Shown here: one piece after another, positions 1-3,274 of the stretch
Position numbering within the stretch: position 1 is the stretch's first letter
Layout: the number at the start of each line of letters is the position of its first letter
From: Escherichia coli
Lineage (GTDB): Bacteria; Pseudomonadota; Gammaproteobacteria; Enterobacterales; Enterobacteriaceae
DNA length: 3,274 bases
NCBI RefSeq assembly: GCF_003334405.1
Contig: NZ_QOWM01000035.1
Direction: 5' to 3' (one strand)
The notes under the pieces: model-generated
Seen by the model: the letters and a program-made list of their open reading frames with translations, nothing else
Database searches by the model: none
What the model was told of the DNA's origin: nothing
Program-made: the position numbers and the translations under genes

Positions 1-1
1 C

Positions 2-472
2 GTGAACAAACTTGATGATTGTTCGTCTCGTATAAAACTGACGTCACCGCAGTTTAAAAATTACTCTGTGCATATTCGGATGGAAAAAGACCGGTTTTCT
101 GTTGTGGGGAGTGTGGATAGTCGCTCCTGGCGTAGTCCGCATCATGTTTGCACGTTATCCAGAAAACGGAATCCCGTTGATATTGCAGCCGATATCGAGC
201 GAAAAATTCTGGTAAATGCTTCGCAGGAGGTGTTACAGGCGATTGAGTATGAGAAACACCAGGTGGAAAAAAAGGACGAAATTCTGATCCTGAAAGGTAT
301 GTTATCGCAACTTGTCCAGCTTGAAAGCTGGTATGGGGCATTGACAGGCTTTAAAGCTGAAAACGGATTGAATGGTAAAGTCACCGAACAGGGCGACAGT
401 TATGATTTACAGATTCGGGGCTTGAGTATAGATCAACTTGTTAAAATTACAGGGTATTTGAAACAGTTATGA
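2..472 (+). CDS. hypothetical protein, 5' end uncertain (frame is open to the window edge; GTG at 2 may not be the true start)
   Basis: 156-codon open frame ending at TGA 470-472. Its stop overlaps the next ATG (ATGA at 469-472), implying translational coupling. No family recognised by eye. Confidence 0.45.
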   Translation: MNKLDDCSSRIKLTSPQFKNYSVHIRMEKDRFSVVGSVDSRSWRSPHHVCTLSRKRNPVDIAADIERKILVNASQEVLQAIEYEKHQVEKKDEILILKGMLSQLVQLESWYGALTGFKAENGLNGKVTEQGDSYDLQIRGLSIDQLVKITGYLKQL

Positions 473-720
473 GAAAAAATAAAGGTGATGTGACTTATTT
501 TCTTGAAAAAGAAGGTGACAATTACAGGCTTACAAAAAGGATAAAAGCCAGAACAAATGTTAAAATCGGGAACAAAACTACGAAAATTACATTGTATGAT
601 GCCGTACTGAATGAGAATGAATTACAACATATTGATTTTACGTGTGCCGGATTAAGGGAAGACGATGAGACGCCAGTTAAGAATTTAATTAAGGAGTTTA
701 TGTTAAATGAAACCCGATAA
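469..720 (+). CDS. small basic hypothetical protein (83 aa), possible toxin-like partner of the downstream HTH protein
   Basis: ATG 469 overlaps the upstream stop. Lys/Arg-rich product. Its 3' end overlaps the next ORF by 14 nt. No strong SD of its own, consistent with coupling. No motif recognised. Confidence 0.45.
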   Translation: MRKNKGDVTYFLEKEGDNYRLTKRIKARTNVKIGNKTTKITLYDAVLNENELQHIDFTCAGLREDDETPVKNLIKEFMLNETR

Positions 721-934
721 TACACCTGAAAATGTAAAAAAATTACGTTTAAAAGCAGGATTAACACAAAAGGAATGCAGTCATATTTATGGTGTTGGGC
801 TAAGAACCTGGCAGAAAAAAGAGGAAGTTAATACTCAAAACAGTCAAAGTCTGTCACTGGTTGAGTTTGAGTTTCTTTTGTTACTTGCAGGAGAACATCC
901 TGAATACGTGCTCTGCAAAAGGCAGTCAAAATAA
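707..934 (+). CDS. XRE-family helix-turn-helix DNA-binding protein (putative regulator or antitoxin)
   Basis: SD AAGGAG at 691-696, ATG at 707. Translation has an XRE/Cro-C1 type HTH signature (VKKLRLKAGLTQKECSHIYGVGLRTWQKKE). The tail LLLLAGEHPEY resembles HigA/MqsA-type antitoxin C-termini as I remember them. Confidence 0.6.
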   Translation: MKPDNTPENVKKLRLKAGLTQKECSHIYGVGLRTWQKKEEVNTQNSQSLSLVEFEFLLLLAGEHPEYVLCKRQSK

Positions 935-960
935 AATGACCTGTGATGGTTTTATATTAG

Positions 961-1240
961 TTCCTGGAGTTGCGCCCGTAGTTCGCTGACGCTCACACGC
1001 GCAGTACAGCGCCCCGTCCAGGGAAATCCTGGACGGCGTAAACTCGCTGGCGCGAGCGCTAACTGCGGCATTCTGCGGCGCAAATCAGCGTCATCGTTGT
1101 CTGCGAGTCAGTCGGGCTTAGCAGGGCGGGAAGGTGGTCGTGGTTCCGGTCGGTTACGGTAGCGGCGTTGCCGCGTTTCGGGGCGATGTGGCTCCTGTGC
1201 TGCCCTGGTATTTTCGTTCGCCCCTTCCATCCGCTTACGC
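961..1240. other. GC-rich non-coding segment of unknown nature (candidate structured RNA, gene relic or recombination-site remnant)
   Basis: Hand count 177/280 G+C (~63%) against ~36% for 1381-1480. Hairpins: CGTCCAGG-gaaat-CCTGGACG (1015-1035) and GCGGC-gtt-GCCGC (1162-1174). 10-nt-period repeats: CTGCGGC at 1063-1069 and 1073-1079, GGTT(C/A)CGGT at 1142-1160. The only ORFs (1059..1262 -, 1168..1359 +) start at TTG with no SD. Confidence 0.4.
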
Positions 1241-1293
1241 GGATTAAAAAACGTGATAACAATCACTTATCGAGTAAAAAAACGGAAGAACAC

Positions 1294-1322
1294 TTGCAAA
1301 TACGACTTAAGGGTCGTATTAT
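1294..1322 (+). promoter_or_regulatory. sigma70-like promoter for the three-gene operon (TTGCAA, 17-nt spacer, TATTAT)
   Basis: -35 TTGCAA at 1294-1299 and -10 TATTAT at 1317-1322 with a 17-nt spacer, about 60 nt upstream of the first ATG. The predicted leader contains a GGGG-aatgg-CCCC hairpin (1336-1348). Confidence 0.45.
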
Positions 1323-1382
1323 TGTTTCATCGAAAGGGGAATGGCCCCTCTCACAATAGCCCAGCAGGGCAGGAGATTTAAA

Positions 1383-1682
1383 ATGAAATGCTCATCTGTT
1401 TTTACTTCAACCACTAATCATGTTTTCACATTCGAACGAGTAACGCTTTGCACTATTATCCTTATGCATAAGGATACGGGACAACAGTATGTTGTCATAT
1501 TTACTGATAACAATAAAATTCGTGACTATAAAACCGGAATTGTTCCTCAGTTTGGCGAACTTAAGCAGAGTGATGTTGATTTAGTCCTTTTCTACAGGGA
1601 CGAATATGAAAAATATTTTGATTCGTTAAAAGATGGCGATGAATGCTTGAGTTTTAAAGATTTTATTGAGTGCCTTCGTTAA
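1383..1682 (+). CDS. hypothetical protein (99 aa), first gene of the operon
   Basis: SD AGGAG at 1371-1375, 7 nt before ATG 1383. In frame with listed ORF 1341..1682, but the 1341 start lies inside the leader hairpin and lacks an SD. No family recognised. Confidence 0.55.
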   Translation: MKCSSVFTSTTNHVFTFERVTLCTIILMHKDTGQQYVVIFTDNNKIRDYKTGIVPQFGELKQSDVDLVLFYRDEYEKYFDSLKDGDECLSFKDFIECLR

Positions 1683-1690
1683 GCATTATA

Positions 1691-1716
1691 AATGCAGGGG
1701 GGAACCCTGCATTTTC
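1691..1716 (+). promoter_or_regulatory. intercistronic stem-loop (possible attenuator or partial terminator, or mRNA stability element)
   Basis: AATGCAGGG (1691-1699) pairs with CCCTGCATT (1705-1713) around loop GGGAA. A short U-run follows, then the SD of the next gene. Confidence 0.3.
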
Positions 1717-1734
1717 CTGAAAGGAGTTGATTTT

Positions 1735-2109
1735 ATGAAAAGTGTTTATGTTGTTGGCAAAGGTTTAATCGTTGCCGGTAATAAAATTACAATCGATGGA
1801 AAAGAGCATGTCTCGGTAGAAAATAGTGAAAACATTGTTGTCACTGATGATTGTATTAAAATTGGTAATAAAACAGTGGTTTTTAAAGGCAGGAGTATTA
1901 AGATAGAAATACATGGAAATGTAAATAAAATAGTAACCGAAAATGCTGATGTCAGTATTCATGGGAATGCTGGGGATGTTGAAACCGTGAGTGGTGATGT
2001 TGATTGTCGTCAGGTTAATGGCGATATAACCACTGTAAGCGGTGATGTTACTTGTGGCGATGTTTCTGGTGACGTAACCACTGTAAGCGGAGATATAAAC
2101 AGAAAATGA
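1735..2109 (+). CDS. Gly/Val-rich repeat protein (124 aa), predicted beta-helix, bactofilin-like
   Basis: SD AAGGAG at 1721-1726, 8 nt before ATG 1735. Product has recurring V-x-G-(D/N)-(V/I) elements at alternating 8-9 residue spacing (VSIHGNAGDVETVSGDVDCRQVNGDITTVSGDVTCGDVSGDVTTVSGDIN). Listed ORF 1666 start is TTG with no SD. Confidence 0.6.
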   Translation: MKSVYVVGKGLIVAGNKITIDGKEHVSVENSENIVVTDDCIKIGNKTVVFKGRSIKIEIHGNVNKIVTENADVSIHGNAGDVETVSGDVDCRQVNGDITTVSGDVTCGDVSGDVTTVSGDINRK

Positions 2110-2417
2110 TCACGGAATCGGATATGCTTACTGAAGCTAAAAAAATGGCAGTAGAGATGATGTTCTGGCCTGCTTGTCCTGTAGATGATGATTATTGTTT
2201 CGACGCTATAATGTATACATCAGTTATTGACAAGAAGTTTGAAGATGAACATGGGGTATATCTTCATCAGGTTTACAAAGAACTATGCTCAACACCTGAA
2301 TTAAAAAAACTTCTAAAAAAGAAAGCAATAAAATTGATTGCTTTTAAGCACGATATTGATCTTGATTCAGCTAACAAGACTTTAATGAAAAATATGCTAA
2401 GGAGGATTGAAAACTGA
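2106..2417 (+). CDS. hypothetical protein (103 aa), third gene of the operon
   Basis: ATG 2106 overlaps the upstream stop (ATGA at 2106-2109), so translationally coupled. Stop TGA at 2415-2417. No family recognised. Confidence 0.55.
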   Translation: MITESDMLTEAKKMAVEMMFWPACPVDDDYCFDAIMYTSVIDKKFEDEHGVYLHQVYKELCSTPELKKLLKKKAIKLIAFKHDIDLDSANKTLMKNMLRRIEN

Positions 2418-2427
2418 AAAACTGAAA

Positions 2428-2457
2428 GTGATCAGGTTGCTGGAACAACCTGATCAC
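2428..2457. repeat. perfect inverted repeat with 12-bp arms and 6-nt spacer (GTGATCAGGTTG-ctggaa-CAACCTGATCAC)
   Basis: Read directly from the sequence. Not followed by a U-tract on the + strand. Flanked by AAAACTGA(A) direct repeats at 2410-2417, 2418-2425 and 2471-2479. Confidence 0.6.
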
Positions 2458-2491
2458 GTTATCGACAATCAAAACTGAATGAGGTTTTTAA

Positions 2492-2629
2492 ATGTCAACG
2501 CGGCAGATCGTACAGCTTGCTGATTCCCTTGTCAAAGGCTGGGAAACCAGAATTCCGGCAATGAAATTTAGTGAATGGGATCAATTCCGGTGGTGGTTAA
2601 ACTACCTGCAAGGGTATGAAATGTTTTAA
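2492..2629 (+). CDS. candidate small protein (45 aa), absent from the supplied ORF track
   Basis: SD GAGG at 2481-2484, 7 nt before ATG 2492. 45 sense codons then TAA at 2627-2629, followed directly by an intrinsic terminator. Product MSTRQIVQLADSLVKGWETRIPAMKFSEWDQFRWWLNYLQGYEMF is Trp-rich and not low-complexity. Confidence 0.35.
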   Translation: MSTRQIVQLADSLVKGWETRIPAMKFSEWDQFRWWLNYLQGYEMF

Positions 2630-2631
2630 AT

Positions 2632-2666
2632 AAAAAAAAGGGGCTTTCTGCCCCTTTGTATTTTTT
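2632..2666 (+). terminator. rho-independent terminator, potentially bidirectional
   Basis: A-run, GGGGC (2640-2644), loop TTTCT, GCCCC (2650-2654), then TTTGTATTTTTT. The flanking A and T runs can extend the stem and would allow termination in both directions. Confidence 0.6.
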
Positions 2667-2693
2667 GACAAAAATGCTATGTGTAACTATAAT
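2665..2693 (+). promoter_or_regulatory. sigma70 promoter matching consensus (TTGACA, 17-nt spacer, TATAAT) for the hicAB-like operon
   Basis: -35 TTGACA at 2665-2670 and -10 TATAAT at 2688-2693 with a 17-nt spacer. A short inverted repeat AACTA-taat-TAGTT (2685-2698) overlaps the -10 and could be an operator. Confidence 0.6.
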
Positions 2694-2721
2694 TAGTTGC
2701 ATATCTATAGGGGATGGATTT

Positions 2722-2970
2722 ATGGGGAAAACAGATAAGCTACTGGCAAAGTTTTTAAACAGTAAAAAAACGTTTGAATGGGATGAACTGGTCGTTTTGT
2801 TTTCCTCTTTGGGATATGTCAAAAAGGAAATGCAGGGGTCAAGAGTGCGGTTTTTCAATGCTGAAATCAATCACACCATATTAATGCATCGTCCACATCC
2901 GGAAAGTTATATCAAAGGTGGTACGCTGAAAGCAATTAAACAGAATCTGAAAGAGGCTGGATTATTATGA
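2722..2970 (+). CDS. hicA: HicA-family type II toxin (mRNA interferase-like), 82 aa
   Basis: SD AGGGGA at 2709-2714, 7 nt before ATG 2722. Product ends in a HicA-like pattern (GS..., HRPHP, KAIKQNLKEAGLL). Stop overlaps the downstream start (ATGA at 2967-2970). The listed 2656 start lies inside the promoter and is rejected. Confidence 0.8.
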   Translation: MGKTDKLLAKFLNSKKTFEWDELVVLFSSLGYVKKEMQGSRVRFFNAEINHTILMHRPHPESYIKGGTLKAIKQNLKEAGLL

Positions 2971-3274
2971 AACATTTAAAATATAAAGGATATTTAGGCA
3001 CGGTTGAACCCGATTTTGAAAATAATGTCCTGTATGGGAAACTGGCGTTTATTCGGGACCTGGTAACTTATGAGGCTTCTACATTAGCTGAACTGGAACA
3101 GGAGTTTAAAACATCTGTTGATCTGTATTTACAGTCTTGTGTGGAGGATGGAAAGGAACCTGATACCCCGTTTAAAGGCGTGTTTAACGTCAGGCTTGAT
3201 CCAGAACTGCATCGTCGGGTAGCAGAAATGGCGATGGAAGAAGATTTATCACTGAACGCCTTTGTTAATAAGGC
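2967..3274 (+). CDS. hicB: HicB-family type II antitoxin, 3'-partial (runs off window end)
   Basis: ATG 2967 overlaps the hicA stop. Frame is open for 102 codons to the window edge. Product starts MKHLKYKGYLGTVEPDFENNVLYGKLAFIRDLVTYEA and reaches a ribbon-helix-helix-like stretch (FNVRLDPELHRRVAEMAMEEDLSLNAFVNK). Not in the ORF track because no stop lies in the window. Confidence 0.8.
   Translation, partial: MKHLKYKGYLGTVEPDFENNVLYGKLAFIRDLVTYEASTLAELEQEFKTSVDLYLQSCVEDGKEPDTPFKGVFNVRLDPELHRRVAEMAMEEDLSLNAFVNK

Follow-up and report, generated by a model that had tools for sequence, protein, structure and literature searches.

Genes and setting of the window

The window, as we call the whole stretch of 3,274 nt analysed here, carries nine RefSeq CDS, every one on the window + strand and pointing toward an oriT-like site (oriT-1) found ~300 bp beyond the window end (Table 1). 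It is 100% identical to plasmid NZ_CP070012.1 (32.6 kb), a conjugative replicon typed as IncX4, MOBP and MPF_T, and plasmids account for 1,438 of the window's 1,453 E. coli matches. The window is part of an IncX4 conjugative plasmid, not of a chromosomal island or prophage, and is placed between the replication origin and the oriT-like site, which is followed by taxA/ddp1 and then by the relaxase gene taxC. The RefSeq genes are 75–180 aa long, with a coding GC content of 0.33–0.44, compared with 0.63–0.65 in a GC-rich block, 0.40 in the whole window and 0.41 in the plasmid. RefSeq and these values bear out an earlier note made on this DNA, which had described small, AT-rich genes all on the + strand; the discrete elements that it placed between them were also found (the 63% GC block, two palindromes and a terminator). 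As to its size range of 45–156 aa, the small size and the 45-aa ORF stand, and the upper figure falls, the gene in question being a 180-aa one truncated by the window start.

Table 1. Features of the window, ordered by position.
Feature	Position	Strand	Remarks
180-aa gene, 3' part	2..472	+	RefSeq CDS WP_001083906
83-aa gene, "YajB" in some records	469..720	+	overlaps both neighbours
75-aa Xre/MqsA-like helix-turn-helix (HTH) protein, "YajA"	707..934	+	last gene of first operon
GC-rich conserved core	970..1254	+	63% GC; 285 nt
Core 5' domain	970-1083		114 nt
Core terminal hairpin	1239-1254
Sigma-70 promoter TTGCAA-17-TATTAT	1294..1322	+	promoter scan
Palindrome AATACGAC-TTAAGG-GTCGTATT, 8-bp arms	1299-1320		spans promoter spacer; predicted operator
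Predicted 5' leader	1329..1382	+	hairpins 1 and 2 and Shine-Dalgarno; transcription start predicted
Leader hairpin 1	~1332-1352	+	compensatory changes; G-U pairs on + strand
Leader hairpin 2	1359-1370	+	compensatory changes
Shine-Dalgarno AGGAG	1371-1375	+	in predicted leader
99-aa cargo gene, first behind module	1383..1682	+	RefSeq CDS
Hairpin, 8-bp stem, then TTTT	1692..1712	+	weak terminator-like; just before left breakpoint 1722
124-aa beta-strand-repeat protein	1735..2109	+	within variable block
97-aa cargo gene	2124..2417	+	within variable block
Palindrome, 13-bp stem	2428..2457	.	at right breakpoint of variable block
45-aa ORF	2492..2629	+	conserved; absent from RefSeq annotation
Bidirectional intrinsic terminator	2637..2657	.	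ends second operon
hicAB promoter TTGACA-17-TATAAT	2665..2693	+	perfect consensus; promoter scan
hicA toxin, 82 aa	2722..2970	+	RefSeq; PHROG 8887, E 3e-34
hicB antitoxin, full length 115 aa	2967..3274	+	RefSeq; PHROG 9151, E 1e-49; truncated by window end

The first operon encodes, in order, a J-domain protein, the 180-aa protein, the 83-aa protein and the HTH protein; the gene of WP_001083906, second in this operon, starts 71 nt before the window. Its product has no match in Pfam, NCBIfam, PHROG or PDB, and YajB yielded no significant family match. The HTH of YajA resembles that of MqsA in PDB 3fmy (E 6.5e-5), and the protein also matches TIGR03830 and a PHROG annotated as transcriptional repressor. 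MqsA is a palindrome-binding repressor.

The second operon encodes proteins of 99, 124, 97 and 45 aa. The only match of the 99-aa protein is a PHROG family of unknown function, with none in Pfam or PDB. The 124-aa protein belongs with PHROG 3163 (unknown function, E 1e-21) and has no Pfam match; its similarity to the gp5 beta-helix in PDB is not significant (E 0.05), and the labels "tail-associated lysozyme", "phage tail protein" and "DUF4097" attached to it arise only because of its repeats. In an IncI2 relative the 45-aa ORF carries non-synonymous changes yet remains open. No function could be recognised for the cargo proteins, and six proteins of the window are without a family match. PADLOC returned no hit for any protein; the sole line at E <=0.01 is a borderline one for the 99-aa protein (E 0.0096), in which no single stretch passes by itself.

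Downstream, the hicA toxin and hicB antitoxin genes form one operon and overlap by 4 nt. This hicAB is a known component: the overlapping "hicA-O-B" subfamily is typical of IncX4 (PMC11878559), and the pair agrees with it in the 4-nt overlap, the lack of an internal terminator and the plasmid family, with no notable difference.

The mosaic make-up proposed earlier was confirmed by comparison with related plasmids. Positions 1–1722 and 2428–3274 are shared with other IncX4 plasmids at 96–98.5% identity and 1723–2427 is replaced, whereas only 969–2633 is shared with one IncI2 plasmid, which places breakpoints at 969, 1722, 2428 and 2633. Terminator-like sites are enriched in the window, with 8 found against 2.3 expected from shuffles.

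The repeated module, its core and its promoter

Positions 957–1383 are repeated upstream of the J-domain gene in the same plasmid with 99% identity. In this module of ~430 nt the GC-rich core is separated by an AT-rich spacer from a sigma-70 promoter bearing a palindrome, and downstream of the promoter come a leader containing two hairpins and a strong ribosome-binding site. The module is carried by about 1,190 IncX4 and IncI2 plasmids (about 1,191 PLSDB plasmids have the core), with 2 copies per plasmid in IncX4, 3 in IncI2 and 5–6 in one IncI2-like plasmid; the core was found elsewhere at 7 GTDB and 59 metagenome loci. Copies are placed directly upstream of a start codon, and in 28/30 multi-copy loci all of them share a single orientation. 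The gene blocks behind the module vary between plasmids, with breaks at hairpins. As a repeated regulatory unit, the module is apparently undescribed.

Among IncX4, IncI2, Erwinia and Pantoea elements the 5' domain of the core hardly varies, in contrast to the neighbouring proteins, which diverge. No ORF is conserved in the core, and its alignment contains frame-breaking indels. Double changes occur in 13 of 60 pairs, compared with 5.5 in shuffles; the observed value was reached in 0/500 shuffles, and slide controls gave <=4. Taken alone, the core folds only modestly above shuffles (z about −2). Neither strand is favoured as the one that folds: wobble-pair counts reveal no bias, and 12/26 cores favour the minus strand by energy.

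The plasmid contains exactly two occurrences of the promoter palindrome (0.04 expected), both at module promoters, including that of the HTH gene's own operon, a layout characteristic of an autoregulated regulon. The half-sites of the palindrome vary between plasmid lineages with palindromy kept, and across ~35 loci HTH variants pair one-to-one with half-sites; both palindromes occur together in a plasmid encoding two HTH types. This correlation could partly come from shared descent. Together with the similarity to MqsA, it hints that the HTH protein is the likely repressor of both module promoters, and the co-variation suggests a repressor-gated burst of expression upon entry into a new cell. 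In the promoter palindrome and leader, 12/18 pairs carry compensatory changes.

Position beside an oriT-like site and comparison with known leading regions

The oriT-like site consists of a 21-nt inverted repeat and, one base away from it, TATCCTGC, read on the minus strand of the window in the gap between hicB and ddp1; as in RP4, the repeat is on the relaxase (taxA–taxC) side. The putative nick motif TATCCTG/C is short, and its 8 occurrences in the plasmid are at chance level. Provided that oriT-1 is used, gene orientation would make the transferred strand the template. A second, inverted oriT copy lies near the replication gene; if that copy fired, the window + strand would be transferred, and the template-strand logic would not apply. 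The same gene layout is found in IncI2 plasmids, IncI2-like plasmids and F.

Typical of leading regions are genes of one uniform orientation, toxin-antitoxin pairs and numerous small genes of uncharacterised role (PMC11541004). The window resembles those of F, ColIb-P9/R64 and pESBL (Samuel et al. 2024, PMC11541004) in its probable place beside oriT, on the flank opposite the relaxase, in directing its genes uniformly toward the putative oriT, in combining a toxin-antitoxin pair with small uncharacterised genes, and in possessing repeated GC-rich structured elements upstream of gene blocks. However, family searches recognised no ardA, klcA, psiB, ssb, methylase or known anti-defence gene among the window proteins; the repeat resembles Frpo classes 1–3 in neither sequence nor fold and is joined to an ordinary promoter that bears the predicted operator; and two inverted oriT copies flank the IncX4 region.

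We consider it fairly probable that in this conjugative IncX4 plasmid the window serves as the leading (establishment) region, with two module-driven operons, an HTH repressor and a core acting on single-stranded DNA. It would probably be the first stretch of this resistance-type plasmid to enter a new cell, as the DNA that would adjoin oriT on the flank opposite the relaxase. Each operon would be driven by one copy of the module. In a plasmid-holding cell the HTH repressor would be present and both operons shut; a naive recipient has no repressor, so the operons would fire in a burst and then shut themselves off. A similar overshoot is predicted by likeness to the R388 network (PMC3937220) and to KorA/KorB of RP4, in which one small plasmid repressor acts on an operator repeated across promoters, including that of its own operon; here, in contrast, the candidate repressor is an MqsA-like Xre protein whose predicted operator has diversified in step with it. 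In this model, modules and intergenic hairpins are also the points at which IncX4 and IncI2 plasmids have exchanged gene blocks, and the mosaic look results from this exchange.

Readings of the core and of the region

Within this leading-region model the core would most likely act while the DNA is single-stranded, and it could be where complementary-strand synthesis starts or pauses, directly upstream of a promoter dependent on double-stranded DNA. More tentatively, we speculate that it may represent a new class of element, unrelated to Frpo classes 1–3, that acts on the transferred single strand and starts or paces complementary-strand synthesis upstream of the repressor-gated promoter. A more conventional explanation, which we find rather doubtful, takes the window for an ordinary accessory or maintenance region: its genes share a strand merely from being arranged in operons, the repeat is a duplicated upstream fragment that serves, if it has a function, as a double-strand platform (protein-binding or insulating) or else persists as recombination homology, and expression is timed solely by the repressor. 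Behind the core there is indeed a normal double-strand sigma-70 promoter, the core lacks strand bias in folding and wobble pairs, and many recombination breakpoints begin exactly at the core edge. Nevertheless, several hairpins of the core show compensatory changes, which favour a single-stranded state, and the near-invariance of the 5' domain beside diverging proteins also speaks against this account. The same applies to promoter-less orphan cores located between virB11 and the coupling-protein gene, which hold the polarity of leading-region cores amid local genes of the opposite direction.

It is unlikely that the core itself is an Frpo/ssi single-stranded-DNA promoter, from which RNA polymerase would transcribe the incoming strand before its conversion. 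With the Frpo elements of F and IncI1 (Masai & Arai 1997; classes 1–3, PMC12672017) it shares position, multiplicity in same-orientation copies upstream of leading-region operons directed toward oriT, high GC content (as in Frpo1–3) and conserved structure. However, blastn gave no significant match to the F leading region, home of classes 1–3, and the folds differ, Frpo2 and Frpo3 of F being single ~150-bp hairpins (z −6.4 and −6.6) and the module a multibranch set of several short hairpins (z −4.1). Moreover, the promoter scan detected no promoter inside the core, and inspection found no −35/−10 pair in its stems. Conserved structure with covariation would also be expected of an RNA element, such as a small RNA, a structured leader or a 3' untranslated region belonging to the upstream operon, and in the window the core is preceded and followed by operons of the same orientation, which would allow transcription to run through from the first. 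We nonetheless regard this as quite unlikely: sequences at the 5' edge of the core differ between copies and include no conserved promoter, the first module copy of each plasmid has no co-oriented operon upstream, and the orphan copies run antisense to the operon around them. In addition, an Rfam search up to E 1 gave no match for the core, and no terminator comes after it on either strand.

The earlier note had proposed a defence or addiction-module island (taken here as chromosomal or integrative), a prophage moron region or a cassette array (taken here as integron-like). Small same-strand AT-rich genes, a toxin-antitoxin pair, repeats between gene blocks and weak PHROG hits for some proteins fit such a reading, but it is highly improbable, the chromosomal or integrative island, moron region and integron array being refuted by the complete plasmid context. 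Its observation that the window contains no integrase, transposase or phage structural gene holds, and the annotation of the complete conjugative plasmid likewise includes no integrase, intI or phage core or structural genes. No tRNA or tmRNA lies in the window, and no DNA similarity was detected among 50,697 phage records. The repeats, 285–430 nt long and bearing their own promoter and ribosome-binding site, far exceed attC in length. What survives is the mobile element and, in hicAB, an addiction-type module; the defence island does not, given the PADLOC outcome. Mobility functions were correctly suspected just outside the window, in the form of a transfer site and relaxase rather than an integrase or a tRNA/tmRNA att site.

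IncX4 and IncI2 plasmids are the main carriers of mcr-1 and carry ESBL genes too. The first minutes of a plasmid in a new cell are an active question, worked out mainly for F and IncI1 with their Frpo-type single-strand promoters. The window suggests a different device common to IncX4 and IncI2, in which a structured element and a repressor-gated promoter precede interchangeable small genes. If the core were also the new class of single-strand element speculated on above, these plasmids would link strand conversion with a timed expression burst of their establishment genes via a portable ~430-nt cassette. If confirmed, the module could serve as a handle for establishment or anti-defence genes, namely whatever follows it, as a sequence marker of leading regions in IncX4 and IncI2 plasmids, and as a possible target to block transfer. 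Resistance genes also insert in the module region: one IncI2 plasmid has an ISEcp1-blaCTX-M-15 insertion directly upstream of a module.

Plasmid context and mosaic structure

With 100% identity, the window corresponds to positions 2991-6264 on the minus strand of plasmid unnamed5 from E. coli FDAARGOS_1288 (L001; circular, 32,611 bp), which is typed in PLSDB as IncX4, MOBP, MPF_T and conjugative. Among matches in complete E. coli genomes, 1,438 of 1,453 are plasmid-borne. Read along the window + strand, the replication-origin region is followed by one copy of a ~430-nt repeated module and the J-domain, 180-aa, 83-aa and 75-aa HTH genes. A second module copy comes next, then the 99-, 124-, 97- and 45-aa genes, a terminator, hicA and hicB; past hicB lie a 360-bp gap, ddp1/taxA and the relaxase gene taxC.

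All nine RefSeq CDS lie on the window + strand, in line with the earlier note, and the AT-richness it ascribed to them agrees with a coding GC of 0.33-0.44 against 0.41 for the plasmid. Its description of the genes as small also stands, but their sizes need amending: the first gene is actually 180 aa, with its 5′ part lying before the window start, and hicB runs past the window end. The GC-rich island, palindrome and terminator that it listed as discrete elements are all present in the sequence. A conserved 45-aa ORF (window 2492-2629), unannotated in RefSeq, is called in many other assemblies; it has its own ribosome-binding site and stays open in an IncI2 relative despite non-synonymous changes in four codons. 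HicAB represents the overlapping IncX4 subfamily. Its promoter starts 8 nt past the bidirectional terminator, and we suggest that hicAB transcription is very strong and dependent on HicB autorepression.

The J-domain protein has a DnaJ-type J domain; the six cargo proteins other than it and HicAB gave no significant match in Pfam, NCBIfam, PADLOC or PDB sequence searches. The names "tail-associated lysozyme" and "phage tail protein" derive from a non-significant beta-helix repeat match, reflect beta-strand repeats only, and were rejected. Records derived from pJIE143 call the overlapping 83-aa and HTH pair (window 469-934) YajB/YajA. This pair may correspond to TsxAB, a published toxin-antitoxin-like pair of IncX4 whose antitoxin gene tolerates no transposon insertions (PMC8725589). 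PixR, a known IncX4 regulator, is encoded outside the window, downstream of taxC.

Features and their coordinates (window positions unless another record is named)
Feature	Coordinates	Details
GC-rich block	970-1254	GC about 0.63
Palindrome	1299-1320	
Hairpin	1692-1712	
Palindrome	2428-2457	13-bp stem
Bidirectional terminator	2637-2657	
hicAB promoter	2665-2693	perfect consensus, TTGACA-17-TATAAT
Putative oriT copies	L001 2602-2707 and 9659-9764	21-nt inverted repeat + TATCCTG/C; inverted, 94% identical
Promoter-less cores, IncI2-like plasmids	L004 42161-42384 and 2-59; L013 5313-5586; L058 7462-7736; L036 1327-1600	
Palindrome half-sites		ATACGAC/GTCGTAT; ATACATC/GATGTAT; ATAGGTCA/TGACCTAT; ATACCTC/GAGGTAT; ATACCTGC/GCAGGTAT

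Small same-strand genes separated by such elements had been taken to fit a defence or addiction-module island, a prophage moron region or a cassette array, with a mobility gene or attachment site possibly just outside the window. The full 32,611-bp plasmid encodes no integrase or integron integrase, a scan of the window found no tRNA or tmRNA, and neither the module nor the whole window has a match among 50,697 phage records. The integrative-island, prophage and integron readings, the last covering the cassette array, therefore fail. The defence reading falls as well: no window protein matches a defence-system model (PADLOC). An Rfam scan of the window (E up to 1) also returned no match. The expectation of a mobility gene just outside the window proved correct, with a putative oriT in the hicB-ddp1 gap followed by ddp1/taxA and the relaxase gene taxC. 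The finding is real and its context ordinary, both the plasmid family and the type of region being known.

Comparison of gene content across plasmids bears out the proposed mosaic. The epidemic mcr-1 IncX4 plasmid and pCROD2 have window 1-1722 and 2428-3274 in common with it, and carry different genes in place of 1723-2427 (the 124- and 97-aa genes); the IncI2 plasmid pZ0117ECO055-2 (L074) has only 969-2633 in common with the window. Breakpoints fall at the core edge, the hairpins and the terminator.

Repeated regulatory module and its predicted repressor

Window 957-1383 recurs with 99% identity directly upstream of the J-domain gene. The module element was found at 2,971 places in 1,191 PLSDB plasmids, nearly all conjugative IncX4 (~33 kb) or IncI2 (~60 kb), with two copies in IncX4, three in IncI2 p4222 and five to six in one IncI2-like plasmid. 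Further copies occur in contigs labelled Haemophilus sputorum, Ca. Erwinia dacicola, Pantoea and Acinetobacter idrijaensis, and at 59 metagenome loci. No description of this regulatory module was found in the literature searched.

Alignment of 30 modules resolved five parts: a GC-rich core, a variable AT-rich spacer, a promoter (TTGnnn-17-TATTAT), a two-hairpin leader, and AGGAG followed by ATG. The first 114 nt of the core are almost invariant in this alignment. Coding potential of the core was considered and rejected: indels of 1, 2, 4 and 5 nt between family members disrupt any frame, so no ORF is conserved. The same indels suggest that a 77-aa "hypothetical protein" annotated within the GC-rich core of an IncI2 plasmid (L074 4059-4292) is a spurious call. 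In the IncI2-like plasmid L004, a lone 86-nt core fragment (20547-20645, equivalent to window 1043-1128), flanked by a RelE/ParE pair and the following small gene, has the appearance of a relic of an older module.

Between the promoter hexamers lies a palindrome that varies by lineage and always stays palindromic. In each plasmid, a small HTH gene is located just upstream of one module copy, and across ~35 loci its recognition-helix region corresponds one-to-one to the palindrome type, a correlation possibly inflated by shared descent. A plasmid with two HTH types carries both palindromes. The predicted IncX4 operator is found exactly twice in the plasmid, once per module promoter, against 0.04 expected. 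The HTH protein is similar to the DNA-binding domain of MqsA; MqsA dimers bind palindromes in promoters. We infer from these sequence patterns that the HTH protein is a predicted autoregulated repressor of the module promoters. Entry into a naive recipient lacking the repressor would then give a burst of operon expression, which we liken to the transcriptional overshoot described for R388 (PMC3937220).

Core structure and comparison with single-strand promoters

Across 27 cores, both-side changes were found in 13 of 60 predicted pairs versus 5.5 in shuffles; 0 of 500 shuffles reached the observed value, and partner-slid controls gave 4 or fewer. Support comes mainly from four hairpins, the test being uninformative for the invariant 5′ domain. 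Compensatory pairs reached 12 of 18 in the promoter and leader, where the G-U pairs of leader hairpin 1 fall on the + strand, the pattern an mRNA would give. As to which strand of the core folds, neither wobble counts nor DNA folding energies (computed for both strands of 26 cores) showed asymmetry. A natural core variant in a Ca. Erwinia dacicola contig (L008 633-870) lacks one side branch, so that the 5′ domain becomes a perfect 20-bp hairpin (GCAGTACAGCGCCCCGCCCG...CGGGCGGGGCGCTGTACTGC), consistent with the predicted long stem of the core. Its 3′ half is swapped for unrelated sequence, which by inspection also holds inverted repeats.

The single-strand promoters (Frpo) of F and IncI1 leading regions comprise three classes, in which long GC-rich hairpins reconstitute the promoter boxes (PMC12672017; bioRxiv 2025.04.03.647016). 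In F, the transferred strands of Frpo2 and Frpo3 each form a single ~150-bp hairpin (z -6.4 and -6.6), whereas the module gives several short hairpins (z -4.1; about -2 for the core alone). A Frpo-like long-hairpin fold was not found by folding, no -35/-10 pair was found in the core stems, and sequence comparison of the module with the F leading region, which holds Frpo1-3 and the class 3 region, revealed no similarity. The module clearly differs from the known leading-region promoters.

Predicted transfer polarity and a putative role of the core

RP4-type MOBP origins share the nick consensus YATCCTG/Y; the nicked strand carries the repeat 5′ of the cut, and the relaxase operon is the last to enter. 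The hicB-ddp1 gap contains a 21-nt inverted repeat with TATCCTGC one base away from it, on the window minus strand. The repeat lies on the taxA-taxC side of the putative nick motif; therefore, as predicted from motif and repeat placement, the window minus strand would be transferred, hicB first, as template for every window gene. Taken by itself, the nick-motif 8-mer is not rare: the plasmid has 8 copies, against 3.2 expected. A second, inverted putative oriT copy of 107 nt is found just past the replication gene. The two copies flank 7 kb holding the window, the origin and the replication gene, and the genes of each half face the nearer copy. This pair is consistent with the two oriTs within long inverted repeats described for IncX plasmids (PMC3402527). 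The 7 kb would lead from either site, and the window genes would be template-oriented only if the taxC-proximal copy is used. The RP4-type nick motif is absent from the IncI2 oriT region, so polarity there is taken from the general rule by which the relaxase is last to enter. In L001, the lytic-transglycosylase gene at the head of the pilX operon is truncated by an IS1 (31362-32515), and this plasmid copy may therefore transfer poorly.

Promoter-less cores in four contigs occupy the space from virB11 to the coupling-protein gene, run antisense to the two genes, and retain the polarity of the leading-region copies. A single core orientation is shared in 28 of 30 multi-copy loci, the two exceptions being motif artefacts. 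Kept polarity and shared orientation fit a core function that follows one DNA strand throughout the plasmid rather than local transcription. The core would most likely act on the single strand, with priming, pausing or transcription as putative roles. Extension of a primer placed at the core would proceed toward oriT and render the promoter and the genes double-stranded.

In IncI2 plasmid pZ0117ECO055-2 (L074 1284-3674), ISEcp1-blaCTX-M-15 is inserted directly upstream of the core and downstream of the HTH gene, which places a resistance gene within the leading region.

What the first reader, a model, noticed from the sequence alone, without database searches (positions are those of the whole stretch)
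2..934. Translationally coupled triad ending in an XRE-HTH protein with an antitoxin-like tail
Three consecutive ORFs overlap (ATGA at 469-472, 14-nt overlap at 707-720), indicating stoichiometric co-expression. The last is a 75-aa XRE-type HTH protein whose C-terminus resembles HigA/MqsA-type antitoxins, and the 83-aa basic protein before it has no toxin fold I recognise. The order (small basic protein, then HTH protein) mimics HigB-HigA or MqsR-MqsA, so this may be a non-canonical toxin-antitoxin or abortive-infection module with an extra upstream component.
Basis: partly seen in the sequence, partly recalled or inferred. Interest (0 to 1): 0.5.

Follow-up and report, generated by a model that had tools for sequence, protein, structure and literature searches.

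The report
Plasmid early-entry operon with its own repressor
The three overlapping genes are real and are the tail of a four-gene operon in the part of IncX4-type resistance plasmids that enters a new cell first. The last gene most likely encodes the repressor that shuts this early operon off, not a classical antitoxin.

Summary
ORF1 (180 aa, its start lies 71 nt before the window), ORF2 (83 aa) and ORF3 (75 aa) overlap by ATGA and by 14 nt. The same order recurs in IncX4, IncI2, IncX3, IncX7 and related Enterobacterales plasmids, and ORF1 is found in 2,057 plasmid records.

The window is IncX4 backbone. It lies 2.6-3.6 kb from a predicted RP4-type nick site, in the leading region, with the transferred strand as template. 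The triad follows a J-domain gene.

ORF3 is only the MqsA-C-terminal/Xre helix-turn-helix domain, with no toxin-binding domain. ORF2 gives a confident model (four strands plus a helix) that matches no RelE, ParE, HigB or MqsR fold. ORF1 has a secretion-chaperone/PsiB-like N-domain.

Every lineage with ORF3 has a plasmid-specific perfect inverted repeat between the -35 and -10 of a repeated promoter cassette (window 1300-1319). The one lineage without ORF3 also lacks the repeat but keeps ORF2.

I read ORF3 as an Aca/ArdK-like repressor of early operons. The published "TA-like" TsxAB of IncX4 is probably ORF2/ORF3, but I could not verify this. ORF2 and ORF3 co-diverge, so a direct partnership is still possible.

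The parts
2..472 (+). 3' 471 nt of ORF1. The full gene is 180 aa and its ATG lies 71 nt upstream of the window (cds16 of pHNSHP23; UniProt G8GYH4 of pJIE143).
469..720 (+). ORF2, 83 aa ('YajB'; probably TsxA). A small protein of four strands plus a helix, translationally coupled to ORF1 through the ATGA at 469-472.
   Evidence: No Shine-Dalgarno sequence of its own. AF2 pLDDT 89. No toxin fold. No Pfam family. Only 24 representative clusters among 1.84 billion proteins.
707..934 (+). ORF3, 75 aa ('YajA'; probably TsxB). A stand-alone Xre/MqsA-C-terminal-type HTH protein and the predicted repressor. Its Shine-Dalgarno AAGGAG is at 691-696.
   Evidence: Pfam PF15731 model positions 70-126 of 131, and PF20432, in all 4 members tested. 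Best PDB sequence matches are 3mlf, the MqsA C-domain and Aca3. TIGR03830 matches below its cut-off, and phrog_7950 'repressor' matches.
970..1385 (+). Second copy of a ~415-nt promoter/leader cassette. Its 5' part (970-1260) is GC-rich. It is identical to the copy upstream of the J-domain gene (L001 10895-11310), and it drives the next operon (ATG at 1383).
   Evidence: 100% direct repeat, with the alignment running up to the ATG. 2-4 copies per plasmid in about 1,190 plasmids. GC 61% against 33-43% in the ORFs. No Rfam match.
1294..1322 (+). Sigma-70-like promoter TTGCAA-17-TATTAT. The perfect inverted repeat ATACGAC-TTAAGG-GTCGTAT (1300-1319) fills the spacer and overlaps the -10. This repeat is the predicted ORF3 operator.
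   Evidence: Promoter scan. The repeat occurs at only two sites in the whole plasmid, with 0.03 expected by chance. Lineage-specific equivalents sit at the same position in all ORF3-bearing lineages (imperfect in one), and the repeat is absent in the ORF3-less lineage.
1383..2417 (+). Downstream operon behind the second cassette, encoding proteins of 99, 124 and about 97-103 aa. It is a predicted member of the same ORF3 regulon.
   Evidence: ORFs and annotation. It has the same promoter, operator and leader as the J-ORF1-ORF2-ORF3 operon. Function is unknown: the only family matches are to unnamed PHROGs (phrog_2061, phrog_3163).

Best explanation
The triad is the distal part of a four-gene operon (J-domain protein, ORF1, ORF2, ORF3) in the leading region of IncX4-type MOBP plasmids. 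This is the DNA that enters a recipient first.

- **ORF3 as repressor.** ORF3 is a small dimeric HTH repressor. It binds the plasmid-specific inverted repeat between the -35 and -10 of a repeated promoter cassette. That cassette precedes this operon and the next one.
- **Expected behaviour.** On entry into a cell that has no ORF3, the cassettes fire. ORF3, made last from the same transcript, then shuts them down. This is negative feedback, or zygotic induction, as with Aca proteins of anti-CRISPR operons or ArdK/KorA of IncW/IncN/IncP plasmids.
- **ORF1 and ORF2.** They are made together through the ATGA coupling and probably act as a complex in plasmid establishment. Their activity is unknown.
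- **The 'antitoxin' phenotype.** Loss of ORF3 would give runaway expression of ORF2, ORF1, the J protein and the other cassette genes. That would look like loss of an antitoxin.

Shown here: gene order, coupling, folds, the HTH family, the operator-like repeats and their co-occurrence with ORF3, and the position relative to the nick motif. Inferred: DNA binding, repression, the burst of expression on entry, and the cause of toxicity.
For: 1. **ORF3 is only an HTH domain** of MqsA-C/Xre type.
2. **An inverted repeat sits in the promoter spacer of every ORF3-bearing lineage.** The arms are perfect (7-12 nt) in nine lineages and imperfect in one (L017), and always lie between TTGnnn and TAT(T/A)AT of the cassette. 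All copies within one plasmid share the repeat, and different plasmids carry different repeats:
   - IncX4: ATACGAC-6-GTCGTAT
   - IncI2: ATACATCTA-2-TAGATGTAT
   - Proteus and Xenorhabdus: ATACGCC-6-GGCGTAT
   - IncX3 and Mixta: ACCATCA-2-TGATGGT
   - Arsenophonus, Erwinia, Morganella and Pantoea variants.
3. **The repeat is rare.** In the IncX4 plasmid it occurs only at the two cassettes, with 0.03 expected by chance.
4. **Repeat and ORF3 are lost together.** The K. electrica-type lineage keeps J, ORF1, ORF2 and 3-4 cassettes. It has no ORF3 on the complete 35-kb plasmid and no repeat in the spacer. A different palindrome has appeared upstream of its -35.
5. **The start of the predicted recognition helix tracks the half-site.** LR(T/G)W goes with ATACG(A/C)C, and LS(T/S)W goes with ATAC(A/C)TC.
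6. **IncX4 and IncI2 are mosaic.** J and ORF1 are 95-99% identical in DNA. The cassettes, ORF2 and ORF3 are 50-75% identical, so operator and ORF3 stay matched.
7. **Leading-region position.** TATCCTG|C lies directly after a 23-nt inverted repeat on the minus strand, upstream of ddp1/taxC. This is the RP4-type layout, it recurs in IncX3, and all genes from J to hicB use that strand as template.
8. **Published Tn5 data fit.** tsxB tolerates no insertion. Insertions in cds16 (ORF1) and tsxA are lost on mating, yet a clean cds16 deletion costs only about 4-fold (PMC8725589).
Against: - No binding or expression data exist for ORF3.
- The symmetric changes in the repeat would also preserve an RNA or single-strand DNA hairpin. 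One G-T wobble in a Proteus copy would suit an RNA hairpin.
- The helix-to-half-site correlation rests on about ten related lineages.
- ORF2 and ORF3 co-diverge strongly. Simple regulation does not predict this, and it would fit direct ORF2-ORF3 binding.
- The identity of TsxAB with ORF2/ORF3 is unverified.
- The nick site is a motif match (3 in 18 kb against 1.8 expected). It is convincing only because of where it sits.
Confidence: 0.6

Rival explanations
1. A genuine, non-canonical type II or tripartite toxin-antitoxin system. ORF2 (TsxA) is a toxin of a new fold. ORF3 (TsxB) neutralises it by direct binding and autoregulates the operon. ORF1 acts as a chaperone-like third component.
For: - The order 'small protein then HTH' with overlapping genes.
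- Co-divergence of ORF2 and ORF3, r=0.75, and their co-segregation in the IncX4/IncI2 mosaic.
- The HTH is of the MqsA/Xre-antitoxin type.
- TsxAB is published as TA-like in IncX4, and its antitoxin gene is free of Tn5 insertions.
- The ORF1 N-domain has a chaperone-like fold, which recalls toxin-antitoxin-chaperone systems.
Against: - No similarity to any toxin fold or family.
- ORF3 has no extension beyond the HTH domain with which to bind a toxin.
- ORF2 stays intact in a widespread lineage with no ORF3 on the plasmid.
- The pair is not found as a free two-gene cassette, or in phages.
- The operator-like repeat lies 1.4 kb upstream, before the J gene, and also before another operon.
Confidence: 0.25
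2. The inverted repeat is a structural hairpin in the mRNA leader or in the transferred single strand, for example part of a single-strand promoter or priming signal. ORF3 would then regulate something else, such as host genes. EcaR, an XRE regulator of IncI2 plasmids that activates the host wecE promoter, is a published example of that kind.
For: - The changes in the repeat are compensatory, as they would be in a hairpin.
- Further small leader hairpins also show compensatory changes.
- The cassette folds somewhat better than shuffled sequence on both strands, z about -3.4.
- EcaR is reported on IncI2/IncX4 plasmids (PMC12612032). The ORF3 homolog is the only product on a typical IncI2 plasmid that some GenBank records annotate as an XRE regulator.
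Against: - The repeat disappears exactly where ORF3 is absent, while the rest of the promoter and leader is kept.
- Its position in the -35/-10 spacer is the classical position of a repressor operator.
- No long Frpo-like hairpin encloses the promoter, and there is no Rfam match.
- No IncI2- or IncX4-type repeat lies within 500 bp upstream of wecE in E. coli K-12.
- The EcaR sequence could not be obtained.
Confidence: 0.1
3. An abortive-infection or anti-phage defence module carried by the plasmid.
For: Only the general resemblance to small toxin-plus-regulator defence pairs. The PADLOC matches of ORF1 to PtuB are weak (E 0.02-0.03).
Against: No defence-library match for ORF2 or ORF3. The location is the leading region, oriented for early expression, where anti-defence and establishment genes are typical (PMC11541004). 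The module is conserved as plasmid backbone rather than as a variable island.
Confidence: 0.03

Closest known systems
Aca proteins (anti-CRISPR-associated HTH repressors) and the leading-region or global repressors of other conjugative plasmids (ArdK of IncW/IncN, KorA/KorB of IncP). The comparison rests on established knowledge of these systems.
   Same: A small HTH protein encoded at the end of an operon of early-acting genes. A palindromic operator overlaps a strong promoter. Negative feedback gives a burst of expression on entry, and loss of the repressor is harmful because of runaway transcription. The profile of the ORF3 family matches the Aca3 sequence in the PDB (E 2e-4).
   Different: The HTH belongs to the MqsA-C/Xre-like branch. 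The controlled genes (J-domain protein, ORF1, ORF2 and others) belong to no known anti-defence family. The operator sits in a repeated ~415-nt cassette whose sequence is specific to each plasmid. Repression itself has not been shown.
MqsR-MqsA and HigB-HigA type II toxin-antitoxin systems
   Same: The upstream small gene overlaps a downstream HTH gene. The ORF3 HTH domain matches the C-terminal domain of MqsA (PF15731).
   Different: ORF2 has no RelE, MqsR or HigB fold. ORF3 lacks the zinc-binding N-domain of MqsA that holds the toxin. The operon also carries two larger upstream genes. ORF2 can exist without ORF3.
TsxAB, the 'toxin-antitoxin-like' stability system of IncX4 plasmid pJIE143 (Bustamante & Iredell, J Antimicrob Chemother 2019; known here only through citations)
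   Same: Same plasmid group. Gene order is toxin first, then antitoxin. The antitoxin gene is essential in Tn5 libraries, and tsxA was hit in the transfer screen together with cds16, which the primers show to be ORF1. ORF2/ORF3 is the only uncharacterised small-protein-plus-HTH pair on the IncX4 backbone.
   Different: The identity is not verified because the paper is not held. If they are the same, this work adds the leading-region context, the four-gene operon, the folds and the operator.
PsiB, the anti-SOS protein of F-like leading regions, and class I type III secretion chaperones / the YbjN family

Membership tests
Type II TA, MqsRA/HigBA type | A toxin with a RelE/MqsR/HigB-like ribonuclease fold, or any other known toxin family | tested here: not met
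Type II TA, MqsRA/HigBA type | An antitoxin with a toxin-binding domain in addition to the HTH (MqsA: an N-terminal zinc-ribbon domain) | tested here: not met
   ORF3 is 75 aa. The Pfam MqsA match covers only model positions 70-126 of 131, on residues 6-67. The PDB alignments cover only the HTH domain.
Type II TA, MqsRA/HigBA type | Toxin and antitoxin always occur together, and the pair moves between genomic contexts as a cassette | tested here: not met
   ORF2 occurs without ORF3 on a complete plasmid and in 115 blocks of the contig collection. Wherever the pair occurs it sits inside the J-ORF1 operon of Enterobacterales plasmids. It is absent from phages.
Type II TA, MqsRA/HigBA type | Growth arrest by the toxin and rescue by the antitoxin | not testable with these tools
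   The only evidence is the cited TsxAB report and the Tn5 data. Whether TsxAB is ORF2/ORF3 is inferred.
Aca/ArdK-like autorepressor of an early operon | A small HTH gene at the distal end of the operon it controls | tested here: met
   ORF3 is last in J-ORF1-ORF2-ORF3. No promoter-like site lies between the cassette and ORF3.
Aca/ArdK-like autorepressor of an early operon | A palindromic operator overlapping the core promoter, present wherever the repressor is present | tested here: met
   An inverted repeat sits in the -35/-10 spacer in all ten ORF3-bearing lineages examined, perfect in nine and imperfect in one. It is absent from all cassettes of the ORF3-less lineage. It is unique to the cassettes in IncX4.
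Aca/ArdK-like autorepressor of an early operon | Demonstrated binding and repression | not testable with these tools
   This needs EMSA or footprinting and reporter assays.
Leading-region (early-entry) gene set | Lies next to oriT on the side transferred first, with the transferred strand as template | tested here: met
   An inverted repeat followed by TATCCTG|C lies on the minus strand at L001 15576-15625, upstream of ddp1/taxC. The same layout is seen in IncX3. All genes from J to hicB are on the plus strand. The nick position is inferred from the RP4-type consensus, not mapped.
Frpo/ssi single-strand promoter | A long imperfect hairpin in the transferred strand that rebuilds a double-stranded -35/-10 | tested here: inconclusive
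   The cassette folds better than shuffles on both strands (z -3.5 and -3.3), but no hairpin encloses the promoter. No Rfam family matches. The GC-rich part is missing in the Proteus and Arsenophonus lineages.
PsiB / secretion-chaperone-like fold (ORF1 N-domain) | Shared fold plus family-level sequence similarity | tested here: inconclusive

The most novel reading that the evidence does not exclude
ORF1 and ORF2 form a new kind of establishment or anti-defence effector pair. One possibility is a PsiB-like RecA/SOS blocker working with a small protein that binds single-stranded nucleic acid. They would be expressed in a burst from plasmid-specific, ORF3-gated promoter cassettes during the first minutes after transfer. 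The published 'toxin-antitoxin-like' behaviour of TsxAB would then be the cost of leaving this burst switched on. The module is backbone in about 2,000 sequenced plasmids, including the main mcr-1 (IncX4, IncI2) and blaNDM (IncX3) carriers.
Probability: 0.25. Interest if true: 0.7.

Novelty: new variant of a known kind. Interest (0 to 1): 0.45.

Why it matters
IncX4, IncI2 and IncX3 plasmids are leading vehicles of colistin (mcr-1) and carbapenem (blaNDM) resistance. ORF1, and with it the operon in every lineage examined, sits in their backbone (2,057 PLSDB records, 1,859 of them predicted conjugative).

If ORF3 is the switch for the first genes expressed in a new host, it is a single point of control for plasmid establishment. 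It would also explain why the 'antitoxin' gene cannot be disrupted. That would recast a reported novel TA system as a regulatory circuit.

It also points to three unstudied proteins (the J-domain protein, ORF1 and ORF2) as candidate establishment factors in plasmids that lack the usual ssb, psiB and ardA genes.

Tried and rejected
- **Family scans.** NCBIfam, PHROGs, PADLOC and Pfam gave nothing above noise for ORF1 or ORF2.
- **Sequence against solved structures.** Nothing for ORF1 or ORF2.
- **ORF2 against the ORF1 C-domain.** Both are four strands plus a helix, but the profile-profile comparison shows no relation.
- **Rfam.** No match over the whole window at a permissive threshold.
- **Phage relatives.** None for any of the three proteins or for the DNA, so the 'phage Cro/CI context' alternative is rejected.
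- **PixR.** It is not ORF3. It is a 97-aa LuxR-type protein encoded downstream of taxC.
- **TsxAB.** The paper is not held. Other papers only cite it, and the PixR supplements carry no plasmid gene table. Identity with ORF2/ORF3 therefore stays inferred.
- **EcaR.** No sequence or supplement is held. The IncI2 homolog is 243 bp, not the 252 bp stated for the EcaR fragment. No IncI2- or IncX4-type repeat lies in the 500 bp upstream of wecE. The link is unresolved.
- **Frpo-type hairpin.** Not found in the cassette.
- **Odd ORF2 homologs.** Two apparent ORF2-ORF3 fusions (P0165, P0173), a 481-aa protein with a C-terminal ORF2-like domain (P0163) and a repetitive 318-aa hit (P0175) look like frameshifts, gene-calling artefacts or noise. 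I did not use them.
Full report
**Where the window comes from.** The window is 100% identical to an E. coli IncX4 conjugative plasmid (NZ_CP070012.1) and 96-98% identical to many other IncX4 plasmids. It has no phage match and no Rfam match. In the 18-kb locus L001 the gene order is as follows:
- the pir replication gene and its iterons;
- a 171-aa J-domain protein;
- ORF1, ORF2 and ORF3;
- three hypothetical genes;
- hicA and hicB;
- ddp1/taxA, the relaxase taxC, pixR, eex and the type IV secretion genes.

The window covers L001 12001-15274.

**Checking the observation.** ORF1 ends at TGA 470-472 and ORF2 starts at ATG 469-471. ORF2 ends at 720 and ORF3 starts at 707, preceded by AAGGAG at 691-696.
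- ORF2 has no ribosome-binding site of its own, so the ATGA overlap is the likely route of its translation.
- ORF1 is cut by the window edge. The real gene is 180 aa and starts 71 nt upstream.
- ORF2 is only mildly basic, with pI 8.7.

The arrangement recurs in IncI2, IncX7, IncX3 and an IncX8-typed Proteus plasmid. It also recurs in contigs from Xenorhabdus, Morganella, Arsenophonus, Erwinia, Pantoea and Mixta. ORF1/ORF2 overlap by 4 nt in 7 of 12 lineages. ORF2/ORF3 overlap in 10 of 11. Where the sequences have drifted beyond BLAST detection, the order 'ORF1, small protein, HTH protein' is still kept.

**The three proteins.**
- *ORF3.* It matches only the C-terminal HTH domain of MqsA (Pfam PF15731, model positions 70-126 of 131) and the Xre-like antitoxin HTH (PF20432) in all four members tested. 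Its best sequence matches among solved structures are a Staphylococcus regulator (3mlf), the MqsA C-domain and Aca3. It has no zinc-ribbon domain and no tail, so the 'antitoxin-like C-terminus' is simply the HTH fold.

**Genomic setting.** Upstream of ddp1/taxC lies a 23-nt inverted repeat followed directly, on the minus strand, by TATCCTG|C. This is the layout of RP4-type (MOBP) nick regions, by established knowledge of RP4 oriT. The same layout appears in IncX3.

If this is the nick, the minus strand is transferred 5' to 3' and the window is the leading region. ORF3 then lies about 2.6 kb and ORF1 about 3.6 kb from the nick. Every gene from the J gene to hicB uses the transferred strand as template. 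That is the pattern reported for leading regions (PMC11541004). The motif alone is not significant (3 matches against 1.8 expected). Its position is what makes it credible.

**The repeated cassette and the operator.** A ~415-nt element is present twice at 100% identity. One copy lies just upstream of the J gene. The other lies just after ORF3 (window 970-1385) and runs up to the ATG of the next gene. It occurs in 2-4 copies in about 1,190 IncX4- and IncI2-type plasmids.

Its 3' part holds a sigma-70-like promoter, TTGCAA-17-TATTAT, and a conserved leader. The perfect inverted repeat ATACGAC-TTAAGG-GTCGTAT fills the promoter spacer. That repeat occurs nowhere else on the plasmid, with 0.03 matches expected by chance.

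Every other lineage that has an ORF3-type gene carries its own inverted repeat at the same place. The repeat is perfect in all but one (L017), is the same in all cassettes of one plasmid, and differs between plasmids.

The Klebsiella electrica-type lineage is the informative exception.
- It keeps the J gene, ORF1, an intact ORF2 and three or four cassettes.
- It has no ORF3 anywhere on a complete 35-kb plasmid.
- Its promoter spacers carry no inverted repeat.
- A new palindrome sits upstream of the -35.

The start of the predicted recognition helix also tracks the half-site. Arg-containing LR(T/G)W goes with ATACG(A/C)C, and LS(T/S)W goes with ATAC(A/C)TC.

Between IncX4 and IncI2, the J gene and ORF1 are 95-99% identical in DNA. 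The cassettes, ORF2 and ORF3 are only 50-75% identical. So the repressor and its presumed operator have stayed matched through recombination.

**Interpretation.** The best reading is that ORF3 represses the cassette promoters. It would then repress its own four-gene operon and the neighbouring early operon. This would give a burst of expression when the plasmid enters a cell without ORF3, followed by shut-off. The logic is that of Aca proteins and of ArdK/KorA-type plasmid repressors. Binding, repression and timing are inferred, not shown.

ORF1 and ORF2 are made together and may form a complex. Their function is unknown. The PsiB-like fold of ORF1 and the weak Pur-alpha-like resemblance of ORF2 are leads only.

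The J-domain protein suggests recruitment of host DnaK. A link to activation of the replication initiator is my speculation from established work on R6K.

**Relation to the literature.**
- *cds16 is ORF1.* The deletion and check primers for 'cds16' in the IncX4 plasmid pHNSHP23 map onto ORF1, the J gene and ORF2 (PMC8725589 supplement).
- *Tn5 data.* In that study, Tn5 insertions in cds16 and in the 'toxin gene tsxA' were lost after mating. The 'antitoxin gene tsxB' had no insertions at all. A clean cds16 deletion lowered transfer only about 4-fold.
- *TsxAB.* It was defined by Bustamante & Iredell (2019), a paper not held here. ORF2/ORF3 is the only uncharacterised small-protein-plus-HTH pair on the backbone. 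I put the identity at about 70-75%. If it holds, the Tn5 pattern fits a repressor whose loss is harmful and insertions upstream that are polar on it.
- *EcaR.* It is an XRE regulator of IncI2 plasmids (PMC12612032) and may be the IncI2 homolog of ORF3. I could not confirm this, and no matching repeat lies upstream of wecE.

**What remains in favour of a toxin-antitoxin reading.** ORF2 and ORF3 co-diverge much more tightly with each other than with ORF1 (Mantel r 0.75 against 0.37 and 0.24). They also travel together in the mosaic. This fits a direct ORF2-ORF3 interaction, whether as toxin and antitoxin, co-repressor or anti-repressor.

Against a classical TA system:
- ORF2 has no toxin fold.
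- ORF3 has no toxin-binding region.
- ORF2 survives without ORF3 in one lineage.
- The pair is confined to one operon context.
- The operator is placed in shared cassettes.

I rate the classical TA reading at about 0.25 and an abortive-infection role as very unlikely.

**Verdict.** The module is better described as a leading-region early operon with its own repressor. It is a new variant of a known regulatory kind, built from uncharacterised proteins, and it is probably identical in part to the published TsxAB. ORF1 is present in 2,057 plasmid records, including IncX3, IncX4 and IncI2 resistance plasmids. Interest is moderate.

Noticed in passing
window 970-1385 and L001 10895-11310: A ~415-nt element is repeated at 100% identity on both sides of the J-ORF1-ORF2-ORF3 block. 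Its 5' 300 nt are 61% GC in an AT-rich plasmid. About 1,190 IncX4/IncI2-type plasmids carry 2-4 copies. The role of the GC-rich part is unknown; a priming or single-strand signal is possible. The Proteus and Arsenophonus lineages keep the promoter and leader but lack the GC-rich part.
   Followed up: partly
window 1323-1382 (same in L001 11248-11309): The leader between the -10 and the ATG has two small hairpins with compensatory changes between lineages. For example, GCCC-AGCA-GGGC just before the Shine-Dalgarno sequence becomes GTCC-AAAC-GGAC in IncI2 and GGCC-AAAA-GGCC in a Plautia symbiont. This may be an mRNA stability or translation element shared by all cassette-driven operons.
   Followed up: partly
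window 2637-3274: A bidirectional terminator-like hairpin (2637-2657) is followed by a perfect consensus promoter TTGACA-17-TATAAT (2665-2693). Then come hicA (2722-2970) and hicB, which overlaps it by 4 nt (2967 onward). This is the known overlapping HicAB subfamily of IncX4 plasmids, reported to add little to stability or competition. Many mcr-1 IncX4 plasmids lack about 14% of the window, and their annotations there list no hicA.
   Followed up: partly
L001 15576-15625 (302-351 nt past the window end): A candidate oriT nick region: a 23-nt inverted repeat followed directly by TATCCTG|C on the minus strand, upstream of ddp1/taxC. The same arrangement is present in an IncX3 plasmid (L027).
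   Followed up: partly
L001 11310-12472 compared with L002 3872-5033: The J gene, the J-ORF1 spacer and ORF1 are 95-99% identical in DNA between IncX4 and IncI2. The flanking cassettes, ORF2 and ORF3 are 50-75% identical. This looks like a recent exchange of the J-ORF1 segment between the two plasmid groups.
   Followed up: yes
L006 2325-2345 and 4525-4545; L012 21067-21249: In the ORF3-less Klebsiella electrica-type plasmids, each cassette has a perfect palindrome TGTGTAATATTACACA just upstream of the -35. The plasmid also carries an unrelated 60-aa XRE gene elsewhere. This may be a replacement repressor-operator pair.
   Followed up: partly
window 1735-2109: The 124-aa protein is labelled 'tail-associated lysozyme' in many RefSeq records. 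It matches only an unnamed PHROG (phrog_3163, E 1e-21) and consists of short repeats rich in G, D, V and T. The product name looks like an annotation carry-over.
   Followed up: no
L001 11826-11929: The 104-nt spacer between the J gene and ORF1 holds two strong hairpins: CGGGGGCGAGAAGCCCCCG, and a 14-bp-arm repeat CCCGTCTTTTGGGG...CCCAAAAAGACGGG (one mismatch in the arms). Neither is followed by a T-run. The spacer is 98% conserved in IncI2. It may be a processing or attenuation site that sets the ratio of J protein to ORF1-3.
   Followed up: no
window 2492-2629: A 45-aa ORF with a plausible Shine-Dalgarno sequence lies between the 97-aa gene and the terminator. It is unannotated in the RefSeq record and has no family match.
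   Followed up: no
L009 and L010 (metagenome contigs): The most distant ORF2-like protein (P0169, 77 aa, profile E 3e-5) stands alone after an ~866-aa gene, with no ORF1 or HTH neighbour. This is the only context found outside the operon.
   Followed up: no

Follow-up and report, generated by a model that had tools for sequence, protein, structure and literature searches.

A GC-rich structured module heads a repeated leader element of leading-region operons on an IncX4 plasmid and is a candidate priming signal on the transferred strand

The GC-rich island of the 3,274-nt Escherichia coli sequence analysed here (hereafter, the window) is a structured non-coding element, not a gene, and forms the upstream part of a composite leader element of 414 bp that heads each leading-region operon of an IncX4 plasmid. 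By sequence, this element is a distant homologue of the CUP repeats of the IncN plasmids pKM101/R46. We propose, with roughly even confidence, that the island is a primase priming signal on the transferred strand (T-strand), through which the adjacent promoter and operon would become duplex early in the recipient cell. The features of the element are as follows.

970..1382, plus strand: whole repeated CUP-like leader element (two-copy identity; 11-copy alignment)
970..1245, minus strand (predicted fold on the transferred strand): GC-rich structured module, the island (63% G+C, covariation, profile homology)
1000..1067, minus strand: three-way junction (P1, 1000-1011 with 1057-1067; P2, 1043-1056; P3, 1014-1036)
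1000..1007, minus strand: GTACTGCG (plus strand CGCAGTAC), candidate primase start, invariant in 12/12 copies
1114..1125, minus strand: conserved block GGCTTAGCAGG (minus CCTGCTAAGCC), common to the IncX, IncI2 and pSTEC copies, the R46 CUPs and the R100-type modules
1157..1174, minus strand: hairpin GCGGC-AAC-GCCGC followed by TACCG (1161-1157)
1180..1224, minus strand: helix GGGGCGA/TCGCCCC (1180-1186 with 1218-1224), about 30 nt between its arms, seen in both the minimum-free-energy and the centroid fold
1229..1244, minus strand: terminal hairpin ATCCGC-GTAA-GCGGAT, with CCTTCCAT before it on the plus strand, 100% paired in 12 copies
1294..1322, plus strand: sigma-70-type promoter TTGCAA-17-TATTAT (consensus scan)
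1299..1320, no strand: palindrome AATACGAC-TTAAGG-GTCGTATT with perfect 8-bp arms, within the promoter spacer and -10; probable operator
1332..1352, plus strand: 5'UTR mRNA stem-loop GAAAGGGG-AATGG-CCCCTCTC, conserved, with changes on both arms
1371..1385, plus strand: SD AGGAG (1371-1375) and ATG (1383-1385), with CAGGAG invariant in all copies
1383-1682, plus strand: downstream 99-aa gene, annotated WP_000650311.1

A first-pass annotation had placed at 961-1240 a jump in G+C with two hairpins and no credible gene. The jump was confirmed, with 63.2% G+C at 961-1240 against 38.3% at 1-960 and 37.2% at 1241-3274 (flanks, 35-38%), and the richest 280-nt stretch elsewhere in the window reached 46.8%. 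The hairpin located at 1015-1035 is real and slightly longer than claimed, with 9-bp arms at 1014-1022/1028-1036, and the second one, GCGGC-GTT-GCCGC on the plus strand, was found at 1162-1174. The two tandem repeats of 10-nt period described in the same annotation came down to a single weak TRF row (1142-1160, 1.9 copies, score 31) and are not meaningful. The ORFs of the island, 37-67 aa in length with TTG or GTG as start codon, overlap each other on both strands, in agreement with the lack of a credible gene, and they matched no family in NCBIfam or PHROG. Alignment of related copies revealed that they are separated by indels of 1, 2 and 4 nt, so that any reading frame is broken across relatives. 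A pseudogene or small-protein reading was rejected on the basis of these indels and of the absence of NCBIfam/PHROG matches; together with the compensatory paired changes described below, the same data exclude the suggestion that the island is the relic of a higher-GC gene. Scans for tRNA and tmRNA found none, and the Rfam scan of both strands at E<=1 yielded 0 covariance-model matches.

The IncX4 plasmid NZ_CP070012.1 matches the window at 100% identity and contains the element twice. Both copies are identical over 970-1383 (414 bp) and differ only at 963-969, and a 99% match was obtained between window positions 957-1383 and positions 13982-14409 of L001. The other copy is found beyond the window, some 2 kb further upstream, where it precedes a J-domain gene. 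Each of the two copies abuts the ATG of a gene, and the genes behind them are located in the leading region, the DNA that enters the recipient cell first, and point toward oriT. Homology among 11 aligned copies begins at GTTGCGCC and stops at the ATG. In PLSDB, matches were found in 1,191 plasmids, IncX4 and IncI2 included, with 2-6 copies each that were always co-oriented with small leading-region genes. A pattern search of genome contigs with GCAGTACRGCGCCSCG, a pattern too short and GC-rich, returned chance matches in actinobacteria. The idea that the island marks a junction between modules holds to the extent that every copy heads an operon, but a one-off scar does not fit two identical copies here and matches in >1,000 plasmids. 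That the element extends to 1382 and takes in the downstream gene's promoter, 5'UTR and SD had been missed in the first-pass annotation. An integron attC-like site was dropped by eye, as the element shows no GTTRRRY core, lies 5' of genes and bears a promoter; no integrase is annotated near the module in the IncX4 plasmid.

Analysis of the minus strand just upstream of ddp1/taxC revealed an inverted repeat followed by TATCCTG|C, which we take to fit the RP4-type nic consensus, and R6K shows the same arrangement with CTATCCTG|C. The nic motif being on the minus strand, this strand is therefore the T-strand and serves as template for the genes of the plus strand. The element consists of two modules that can be separated, the GC-rich part at 970-1245 and the promoter part at 1294-1382: R46 carries a GC module without promoter adjoining repA, and the AT-rich promoter part is found without the GC module in R6K and ahead of one pSTEC gene. 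The GC module is not essential for transfer, because R6K, a functional IncX plasmid, lacks it. Correspondence to the oriT/ori alpha-beta inverted repeats of R6K was rejected, since the copies described here are direct repeats and R6K has no GC module.

In the promoter module, the sequence CTTG...TATTAT is kept in all aligned copies. The arms of the palindrome overlapping the promoter vary jointly among copies (ACGAC/GTCGT, ACATC/GATGT, AGGTC/GACCT), and on this pattern the palindrome at 1299-1320 is probably an operator. In the 5'UTR hairpin, the IncI2 and pSTEC copies show G·T pairs on the plus (RNA-sense) strand (alignment by eye), a contrast in strand with the GC module, whose wobble pairs are found on the minus strand.

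CUP (conserved upstream) repeats were reportedly described by Delver and Belogurov in 1997 (J Mol Biol 271:13) in the IncN leading region of pKM101/R46. Comparison of the element with the four CUPs of R46 using nhmmer gave E values of 5.5e-12, 5.1e-11, 5.5e-10 and 9e-6, on the correct strand and over profile positions 22-341, and the conserved blocks are colinear between both. The G+C content of the R46 CUPs is 70-86%, and they stop either directly at the ATG of ardB, ccgD, ardA and ccgAI or a few bases from it. In both systems, direct repeats of >400 bp precede several leading-region transcription units whose genes point toward oriT, and consist of a GC-rich upstream part and an AT-rich 3' part with the promoter that ends at or near a start codon. 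The copies of the present element (about 400 bp, 2 here and 2-6 in relatives) each lie upstream of a leading-region transcription unit, with the promoter at 1294-1322 in the 3' part and the repeat ending at the ATG at 1383. On the other hand, identity to the CUPs is about 53% and confined to the GC module, the promoter/operator/5'UTR part aligns unconvincingly, the promoter-proximal part has a different palindrome, and the element is carried by IncX4, IncI2 and related MOBP plasmids instead of MOBF IncN plasmids. The adjacent 75-aa HTH protein (707-931), the sole regulator-like protein of the window, is XRE/MqsA-like and shows no similarity to ArdK/ArdR of R46; regulation of the ArdK/ArdR type was not favoured, as no homologue was found. 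Partial matches to R46 CUPs in IncR and IncF plasmids corresponded to IS-truncated remnants and were uninformative. The literature search found no paper describing CUPs in IncX or IncI2 plasmids. CUP repeats have been reported as recombination substrates in IncN2 plasmids (PMC3490853), and the pKM101 repeats (>400 bp, from 1997) were still termed unstudied in 2018 (PMC6294495).

The predicted fold of the GC module is conserved. In an alignment of 12 copies, 97.7% of cells were paired, and covariation was evident, with 10 pairs showing compensatory change as compared with 0-2 in slid controls. On the minus strand, G·T pairs outnumbered A·C pairs by 16:4 overall and by 11:1 in the best helices, an asymmetry that reflects few events because the covariation covers only about four independent lineages. 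It is on this wobble-pair asymmetry that the fold was assigned to the strand antisense to the genes; in addition, the minus-strand fold was better than that of the plus strand by 1-3.5 kcal/mol in three lineages. Comparison of the 77-nt segment 996-1072 with shuffled sequences resulted in z values of -5.4 and -5.0 on the two strands, and the whole island gave a folding z of about -3. The three-way junction is the minimum-free-energy and centroid fold of 996-1072 (-26.1 kcal/mol, z -5.4), pairing in its helices (numbers 7-9 in RNAalifold) amounts to 88-100%, with 5 positions showing compensatory pairs, and P3 corresponds to the first of the two hairpins mentioned above. In the terminal hairpin at 1229-1244, two pairs are swapped between CG and GC in half of the 12 copies, and the hairpin with its preceding CCTTCCAT is also present in R100, IncI2 and R46. 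Counterparts of the 1180-1224 helix were identified as GGCGA/TCGCC in R46 and, by eye from the alignment, as GGCGG/CCGCC in R100.

The candidate start motif GTACTGCG holds 5'-CTG-3' at 1004-1002, its invariance extends to the copies from E. hormaechei and R46, and the GTACT of this block is also retained in the oriR-downstream modules of R100, IncI2 and pSTEC. Read along the minus strand, the hairpin at 1036-1014 is followed by GGCGCTG-TACTG (1006-1002), invariant in the 12 copies; a hairpin on the template strand with 5'-CTG-3' just 3' of it is the arrangement of a G site. This TACTG is base-paired within helix P1 of the predicted fold, in contrast to the G4 start, which is shown unpaired.

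A primase-dependent G site is said to lie about 400 bp downstream of oriR in R1/R100, as attributed to Masai and Arai (1989) and Bernander et al. (1992). A profile derived from the T-strand sequences of the elements matched the regions downstream of repA/oriR in pSTEC (3e-8), IncI2 (8e-7) and R100 (2e-4), the last being the best match in 94 kb, and these matches are oriented as expected for the leading-strand template. Alignment to R100 90,263-90,515, which we take to hold the published G site, and to its IncI2 and pSTEC orthologues was colinear over about 250 nt and contained two units of hairpin plus GTACTG. The two TACTG motifs of R100 (90,263 and 90,430) fit this G-site position, depending on the reference point. 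The hairpin at 1162-1174 aligns column for column with the R100 sequence CCGGC-GTAA-GCCGG plus TACTG, and the motif that follows it on the minus strand, degenerate in the window copy (TACCG), is TACTG in the pSTEC copies. Phage G4 shows CGGCGAAAGCCG...CTACTG at the annotated primer start, to be compared with CGGCGTAAGCCGG-TACTG in R100; direct pairwise similarity to G4 does not go beyond a hairpin core of 12 nt and TACTG and lacks significance on its own (z about 1.5), and none of the pairwise local alignments of G4 with R100 or with the window was significant by itself. In all three systems, hairpins precede (C/G)TACTG on the strand that would be copied. The module described here differs from these signals in its extra three-way junction and in its location, in the leading region and fused to a promoter instead of beside a vegetative origin; its direct likeness to G4 itself is at the motif level only, and its priming is putative.

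In a different reading, the element would act only as duplex DNA, as a landing pad for a repressor or nucleoid protein or a barrier to H-NS spreading over the AT-rich leading genes, and would also serve as homology for operon shuffling. IncN CUPs have been described as promoter regions under ArdK/ArdR (PMC5371602, PMC6289460), deletions and inversions have been ascribed to CUP-CUP recombination (PMC3490853, PMC5371602), the 414-bp identity between the two copies suggests gene conversion, and the IncX4 plasmid encodes H-NS and Hha homologues. However, duplex sites account neither for the compensatory changes over helices separated by as much as 70 nt, nor for one strand having more G·T than A·C pairs, nor for the homologous promoter-less copies adjoining oriR/oriV, and the known ArdK site is a short promoter sequence, not the GC part of about 275 bp (PMC6289460). 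We regard this reading as unlikely.

The reading that we prefer, priming followed by transcription, would operate as follows. During conjugation, the minus strand of the window would enter the recipient single-stranded, with its 5' end leading. On this strand, 970-1245 would fold into hairpins and the three-way junction, resisting SSB coating, and would offer a hairpin plus TACTG to host DnaG, as the complementary-strand origin of phage G4 and the G site of R1/R100 do. The primer would be extended in the plus direction, through the island into the sigma-70 promoter at 1294-1322, the 5'UTR and the operon, and moments after entry this stretch would be double-stranded and open to transcription, at a time when no plasmid repressor is yet present, resulting in zygotic induction. 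Later, a putative plasmid repressor acting at the promoter palindrome would shut transcription off. The entering strand is converted through repeated priming, according to current work (bioRxiv 10.64898/2026.01.09.698686). A broader version, to which we give somewhat less than even odds, is that a host-primase signal derived from the G site of a vegetative origin was duplicated into the leading region, where it became joined to a repressible promoter, so that second-strand synthesis would license first expression. No primase gene is annotated on the IncX4 plasmid or on R46, both examined in full.

Early expression in F and IncI1 plasmids is explained by single-strand promoters, and a new class of such promoters, similar to Frpo, would have RNA polymerase read the folded T-strand into the operon before the complementary strand is made. 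We judge this improbable. Location and orientation are right for it (leading region, T-strand as template, directly upstream of operons), and the repeated GC-rich T-strand structures of about 300 nt upstream of leading-region operons resemble Frpo/ssi of F and ColIb-P9 and the class 2/3 elements of pESBL in size and G+C richness, as well as in the roles proposed for them, early expression and help in priming the complementary strand. Furthermore, new ssDNA-promoter classes without sequence similarity to Frpo have recently been found in pESBL and F (PMC12672017). Nevertheless, R100, whose leading region should carry promoters of classes 1-3, gave no match there; the GC module also exists without promoter or gene, adjoining replication origins; and the folded GC domain does not include the sole good -35/-10 pair (1294-1322). 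In folding analysis, pairing of the promoter region was confined to its own 8-bp spacer palindrome, with no distal complementary arm that would rebuild a duplex promoter on the T-strand, and no long imperfect T-strand hairpin restoring duplex -35/-10 boxes was found. BLASTN (word size 7) against Frpo, ssi1-3 and ssiD gave nothing better than E 0.7. Identity with Frpo was consequently rejected, there being neither similarity to published Frpo/ssi elements nor a fold that rebuilds a promoter. Single-strand promoters of the F/IncI1 kind are absent from IncX4/IncI2-type plasmids. Expression by the priming route would differ from that driven by Frpo in using a conventional promoter after local duplex conversion.

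The fold might instead be a roadblock to complementary-strand synthesis that prolongs the time for which the entered leading DNA stays single-stranded, a role that a stable GC-rich multi-helix structure on the template strand would suit and for which the ssp2 stem-loop of F is a precedent (bioRxiv 10.64898/2026.01.09.698686). We consider it very unlikely, however: the downstream promoter resembles the ordinary duplex type, so slower conversion would delay expression, no single-strand promoter that would profit from the delay was identified, and the homologous oriR-side module sits where a start of synthesis, not a stop, is reported. Least probable of all is that the island works as RNA, either as an antisense sRNA or, on mRNA reading through from the upstream operon, as a leader or processing element, since the strong folding on both strands and the lack of a terminator between the upstream HTH gene and the island are countered by the absence of an Rfam match, of a co-oriented gene upstream of copy A and of any minus-strand promoter or terminator flanking the island despite wobbles that favour that strand, and by homologous copies located at replication origins, outside transcription units. 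Of the structured non-coding RNA suggested in the first-pass annotation, "structured" and "non-coding" stand and "RNA" fits less well.

The colistin-resistance gene mcr-1 is carried mainly by IncX4 and IncI2 plasmids, and how these become established once transferred has been described as largely unexplored (PMC8744291). Should the priming proposal be wrong, the island would remain an ordinary member of a widespread repeat family and no anomaly. If a priming signal is coupled to the promoter, this would explain the rapid conversion and expression of leading operons, and it would give a function to the GC-rich bulk of the pKM101 CUP repeats. Such a signal would also be a short, conserved and strand-specific target for blocking establishment. 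Altogether, if the proposal is true, a prime-then-transcribe cassette would be common to the epidemic mcr-1 vehicles IncX4 and IncI2 and to IncN plasmids.

The segment 961-1240, singled out in the first-pass annotation as a GC-rich island with two hairpins, was borne out on both counts. Its G+C content is 63.2%, against 38.3% before it and 37.2% after it, and the richest other 280-nt stretch of the window reaches at most 46.8%. One hairpin has perfect 9-bp arms (1014-1036), and the other was found at 1162-1174 as GCGGC-GTT-GCCGC; of the two 10-nt-period tandem repeats claimed in addition, all that is left is a single weak row at 1142-1160, with 1.9 copies and a score of 31. Against dinucleotide shuffles, the island folds with a z of about −3 on both strands, and its 77-nt core (996-1072) with a z of −5.4 on the minus and −5.0 on the plus strand. 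No credible gene is present: the ORFs are short, start with TTG or GTG and overlap mutually on both strands, and they gave zero family matches in NCBIfam and PHROG. Alignment of related copies revealed indels of 1, 2 and 4 nt between them; on these indels and the lack of NCBIfam or PHROG matches, a relic of a higher-GC gene was excluded.

The window is 100% identical to NZ_CP070012.1, a 32.6-kb E. coli plasmid typed as IncX4, MOBP and MPF_T, in which a direct repeat of 957-1383 was found 2 kb upstream. Identity between the two copies is complete over 970-1383 (414 bp; the other copy at 13995-14409 of the IncX4 locus L001), with differences confined to 963-969. The copies run up to different start codons, one to the ATG of a J-domain protein gene and the other to that of a 99-aa gene (1383-1682). 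The genes flanking these identical copies are unrelated, and their nearest relatives in other plasmids are 77-91% identical; recent gene conversion or concerted evolution between the two copies within the plasmid is suggested. Related copies occur in 672 E. coli records, almost all of them plasmids (median of 2 and maximum of 7 per genome), and in 1,191 PLSDB plasmids, the carriers being IncX4, IncI2, an IncI-gamma/K1 hybrid, a pSTEC plasmid (five or six copies), an Enterobacter plasmid and the IncX8 plasmid pHI4320. All copies are co-oriented with arrays of small genes for a J-domain protein, XRE-type HTH proteins, toxin-antitoxin pairs and unknowns, and homology among 11 aligned copies runs from GTTGCGCC (970) to the start codon. 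The island is real and can mostly be accounted for as a copy of a repeated leader element that is widespread among conjugative plasmids. Among other products encoded in the window, a 124-aa protein (1735-2109) abounds in repeated G-D-V/I-T motifs; its PHROG match is family 3163 (E 1e-21), whose function is unknown. In an IncX4 record, a 417-nt gene likened to it by position and not by sequence carries the label 'tail-associated lysozyme', apparently an annotation error.

The element is made up of two separable modules, with the following features:

970-1245: 5' module, the GC-rich island
About 1246-1382: 3' module, AT-rich, resembling a conventional expression signal
1294-1322, plus strand: sigma-70-type promoter TTGCAA-17-TATTAT
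1299-1320: perfect palindrome in the spacer and −10
1332-1352: 5'UTR stem-loop
3' end of the 3' module: CAGGAG, invariant among aligned copies, then ATG

The promoter part alone is kept in R6K, ahead of the J-domain gene, and one gene of the pSTEC plasmid has a promoter-only copy. R46 carries a complete GC module without promoter downstream of repA, and the IncI2 copies before the J-domain gene are devoid of the GC-module middle (1006-1169). The same J-domain/HTH array lies in R6K (IncX2; 22700-26000 of locus L134) between pir and ddp1, with short intergenic regions where no GC-rich module was found and the promoter/UTR part alone was detectable. At least three arm variants of the 1299-1320 palindrome exist, with both arms changing in step (ACGAC/GTCGT, ACATC/GATGT and AGGTC/GACCT). 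The pSTEC array holds two palindrome variants together with two different HTH regulator genes, a hint of matched repressor-operator pairs. A sigma-70 promoter of perfect consensus (TTGACA-17-TATAAT) is located ahead of hicA at 2665-2693; directly before it, an 8-bp GC-rich hairpin with T-runs on either side (2637-2657) looks like a bidirectional terminator.

Conserved upstream (CUP) repeats of the IncN leading region were reportedly described by Delver and Belogurov in 1997. In R46, ccgD, ardA and ccgAI each have such a repeat of ~430-650 bp in front of them, and ardB has a shorter one (~220 bp); the G+C content of these repeats rises to 70-86%, and their ends lie at start codons or a few bases away. 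Seven copies (IncX, IncI2 and pSTEC) were combined into a profile, which matched each of the four CUPs of R46 on the correct strand (E 5.5e-12 to 9e-6, positions 22-341). The blocks are colinear, with about 53% identity, and include CCCGTA, CGCAGTAC-GCGCC-CG, GGCTTAGCAGGG-GGG, TCCGGTC and CCTTCCAT then a hairpin, whereas the promoter-proximal parts showed no convincing alignment. ArdK/ArdR of R46 are unrelated to the HTH protein of the window, which looks XRE/MqsA-like. The profile matches and colinear blocks, together with the unlike promoter ends, mark the element by sequence comparison as a divergent CUP-family member with a different regulatory end. No published description of CUPs in IncX or IncI2 was found, and a 2018 paper says that what the >400-bp repeats of pKM101 do had yet to be studied in detail (PMC6294495).

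All genes of the window lie on the plus strand, heading to hicAB, an intergenic region, ddp1 (taxA) and the relaxase gene taxC. On the minus strand, the hicAB-ddp1 intergenic region contains the inverted repeat GGACAATCTACT...AGTGGATTGTC and then TATCCTG|C. The nic consensus of RP4-type MOBP relaxases is YATCCTG|Y, which this motif matches. The equivalent R6K site, CTATCCTG|CATCG, is on the template strand of the homologous R6K genes. From the location of the nic-type motif and its R6K counterpart it follows that the minus strand of the window is the T-strand, that is, the strand transferred in conjugation. Counting from the nic-type motif, the window is 0.3-3.6 kb into the leading region, and its gene template is the T-strand, as in leading regions in general (PMC11541004). 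No primase gene is annotated on NZ_CP070012.1 or R46. The nic-core hexamer ATCCTG occurs 25 times in the 21.4 kb of L001 (shuffles, 8.6 ± 2.9; maximum, 18). A hairpin with a perfect 13-bp stem, GTGATCAGGTTG-TTCC-CAACCTGATCAC, in the stretch separating the 97-aa gene from the 45-aa ORF (2428-2457) was scored as a minus-strand terminator, and could be another T-strand structure.

Twelve copies from IncX4, IncI2, pSTEC, E. hormaechei and R46 were aligned in T-strand orientation. RNAalifold returned nine helices with 97.7% of cells paired, and changes on both sides were observed at 10 pairs, against 0-2 in controls in which one partner was slid 1-3 columns. Two structures are among the best supported:

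1229-1244: terminal hairpin
1000-1067: three-way junction of P1 (1000-1011 with 1057-1067), P2 (1043-1056) and P3 (1014-1036)

Non-Watson-Crick cells on the minus strand were G·T in 16 cases vs A·C in 4 overall, and 11 vs 1 in the best helices; these G·T cells would read as A·C mismatches on the plus strand. Folds in three lineages were more stable on the minus strand by 1-3.5 kcal/mol. In the 5'UTR hairpin, the G·T pairs of the IncI2 and pSTEC copies are on the plus strand (arms read by eye in the 11-copy alignment), which fits an mRNA structure. Taken together, the covariation, the minus-strand G·T bias and the stability indicate that the GC module appears to be selected as a T-strand fold, with about four independent lineages contributing. 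A purely duplex role, regulatory or recombinational, would agree with the CUP literature and with the two copies being identical, but it is unlikely, as it leaves covariation and strand bias unexplained.

The same seven-copy profile also matched sites downstream of repA, in the orientation of repA, in R46 (L007 32840-33092), IncI2 (L003 1650-1890) and pSTEC (L004 3300-3545), all of them promoter-less GC-module copies. A further pSTEC match (L004 184-316) is weak. R100 90,134-90,518, downstream of oriR, shares 88-90% identity with the repA-downstream sites of IncI2 and pSTEC. A second profile, from the T-strand of the elements with R100-type rows left out, matched the repA-downstream sites of pSTEC (E 3e-8) and IncI2 (E 8e-7) as well as R100 90,385-90,515 (E 2e-4, top match in 94 kb). 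Alignments to the R100-type sites are colinear across the whole module, the shared features in T-strand order being a hairpin then GGAAGG, a GGGGCGA/TCGCCCC-type helix, CCGAAG, a hairpin then TACTG, CCCTGCTAAGCC, and TTAGCG...GTACTG. The R100 hairpin CCGGC-GTAA-GCCGG aligns with the window hairpin 1162-1174. What follows the hairpin is TACTG in R100 and in the pSTEC copies, whereas the window has TACCG there; a second GTACTG (1001-1006, minus strand) is invariant in 12 of 12 copies. E. coli primase starts at 5'-CTG-3', and in the complementary-strand origin of phage G4, GGACGGCGAAAGCCGCCGTCC-CTACTG, the primer start is annotated at CTG. The G site of R1/R100 is reported to be a G4-type signal that needs only primase, situated ~400 bp downstream of oriR (188 bp). 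With the dnaA box at 89,845, the distances of the two R100 TACTG motifs from the oriR right end are +230 and +398 bp, and either TACTG would place the G site inside the homologous module. Orientation is alike in both settings, the folded strand being the template, and the predicted primer from CTG would grow plus-ward, away from repA beside oriR and toward promoter and gene in the window. On the T-strand, the terminal hairpin 1229-1244 contains GCGTAAGC, which fits the 'mini-hairpin' motif GCGNNAGC described at the G4 origin (PMC13037366). This 8-mer is also present in the R100 hairpin adjoining TACTG; the likeness may be a coincidence, the loops differing in other copies.

The location would also suit a promoter active on single-stranded DNA, like Frpo, a reading to which we give little credence, since sequence similarity and a rebuilt −35/−10 are absent and copies without promoter adjoin origins. 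A role in obstructing second-strand synthesis, of the kind reported for F ssp2, is more doubtful still, as it would delay a promoter that seemingly needs duplex DNA. The structured non-coding RNA proposed earlier is the least probable: Rfam and ARAGORN scans of the island returned nothing, transcription signals are absent and the strand bias gives no support.

We infer that the GC-rich half is probably a G-site-like priming signal on the T-strand, a new and testable proposal. The T-strand enters the recipient 5' end first, so its complement has to be made discontinuously, back toward the first-entered end; repeated priming is supported in F by a recent preprint (10.64898/2026.01.09.698686). 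Each GC module would be a signal for host primase, with primer extension proceeding through the adjoining promoter and operon. The early duplex would then permit transcription from the ordinary promoter while the repressor is still absent, followed by later shut-off by a regulator at the promoter palindrome, for which the adjacent XRE-type HTH protein would be the obvious candidate.

Follow-up and report, generated by a model that had tools for sequence, protein, structure and literature searches.

The two hairpins pointed out in an earlier note on this DNA, H1 in the predicted 5' leader of gene 1 and SL1 between genes 1 and 2, are on balance best explained as separate RNA-level expression elements with different histories. 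According to this explanation, a standard cassette would head each leading-region operon of IncX4/IncI2-type plasmids and would comprise a sigma-70 promoter, an operator in the promoter spacer, and a 54-nt structured 5' UTR. As a 5'-terminal stem-loop, H1 would protect the mRNA from 5'-end-dependent decay, a second leader hairpin (H2) would set the degree to which the Shine-Dalgarno sequence (SD) is exposed, and a small plasmid HTH protein would probably shut the promoter off, giving an expression burst in the new cell. SL1, at the left edge of a slot for variable cargo, would terminate a fraction of the transcripts or protect the 3' end of gene 1, and either activity would leave the mRNA of gene 1 more abundant than that of the downstream cargo. 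The two hairpins belong to ordinary types of element, a structured 5' leader and a putative weak internal terminator, and stand in a conserved modular setting for which we found no description.

Genomic setting of the window

The window, by which we mean the whole 3,274-nt stretch of E. coli DNA that was analysed, matches, at 100% identity and in reverse complement, positions 2991-6264 of NZ_CP070012.1, a 32.6-kb circular IncX4-type plasmid of E. coli FDAARGOS_1288. Close relatives of this plasmid were typed as IncX4 and more distant ones as IncI2, IncU, and rep_cluster_991, all with MOBP relaxases, and a search of a phage collection with the window DNA gave no match. On the + strand, a 180-aa gene, an 83-aa gene, and a 75-aa HTH gene are followed by a non-coding gap (935-1382) and then by genes 1, 2, and 3. 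Downstream of these are a strong hairpin, an ORF of 45 aa, and a terminator that acts in both directions, and then hicA and hicB. Beyond the window the plasmid carries ddp1/taxA and then the relaxase gene taxC. In the hicB-ddp1/taxC interval, approximately 300 bp past the end of the window, the minus strand contains the MOBP nick consensus TATCCTG|C, with a 21-nt inverted repeat immediately 5' of it. RP4-type origins of transfer are the model for assigning the transferred strand from a nick motif. As both the motif and the inverted repeat lie on the minus strand, we predict that this strand is the one transferred and that it serves as template for every + strand gene, with the position of the nick itself predicted from the motif and its setting. 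Given this predicted nick, the window would correspond to the first 0.3-3.6 kb entering the recipient, that is, to the leading region of the plasmid.

The promoter-leader cassette

A consensus scan placed a sigma-70-type promoter upstream of gene 1 at 1294-1322 on the + strand (TTGCAA and TATTAT separated by 17 nt, 9/12), preceded by an A-rich stretch. Transcription is predicted to start at A1329 on the same strand, the A of a conserved CAT 7 nt after the -10, on the basis of promoter geometry and the conservation of this column (column 45) of the alignment. If so, the 5' UTR would be 54 nt long and would consist of AUC, H1, six unpaired nucleotides, H2, and AGGAG. Gene 1 (1371-1682, + strand) has its SD, AGGAG, at 1371-1375, its ATG at 1383, and its stop codon at 1680-1682, and encodes 99 aa. 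An in-frame ATG at 1341, within the loop of H1, would open a 113-aa ORF and was rejected as the start, being absent from most leader classes.

H1 belongs to a 414-nt unit (970-1383) of which a second copy lies 2,075 bp upstream in the plasmid at 100% identity, ending at the ATG of a DnaJ-like gene. This unit has two separable parts, a GC-rich element on its 5' side (970-1269) and the promoter and leader on its 3' side (approximately 1285-1385). A regular expression for the promoter-leader part recovered 27 copies from 13 sources, of which one is the window and 12 are plasmid loci, and a covariance model with a cut-off of E below 1e-10 recovered 33 copies in 15 sources, 32 of them distinct. Scanning representative genomes with a pattern for diverged cassettes yielded one new variant, on a Pantoea plasmid; of the remaining hits, three were nearly identical copies on two contigs and two were due to chance. 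In the 33 copies, the -35 TTG (CTTG) and the -10 TATTAT are kept 17 nt apart and the sequence of the spacer changes. The A-rich stretch, the CAT 7 nt after the -10, and a GA-AGG at the 5' side of H1 are also conserved, as is CAGGAG, with an ATG 6-9 nt downstream. Over the cassette alignment, pairing occurred in 90.6% of cells, compared with 35.7-51.3% when the 3' partners were slid by 1-3 columns, and the observed covariation score was reached by none of 500 shuffles, figures that rest on four or five lineages of linked sequences and on an alignment fitted to the structure.

The genes headed by the promoter-leader are a 171-aa DnaJ-like gene, members of the gene 1 family (74-101 aa), and unrelated genes of 107, 77, 109, and 70 aa. 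The earlier note had proposed that the leader hairpin tunes expression within the operon of gene 1, a role that does not fit a promoter-leader found in identical form before the DnaJ-like gene and in related copies before at least six unrelated genes. Because an identical leader heads unrelated operons, it cannot set the level of gene 1 against those of genes 2 and 3.

The promoter spacer holds a palindrome, H0 (AATACGAC-TTAAGG-GTCGTATT, 1299-1320, assigned to neither strand), with arms at 1299-1306 and 1313-1320 and an overlap with the -10; neither H0 nor H2 had been noticed in the earlier note. Pairing in H0 extends to 99% of cells and three pairs change on both sides, so that four stem classes (ACGAC, ACATC, AGGTC, and ACCGC) all retain full symmetry. 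As its non-Watson-Crick pairs comprise two G-T and two A-C, its position is upstream of the predicted start and hence outside the mRNA, and the palindrome is perfect, H0 is a DNA-level element. Changes on both arms are what a hairpin would show, but equally what would be seen in a symmetric operator to which a dimer binds, and we therefore read H0 as probably an operator, with the 75-aa Xre/MqsA-like HTH protein encoded by the last gene of the upstream operon (707-934, + strand) as its candidate repressor. In 11 of 12 plasmid loci, the class of H0 goes together with the variant of the HTH protein encoded upstream, an association confounded by linkage, and homologues of this protein differ by palindrome class mainly in the helix-turn-helix stretch. 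The mosaic plasmid L009 has two palindrome classes and one HTH class in the stretch examined. A DNA hairpin is an alternative for H0, and the role of an MqsA/Xre-like HTH protein could be that of an antitoxin.

The KorA/KorB operators of IncP plasmids and ArdK of IncN plasmids are repressor-controlled zygotic induction regulons of conjugative plasmids. The arrangement around H0 resembles them in that one palindrome is repeated in several promoters and a small HTH protein is encoded in a controlled operon. It differs from them in that the HTH protein is MqsA/Xre-like and possibly an antitoxin, the operator role is putative, and L009 has mixed classes.

Leader hairpins and the strand on which they fold

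H1 lies at 1332-1352 on the + strand. Its core is letter for letter the one given in the earlier note, GGGG (1336-1339) and CCCC (1345-1348) around the loop AATGG (1340-1344), and RNAfold extends it with the outer pairs A1335-U1349, A1333-U1351, and G1332-C1352. The hairpin ends 22 nt before the AGGAG of gene 1, close to the distance of about 25 nt named before. Its folding energy is -9.6 kcal/mol (z = -2.3), and 4 of 200 shuffled sequences fold as well. The 4-bp G/C stem alone is unremarkable, and its significance lies in its conservation: H1 has 13 sequence variants, and its core pairs in 31 of the 32 distinct copies. One core pair is GC in 20 copies, GU in 8, and AU in 3, and the outer pair 49-67 switches between AU (28) and GC (4); two positions between the core and the outer pairs are usually unpaired. 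H2 (GCCC-AGCA-GGGC, 1359-1370, + strand), predicted by RNAfold directly 5' of the SD, has nine variants that all pair, namely GCCC/GGGC, GUCC/GGAC, GCCGC/GCGGC, and GCCCG/CGGGC along with two G-U intermediates.

Stable hairpins within 3 nt of the 5' end are a classic shield of E. coli mRNAs against 5'-end-dependent decay, and stabilising stem-loops of this kind begin no more than about 4 unpaired nt from the 5' end. As H1 begins 3 nt from the predicted 5' end of the RNA, our preferred reading is that it would act as an mRNA stabiliser. The hairpin in the 5' UTR of ompA is reportedly such a stabilising 5'-terminal stem-loop, and the two leaders are alike in having a stable hairpin a few nucleotides from the 5' end (predicted for H1), with an unpaired stretch and then the ribosome binding site after it. 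H1 differs from the ompA type in being short (a 4-bp core plus two outer pairs), in having a 5' end that is a prediction, and in belonging to a repeated cassette, whereas the ompA hairpin is part of the leader of a single gene.

It could also be that the hairpins act in DNA, forming in the transferred single strand during conjugation and serving, together with the GC-rich element, as a single-strand promoter or priming signal, so that they would matter for early expression or complementary-strand synthesis rather than in mRNA. The location of the window in the leading region and the minus strand as predicted transferred strand agree with this, as does H0, which would lie outside the mRNA. A further point in its favour is the GC-rich element (970-1269, assigned to neither strand), a structured non-coding stretch of 300 nt with approximately 60-67% GC that is repeated before each operon. 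Using positions 940-1300 as a blastn query (word size 11) against 72,556 plasmids, we obtained matches in 1,172 PLSDB records, with 2-5 copies of the element per plasmid, almost all of them unannotated. The first 135 nt on its 5' side are almost invariant, its DNA folds with z = -3.3 and -3.6, and no Rfam 15 covariance model matched anywhere in the window, even at E up to 1. Within the element, the hairpin at 1014-1036 covaries, and 11 copies show a mismatch in it that reads C-A on the + strand but T-G on the minus strand; being wobble-compatible on the minus strand only, this mismatch is a weak hint at folding of the element in the transferred strand.

The known single-strand promoters are likewise GC-rich relative to their plasmids (bioRxiv 10.1101/2025.04.03.647016). 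The GC-rich element resembles Frpo/ssi of F and ColIb-P9 and the ssDNA promoter classes of pESBL (Masai and Arai 1997; PMC11541004; PMC12672017) in position, repetition, and GC excess, as these too are structured, GC-rich, non-coding stretches of about 300 nt, repeated before leading-region operons, with the transferred strand as template; in the plasmid studied here, GC-rich elements precede each + strand operon templated by the predicted transferred strand. It falls short on two defining features of Frpo/ssi, sequence similarity and a promoter hairpin rebuilt in the single strand. No similarity to IncF/IncI1 Frpo/ssi was evident among the matches listed, which were IncX4/IncI2-type plasmids and their relatives, a comparison judged from the records matched by blastn. 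The minus-strand folds of the GC-rich region are multi-branched, with no long hairpin that would rebuild a -35 and a -10, and a consensus scan of 960-1330 found no promoter-like site on the minus strand. A promoter duplex of the Frpo type rebuilt in the transferred strand was thus rejected, as neither the folds nor the promoter scans show one. The cassette also differs from Frpo/ssi in having an ordinary duplex-type promoter downstream and leader hairpins, H1 and H2, that lie outside the element.

The strand of the wobble pairs argues against an action of H1 and H2 in the transferred strand. Non-Watson-Crick pairs in the core of H1 and in H2 are all G-T on the + sense, with a single exception (a T-T in the H1 core) and no A-C, a pattern compatible with pairing in the transcript but not in the transferred minus strand. 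The third pair of H1 in the class of the window is A-C, equivalent to G-T on the other strand, and it weakens this strand argument for the outer part of H1. The promoter-leader is also found without the GC-rich element, which is sometimes missing from an otherwise complete cassette (L006 2505). We consider an action of the hairpins in the transferred DNA strand unlikely, and retain the reading of H1 and H2 as structures of the transcript.

The intercistronic hairpin and the cargo slot

SL1 is located at 1690-1714 on the + strand, where AAATGCAGGG (1690-1699) pairs perfectly with CCCTGCATTT (1705-1714) around a GGGAA loop within a run of six G, with a U-run at 1712-1715. The stem-loop and short U-run described in the earlier note are thus present, and the stem has 10 bp instead of the 9 given there. 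SL1 folds with -16 kcal/mol (z = -3.1; 1 of 200 shuffles folds as well), and in first-order Markov simulations that allowed loops of 3-8 nt, the number of perfect 10-bp hairpins expected per window was 0.03.

Five of the ten pairs of the stem are G-C, and stem and loop are within the range of a canonical terminator (at least 5 bp, loop of 3-8 nt); the 8 nt directly after the stem contain fewer than the 5 U of a canonical U-tract. A consensus terminator scan of the window did not list SL1, because three of the four T at 1712-1715 are inside the full stem. In its best register (stem 1693-1711, tail TTTTCC), SL1 obtained a terminator score d of +7.3. The canonical terminator at 2640-2654 reached +15.1, and the internal terminator validated in the hicA-hicB spacer of IncI2 plasmids (L005) had -30.8; H1, H0, and SL2, a second stem-loop described below, had -77.5, -45.9, and -33.4. 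The score is a discriminant of the d'Aubenton-Carafa type, and its values are approximate. By this score, SL1 would be a borderline intrinsic terminator, and it scores above the validated hicA-hicB internal terminator.

In the IncI2 plasmid pHNSHP45 (p45), the hicA-hicB spacer contains a 9-bp G/C hairpin and UUU just before the next ribosome binding site, an element that reduces the downstream mRNA about 10-fold (Lin et al., Nucleic Acids Res 2025, PMC11878559). SL1 has the layout of this hicA(T)B terminator, with the hairpin ending at 1714, the U-run at 1712-1715, and the SD AAGGAG of gene 2 at 1721-1726. Both are G/C-containing hairpins of 9-10 bp between cistrons with only 3-4 U after them and the SD of the next gene within about 10 nt, they occur in the same leading-side region of the same plasmid backbone family, and the proposed outcome is in both cases more mRNA of the upstream gene than of the downstream gene. 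Their sequences are unrelated (GGCGGGGAU-UUA-AUCCCCGCC for hicA(T)B and AAAUGCAGGG-GGGAA-CCCUGCAUUU for SL1), and the stem of SL1 is the weaker of the two, its base being made of A-U pairs, although its U-run directly abuts it. The hicA(T)B terminator has been validated by deletion, whereas SL1 is known from sequence and folding. We regard SL1 as the likely 3' hairpin of gene 1, and since it shares the layout of the hicA(T)B element, partial termination is a fair expectation. Protection of the 3' end of gene 1 by SL1 is an alternative that would give the same outcome.

The stem of SL1 is identical in all homologues seen, which carry the same gene 1 allele, and the loop varies: GGGAA in the window, GCAT in L002, L003, L007, and seven metagenome contigs, CAGGAA in L008, and GGGGGAA in L021. 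A metagenome scan for variants of the stem always found it identical, with no compensatory change, and the sole argument for selection on its pairing is this invariance of the stem against a variable loop. As the length of the loop ranges from 4 to 7 nt and so breaks the reading frame, the region is non-coding. The frame shift also accounts for the two RefSeq versions of gene 2, one of 138 aa, which begins at an ATG within the stem and is found in some plasmids, and the one of 124 aa that begins at 1735 in the window. An ATG at 1692, in the stem, was rejected as the start of gene 2 for the same reason.

Gene 2 (1721-2109, + strand; ATG at 1735) encodes a 124-aa beta-strand repeat protein that matches phrog_3163 and is annotated elsewhere as DUF4097 or 'tail-associated lysozyme'. 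Gene 3 (2106-2417, + strand) encodes 103 aa from an ATG at 2106 that overlaps the stop of gene 2, with a RefSeq start at 2124, and had no family match. For gene 1, no family was found in Pfam, NCBIfam, or PADLOC, and its C-terminus matches phrog_2061, of unknown function. As searches of genes 1-3 with PADLOC, NCBIfam, PHROGs, and Pfam yielded only phage families of unknown function, a functional link among the three genes cannot be drawn.

What follows gene 1 differs between plasmids. SL1 is kept with two different downstream genes, gene 2 in the window, L002, and L007, and a different 116-aa gene in L003 and L008, where homology ends right after GCATTTTC. In IncI2 plasmids, an allele of gene 1 with a different C-terminus has the hairpin SL2 directly after it, and in L004, L005, and L009 the next hairpin comes straight after the gene 1 homologue, with a small ORF behind it. 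In the window, SL2 (2428-2457, + strand) is a stem-loop of 12-13 bp without a U-run (-20 kcal/mol, z = -5.3), and the IncI2 copies show a compensatory A-T to T-A change. Because SL1 stays with gene 1 and its followers differ, with SL2 beyond them, genes 2 and 3 fill a variable slot between two conserved hairpins, of which SL2 marks the right edge.

This arrangement raises the alternative that SL1 has no regulatory role, being the boundary of a cassette or the scar of a recombination where the cargo slot begins, and is conserved only through hitch-hiking with gene 1. The break in homology immediately after GCATTTTC, beyond which different cargo begins, the marking of the other edge by SL2, and the lack of compensatory changes in the stem would all be expected of a scar. 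A perfect 10-bp stem that persists through four forms of the loop would not, nor would a succession of stop codon, SL1, U-run, and SD that matches a working terminator of sister plasmids. We think a scar improbable, and prefer partial termination or 3' protection by SL1.

The earlier note had suggested that both hairpins together could set different levels for gene 1 and for the two genes downstream. Given the hicA-hicB precedent, SL1 as an attenuator makes such differential expression plausible, and the contribution ascribed to the leader drops out, since the leader also serves unrelated operons. The further suggestion that gene 1 is a regulator or inhibitor of genes 2 and 3 is not supported as a dedicated role, because many plasmids carry gene 1 without them. 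The downstream cargo has no conserved promoter of its own. A consensus scan found a promoter-like site inside gene 1 (1492-1519, 10/12); such sites occur at the chance rate, and this one could feed genes 2 and 3 independently, which would count against our explanation.

Exposure of the ribosome binding site

Across the copies of the cassette, the SD has a mean unpaired probability of 0.35. In class B leaders, those of IncI2 plasmids, a CUUCU just after H1 is predicted to pair with the SD across H2, which lowers the unpaired probability to approximately 0.1. From these folding predictions, H2 seems to set SD exposure differently between leader classes. H2 or the leader as an insulator that frees the SD whatever the cargo was rejected on the same values, the mean being 0.35 and class B sequestering the SD.

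A leader devoted mainly to translational control is somewhat less probable again than the two alternatives above. H1 would then gate ribosomes through alternative pairings with the true SD, its 5' arm being rich in purines and SD-like (GAAAGGGG, or GAAAGGAG in some copies) and its 3' arm anti-SD-like. The perfect AAGGAGG in the 5' arm of some copies and the paired SD of class B are consistent with such a switch, but the anti-SD stretch is missing from the class to which the window belongs, the minimum-energy fold consists of H1 and H2 with the SD outside both, and a trigger for the switch is not evident. Functionless inverted repeats arising by chance are very improbable, for however unremarkable the H1 core is by itself, conservation and covariation across 33 copies and the rarity of perfect 10-bp hairpins in simulated windows speak against them.

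Implications for plasmid establishment

The hairpins themselves are of ordinary types, and their value is as handles for experiments on reporters, stability, and termination and as markers by which the cassette can be traced in further plasmids; the more interesting part is the repeated cassette together with its GC-rich element. Full-text literature searches turned up no account of promoters or single-strand signals in the leading regions of IncX4 or IncI2 plasmids. It is tempting, if distinctly speculative, to consider that the 414-nt repeat is a previously undescribed early-expression cassette of the leading region of IncX4/IncI2 (mcr-1) plasmids, driving the zygotic induction of candidate anti-defence cargo. 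The GC-rich element would in that case act in the incoming single strand, as a priming signal or as a single-strand promoter of a new class, the operons would then be switched off through the palindrome and the HTH protein, and the leader would give every cargo gene the same stable, well-translated mRNA.

Plasmid establishment is decided by the first few kilobases to enter the recipient, and the colistin-resistance gene mcr-1 is carried mainly by plasmids of the IncX4 and IncI2 types. One promoter-leader cassette common to the leading-region operons, and variable cargo held between two conserved hairpins, together provide a concrete, testable map of how the early genes of these plasmids are expressed and where new cargo inserts.

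Leader, cargo slot and upstream genes

The leader classes differ in the predicted exposure of the Shine-Dalgarno (SD) sequence. In the IncI2-type leaders that we call class B (L004, L005, L007, and L009), the stretch CUUCU lies right after the leader hairpin H1 and is predicted to pair across the second hairpin, H2, with the SD AGGAG, leaving the latter an unpaired probability of about 0.1. This stretch is absent from the leader class of the window. An ATG within the H1 loop (1341-1343) shares the reading frame of gene 1 and would extend it to a 113-aa ORF, but it is unlikely to be used as a start because it is missing from most other leader classes. Within gene 1 itself there is a perfect 20-nt palindrome with zero spacer (1457-1476, TATCCTTATG/CATAAGGATA).

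The cargo slot is variable and is bracketed by two stem-loops, SL1 (1690-1714) and SL2 (2428-2457). The loop of SL1 carries a G run of varying length, with six G in the window (1697-1702) and eight in a metagenome contig (L021), while elsewhere GCAT or CAGGAA takes its place. Due to this variation the annotated start of gene 2 shifts between plasmids, giving products of 124 or 138 aa; the differences in the G run could reflect either slippage or sequencing error. SL2 is a strong hairpin of 12-13 bp (-20 kcal/mol, z = -5.3) that lacks a U-run and shows a compensatory change in the IncI2 copies. It is followed by a conserved 45-aa ORF (2492-2629), a bidirectional terminator (2637-2657) and, directly after the latter, a perfect consensus promoter (TTGACA-17-TATAAT, 2665-2693) that, judging from its position, is placed to drive hicA-hicB.

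At the opposite end, the deletion primer used for cds16 of the IncX4 plasmid pHNSHP23 matches a 180-aa gene (2-472). Transposon sequencing scored cds16 as required for transfer, and deleting it reduced transfer roughly 4-fold, a change that was not significant (PMC8725589). An 83-aa gene and a 75-aa MqsA/Xre-like HTH gene then follow (469-934), overlapping each other by 14 nt, and together they look like a pair of toxin-antitoxin style. A TsxAB system, a possible identity for this pair, has been reported in IncX4 plasmids (Bustamante and Iredell 2019, as cited in PMC11594946).

A repeated GC-rich element in the leading region

About 300 bp past the end of the window, the plasmid's own locus (L001) carries a probable oriT (9555-9640), recognized from the minus-strand nick motif TATCCTG|C (9576-9583) and the inverted repeat GGACAATCTACTGAAAATTGCA / TGCAATTTCTAGTGGATTGTC directly before it on that strand. 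This putative oriT places the window in the leading region, where each operon is preceded by a copy of a structured, non-coding, GC-rich element of 300 nt (970-1269 in the window and again at L001 4895-5194). The two 414-nt units that contain it (970-1383 in the window) are 100% identical to each other within this plasmid. When 970-1383 was compared with L002, L003, and L009, the GC-rich part shared only ~86% identity with the orthologous IncX4 copies, as against 98% for the promoter-leader part, and up to 95% with the copies in L009, an untyped MOBP mosaic plasmid. Taken together, these identities suggest that the two copies were recently homogenized, with a breakpoint near 1269/1270.

Across 1,172 PLSDB plasmids the element occurs in 2-5 copies per plasmid, with hardly any variation in the 135 nt at its 5' end. 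Rfam gave no match to it, and no homology to Frpo/ssi was evident among the PLSDB matches listed. We consider the GC-rich element a candidate signal that may act in single-strand priming or as a single-strand promoter.

Follow-up and report, generated by a model that had tools for sequence, protein, structure and literature searches.

Several described proteins are built from short, regular turns of beta-strand. Toastrack domains (PF13349 DUF4097, DUF2154, and DUF2807; examples are PDB 4QRK, LiaG, the C terminus of LiaF, YvlB, and human FAM185A) are single-chain right-handed beta-helices with short repeats and S-G-D/N-[IV] turns, and they have a distinctive N-terminal seven-stranded intertwined region (PMC11237479). 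Bactofilins (PF04519; 2N3D and 6RIA) are small beta-helical proteins with V/I-x-G-rich repeats, three-sided windings of about 17 residues, and disordered terminal tails. The C-terminal triple-stranded beta-helix of T4 gp5 follows the octapeptide rhythm V-x-G-x-x-x-x-x and belongs to a tail protein with lysozyme and OB domains. Among the Ca2+-bound beta-rolls and RTX-like solenoids, region IV of MpAFP (PDB 3P4G) is extracellular and has 19-residue coils with a Ca2+-binding consensus.

Here, we describe a 124-residue protein encoded in a 3,274-nt stretch of Escherichia coli DNA, referred to below as the window. This protein shares with Toastrack domains a predicted single-chain right-handed beta-helix, short repeats with S-G-D/N-[IV] turns, and a predicted cytoplasmic location. 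Unlike them, it has about half the size of a typical Toastrack domain, falls below any Pfam threshold, and shows a strict 16-residue repeat with a conserved cysteine in each coil. It is also a stand-alone protein, with no transmembrane (TM) segment, no PspC, LiaI-LiaF-TM, SHOCT, or HTH partner, and no stress-response operon, and its family is borne by plasmids, ICEs, and phages. With bactofilins it has in common a small beta-helical build and V/I-x-G-rich repeats, but it shows no HMM or profile-profile similarity to them, its coil would comprise 16 residues in two 8-residue strands, and the disordered terminal tails are missing. Its rhythm resembles the gp5 octapeptides, whereas a 16-residue superperiod, a monomeric prediction, a nonsignificant profile comparison, the lack of lysozyme and OB domains, and a location outside tail modules set it apart. 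In contrast to MpAFP, its coils are 16 residues long, and it lacks both a signal peptide and the GGxGxD nonapeptide.

Results

Coding sequence and neighboring genes

The window was 100% identical to the E. coli plasmid NZ_CP070012.1 (32.6 kb), the transfer set of which is of the R6K/IncX type (ddp1/taxA, taxC, and a pir-like rep gene). The coding sequence (CDS; positions 1735 to 2109, plus strand) has its ATG at 1735 and its stop codon at 2107 to 2109 and specifies 124 amino acids. The sequence AAGGAG (1721 to 1726, plus strand), read as a Shine-Dalgarno sequence, lies 8 nt 5' of this ATG. The same CDS is annotated in RefSeq on NZ_CP070012.1 as WP_001473357.1, and together the open reading frame (ORF), the Shine-Dalgarno sequence, and the identical annotation bear out the gene call of the initial annotation, which had placed the middle gene of an operon here. 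For some orthologs, PGAP gives a 138-aa form with a start 14 codons further upstream (L002:4697-4738). The upstream ATG of that form sits inside a hairpin, and comparison with window positions 1692 to 1734 showed that the corresponding codon in the window is ATA; the 124-aa form is therefore the conserved one. With a good Shine-Dalgarno sequence in front of the ATG at 1735, the 138-aa ortholog models were probably assigned a wrong start.

The gene is the second of three small genes. The first (1383 to 1682, plus strand) is annotated as encoding a hypothetical protein of 99 aa; its last 40 residues match PHROG 2061, a PHROG of unknown function, with an E value of 2.7e-10, so that this gene also has phage relatives. 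The third (2124 to 2417, plus strand; 97 aa according to PGAP) has an alternative ATG at 2106 that overlaps the stop codon of the second gene, and it gave no match in the family searches. Between the first two genes, at 1692 to 1712, lies a GC-rich hairpin, ATGCAGGG-GGGAA-CCCTGCAT, followed by TTTCC. It is kept in relatives with a varying loop and may be an attenuator or an mRNA stability element. Further elements 3' of the third gene included a strong hairpin with a 13-bp stem (2428 to 2457), an unannotated 45-codon ORF (2492 to 2629), a bidirectional terminator-like hairpin (2637 to 2657), and a perfect TTGACA-N17-TATAAT sequence (2665 to 2693) in front of hicA. At 469 to 934, an 83-aa ORF overlaps that of a 75-aa HTH protein with weak MqsA-family antitoxin similarity (TIGR03830; E = 1.2e-5, below the cutoff), and this pair could be a toxin-antitoxin-like or regulator pair that ends the upstream operon. 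PADLOC returned no match for the solenoid protein or its neighbors.

A 16-residue repeat with a predicted solenoid fold

Lag-16 identity and predicted strands delimited an array of 16-residue units (1885 to 2106, plus strand) with the consensus T-x-S-G-D-V-x-C-x-x-V-x-G-x-V-x. The units begin at residues 51, 67, 83, 99, and 115, corresponding to about 4.5 coils. Over residues 55 to 124, lag-16 self-identity was found at 25 of 54 positions, compared with 17 in the best of 20,000 shuffles. [VI]-x-G-[DN]-[VIA] elements occur at residues 59, 75, 85, 94, 101, 110, and 117, with spacings of 16, 10, 9, 7, 9, and 7. The V-x-G-(D/N)-(V/I) periodicity noted in the initial annotation is thus very strong, but the alternation is 9 and 7 residues, which sum to 16, and not 8 and 9 as had been stated. 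Ahead of the array, roughly 50 N-terminal residues make up a beta-rich domain (1735 to 1884, plus strand), in which alignments revealed the family motif INGxxxxGxxIxIxxGxVxVDG.

With a 117-sequence alignment as input, AF2 predicted an all-beta structure with a pLDDT of 80.8 overall and of 93 to 96 over the repeats. Predicted strands begin at residues 89, 97, 105, 113, and 121, i.e., every 8 residues, and the N-terminal 60 residues were modeled as six short strands with a pLDDT of 39 to 76. For the repeats, a single-chain right-handed beta-solenoid is the high-confidence prediction. Judging from DSSP strand spacing alone, each 16-residue coil would consist of two 8-residue strands, which would give two flat sheets.

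One cysteine is conserved per 16-residue coil (S-G-D-V-x-C), with a family median of 3 cysteines per protein, and the conserved cysteines would form a stacked ladder along the solenoid. All of the conserved positions are repeat-structural (glycines, SGD turns, valines, and cysteines), and surface positions vary freely. The protein is small, soluble, and mildly acidic, with a net charge of -5 (-7 for the repeats alone) and a pI of 5.05; the family has a median net charge of -4 and a median pI of 5.1, and 5% of its members are neutral. Neither a signal peptide nor a TM segment was recognized when the sequence was read.

A large family on plasmids and phages

The only strong family match was to PHROG 3163 (unknown function; E = 1.2e-21), with residues 12 to 124 aligned to profile positions 10 to 120 of 121, and this full-length match places the protein in that very large family, whose proteins have a size of about 110 to 130 aa. 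Sequence searches recovered 354 clusters at the 90% identity level and, at an E of <=1e-3, 1,177 at the 50% level, and nearly all of the members are 105 to 140 aa long. Common to them are the INGxxxxGxxIxIxxGxVxVDG motif and, after it, 3 to 5 copies of the 16-residue unit; SG[DN] motifs number 2 to 6 per protein and were spaced by 16 residues in 190 cases. Homologs were carried by 149 phage records, and the gene was found on 107 plasmids, all but one of them (106) conjugative. The carriers include conjugative plasmids (IncX-type and IncI2), ICE-like islands, and many phages. Very probably, then, the 124-residue protein is a 16-residue-repeat beta-solenoid belonging to a large, uncharacterized plasmid and phage family, PHROG 3163.

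Relationship to named protein families

The query matched no Pfam family, and nothing in NCBIfam exceeded its cutoff. YabP (Pfam; E = 0.65), the RiPP precursor TigB (NCBIfam; 19 bits, cutoff of 70), and YqfC (NCBIfam; 16 bits, cutoff of 78) were all rejected as artifacts of repeats or composition; the surroundings of the gene offer neither a radical-SAM nor a sporulation context. Family profiles gave no significant match to a solved structure when compared with PDB sequences.

Among the Pfam signals in the family, the commonest was Toastrack/DUF4097 (PF13349). The query itself gave none, but 9 of 117 members scanned individually matched at an E of <=1e-3 and 20 of 117 at an E of <=0.1 (best E = 1.2e-5), as did 3 of the 27 members of a smaller family alignment at an E of <=1e-3. 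In addition, PGAP names an ortholog "DUF4097 family beta strand repeat-containing protein." These marginal matches, seen in <20% of the members, suggest that, in sequence, the family is closest to Toastrack (DUF4097-type) domains. For a 16-residue coil with two 8-residue strands, Toastrack would also be a better fit than the three-sided bactofilin winding. The stress partners PspC, LiaI-LiaF-TM, two-component, and HTH proteins were absent from the plasmid, ICE, and phage neighborhoods examined.

The initial annotation had called the protein bactofilin-like, an assignment that these searches do not sustain. For PF04519, the query gave no match even at an E of <=10, and of the individually scanned members, 1 of 117 matched at an E of <=1e-3 (E = 1.6e-4) and 3 of 117 at an E of <=0.1. 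None of the 27 members of the smaller alignment matched; these include P0041, which bears the UniRef name "polymer-forming" and gave no Pfam bactofilin match even at an E of <=0.1. The family was also compared by hhalign with a bactofilin alignment, which consisted of the BacA (2n3d) and Thermus (6ria) sequences from PDB alignments and their close relatives. The comparison returned a probability of 7.5% over 10 columns, with a bactofilin profile that was shallow (Neff of 1.65, near-identical Caulobacter sequences). Structural similarity to bactofilin was no higher than that to dozens of unrelated solenoids. Foldseek searches of AFDB50 showed many family members to be automatically named "Polymer-forming cytoskeletal protein" or "CcmA." Because the family carries the former name, the bactofilin idea mirrors an existing database label, to which current models give no support. 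The protein is not a demonstrable bactofilin.

Age and stability of the repeat units

An exact DNA repeat had also been reported within the array, with a length of 15 nt and copies 48 nt apart. The repeat exists, but its true length is 16 nt, since both copies start one base earlier than reported. The two copies of TAACCACTGTAAGCGG, at 2027 to 2042 and 2075 to 2090 (plus strand), are 48 nt apart and span the codons for T99-T-V-S-G and T115-T-V-S-G, respectively. Of 2,000 trials in which synonymous codons were shuffled but the protein was kept constant, 36 (1.8%) yielded a perfect repeat of 16 nt or more, so the DNA identity only mildly exceeds what the TTVSG peptide leads one to expect; the repeat is somewhat above chance and not dramatic. 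Beyond the 16-nt core, the 48-nt units are only 42 to 65% identical in DNA, and hence whole units are not recent copies.

Four related sequences were compared, two from close IncX relatives and two from IncI2, one of the latter being a variant with 89% identity. Each of them retained the core TAACCACTGT in both copies, and the unit count did not differ. In the valine and serine codons, the third position drifts independently between the copies (GTA/GTC and AGC/AGT), and the perfect 16-mer of the window therefore hangs on one synonymous base; most relatives have GTC instead of GTA in the second copy. Relative to the 89%-identical IncI2 outgroup, 41 nucleotide differences were accompanied by only 10 amino acid differences, all conservative, which indicates purifying selection. 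Among the plasmid matches, 106 of 107 covered at least 80% of the CDS, and no 48-nt indel was present among the approximately 40 listed. Full-length spans among these 40 or so were 375 nt, except for one frameshifted copy of 374 nt and two matches of 371 nt, which represent the 89%-identical variant. Whole-block differences of approximately 16 to 17 residues were found only between distant homologs, and the repeat array itself is family-wide (>1,100 clusters at 50% identity).

Two proposals of the initial annotation do not survive these comparisons. The low identity of the units, the synonymous drift in relatives, and the family-wide array contradict a recent in-frame duplication, and the constant unit count in close relatives and the lack of 48-nt length variants among the plasmid matches listed contradict variation in repeat number. 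On the evidence of these alignments, the repeats are stable, ancient structural units that are selectively maintained.

Orientation and neighborhoods of the carriers

On NZ_CP070012.1, read in the present orientation, all of the genes from a J-domain gene through HicA/HicB lie on the plus strand, in the direction of ddp1-taxC (taxA/taxC). A co-oriented block of small genes is also present in IncI2 plasmids, and both the IncX-type and the IncI2 blocks point to the relaxase/oriT side. As a general rule, the relaxase gene enters last, and by this rule and its orientation the gene block would be a leading region, a reading that has to accommodate the two oriTs of IncX plasmids. One of these oriTs is located near taxC and the other near rep (PMC3402527). 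A direction toward the relaxase/oriT side is what would be expected of leading-region genes that are transcribed from the entering strand. Leading regions are enriched in anti-defense and establishment genes with this orientation bias (PMC11541004); the solenoid family was absent from the lists in the supplements of that study.

The ICE-like island context included TopB, DUF3560, and RadC. In phages, the neighbors were endolysin, RNA ligase, and phosphatase genes (GAP31 and KB57), DNA ligase and phosphoesterase genes (CBB), and methylase and dUTPase genes (a Vibrio phage). In the Vequintavirinae GAP31 and KB57 (L004:3950-4933 and L015:2938-3930), the homolog lies directly upstream of the endolysin gene. 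This position hints at a lysis- or envelope-related role in the Vequintavirinae, which is of interest given the link of Toastrack to envelope stress. When operon genes 1 and 3 were compared by blastp with the neighbors of distant homologs, nothing was found beyond the closely related IncI2 copy. Because the neighbors are unmatched outside close plasmid relatives, the operon is not a conserved system.

A repeated GC-rich cassette upstream of the operon

The operon is headed by a GC-rich, structured, noncoding cassette of approximately 385 nt (957 to 1340, plus strand), a second copy of which is 99% identical and located on the same plasmid. This second copy (L001:4881-5265) heads the J-domain operon. 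At its 3' end, in front of gene 1, the cassette contains a sigma-70-like promoter match, TTGCAA-N17-TATTAT (1294 to 1322, plus strand), which is a consensus match only. Related copies were present in 1,172 plasmids (93% conjugative), where they occupied 2,853 sites; the records listed had 1 to 4 copies each. In the IncX4 and IncI2 loci examined, nearly every copy is directly 5' of a small plus-strand operon. Over roughly the first 130 nt, the copies hardly vary, and this part folds into a long imperfect hairpin. In 7 of 16 copies, two base pairs of a terminal hairpin were swapped in a compensatory manner, and the single-strand folding z-scores were -3.2 and -2.8 for the two strands.

No match was obtained when the whole window was scanned with Rfam at an E of <=1. 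A BLAST comparison of the cassette with Frpo/ssi sequences (all five known sequences and 6 of 13 candidates; PMC11541004, Supplementary file 4) revealed no significant similarity, with a best E of 0.25. The cassette looks like a putative functional counterpart of the Frpo cassettes of F and ColIb; with its new type of sequence, it may act in priming or as a promoter on single-stranded DNA.

Discussion

Weighing structure, family, and function together, we assign a probability of about 0.55 to the following overall explanation: the middle operon gene encodes a 16-residue-repeat solenoid of the PHROG 3163 family, related marginally to Toastrack domains, that would serve mobile elements as a stand-alone binding protein. 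The functional part of this explanation is tentative, and we consider it possible without regarding it as likely. It holds that the protein would act alone, without a conserved partner gene, soon after the element enters the cell; as a rigid scaffold for protein binding, a decoy, or an inhibitor, it would then engage a host factor, in an establishment or anti-defense role. The scaffold or inhibitor reading was chosen because the conserved residues are structural, no partner is conserved, the block lies behind a repeated promoter cassette and is oriented to the relaxase/oriT side, and in phages the gene is placed with genes of nucleic acid metabolism and lysis. A bolder version is unlikely. According to it, the family would be an unrecognized, widespread class of mini, stand-alone Toastrack-like solenoids that act as early effectors of mobile elements and are made as soon as a plasmid or phage enters the cell, with the cassette, in IncX and IncI2 plasmids, as a new type of promoter in the role of Frpo and the solenoid as a rigid decoy that disables a host defense or stress-sensing complex.

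The same location and the same acidity could instead point to a DNA mimic comparable to the pentapeptide-repeat proteins Qnr and MfpA or to ArdA and Ocr, in which a ladder of aspartates would imitate the phosphate backbone and block restriction enzymes or DNA-binding defenses. One aspartate is conserved per half-coil (SGD and G-D/N motifs), the negative charge is concentrated in the repeats, and the gene is located in early regions of phages and, on the plasmid, in a block that resembles a leading region. However, with a family median charge of only -4 and some neutral members, the acidity is modest; Ocr, ArdA, and similar known mimics are far more acidic. Furthermore, pentapeptide-repeat and ArdA folds were absent among the top structural matches, and we regard mimicry of DNA as improbable. 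Much the same standing, quite improbable, is given to a divergent bactofilin, the beta-helix of which would polymerize end to end into nonpolar filaments that scaffold the plasmid or phage. The single member with a PF04519 match at an E of <=1e-3, the automatic names in AFDB50, a virus entry named Bactofilin, and a solenoid C-terminal end without an obvious cap and with only 2 to 4 basic residues would agree with such an origin. They are set against the failure of the query and of the 27-member alignment to match PF04519, the poor hhalign result against BacA and the Thermus bactofilin, and a structural likeness no greater than that to unrelated solenoids. The period of 16 with 8-residue strands also departs from the approximately 15- to 17-residue windings of BacA, and BacA's long disordered proline-rich tails are missing.

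A phage tail origin, in which three chains would intertwine into a gp5-like triple-stranded beta-helix spike of V-x-G-x-x-x-x-x octapeptides, is highly improbable. It would account for the 8-residue strand spacing, for weak phmmer matches to T4 gp5 beta-helix fragments (E = 0.046 to 0.07), for a match to the baseplate hub PHROG 430 (E = 0.035), and for the RefSeq/PGAP names "tail-associated lysozyme" and "phage tail protein." Those names, however, go back to a nonsignificant likeness to the T4 gp5 octapeptide beta-helix, which became weaker when the family profile was used (E = 2.4). The period that is conserved is not 8 but 16, and its two half-units differ; a monomeric solenoid is predicted with a pLDDT above 90; and the lysozyme and OB domains of gp5 have no counterpart. 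Plasmids and ICEs without virion genes carry the gene, and its phage neighbors are ligase, phosphatase, endolysin, methylase, and dUTPase genes with no tail modules among them. Equally hard to credit is a contingency locus, in which 48-nt units of one coil each would be gained or lost through slippage or recombination at the 16-nt direct repeats. The exact in-frame repeat, attained in few synonymous shuffles, and the whole-unit differences among distant homologs are what such a locus would leave behind, but the approximately 40 plasmid copies listed include no 48-nt length variant, a synonymous change breaks the exact identity in most relatives, and the units are too dissimilar overall. Moreover, recombination is not expected to be frequent between repeats of only 16 nt.

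The preferred reading, a stable 16-residue-repeat solenoid, concerns a fold that is in itself ordinary and a family that is large: it spans over 1,100 clusters at the 50% identity level, appears in 149 phage records, and has a place in the backbones of IncX-type and IncI2 resistance plasmids. Its members bear four conflicting database names, "tail-associated lysozyme," "phage tail protein," "polymer-forming cytoskeletal protein," and "DUF4097," and the present analysis corrects the annotation in that the first three lack support. If an early establishment role is true, the family would represent a new structural class within the establishment and anti-defense repertoire of clinically important plasmids, and the repeated GC-rich cassette would deserve study as a possible single-strand promoter analog.

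Follow-up and report, generated by a model that had tools for sequence, protein, structure and literature searches.

A conserved hairpin attached to an unannotated 45-amino-acid gene near the transfer origin of IncX4/IncI2-type resistance plasmids, with a predicted cis-antisense RNA

A perfect palindrome on an Escherichia coli plasmid forms a conserved hairpin at the nucleic-acid level and belongs to an unannotated gene for a 45-amino-acid protein, close to the origin of transfer on resistance plasmids of the IncX4/IncI2 type. A mobile insertion is refuted within the collections searched, and a repressor site is not supported. The stretch of DNA that was analyzed (3274 nt, hereafter the window) carries the palindrome at positions 2428–2457, and a preliminary description of the sequence had correctly placed it between the stop codon of the upstream operon (TGA, 2415–2417) and the small ORF, which starts at 2492. 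With moderate confidence, we propose from the sequence and its homologues that the palindrome is probably the 3′ stem-loop and terminator of a cis-antisense RNA of about 85–90 nt, which would mask the Shine-Dalgarno sequence and start codon of the small ORF. Its production, its 3′ end at the hairpin and its repression of translation are all inferred.

The window is 100% identical to a segment of the 32.6-kb plasmid NZ_CP070012.1 of E. coli FDAARGOS_1288, and it is matched by 703 E. coli records, nearly all of which are plasmids. PLSDB typing describes its close relatives as IncX4, conjugative and MOBP, while a phage origin was rejected after megablast against 50,697 phage records gave 0 matches. 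The window is a segment of an IncX4-type E. coli plasmid with the replication origin on one side and hicAB-taxA-taxC on the other, and all of its genes are co-oriented in the plasmid. The gene order begins with a replication gene and 22-bp iterons, a J-domain gene, three small genes and a G+C-rich spacer of 300 nt, and it continues with three small genes, the palindrome, the small unannotated ORF, a terminator, hicAB, ddp1/taxA and the taxC relaxase gene. A second intercistronic hairpin lies within the same operon at 1690–1714. An orientation rule relative to the relaxase side has been described for leading-region genes (PMC11541004), and the layout here is that of a leading region since the window genes adjoin relaxase-accessory genes and point towards them; the window would therefore belong to a conjugative leading region. 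The gene directly upstream of the palindrome (2106–2417, plus strand, annotated start 2124) encodes the hypothetical protein WP_032233324.1 and is part of a variable cassette, mcr-1 IncX4 plasmids having WP_000854259.1 instead. A bidirectional intrinsic terminator identified by terminator scan (2637–2657) closes the small-ORF unit, and it is predicted also to shield the unit from leftward transcription off the hicAB side. The hicAB pair just downstream has been studied previously (PMC11878559); no description of the hairpin, the 45-aa ORF or an antisense RNA was found in the literature on IncX, IncI2 and leading-region biology.

The palindrome, designated SL-A, is a perfect 12-bp inverted repeat of 30 bp in total, composed of GTGATCAGGTTG (2428–2439), the 6-nt loop CTGGAA (2440–2445) and CAACCTGATCAC (2446–2457), and a repeat search lengthens the arms to 15 nt at 93% complementarity (2425–2439 and 2446–2460). 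Its predicted RNA fold has an energy of −18.6 kcal/mol on the plus strand and −20.0 kcal/mol on the minus strand (z ~ −7). On the minus strand a U-G closing pair extends the stem to 13 bp with a tetraloop, and this hairpin of 13 pairs, 6 of them G-C (z = −7.2), qualifies as an intrinsic-terminator stem. As the sequence is perfectly palindromic, a mirror hairpin forms in the sense 5′ UTR of the small ORF. The preliminary description held that an inverted repeat with 12-bp arms is rare by chance, and this was borne out: in 2000 first-order Markov simulations of the window, a perfect stem of at least 12 bp with a loop of 3–8 nt appeared in 4 simulated windows. SL-A is the sole such stem in the window and is present in a single copy in the 32.6-kb plasmid. 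Two further identities for the palindrome were considered and rejected. An integron attC-like site was set aside because the element is too short and contains no R′/R″ core-like GTTRRRY; control by Dam methylation was set aside because GATC, found in both arms and beside the −10 hexamer of the predicted minus-strand promoter described below, is lost in the GGTATC and CAAATCGTA variants and so is not conserved.

The palindrome is a selected folded nucleic-acid structure. Its stems differ completely from clade to clade (for example GTGATCAGGTTG, GGTATCAGGTTG, GCCGGATTG, GCCGGGCTG, ACCGGGCTG, GGCCAATCTG, GTGTTACATGGTG and CGGTTTATATG), and they stay complementary. Among 24 distinct homologues, 91% of the stem cells pair, and both sides of the stem change in 8 of the 12 pairs (55 cells; 24 distinct sequences). 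The covariation score of the stem was reached by 0 of 500 shuffles, and in slid controls, with the partner shifted by 1–3 columns, pairing was 23–47%. Loop length ranges from 5 to 7 nt across homologues, the 6-nt loops mostly reading C-N-N-N-A-A on the plus strand, and the stem is interrupted at one locus (L037). Two of these 6-nt loops are exact or near reverse complements of the loop of a relative, TTCTAG at L022 against CTAGAA at L019 and TTCCAC at L004 against CTGGAA in the window, flips that are expected from template switching at a palindrome. G-U pairs are nearly absent from the palindrome (5 of ~290 cells). We attempted to assign the palindrome to a strand by comparing G-U with A-C cells, which number 5 and 12 in the full alignment with its misaligned outliers and 2 and 3 in the curated alignment, and the comparison was uninformative, with 2–3 cells each way after curation. 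A stem that has to fold on both strands, as in a sense/antisense pair, would account for the near-absence of G-U and for the tolerance of loop flips at L004 and L022.

The palindrome tracks the downstream small ORF and not the upstream gene. This ORF (MSTRQIVQLADSLVKGWETRIPAMKFSEWDQFRWWLNYLQGYEMF; 2492–2629, plus strand) was recognized from the ORF list, tblastn and synonymous variation, and it is taken to be coding because third-codon positions are free to vary while the residues are kept. Its Shine-Dalgarno sequence is GAGG at 2481–2484 on the plus strand, and in homologues GAGG or GGAGG is found 7–9 nt before the ATG. By tblastn the 45-aa ORF is present on 1133 plasmids, including IncX4, IncI2, IncX6, IncK2/Z and Klebsiella IncFII/MPF_I, and is mostly unannotated; profile searches added relatives in Serratia, Pantoea, Erwinia, Pectobacterium and Photorhabdus, all of them labeled hypothetical and with no Pfam domain. 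Family members are 43–45 aa long, with one distant relative of 65 aa. The AlphaFold model of the 45-aa protein contains two helices (pLDDT 92), and the sequence is predicted to form amphipathic helices that contain charged residues, with no evident membrane-spanning stretch. The protein gave no NCBIfam, PHROG or precomputed Pfam match, and a Foldseek search of the PDB with its model gave no match at E ≤ 0.001. In every context recovered, the run of co-oriented genes ends with the small ORF; next comes a toxin-antitoxin pair or a gene on the opposite strand, and taxA/nikA/mobA and relaxase genes lie 0.3–1 kb further on. The hairpin is found upstream of the ATG in 33 of 37 compiled loci (26 distinct hairpin sequences), whichever gene lies upstream. 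The distance from the end of the hairpin loop to the ATG is 37–51 nt, and this spacing is maintained behind at least six unrelated upstream genes; the hairpin is also present at a locus where no co-oriented upstream gene is annotated (L013). Most of the 838 plasmid matches, including all sampled mcr-1-type IncX4 records, start exactly at window position 2428.

The preliminary description had suggested that the palindrome might be a miniature insertion flanked by a target-site duplication of AAAACTGA(A), and in this plasmid direct repeats do flank it on both sides. AAAACTGA occurs at 2410, 2418 and 2471, with another copy at 34, and the stop codon of the upstream ORF falls within the first copy at 2410. 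Of the three copies grouped together in that description, the two in tandem are a real feature, while the distant third is unremarkable in A-rich sequence. The tandem copies (2410–2425, assigned to neither strand) form a variable-number tandem repeat that is part of the upstream gene's module, as judged from the sequence and its relatives: the left repeat is present in 1 (L006), 2 (the window and the IncI2 locus L011), 3 (L002) or 8 (L003) copies, and match spans of 300–349 nt imply left arrays of 2, 3, 5 and 8 copies. The mcr-1 IncX4 backbone (L004) has a different upstream gene and no left AAAACTGA and yet keeps the palindrome and everything rightward of it, and the hairpin is similarly kept without a left AAAACTGA at L012, L018 and other loci. 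The right copy (2471–2479) is conserved with the downstream unit, in which its AAAACU pairs with GGUUUU beside the Shine-Dalgarno sequence. Recurrence of the octamer gave no readable signal by Markov simulation, the statistic being uninformative because poly-A runs dominate. We also searched 72,556 plasmids with a synthetic empty-site query composed of the left flank, one AAAACTGAA and the right flank, for which an empty allele would be expected to rank top as a single-piece match. No empty site retaining a single repeat was found, the best 30 of 87 records with at least 80% coverage all being two-piece, filled matches, and no dispersed further copies of the palindrome were found in the 32.6-kb plasmid. 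Since the left repeat is a variable tandem array, the right copy belongs to a conserved stem and no empty site was recovered, the insertion reading is refuted for the data searched, and we assign it practically no probability. For annotation, the lesson is that a striking palindrome with direct repeats is here not a mobile element, and that the repeat beside it is an unexceptional tandem repeat prone to slippage.

An operator for a dimeric DNA-binding protein had also been put forward, and a candidate for that protein would be the XRE-type HTH protein encoded at 707–934, in the same cluster and 1.5 kb upstream. The perfect two-fold symmetry of the palindrome would suit such a site. The half-sites are not conserved, however, but covary among homologues, and the operator reading is argued against because they are replaced wholesale with compensatory changes (arms GTGATCAGGTTG, GGTATCAGGTTG, GCCGGATTG, GCCGGGCTG, GTGTTACATGGTG and GGCCAATCTG) and because their spacing is variable, with a spacer of 5–7 nt and the interrupted stem at L037. 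A promoter scan found no plus-strand promoter-like site within 2380–2490 that could overlap the palindrome, the minus-strand promoter is ~50 nt away, and in other plasmids the hairpin occurs also beside unrelated neighbor genes. We therefore regard an operator as not supported and its probability as very low.

A predicted sigma-70 promoter would direct transcription leftwards from within the small ORF (2507–2535, minus strand), as indicated by a promoter scan (10/12 matches), by homologues and by a recoding test. It is composed of a −35 hexamer TTGACA (2535–2530), a 17-nt spacer and a −10 hexamer TACGAT (2512–2507), with a predicted start near 2500. When the first 66 nt of the ORF were scored in 19 representatives, the best minus-strand promoter-like site lay at homologous ORF nt 13–16 in all 19. 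Position-weight scores were compared with those of synonymous recodings of the same peptide; the sites scored 9.9–13.6 bits, each exceeding 88–98.5% of recodings (p = 0.015–0.12 each), modest values that are not to be multiplied because the clades are related by descent. As controls, plus-strand sites and minus-strand sites in 7 other window genes gave 0–6.4 bits (p = 0.09–0.88), and the distant homologue L006 gave a weak match (7.7 bits, p = 0.35). Codon 7 of the ORF is always GTA, ATA or CTA, except in the L018/L029 clade, where the hexamer falls in a different codon phase, and the third positions neighboring codon 7 vary freely. The putative minus-strand promoter motif is thus positionally conserved beyond codon requirements.

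The RNA predicted to start at this promoter (2410–2500, minus strand, ~85–90 nt) is proposed on the basis of its fold and of a two-stem architecture that is common to all clades. Over 91 nt it folds into two stem-loops at −30.4 kcal/mol (z = −6.2) and spans 2481–2494, which contain the Shine-Dalgarno sequence and start codon of the small ORF. The 5′ stem begins 1–2 nt past the predicted start, and the anti-Shine-Dalgarno CCUC is located in the loop of the second stem-loop, SL-B. No Rfam family was found at E ≤ 1 over the window, and a 171-nt region gave only chance-level scores far below the gathering scores. At the other end of the RNA, SL-A is proposed as the 3′ stem-loop and intrinsic terminator from its sequence, the terminator scan, covariation and fold. 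The U-rich run that the preliminary description had noted behind the minus-strand hairpin is real, with 7 U of 10 (TTTCAGTTTT / UUUCAGUUUU), and qualifies as a U-tract; it is supplied by the minus strand of the tandem AAAACTGA repeat as a (UUUCAGUU)n tail. The plus-strand flank GUUAUCGACA does not qualify, and the terminator scan lists the palindrome on the minus strand only. Among the three readings offered in that description, termination of antisense transcription is the best supported, and it is strengthened by the predicted conserved promoter within the small ORF. Of 27 lineages, 9 have a U-tract of at least 5 U in 10 nt directly behind the minus-strand hairpin, with five unrelated stems among them, and 0 have one on the plus strand. 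Because most lineages (about two-thirds, including the abundant mcr-1 IncX4 lineage L004 as well as L012, L018, L029 and L039) have no minus-strand U-tract, canonical termination is not the universally conserved role of the stem. That universal role would instead be definition or protection of a 3′ end, or loop-loop pairing, with termination in some lineages, the window included.

SL-B (2461–2499, minus strand) is defined by folds and pair counts. Its outer stem pairs ATCGACA (2461–2467) with TGTCAAC (2493–2499), which includes the start codon, and its inner stem pairs AAAACU of the third AAAACTGA copy (2471–2476) with GGUUUU (2483–2488), so that the Shine-Dalgarno or anti-Shine-Dalgarno sequence falls within the apical loop or next to it. 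In the outer stem, 26 cells are G-U in the minus-strand RNA and would be A-C mismatches in the plus-strand RNA, whereas 4 cells are G-U in the plus-strand RNA; these numbers are rough, being counted on a structure projected from the window sequence over an imperfect stem alignment, and the excess stems largely from one clade. RNAalifold found no consensus structure in the raw MAFFT alignment of the whole antisense region, since the outlier clades L037, L039 and L024 are misaligned. A conserved TTGACA box after the hairpin was considered as part of a plus-strand promoter and rejected, as a matching −10 hexamer would put the start site inside the ORF. The box is accounted for by its pairing with ATGTCAA, for which compensatory variants are seen (TCGACA/TGTCGA and TAGACA/TGTCT).

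These elements suggest the following mechanism. Antisense transcription would start near 2500, from the minus-strand sigma-70 promoter that lies within the 45-aa ORF, and the RNA would run leftwards over the start codon and Shine-Dalgarno sequence. Its 5′ stem-loop would display the anti-Shine-Dalgarno, and it would end at the palindrome, where in this plasmid the (UUUCAGUU)n U-rich tail would complete an intrinsic terminator. The complementary loops of the sense and antisense hairpins could start a kissing interaction, followed by formation of a duplex over the ribosome-binding site. Such a duplex would keep the small protein from being translated, much as FinP/traJ, Sok/hok and SymR/symE work.

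A role confined to the sense strand, as a 5′-UTR or intercistronic mRNA structure of the small ORF with no functional antisense RNA, is unlikely in our estimation but stays a serious rival because the same operon contains the other intercistronic hairpin at 1690–1714. The structure could act as a 5′ stabilizer after processing, as a barrier to 3′ exonucleases, or in translational control together with a stem sequestering the Shine-Dalgarno sequence and AUG. The hairpin and SL-B do fold on the plus strand (−26.6 kcal/mol, z = −4.6), where the start codon is paired within SL-B and the Shine-Dalgarno sequence is either left free or embedded; plus-strand G-U pairs are found in the palindrome (L015/L025, L034) and in SL-B (L017/L035), and the lineages without a minus-strand U-tract are in the majority. 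Such a role would leave unexplained the positionally conserved minus-strand promoter motif with its invariant xTA codon and the excess of minus-strand G-U pairs in SL-B. Nor would it explain why the U-tracts, where present, are confined to the minus-strand side; and in a 12-bp stem selected on the RNA of one strand, G-U pairs would normally be far more frequent than they are here.

The hairpin might alternatively act as single-stranded DNA of the T-strand early in conjugation, as a priming signal, a landing site for SSB or another protein, or a means of protection. The module always lies 0.3–1 kb from taxA/nikA/mobA-relaxase genes, and both its side and its orientation are those usual for genes of a leading region (PMC11541004). 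The stems are almost purely Watson-Crick, as in DNA hairpins, and the loop flips are a signature of DNA-level template switching at palindromes, which a model of the palindrome as mainly a recombination hotspot for the exchange of leading-region cassettes, with no role in expression, also draws on (flipped loops at L004 and L022). That model gains further from the plasmid matches, most of which begin at the first base of the palindrome (2428; query position 129) with a different gene upstream, although a hairpin that simply forms the outer edge of a conserved functional unit would explain these breakpoints just as well. A neutral site would keep neither perfect complementarity through complete replacement of the stem across clades nor a fixed distance to the ATG, and we judge the hotspot model decidedly improbable. 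The fixed distance to the Shine-Dalgarno sequence and ATG of one small ORF, and the coupling to the start-codon stem SL-B, likewise point to gene expression rather than to priming on a single-stranded template. Known ssi/Frpo elements measure ~100–330 nt, far above the 30 nt of this hairpin, and we consider a single-stranded DNA element improbable. Hairpins with energies below −75 kcal/mol have been mined in an earlier study (PMC12672017).

The antisense RNA that we favor can be compared with several known systems. FinP/traJ, Sok/hok and SymR/symE each employ a short two-stem antisense RNA that is transcribed from just inside the target, covers the ribosome-binding site and ends in a terminator hairpin. 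FinP is a cis-antisense RNA of ~80 nt whose promoter lies inside the 5′ part of the traJ region; one of its two stem-loops is complementary to the ribosome-binding site, and the 3′ stem-loop with its U tail is the terminator. The traJ RNA has mirror stem-loops, and the loops differ between plasmid lineages. Like FinP/traJ of F-like plasmids, the module described here is plasmid-borne, near oriT, and endowed with a predicted two-stem cis-antisense RNA. It differs in having no sequence or Rfam similarity to FinP/traJ and no identified FinO-like partner, and instead of the transfer activator TraJ it would target a 45-aa protein encoded on oriT's leading side. The parallel with SymR/symE and Sok/hok lies in the predicted short antisense RNA covering the Shine-Dalgarno sequence and start codon of a small ORF, in the promoter just inside the coding region, and in the carriage of the module on a plasmid. 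The protein, however, is not hydrophobic, having instead two predicted amphipathic helices (pLDDT 92), and the module has no similarity to known type I toxin-antitoxin families. It may thus work in the way of the FinP, Sok, SymR and CopA families while being a member of none. As for the terminator, the minus-strand stem of 12–13 bp with 6 G-C, the loop of 4–6 nt and the U-rich stretch directly after it resemble Rho-independent terminators, but the U-tract has interruptions (UUUCAGUUUUUCAG) and derives from a variable tandem repeat, and most homologous lineages keep the stem without it. A stable palindrome a few nucleotides past a stop codon in a polycistronic cluster also recalls REP/BIME-like or mRNA-stabilizing palindromes; here, in contrast, it is single-copy, lies at a fixed distance to the downstream gene and lacks a REP consensus.

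More than 1,100 sequenced plasmids carry the module, including the mcr-1 colistin-resistance backbones of IncX4 and IncI2 type and several plasmids of Klebsiella, Serratia, Pantoea and Erwinia, and the 45-aa gene and any RNA are unannotated in most of the plasmid records. More tentatively, and with a probability that we put as low, the palindrome may mark a widespread and previously undescribed oriT-proximal module made of a 43–45-aa two-helix protein and a cis-antisense RNA, which would act as a timer or as a type I toxin-antitoxin system. As a timer, the mRNA would be copied from the incoming transferred strand, while the antisense promoter would need the complementary strand; because that promoter requires double-stranded DNA, the small protein could be made only during the single-stranded phase of entry and would then be turned off. 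In the alternative version, the module would be a new type I toxin-antitoxin pair. Variation and flips of the loop would set lineage specificity, as in FinP alleles. If the orientation rule of leading regions applies, the segment that holds the module would enter a new host earlier than most of the plasmid, and the on/off timing of early leading-region genes is an active question. If the proposal is true, this segment, the one closest to the origin of transfer, gains a post-transcriptional switch through the antisense RNA.

The 12-bp perfect inverted repeat at window positions 2428–2457 varies among the related plasmid loci in its loop, its flank and its arms. In two lineages, represented by the loci L004 and L022, the loop is flipped to the reverse complement or nearly so: TTCCAC at L004 1513–1518 versus CTGGAA in the window (2440–2445), and TTCTAG at L022 844–849 versus CTAGAA at L019 1450–1455. 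The flip in L004 coincides with a homology breakpoint that falls precisely on the palindrome's left boundary, which suggests template switching or recombination at this site. Directly 5' of the stem on the plus strand, the window carries AAA (2425–2427), while eight loci (L004, L005, L012, L020, L023, L032, L035 and L039) carry GGT, which is common to many unrelated clades and corresponds to ACC after the stem on the minus strand. Both arms contain a GATC (Dam) site (2430–2433 and 2452–2455), and a further GATC at 2506–2509 overlaps the predicted −10 element (2512–2507) of the putative minus-strand antisense RNA. These GATC sites are gone in the GGTATC and CAAATCGTA variants and so are probably incidental.

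The octamer AAAACTGA, at 2410–2425 and at the homologous positions in L002, L003, L006 and L011, is a slippage-prone tandem repeat; plasmids that are nearly identical elsewhere have 1, 2, 3, 5 or 8 copies of it. The array begins in the final codons of upstream gene 2106–2417, so the encoded protein is unchanged by copy number; additional copies lengthen the minus-strand U-rich tail.

Downstream of the palindrome, the conserved 45-aa small ORF (2492–2629) is preceded by a good Shine-Dalgarno sequence. RefSeq does not annotate it in this plasmid, and it is likewise unannotated in most of the 1133 carrier plasmids. The protein is predicted to form two helices (pLDDT 92), and it matched no known family. 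Locus L006 (CP088493.1, about 1610–1840) has a variant hairpin, GGTATCAGGTTG-TGGGG-CAACCTGATACC, behind the same upstream gene as in the window, followed on the minus strand by a U7 tract. It also has a 65-aa ORF, the first ~24 residues of which (MSERILSAIHDVEKGGRPVFPLM...) resemble the small-ORF family, with a C-terminus unlike that family. L008 has one more hairpin (268–302), larger than the standard one, A+T-rich and ~40 nt upstream of it, with the sequence ATATAGAATGTATG-CAATAGC-CATATATTCTATAA; in this plasmid the J-domain gene, not a toxin-antitoxin pair, follows the small ORF.

A second perfect hairpin in the window (1690–1714; AAATGCAGGG-GGGAA-CCCTGCATTT, 10-bp stem) sits between genes 1383–1682 and 1735–2109, with an A-run on its 5' side and a T-run on its 3' side, and so resembles an operon-internal bidirectional terminator or attenuator. 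A bidirectional intrinsic terminator at 2637–2657 is directly followed by the perfect-consensus hicAB promoter (TTGACA-17-TATAAT, 2665–2693); IncX4 hicAB is of the overlapping, terminator-less subtype (PMC11878559).

In the plasmid sequence containing the window (L001), six to seven 22-bp iterons (ACCGAGGAAGCTCTCATGTTTA) at 4119–4294, with the replication gene on one side and the J-domain gene on the other, presumably constitute the IncX vegetative origin. The plasmid also carries two copies, at 100% identity, of a non-coding, G+C-rich 300-nt segment, one at window 970–1269 and the other 2075 nt upstream at L001 4895–5194. Each copy lies directly 5' of a co-oriented gene group, one that of the J-domain gene and the other that of gene 1383–1682. 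Window matches in some relatives are broken into pieces, spanning an extra ~1.1 kb. Rfam gave no hit, and the minus-strand ssDNA fold of the region (940–1340) gave z = −3.4. The duplicated segment could simply be a recombination repeat, or it could belong to the leading region as a single-strand promoter or an ssi-type element.

Follow-up and report, generated by a model that had tools for sequence, protein, structure and literature searches.

The open reading frame at 2492-2629 of the 3,274-nt Escherichia coli sequence analysed here (NZ_QOWM01000035.1 of assembly GCF_003334405.1, hereafter called the window) behaves, by its substitution pattern, as a genuine protein gene under purifying selection that is specific to frame +1. 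Its first codons also carry a predicted promoter on the opposite strand which, like the hairpin upstream of the frame, is under selection. We consider it somewhat probable that two genes overlap at this locus, a 45-aa protein encoded on the plus strand and an antisense RNA on the minus strand that would keep the protein low in established cells. The original prediction had described the small frame and its flanking signals; the antisense promoter inside it, the covarying hairpin upstream of it and its leading-region context were not part of that description, and together they alter what the locus is. The features of the locus are collected in Table 1.

Table 1. Features of the small-ORF locus, with positions counted from the first nucleotide of the window.
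Feature	Position	Strand	Remarks
Candidate sense operon promoter, TTGCAA-17-TATTAT	1294-1322	+	9/12; putative
Predicted cis-antisense RNA, ~80-85 nt	2416-2500	-	spans codons 1-3, start codon and Shine-Dalgarno; predicted ends
Covarying hairpin, GTGATCAGGTTG-CTGGAA-CAACCTGATCAC	2428-2457		12-bp perfect stem; 13 pairs in the minus-strand scan
Shine-Dalgarno motif, GAGG	2481-2484	+	7 nt 5' of the ATG; read from the sequence
Small protein gene	2492-2629	+	ATG, 45 codons, TAA stop at 2627-2629
Predicted antisense sigma-70 promoter	2535->2507	-	consensus scan, 10/12; within codons 5-15
Bidirectional intrinsic terminator, predicted to end the sense transcript	2637-2667	both	hairpin 2637-2657 and T-run

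The frame was found as originally described, with its ATG, its well-spaced Shine-Dalgarno (SD) motif and a non-repetitive product, MSTRQIVQLADSLVKGWETRIPAMKFSEWDQFRWWLNYLQGYEMF, in which four of the 45 residues are Trp. A motif of the GAGG/GGAG type stands at an equal distance from the ATG in the homologues, and a hairpin with a T-run lies 3' of the stop in most of them. In the window this terminator-like hairpin is AAAGGGGC-TTTCT-GCCCCTTT, followed by GTATTTTTTG; the terminator scan gave it eight pairs, five of them GC, and it is regarded as bidirectional because the minus strand scores too. Its predicted distance of 3 nt from the stop is right when the stem is taken to include the A-run, and otherwise becomes 7 nt. 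The expectation that automated annotation would overlook the frame was borne out as well: PGAP/RefSeq places no CDS there in the identical plasmid NZ_CP070012.1 or in NZ_CP110861.1, where the annotation gap runs from a 97-aa hypothetical protein to hicA, and the frame is usually missed elsewhere.

The conservation of the peptide was assessed by tblastn against 72,556 plasmids (PLSDB). It was matched in 1189 plasmid records, and in 1178 of these the match covered 80% or more of the peptide. Identities ranged between 100% and about 35-49%, and the plasmids typed as conjugative numbered 1081. The extracted homologues, of 41-49 aa, retained an intact frame and an SD motif and usually a terminator. 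Broken frames in close homologues had been named as one observation that would speak against a gene, and the frame was intact in close and distant homologues alike, including those with 37-61% identity. Pairwise Nei-Gojobori dN/dS values among the IncX, IncI2 and related copies ranged from 0.02 to 0.17 with dS up to about 1-2. Between the window and one homologue (L007), 15 synonymous changes fell on 26 sites and eight non-synonymous changes on 109 sites (Fisher P 6e-8). When pN/pS was calculated for all six frames, frame +1 had the lowest value (0.13), the mirror frame -2 had 0.26, and the other four had 1.4-3.9. The reading as a chance open frame in the spacer between the upstream operon and hicAB draws on the shortness of the frame, its missing PGAP annotation and its lack of a family match; it is excluded by this substitution pattern, and the intact frame in 1178 plasmids and a confident structure prediction also stand against it, so that we give it practically no credence.

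The 41-49-aa members share a common motif, MS-x3-I-h-x-h-A-x5-G-x4-h-P-A-M-x3-(E/D)-(W/F)-x3-h-W-W-h-x-Y-L-x-G, across IncX, IncI2, MOBF/MPF_F and MOBP/MPF_I plasmids. M1, S2, A10, G16, P22, L36 and G41 are invariant in the alignment, and the conserved core of the protein consists of the hPAM loop and the WWLxYLxGY helix. A profile search of 1.8 billion representative proteins yielded only about two dozen short relatives, and the family members in UniProt are present only under the name 'uncharacterized protein'. No family was assigned to the protein in Pfam (even at E<=10), NCBIfam, PHROGs or PADLOC, no relative was found in the PDB by sequence, and the protein was not found in the phage genomes searched. 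AlphaFold2 returned a confident helix-loop-helix (pLDDT 91) with helices at residues 3-14 and 26-40. A fold search of the PDB and AFDB gave no significant match other than uncharacterised members of the same family; GINS-like and other fold matches were non-significant and were discarded. The protein has a GRAVY of -0.41, a net charge of 0 and no transmembrane-like segment, and its maximum 15-residue hydropathy is 0.20, as against 3.12 for Hok and 2.64 for TisB. By these models it would be a soluble two-helix protein; it is not a hydrophobic type I toxin.

The window is IncX-type E. coli plasmid backbone. Its identity to the 32.6-kb E. coli plasmid NZ_CP070012.1 is 100%, and many plasmids of 33 kb match it at about 96-97%. 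The gene order in NZ_CP070012.1 and NZ_CP110861.1 is replication initiator, J-domain protein, hypothetical proteins, hicAB, ddp1/taxA and the relaxase gene taxC. All loci that show a relaxase or relaxosome gene have it 0.4-3.5 kb downstream of the small ORF, in the same orientation; this layout is seen in the IncX variants, Klebsiella MOBP/MPF_I plasmids, a metagenomic plasmid with a NikA relaxase, and Erwinia (TraM). The neighbours of the ORF are leading-region genes, namely antirestriction genes, DUF1380, DUF4942, LPD29, psiA/psiB, hok, ssb and parB-like genes. The relaxase gene marks the lagging side of oriT, and genes enriched in the leading region are oriented such that the transferred strand serves as their template (PMC11541004). 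By this criterion the gene order would place the small ORF among the most oriT-proximal leading-region genes, with the direction of transfer in IncX plasmids deduced from gene order rather than from a mapped nic site.

One copy of the locus was observed in a different setting. In the 270-kb Salmonella plasmid NZ_CP045058.1 (L003, 3001-3138), the hairpin-ORF cassette is flanked on one side by a recombinase gene of opposite orientation and on the other by a type I restriction-modification operon (hsdM, hsdS), with no transfer genes in view. It adjoins genes for a TIR-domain protein and a colicin-like tRNase, and its ORF is annotated as hypothetical protein WP_176193372.1.

The original prediction had also raised the neighbouring hicAB operon and a regulatory or immunity-type role. 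The IncX slot just downstream of the ORF holds hicAB, relBE, a parE-type toxin-antitoxin (TA) module or none; relE/parE with an antidote, DUF6290-ParE and HigA-like genes also occur there. Lying ahead of the relaxosome genes, this slot is a place where different type II TA modules are exchanged (L007, L008, L012, L013, L015, L021), and it is empty in IncX7; since its content differs or is missing, the ORF is not tied to hicAB. Moreover, hicA has a perfect promoter of its own directly behind the terminator (TTGACA-17-TATAAT, 2665-2693, 12/12), so that the small ORF and hicAB form separate transcription units. A functional link to hicAB is therefore unlikely, and nothing points to an immunity-type role. 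The -10 of the hicA promoter sits within a short inverted repeat, AACTA-TAAT-TAGTT (2665-2700), which is a plausible candidate for the HicB operator.

No conserved sense promoter stands at a consistent position within 300 nt upstream of the ORF. A monocistronic unit was therefore rejected in favour of read-through from the candidate promoter listed in Table 1, and the sense transcript likely comprises four cistrons that end at the terminator, with the small ORF as the last. One of the products encoded upstream (1735-2109) is a 124-aa protein of short beta-strand repeats (GDV.TVSGDV...), to which RefSeq gives various names in near-identical plasmids (DUF4097 family beta-strand repeat protein, 'tail-associated lysozyme' or hypothetical protein); of these, the lysozyme label seems unreliable.

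The candidate operon promoter lies at the 3' end of an unannotated, GC-rich and strongly structured non-coding element of ~385 nt (957-1340) and is conserved in the copies of that element. A second copy, at 3881-4265 of L001, occurs in the same plasmid with 99% identity. Each copy precedes a co-directional operon, with about 45 nt between it and the first gene; one of these operons is the J-domain operon and the other the small-ORF operon. The element was found at 2900 places in 1173 plasmids, typically two or three times per IncX4 or IncI2 plasmid, and a long hairpin, TTGCGCCCGTAG...CTGCGGCGCAA, forms its conserved core. It had no Rfam match at E<=1. No simple Frpo-like hairpin was seen in its predicted folds around the candidate promoter. 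It may serve as a single-strand promoter, a priming signal or a leader.

The predicted antisense promoter inside the small ORF consists of a -35 TTGACA (2535-2530), a 17-nt spacer and a -10 TACGAT (2512-2507), which would place the transcription start near 2500, about 7 nt past the -10. When the first 100 nt of the ORF were scored with a simple position weight matrix (PWM), the best minus-strand promoter stood at the same place in 20 of the 21 divergent homologues, with the -10 ending at +13 to +16 from the ATG. These sites scored 10-15 bits, while the best site on the plus strand reached 1-7 bits. The position was fixed even though protein identity fell to about 30-40%, and the hexamers varied among homologues (TTTACA/TATTAT, TTGCCA/TAATAT, TTTTCA/TATAAT, TTGCAA/TAGAAT, TTGACC/TATGAT), also where the residues differ, as in L010, in which D-Y-S is written so as to give TATAAT. 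Both the promoter and the hairpin upstream were absent from one locus (L023).

Since a conserved peptide could bring such a string with it, 5000 recoded versions of each ORF of 16 homologues were made, with synonymous codons chosen according to local usage. The real sequence scored above the recoded mean in all 16 homologues; the individual P-values were 0.008-0.32 and combined to a Fisher P of 9e-9, the 16 values coming from related sequences. The mean promoter score of the recoded sequences reached 8-10 bits, so that the signal is in part not independent of coding. The synonymous sites point the same way. In six IncX-like sequences the synonymous divergence pS was 0.31 over codons 2-16 and 0.67 over codons 17-45. 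TCA (codon 2), ATC GTA CAG (codons 6-8, under the -10) and CTT GTC AAA (codons 13-15, under the -35) were synonymously invariant, while the spacer codons 10-12 and codons 3-5 were free to vary. At the sequence level this footprint is the one expected of a promoter rather than of a protein constraint.

The hairpin upstream of the ORF begins where the homology begins: in many plasmids the BLAST match starts exactly at 2428, its first base, and ends just past the stop. Of the 23 loci listed as ORF carriers, 18 have the hairpin 27-36 nt upstream of the ATG, very divergent ones among them, and the hairpin motif was matched only about four times elsewhere in 349 kb when both strands were scanned. 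The stems are unrelated in sequence, whereas the top is conserved as TG-N4AA-CA: the closing pairs T-G...C-A are invariant (2440-2447; alignment columns 13-22) and the loop ends in AA, such that the loop on the antisense strand begins with UU. In a gap-free alignment of 17 sequences, 10 of the 12 pairs had changed on both sides. Hairpin cells were paired in 88.7% of cases as against 26-44% with slid partners, and no shuffle attained the covariation score. Read on the minus strand the hairpin resembles a terminator, and as read on the plus strand it forms a hairpin of the 5' UTR with no U-tract. The A-rich sequence 5' of it gives a U-tail on the minus strand only, with a T-rich tail past the hairpin in most members (TTTCAGTTTTT in the window; T6-7 in L006, L009, L018 and L027). 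Its wobble pairs (four GU vs three AC) showed no strand bias.

Several other readings of this segment were tried and set aside. A CsrA site (GGA loop) and a YUNR U-turn both fit the loop in the window and not in most homologues. Taking the conserved (G/A)ACA past the hairpin as a sense -35 would require a -10 that puts the start site inside the ORF. In the IncX7 plasmid NZ_OK649971.1 (L014, 2501-2530), the stem is as in the window and the plus-strand loop is TTCCAG in place of CTGGAA; this 6-nt loop, the reverse complement of that in the window, appears to have been flipped within the perfect palindrome. Three GATC Dam sites were also noted, one in each hairpin arm (2430-2433 and 2451-2454) and one overlapping the antisense -10 (2506-2509), an arrangement that recalls the Dam-sensitive finP and IS10 promoters. 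Control by Dam methylation was rejected, the GATC sites not being kept even among the IncX relatives (e.g., codon 5 = CAA).

Between the promoter and this hairpin, the predicted antisense RNA folds into two stem-loops with -30.4 kcal/mol and a z-score of -6.9 in the window. Stem-loop 1 (SL1, 2499-2461) would present the anti-SD sequence CCUC in its apical loop, and SL2 (2457-2428) would be followed by the tail UUUCAGUUUUU. The SL1 stem GUUGACA/UGUCGAU is the complement of the conserved AUGUCA start and of the conserved (G/A)ACA motif, and thus accounts for the ACA motif as well as for the TCA serine codon being near-invariant. The same two-stem-loop layout was predicted in 15 of 17 homologues, with the antisense strand the more stable one: the summed fold energies were -463 kcal/mol for the antisense and -408 kcal/mol for the sense strand. 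Several stems of the antisense strand use G-U pairs, for which the sense strand would have A-C mismatches. From a MAFFT alignment, RNAalifold retrieved SL2 only; MAFFT misaligned SL1, which was therefore judged per sequence with shuffles, giving the SL1 segment a mean z of -2.57 on the antisense and -0.99 on the sense strand. In these predictions the antisense strand is the better-folding strand between promoter and hairpin. The U-tract is weak in the window, as the tail given above indicates, and is absent in four homologues (L004, L010, L016, L019), so that termination at the hairpin is not assured everywhere. An Rfam scan of the whole window at E<=1 returned no family, FinP included.

These observations can be joined in the reading that we favour, with two overlapping genes. 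A strong, constitutive-looking minus-strand promoter in codons 5-15 would make an antisense RNA of ~80 nt, which would cross codons 1-3, the start codon and the SD motif and stop at the hairpin. Once paired to the mRNA, it would keep ribosomes from binding, the duplex probably being cleaved, and the protein would be held low in cells where the plasmid is established. Conjugative transfer may change this balance. The gene is oriT-proximal and points towards the relaxase genes, and the transferred strand should therefore template the mRNA and not the antisense RNA. Since the antisense RNA needs the complementary strand as its template, the protein could be confined to the first moments after transfer, with a burst just after conjugative entry and a shut-off once the complementary strand lets the antisense promoter fire. 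The entry burst presupposes that the operon is transcribed from the incoming strand, via a promoter usable on single-stranded DNA. We infer that the RNA is made, that it represses translation and that expression is timed in this manner. The most likely role of the protein would be that of an early establishment or counter-defence factor, a proposal that homology does not support. The fuller version, a 'strand-state timer' in which the protein is made only while the entering plasmid is single-stranded or freshly converted and acts as a very small establishment or counter-defence factor, is put forward tentatively, as a possibility. If it is true, a new kind of very small factor would be common to IncX, IncI2 and F-like/I-like resistance plasmids.

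The main rival is a type I toxin-antitoxin addiction module, in which the 45-aa protein would be toxic and the antisense RNA a labile antitoxin, so that plasmid loss leads to killing or growth arrest. The predicted architecture is the same, a small ORF with a cis-antisense RNA over its SD and start and with terminators of its own, and, as in type I systems, a frame for a protein shorter than 60 aa overlaps a predicted antisense RNA gene. The block from hairpin to stop also behaves as a portable cassette, with homology confined to it in many plasmids, and it stands alone beside the recombinase and type I restriction-modification genes in the Salmonella plasmid; elsewhere the locus is usually found beside type II TA modules or hok. 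The protein itself fits poorly. The hydropathy values given above are not those of the hydrophobic, membrane-inserting peptides that serve as toxins in most type I families, neither HOK_GEF nor any other toxin family was matched, and a toxin that is expressed off the incoming strand ahead of its antitoxin would, barring further control, be harmful to the new host. We therefore regard an addiction module as unlikely.

Another possibility is that the gene is real and has no functional antisense RNA, the promoter-like string being a by-product of conserved Ile/Val/Leu/Lys codons and the hairpin a sense 5'-UTR or inter-cistronic element (stability, processing) or a protein-binding palindrome. The high scores of the recoded sequences lend it some weight, as the protein sequence alone already favours a promoter-like string. 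So do several properties of the hairpin, namely wobble pairs that favour neither strand, a loop and closing pairs of conserved sequence, more than a plain terminator would require, and the inverted loop of the IncX7 plasmid. On the other hand, codon choice lifts the promoter score to or above the recoded expectation in every homologue scored, synonymous change is blocked precisely beneath the two hexamers and allowed in the spacer, and the promoter is kept where the amino acids differ. The region from promoter to hairpin also folds better as antisense, with the anti-SD in a loop, and the U-tail occurs on the minus strand only. The recoding control and the synonymous footprint together make a coding by-product quite improbable, and the reading with an antisense RNA over the start of a small gene is retained.

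An antisense RNA gene over the first codons of the small ORF has apparently not been described before. The literature that we searched on leading regions and anti-defence genes, leading-region type I TA modules, IncX4/IncI2 transcriptomes, antisense RNAs and sRNAs contained no description of the ORF or of the RNA. The type I TA module of pOXA-48 was considered and is a different locus, DqlB/agrB between repA and trbC. A study of an IncX regulator did not mention the small-ORF region. IncI2 plasmids carry the FinO-domain protein PcnR, which has been described only for replication control (PMC8053102), and the antisense RNA studied together with PcnR is the replication-control RNA of IncI2.

What is new here is the target, an unannotated soluble 45-aa protein by prediction, and its place at the entering end of conjugative plasmids. 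The module sits at the plasmid end that enters a new host first, on the backbones that spread mcr-1 and carbapenemase genes (IncX, IncI2 and Klebsiella plasmids; 1189 PLSDB records). The protein, which belongs to no Pfam, NCBIfam or PHROG family, and the predicted RNA, which matches no Rfam family, are both still unnamed. Should the antisense RNA exist, leading-region genes, now discussed mainly in terms of single-strand promoters, would gain a layer of control at the RNA level, and synonymous promoter knock-outs would offer a simple handle on an early-entry micro-protein. The first 15 codons of the small ORF are also a clean case of a coding sequence shaped by a promoter on the opposite strand.

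Among known systems, FinP is a plasmid cis-antisense RNA of ~80 nt with two stem-loops that acts against the 5' UTR, ribosome-binding site and first codons of traJ (work of Frost, van Biesen and Glover). Its first loop carries the anti-RBS, its second stem-loop is the terminator, and its promoter lies inside the start of traJ, next to oriT. The RNA predicted here in silico has the same length and two-stem-loop layout over the ribosome-binding site and first codons, a layout recurring among the homologues, with the anti-SD in the SL1 loop, a terminator-like SL2, a promoter within the start of its target and a locus near oriT. Unlike traJ, which encodes an activator, the target here encodes a 45-aa protein on the leading side of oriT, and the locus differs further in the lack of an Rfam match in the window and in the sequence conservation of the SL2 loop and closing pairs.

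Hok/sok and its relatives in plasmid leading regions (flm, srn, pnd) likewise pair a small ORF with a cis-antisense RNA and are carried by conjugative plasmids, in many cases within the leading region, and hok genes neighbour the small ORF in three loci (L011, L016, L017). The present locus differs in that it has no HOK_GEF match (Pfam PF01848, E<=10), no transmembrane segment, no mok-type overlapping frame and no long fold-back mRNA, and in that the antisense RNA would target the SD and start of the protein itself. In IS10, the outward promoter of RNA-OUT lies in the first codons, and the stem-loop RNA pairs with the 5' end and start codon of RNA-IN, with a coupling to the state of the DNA via Dam methylation (work of Kleckner). 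An outward-reading promoter within the first codons and a predicted stem-loop antisense RNA over the start are shared with the small-ORF locus, which, unlike IS10, has no transposase and no IS ends; because a GATC overlaps the antisense -10 in some members only, the Dam logic of IS10 is not conserved here.

SymR and symE offer a comparison with a soluble target. Kawano, Aravind and Storz reportedly found in 2007 that the SymR promoter lies in the 5' coding end of symE and that the RNA covers the SD and start and represses translation. SymE is a soluble 113-aa protein with an AbrB fold, chromosomal and SOS-controlled. The locus described here resembles it in the short antisense RNA, predicted to start from a promoter in the 5' end of its target, and in the solubility of that target, and differs in that the product is a plasmid-borne 45-aa helix hairpin with no homology to SymE. 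By analogy with these systems, the best-supported reading is that a cis-antisense RNA blocks translation initiation of the small protein, as FinP, SymR and RNA-OUT do for their own targets.

Follow-up and report, generated by a model that had tools for sequence, protein, structure and literature searches.

Canonical HicA toxins carry their catalytic histidine at the start of strand β2 (His24 in the Burkholderia pseudomallei and gonococcal proteins, His28 in that of Yersinia pestis, His36 in Spn HicA), and the E. coli K-12 HicA has the canonical histidine as well. B. pseudomallei and gonococcal HicA also both require Gly22 of the β1-β2 turn. The HicA literature takes the histidine at the β2 start as catalytic and judges activity by its presence.

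The closest described relative of the locus analysed here is the overlapping hicAB pair of the IncX4 plasmid p14EC007a, which was given the subfamily name "hicA^O^B" in PMC11878559. According to the same paper (Nucleic Acids Res 2025, PMC11878559 Fig. 5D), the HicA of p14EC007a acts as a toxin in E. coli K-12, and HicB neutralises it fully. The hicA^O^B module is described there as giving only a slight advantage in plasmid competition, and deletion of hicAB is reported to affect competition and stability little (PMC11878559, PMC11594946). A further hicAB of an mcr-1 plasmid, hicA^T^B of the IncI2 plasmid pHNSHP45 (KP347127), is similar in that its HicA is toxic and neutralised by HicB. It differs in the reported protein identity to hicA^O^B, which is below 26%, in an intrinsic terminator between the two genes, which raises the toxin:antitoxin ratio, and in a HicB of type PF15919 (PMC11878559).

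The class-4 HicAB systems of B. pseudomallei (4C26, 6G26) and the near-identical gonococcal HicAB share with the present locus the fold of the toxin, the G-S turn, the core Phe and the P-H-P motif, together with an antitoxin bearing a ribbon-helix-helix (RHH) domain and the gene order hicA then hicB. Their HicA proteins are about 60 aa long, read GSH and require His24 (PMC3969222, PMC12297915). In contrast to B. pseudomallei HicA, the toxin described here is 82 aa long, possesses an extra N-terminal helix and strand, reads GSR, and has a histidine at the position of the invariant Thr37; the sequence identity to canonical B. pseudomallei-type HicA is ~24%. The Y. pestis HicA3/HicB3 pair (4P78) has the same class-4 architecture, with an SGSH that aligns with GSR, and HicB3 represses the promoter. 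HicA3 has catalytic His28, a Tyr for the P-H-P histidine and no histidine on β3, whereas the IncX4 HicA differs in these respects. The class-3 HicAB of E. coli K-12 also consists of a HicA toxin followed by HicB and is autoregulated at a palindromic operator (PMC10865869), but its HicB carries an HTH domain in place of the RHH domain, and its operon has two promoters.

Plasmid context and gene organisation

The window, that is, the whole 3274-bp stretch of DNA analysed here, is 100% identical to the 32.6-kb E. coli plasmid NZ_CP070012.1, which is typed as IncX4 / MOBP / MPF_T. In this plasmid it is flanked by the replication region on one side and the relaxosome genes (ddp1/taxA, taxC) on the other. 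The window is backbone of an IncX4 conjugative plasmid. One neighbouring ORF carries 'tail-associated lysozyme' annotations. The features of the hicAB region are the following, in window coordinates.

2637..2657, both strands: GC-rich hairpin AAAGGGGC-TTTCT-GCCCCTTT with an A-run and a T-run at its sides, found by terminator scan and as an inverted repeat
2665..2693, plus strand: predicted sigma-70 promoter, with -35 TTGACA (2665-2670), a 17-nt spacer and -10 TATAAT (2688-2693), 12/12 consensus match
2682..2701, no strand assigned: putative HicB (RHH) operator, TGTAACTA-TAAT-TAGTTGCA, a 20-bp near-palindrome over the -10 and the expected +1
2709..2714, plus strand: Shine-Dalgarno AGGGGA, 7 nt upstream of the hicA ATG
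2722..2970, plus strand: hicA, encoding an 82-aa HicA-family toxin
2836..2844, plus strand: codons G39-S40-R41, the motif of the β1-β2 turn, in which Arg stands in for the catalytic His of canonical HicA
2887..2901, plus strand: codons H56-R57-P58-H59-P60, the clade-defining H-x-P-H-P motif, in which H56 is the proposed relocated His and H59 corresponds to canonical His40
2967..3274, plus strand: hicB, first 102 of 115 codons, the gene being cut by the window end

The two genes are adjacent and co-oriented, with no internal terminator between them. The hicB start and the hicA stop share an ATGA (2967-2970), and the same 4-nt overlap was found in 7/7 related loci examined. This overlap implies that hicA and hicB are probably translationally coupled. 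The full-length HicB in the source plasmid has 115 aa. HicA (WP_000520549.1) and HicB (WP_000681613.1) are residue-for-residue identical to the IncX4 p14EC007a (CP024132) pair, and promoter plus operon differ from that plasmid at 5/654 nt. The p14EC007a hicA^O^B is the same system, with the same overlapping genes and lack of an internal terminator, and occupies the same backbone position, upstream of taxA/ddp1-taxC. The hicA^O^B of another IncX4 plasmid, pJIE143 (JN194214), is said to have been described by Bustamante and Iredell in JAC in 2019. As a system, the module is already known, namely the hicA^O^B of IncX4 plasmids, a Gerdes class-4 hicAB.

From the -35 onward, the cassette is common to IncX4 and IncI2 plasmids and nearly unchanged between them. 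The IncI2 plasmid p14EC017a carries a 97.6%-identical copy of the overlapping hicAB cassette; a second HicB there is a pseudogene with no obvious hicA ORF beside it, which was sought as the IncI2 hicA^T^B. In PLSDB, ~540 plasmids encode a HicA that is >=95% identical (372 at >=99% and 169 at 95-99%). The upstream hairpin lies outside the cassette: the IncX4/IncI2 homology starts only at about 2663, right at the -35. The hairpin looks like a bidirectional intrinsic terminator, which would shield hicAB from the ORF upstream of it, whose end is at 2629. Rfam gave zero matches across the whole window, and a reading of the window as a phage locus was dropped because the phage collection held no near match to it.

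HicB matches Pfam HicB PF05534 (E=1e-19) and PHROG 9151 'HicB-like antitoxin' (E=1e-49), while PADLOC holds no model matching this HicB. Its C-terminus gives weak but concordant matches of RHH type (YlcI_YnfO_N at 8.5e-6, RelB-like, Antitox_RHH, RHH_10 and RHH_1). Further weak matches of this type are those of residues 73-112 to the CopG RHH structure 9KKD and those to Arc-like repressor PHROGs. The HicB model, which is of low confidence (pLDDT 54.5, from a 7-sequence alignment), has the secondary structure β-β-β-α (E10-16, E21-27, E32-37, H40-60), followed by β-α-α; the first part would fit the partial RNase-H-like fold with which the N-terminus of HicB binds HicA. By these matches HicB bears a predicted C-terminal ribbon-helix-helix DNA-binding domain, which puts the antitoxin in class 4 (RHH) sensu Gerdes 2024.

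Fold of HicA and the residue at the catalytic position

HicA matches Pfam HicA_toxin (PF07927 / COG1724) with E=1e-11 over the entire model (1-58 of 58, residues 20-81) and PHROG 8887 'toxin' with E=3e-34. Together with the PF05534 match of HicB, this agrees with a preliminary description of the locus as a HicAB-like module. The AlphaFold2 model (pLDDT 96.5) shows an α-β-β-β-α core composed of H20-29, E32-36, E41-46, E51-56 and H66-79, which is preceded by an N-terminal extension containing an extra helix (3-13) and a strand (17-19). The best Foldseek matches of this model are the HicA structures 6G26_E/F, 1WHZ and 4C26, with target-normalised TM values of 0.57-0.73. NCBIfam and PADLOC contain no model matching this HicA, and a single-sequence phmmer search against the PDB found no match.

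The position of the catalytic histidine was located with an alignment of 120 full-length HicA relatives (A1), whose profile was used for hmmsearch against the PDB. In these matches, which are weak (E about 0.004), G39-S40-R41 aligns with G22-S23-[H24A] of B. pseudomallei HicA (4C26, 6G26), and GSR aligns with GSH28 of Y. pestis HicA3 (4P78). The conserved Gly-Ser of the β1-β2 turn is therefore present in this toxin, as G39-S40 aligned to G22-S23. Comparison by hhalign with the canonical Burkholderia/Ralstonia clade (probability 86%, E=5e-6) pairs R41 with H24, F44 with F27, H56 with T37, and P58-H59-P60 with P39-H40-P41. The preliminary description had aligned G-S-R-V-R-F by eye to the Gly-Ser-His motif, and hmmsearch and hhalign both arrive at the same register. 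Its suggestion that Arg stands in place of the catalytic His also holds, as the profile alignment puts Arg41, and no conserved histidine, at this position; the other histidines that it saw nearby are H51, H56 and H59.

An alignment artefact, in which an indel has offset the true homologue of the canonical His (for example H51), would be conceivable for a short and divergent family with PDB profile matches as weak as these. We consider it very improbable: two independent methods concur, and the G-S, F44/F27 and P-H-P anchor columns align. Furthermore, H51 is found in just 32/120 of the A1 sequences, and a histidine within the G-S-x turn occurs only in the lineage of one sequence, P0093. By profile and fold the protein is a member of the HicA family, but it is not of the canonical GSH type, because Arg41 fills the catalytic-His column in two independent alignments.

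Conservation within the HicA clade and the position of His56

The clade to which this HicA belongs comprises at least 335 cluster representatives at E<=1e-3, which are typically about 80-85 aa long among the matches listed. Its members come from Enterobacterales plasmids, Photorhabdus, Xenorhabdus, Acinetobacter, Shewanella, Leptospira and Acaryochloris. Position 41 in A1 (n=120) is R in 99 sequences, A in 8, G in 7, S in 3, and V, Y and H in 1 each. The surrounding motifs are much more constant, with G39 in 117/120, S40 in 115/120, H56 and P58 each in 118/120, and H59 in 120/120. Judged from this alignment, Arg41 is a trait of the whole clade and not of this gene alone. Since A, G or S occupies position 41 in 18/120 sequences, Arg appears common but dispensable within the clade.

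This variation bears on the possibility that Arg41 itself does the chemistry, for example by stabilising the transition state or in the role of a general acid, like Arg/Lys in RelE-type RNases, with H56 and H59 having a structural or RNA-binding role. RNase toxins free of catalytic histidine do exist, RelE being an example, and Arg41 is located exactly at the catalytic position, where it is the majority residue. Nevertheless, the 18 members with A, G or S at this position keep both H56 and H59, which suggests that Arg can be dispensed with and the two histidines cannot. We regard a catalytic Arg41 as unlikely.

The sole sequence with a histidine at position 41, P0093, reads GSSH and has Ala at position 56. 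Its relatives P0295 and P0296 also read GSSH and lack His56, position 56 in the three being A or V/P, and the next relative, P0297, has GSR and H56 again. A search with P0093 gave only 3 relatives, so the reciprocal swap of H41 for H56 counts as a single evolutionary event. In the canonical B. pseudomallei clade, T37, which aligns with H56 and lies opposite His24, is invariant. The set retrieved with the B. pseudomallei HicA query contains only close relatives (75-90% identity), so it represents one lineage rather than a family-wide contingency table.

The HicA model places this exchange on adjacent strands. DSSP assigns strands to residues 41-46 and 51-56 with a 4-residue loop between them, and the resulting register in the AlphaFold2 model pairs residue 41 with 56 and the core residues F44 and I53 with each other. 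Given the F44/I53 core pairing, residues 41 and 56 should share the exposed face, and by the register H56 would lie directly opposite residue 41. Butt et al. (PMC3969222) assign the functional end of HicA to the β1-β2 turn and the β3-α2 loop, and the residue equivalent to H59, residue 40, was described as 'close in space to His24' (PMC3969222). In gonococcal canonical HicA, mutation of His40, likewise the equivalent of H59, had no effect on toxicity (PMC12297915); the invariance of H59 is thus no proof of a catalytic role.

Taken together, alignment, conservation and the strand topology of the model indicate that the catalytic histidine has most likely been relocated to the adjacent strand. 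We grade this relocation as inferred because the reciprocal pattern amounts to one event, the gonococcal His40 is dispensable, and the adjacency comes from the strand register. A different explanation is that toxicity is non-catalytic, the dsRBD-like fold sequestering RNA or a component of translation after true loss of the RNase site. It would account for the absence of the canonical histidine, and growth arrest is the sole activity published for this HicA. However, two near-invariant histidines by the known active end, together with the reciprocal swap with His41, resemble a conserved chemical requirement, and non-catalytic toxicity appears to us improbable, to the same degree as catalysis by Arg41.

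The preliminary description had offered two options for the missing histidine, a divergent catalytic arrangement or an inactive toxin. The former fits and extends across the clade; the latter is refuted, because the identical protein pair was published as toxic and neutralised (PMC11878559). The sequence record of hicA points in the same direction. Between IncX4 and IncI2 copies, dS is 0.49 and dN 0.013 (dN/dS 0.03), which indicates that hicA is under strong purifying selection. A toxin that is inactive or decaying, in a module kept as a remnant for HicB or by hitch-hiking, could be proposed from the missing canonical histidine, from a lineage of 23 PLSDB plasmids that have lost the promoter together with hicA and the 5' portion of hicB, and from the small effect of deleting hicAB (PMC11878559, PMC11594946). 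It is set against the demonstrated toxicity and neutralisation of the identical protein, the dN/dS value and the ~540 PLSDB plasmids with >=95% identical HicA, and we give this explanation almost no weight.

Promoter and operator

The 12/12 sigma-70 site at 2665-2693 is the sole one in the window, and no such site was present in 200 dinucleotide-preserving shuffles (0/200). The full consensus in both hexamers with a 17-nt spacer, as first noted in the preliminary description, is thereby borne out. The TTGAC of the -35 is invariant across six related loci, and IncX4 and IncI2 cassettes differ at 3/40 positions from the -35 to the +1. This element is predicted to act as the promoter of the operon.

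An inverted repeat overlapping the -10 had also been noted before; it is real but longer than described, extending over 20 bp (2682-2701). The arms are complementary at 7/8 positions, and matches of equal quality to the ideal palindrome arose in 3/200 shuffles. A repeat search with a 6-nt seed missed this palindrome; alignment of related loci and a custom scan brought it to light. Each related locus has the pattern once, always just upstream of hicA, and two distant loci have a second copy over their -35. Loci with only 46-74% identical HicA retain the arms (core AACTA-N4-TAGTT). These fall into loci with 72-74% identical HicA (a Salmonella plasmid contig and Photorhabdus and Xenorhabdus chromosomes) and loci with 46-53% identical HicA (metagenomic contigs), and both groups keep TTGAC plus the palindrome arms. 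The central 4 nt, and hence the -10, drift, being CTGT or TTGT in Photorhabdus. Between IncX4 and IncI2 there are 0 differences in the 21-nt TGTAACTATAATTAGTTGCAT (the 20-bp palindrome and the next T), at a divergence where 36% of hicA synonymous sites differ.

This pattern of arm conservation is the signature of an operator, and we treat 2682-2701 as a putative one. The C-terminal RHH domain of HicB is its obvious candidate reader and would be expected to bind there. Such an arrangement is in line with HicB antitoxins of classes 3 and 4, which autorepress via palindromic operators bound by their RHH or HTH domains (PMC10865869). For this promoter, high transcription limited by autorepression is plausible and agrees with the published hicA mRNA of this operon type: hicA and hicB mRNAs are reported to be similar in level and not elevated relative to purA (PMC11878559). 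Another palindrome, which has its centre at the -35 (GTATTTTT-TGAC-AAAAATGC), was rejected as an operator because its left half is outside the cassette and is unconserved in the IncI2 copy.

Discussion

The explanation that we favour, with some reserve, is a functional class-4 (RHH) hicAB type II module that is autorepressed by HicB at the palindrome and whose toxin has its catalytic histidine relocated to the adjacent strand. The operon would be transcribed from the perfect sigma-70 promoter at 2665-2693, and HicB or the HicAB complex would repress it through the RHH domain at the 8-N4-8 palindrome over the -10 and the +1. In the N-terminally extended clade, the canonical catalytic histidine at the β2 start would have been replaced, mostly by Arg. 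H56, which is at the end of β3, would lie directly opposite in the hairpin, sharing the exposed face and next to the invariant H59, and would then supply the imidazole, so that the active site would be rebuilt from the neighbouring strand and not lost.

More tentatively, and short of what we would assert, the clade may constitute a distinct catalytic subclass of HicA, defined by the N-terminal extension, a G-S-(R/A/G/S) turn and the H-x-P-H-P motif, in which the general acid/base histidine has moved from β2 to the cross-strand position on β3 and acts with the P-H-P histidine. If so, this clade and canonical HicA could differ in cleavage chemistry or in RNA specificity, and the 'essential His24' rule for calling HicA proteins active or inactive would not apply to the family as a whole.

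Mention of the missing canonical histidine, the H-x-P-H-P motif or the operator was found neither in the searched passages of the 2025 NAR paper, the 2024 HicAB review and the Gerdes survey nor by targeted literature search. In the searched passages of the 2025 NAR paper (PMC11878559), 'histidine' occurs once, for a His-tag. The active-site variant seems to be unreported in these sources. Apart from the active site and the operator, the module is ordinary and already characterised.

The cassette rides on IncX4 and, near-identically, IncI2 plasmids, which are spreading mcr-1 colistin resistance worldwide. For these plasmids, the conserved palindrome provides a defined putative operator at which repression by HicB can be studied. 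The toxin is a HicA published as toxic that has no histidine at the β2 start, with a substitution shared across its clade and a compensating, near-invariant histidine on what the model predicts to be the neighbouring strand. HicA toxins of this kind should not be annotated as dead, and through them the poorly defined mechanism of HicA can be approached by cheap and direct experiments.

Histidine arrangement among HicA relatives

The HicA encoded in the window carries Gly-Ser-Arg at the turn (Arg41) and a histidine at position 56. Three metagenomic proteins (P0093, P0295, and P0296), which form a small sub-lineage within the extended HicA clade, show the reciprocal arrangement. Their turn reads G-S-S-H, and the residue corresponding to His56 is replaced by Ala or Val/Pro. 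The predicted 1115-residue protein P0046 matches the HicA query over six separate stretches (E=2e-11), and may be either a multi-HicA-domain fusion or else a gene-calling artefact.

Operator-like palindromes and loss of the hicAB cassette

The promoter in the window has a single operator-like palindrome, which overlaps the -10 element, whereas two distant relatives (loci L012 and L014) have two. In both loci, the additional copy sits about 30 bp upstream, and its right arm, TAGTTGCA, supplies the -35-like TTGCA.

L012 about 110-130: extra operator-like palindrome upstream of hicA
L014 about 240-262: extra operator-like palindrome upstream of hicA

One IncX-type plasmid lineage has lost approximately 424 bp, equivalent to about 2661-3084 of the window. 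The deletion takes out the promoter, the entire hicA gene, and some 40 codons from the start of hicB, leaving a pseudogene of the HicB C-terminal part. The left breakpoint coincides with the cassette boundary, immediately upstream of the -35 element. This precise junction occurs in 23 plasmids of the PLSDB database, compared with about 540 carrying an intact HicA.

L002 (NZ_CP025853.1) 5652-5673: deletion junction

Hairpin and open reading frames upstream of hicAB

The region preceding the cassette contains the following features.

1735-2109: ORF with repeated GDV/SGD beta-strand-like units
2428-2457: perfect hairpin with a 13-bp stem and a 4-nt loop, GTGATCAGGTTGC-TGGA-GCAACCTGATCAC as written on the plus strand
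2492-2629: ORF of 45 codons following the hairpin, absent from the RefSeq annotation

The hairpin begins 11 nt past the stop codon of the ORF at 2106-2417, and the terminator scan scores it only on the minus strand, where it is followed by TTTCAGTTTT. Records disagree on the ORF at 1735-2109, calling it a hypothetical protein, a "DUF4097 beta strand repeat" protein, or a "tail-associated lysozyme". It matches the phage protein family PHROG 3163 (function unknown) with E=1e-21, and the name lysozyme appears to reflect annotation drift.

Repeated elements of the source plasmid

The source plasmid (L001) contains the following repeats; the GC-rich block has one of its copies in the window.

L001 4119-4294, beyond the window: tandem array of some eight 22-bp units, ACCGAGGAAG[C/T]T[C/A]TCATGTTTA
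L001 4895-5194: GC-rich block, copy 2
L001 6970-7269 (window 970-1269): GC-rich block, copy 1, 300 nt

The tandem repeats adjoin the replication initiator gene, and presumably represent the IncX4 iterons or oriV. The two copies of the 300-nt block are direct and 100% identical, lie 2075 bp apart, and flank the J-domain/ORF/ORF/HTH gene block on both sides. Their GC content is 54-65%, compared with about 35% in the flanks, and the block contains no annotated gene and has no match in Rfam. Both IncX4 and IncI2 plasmids conserve the block (80-90% identity), generally as two copies each, and 1583 of the 1587 places where it was found are on plasmids. Its single-stranded DNA folds slightly better than shuffled sequences (z -2.0 and -2.4). 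The block might be a candidate single-strand promoter or ssi-like element of a conjugative leading region.

Overlapping hicAB on IncI2 plasmids

A copy of the overlapping hicAB, 97.6% identical to that of the window, is present on IncI2 plasmids of ~60 kb carrying mcr-1.

L005/L018 (NZ_CP024135.1, IncI2 plasmid p14EC017a): IncI2 hicAB copy

PLSDB contains 169 records in the 95-99% identity range for this type of copy. Plasmid p14EC017a also harbors the upstream block of the window, composed of the J-domain protein and two small ORFs, together with a second HicB-family gene, a truncated pseudogene located about 1 kb away from the hicAB copy. A published study (PMC11878559) places the overlapping hicAB subfamily predominantly on IncX4 plasmids, and its occurrence on IncI2 plasmids sits oddly with that distribution.
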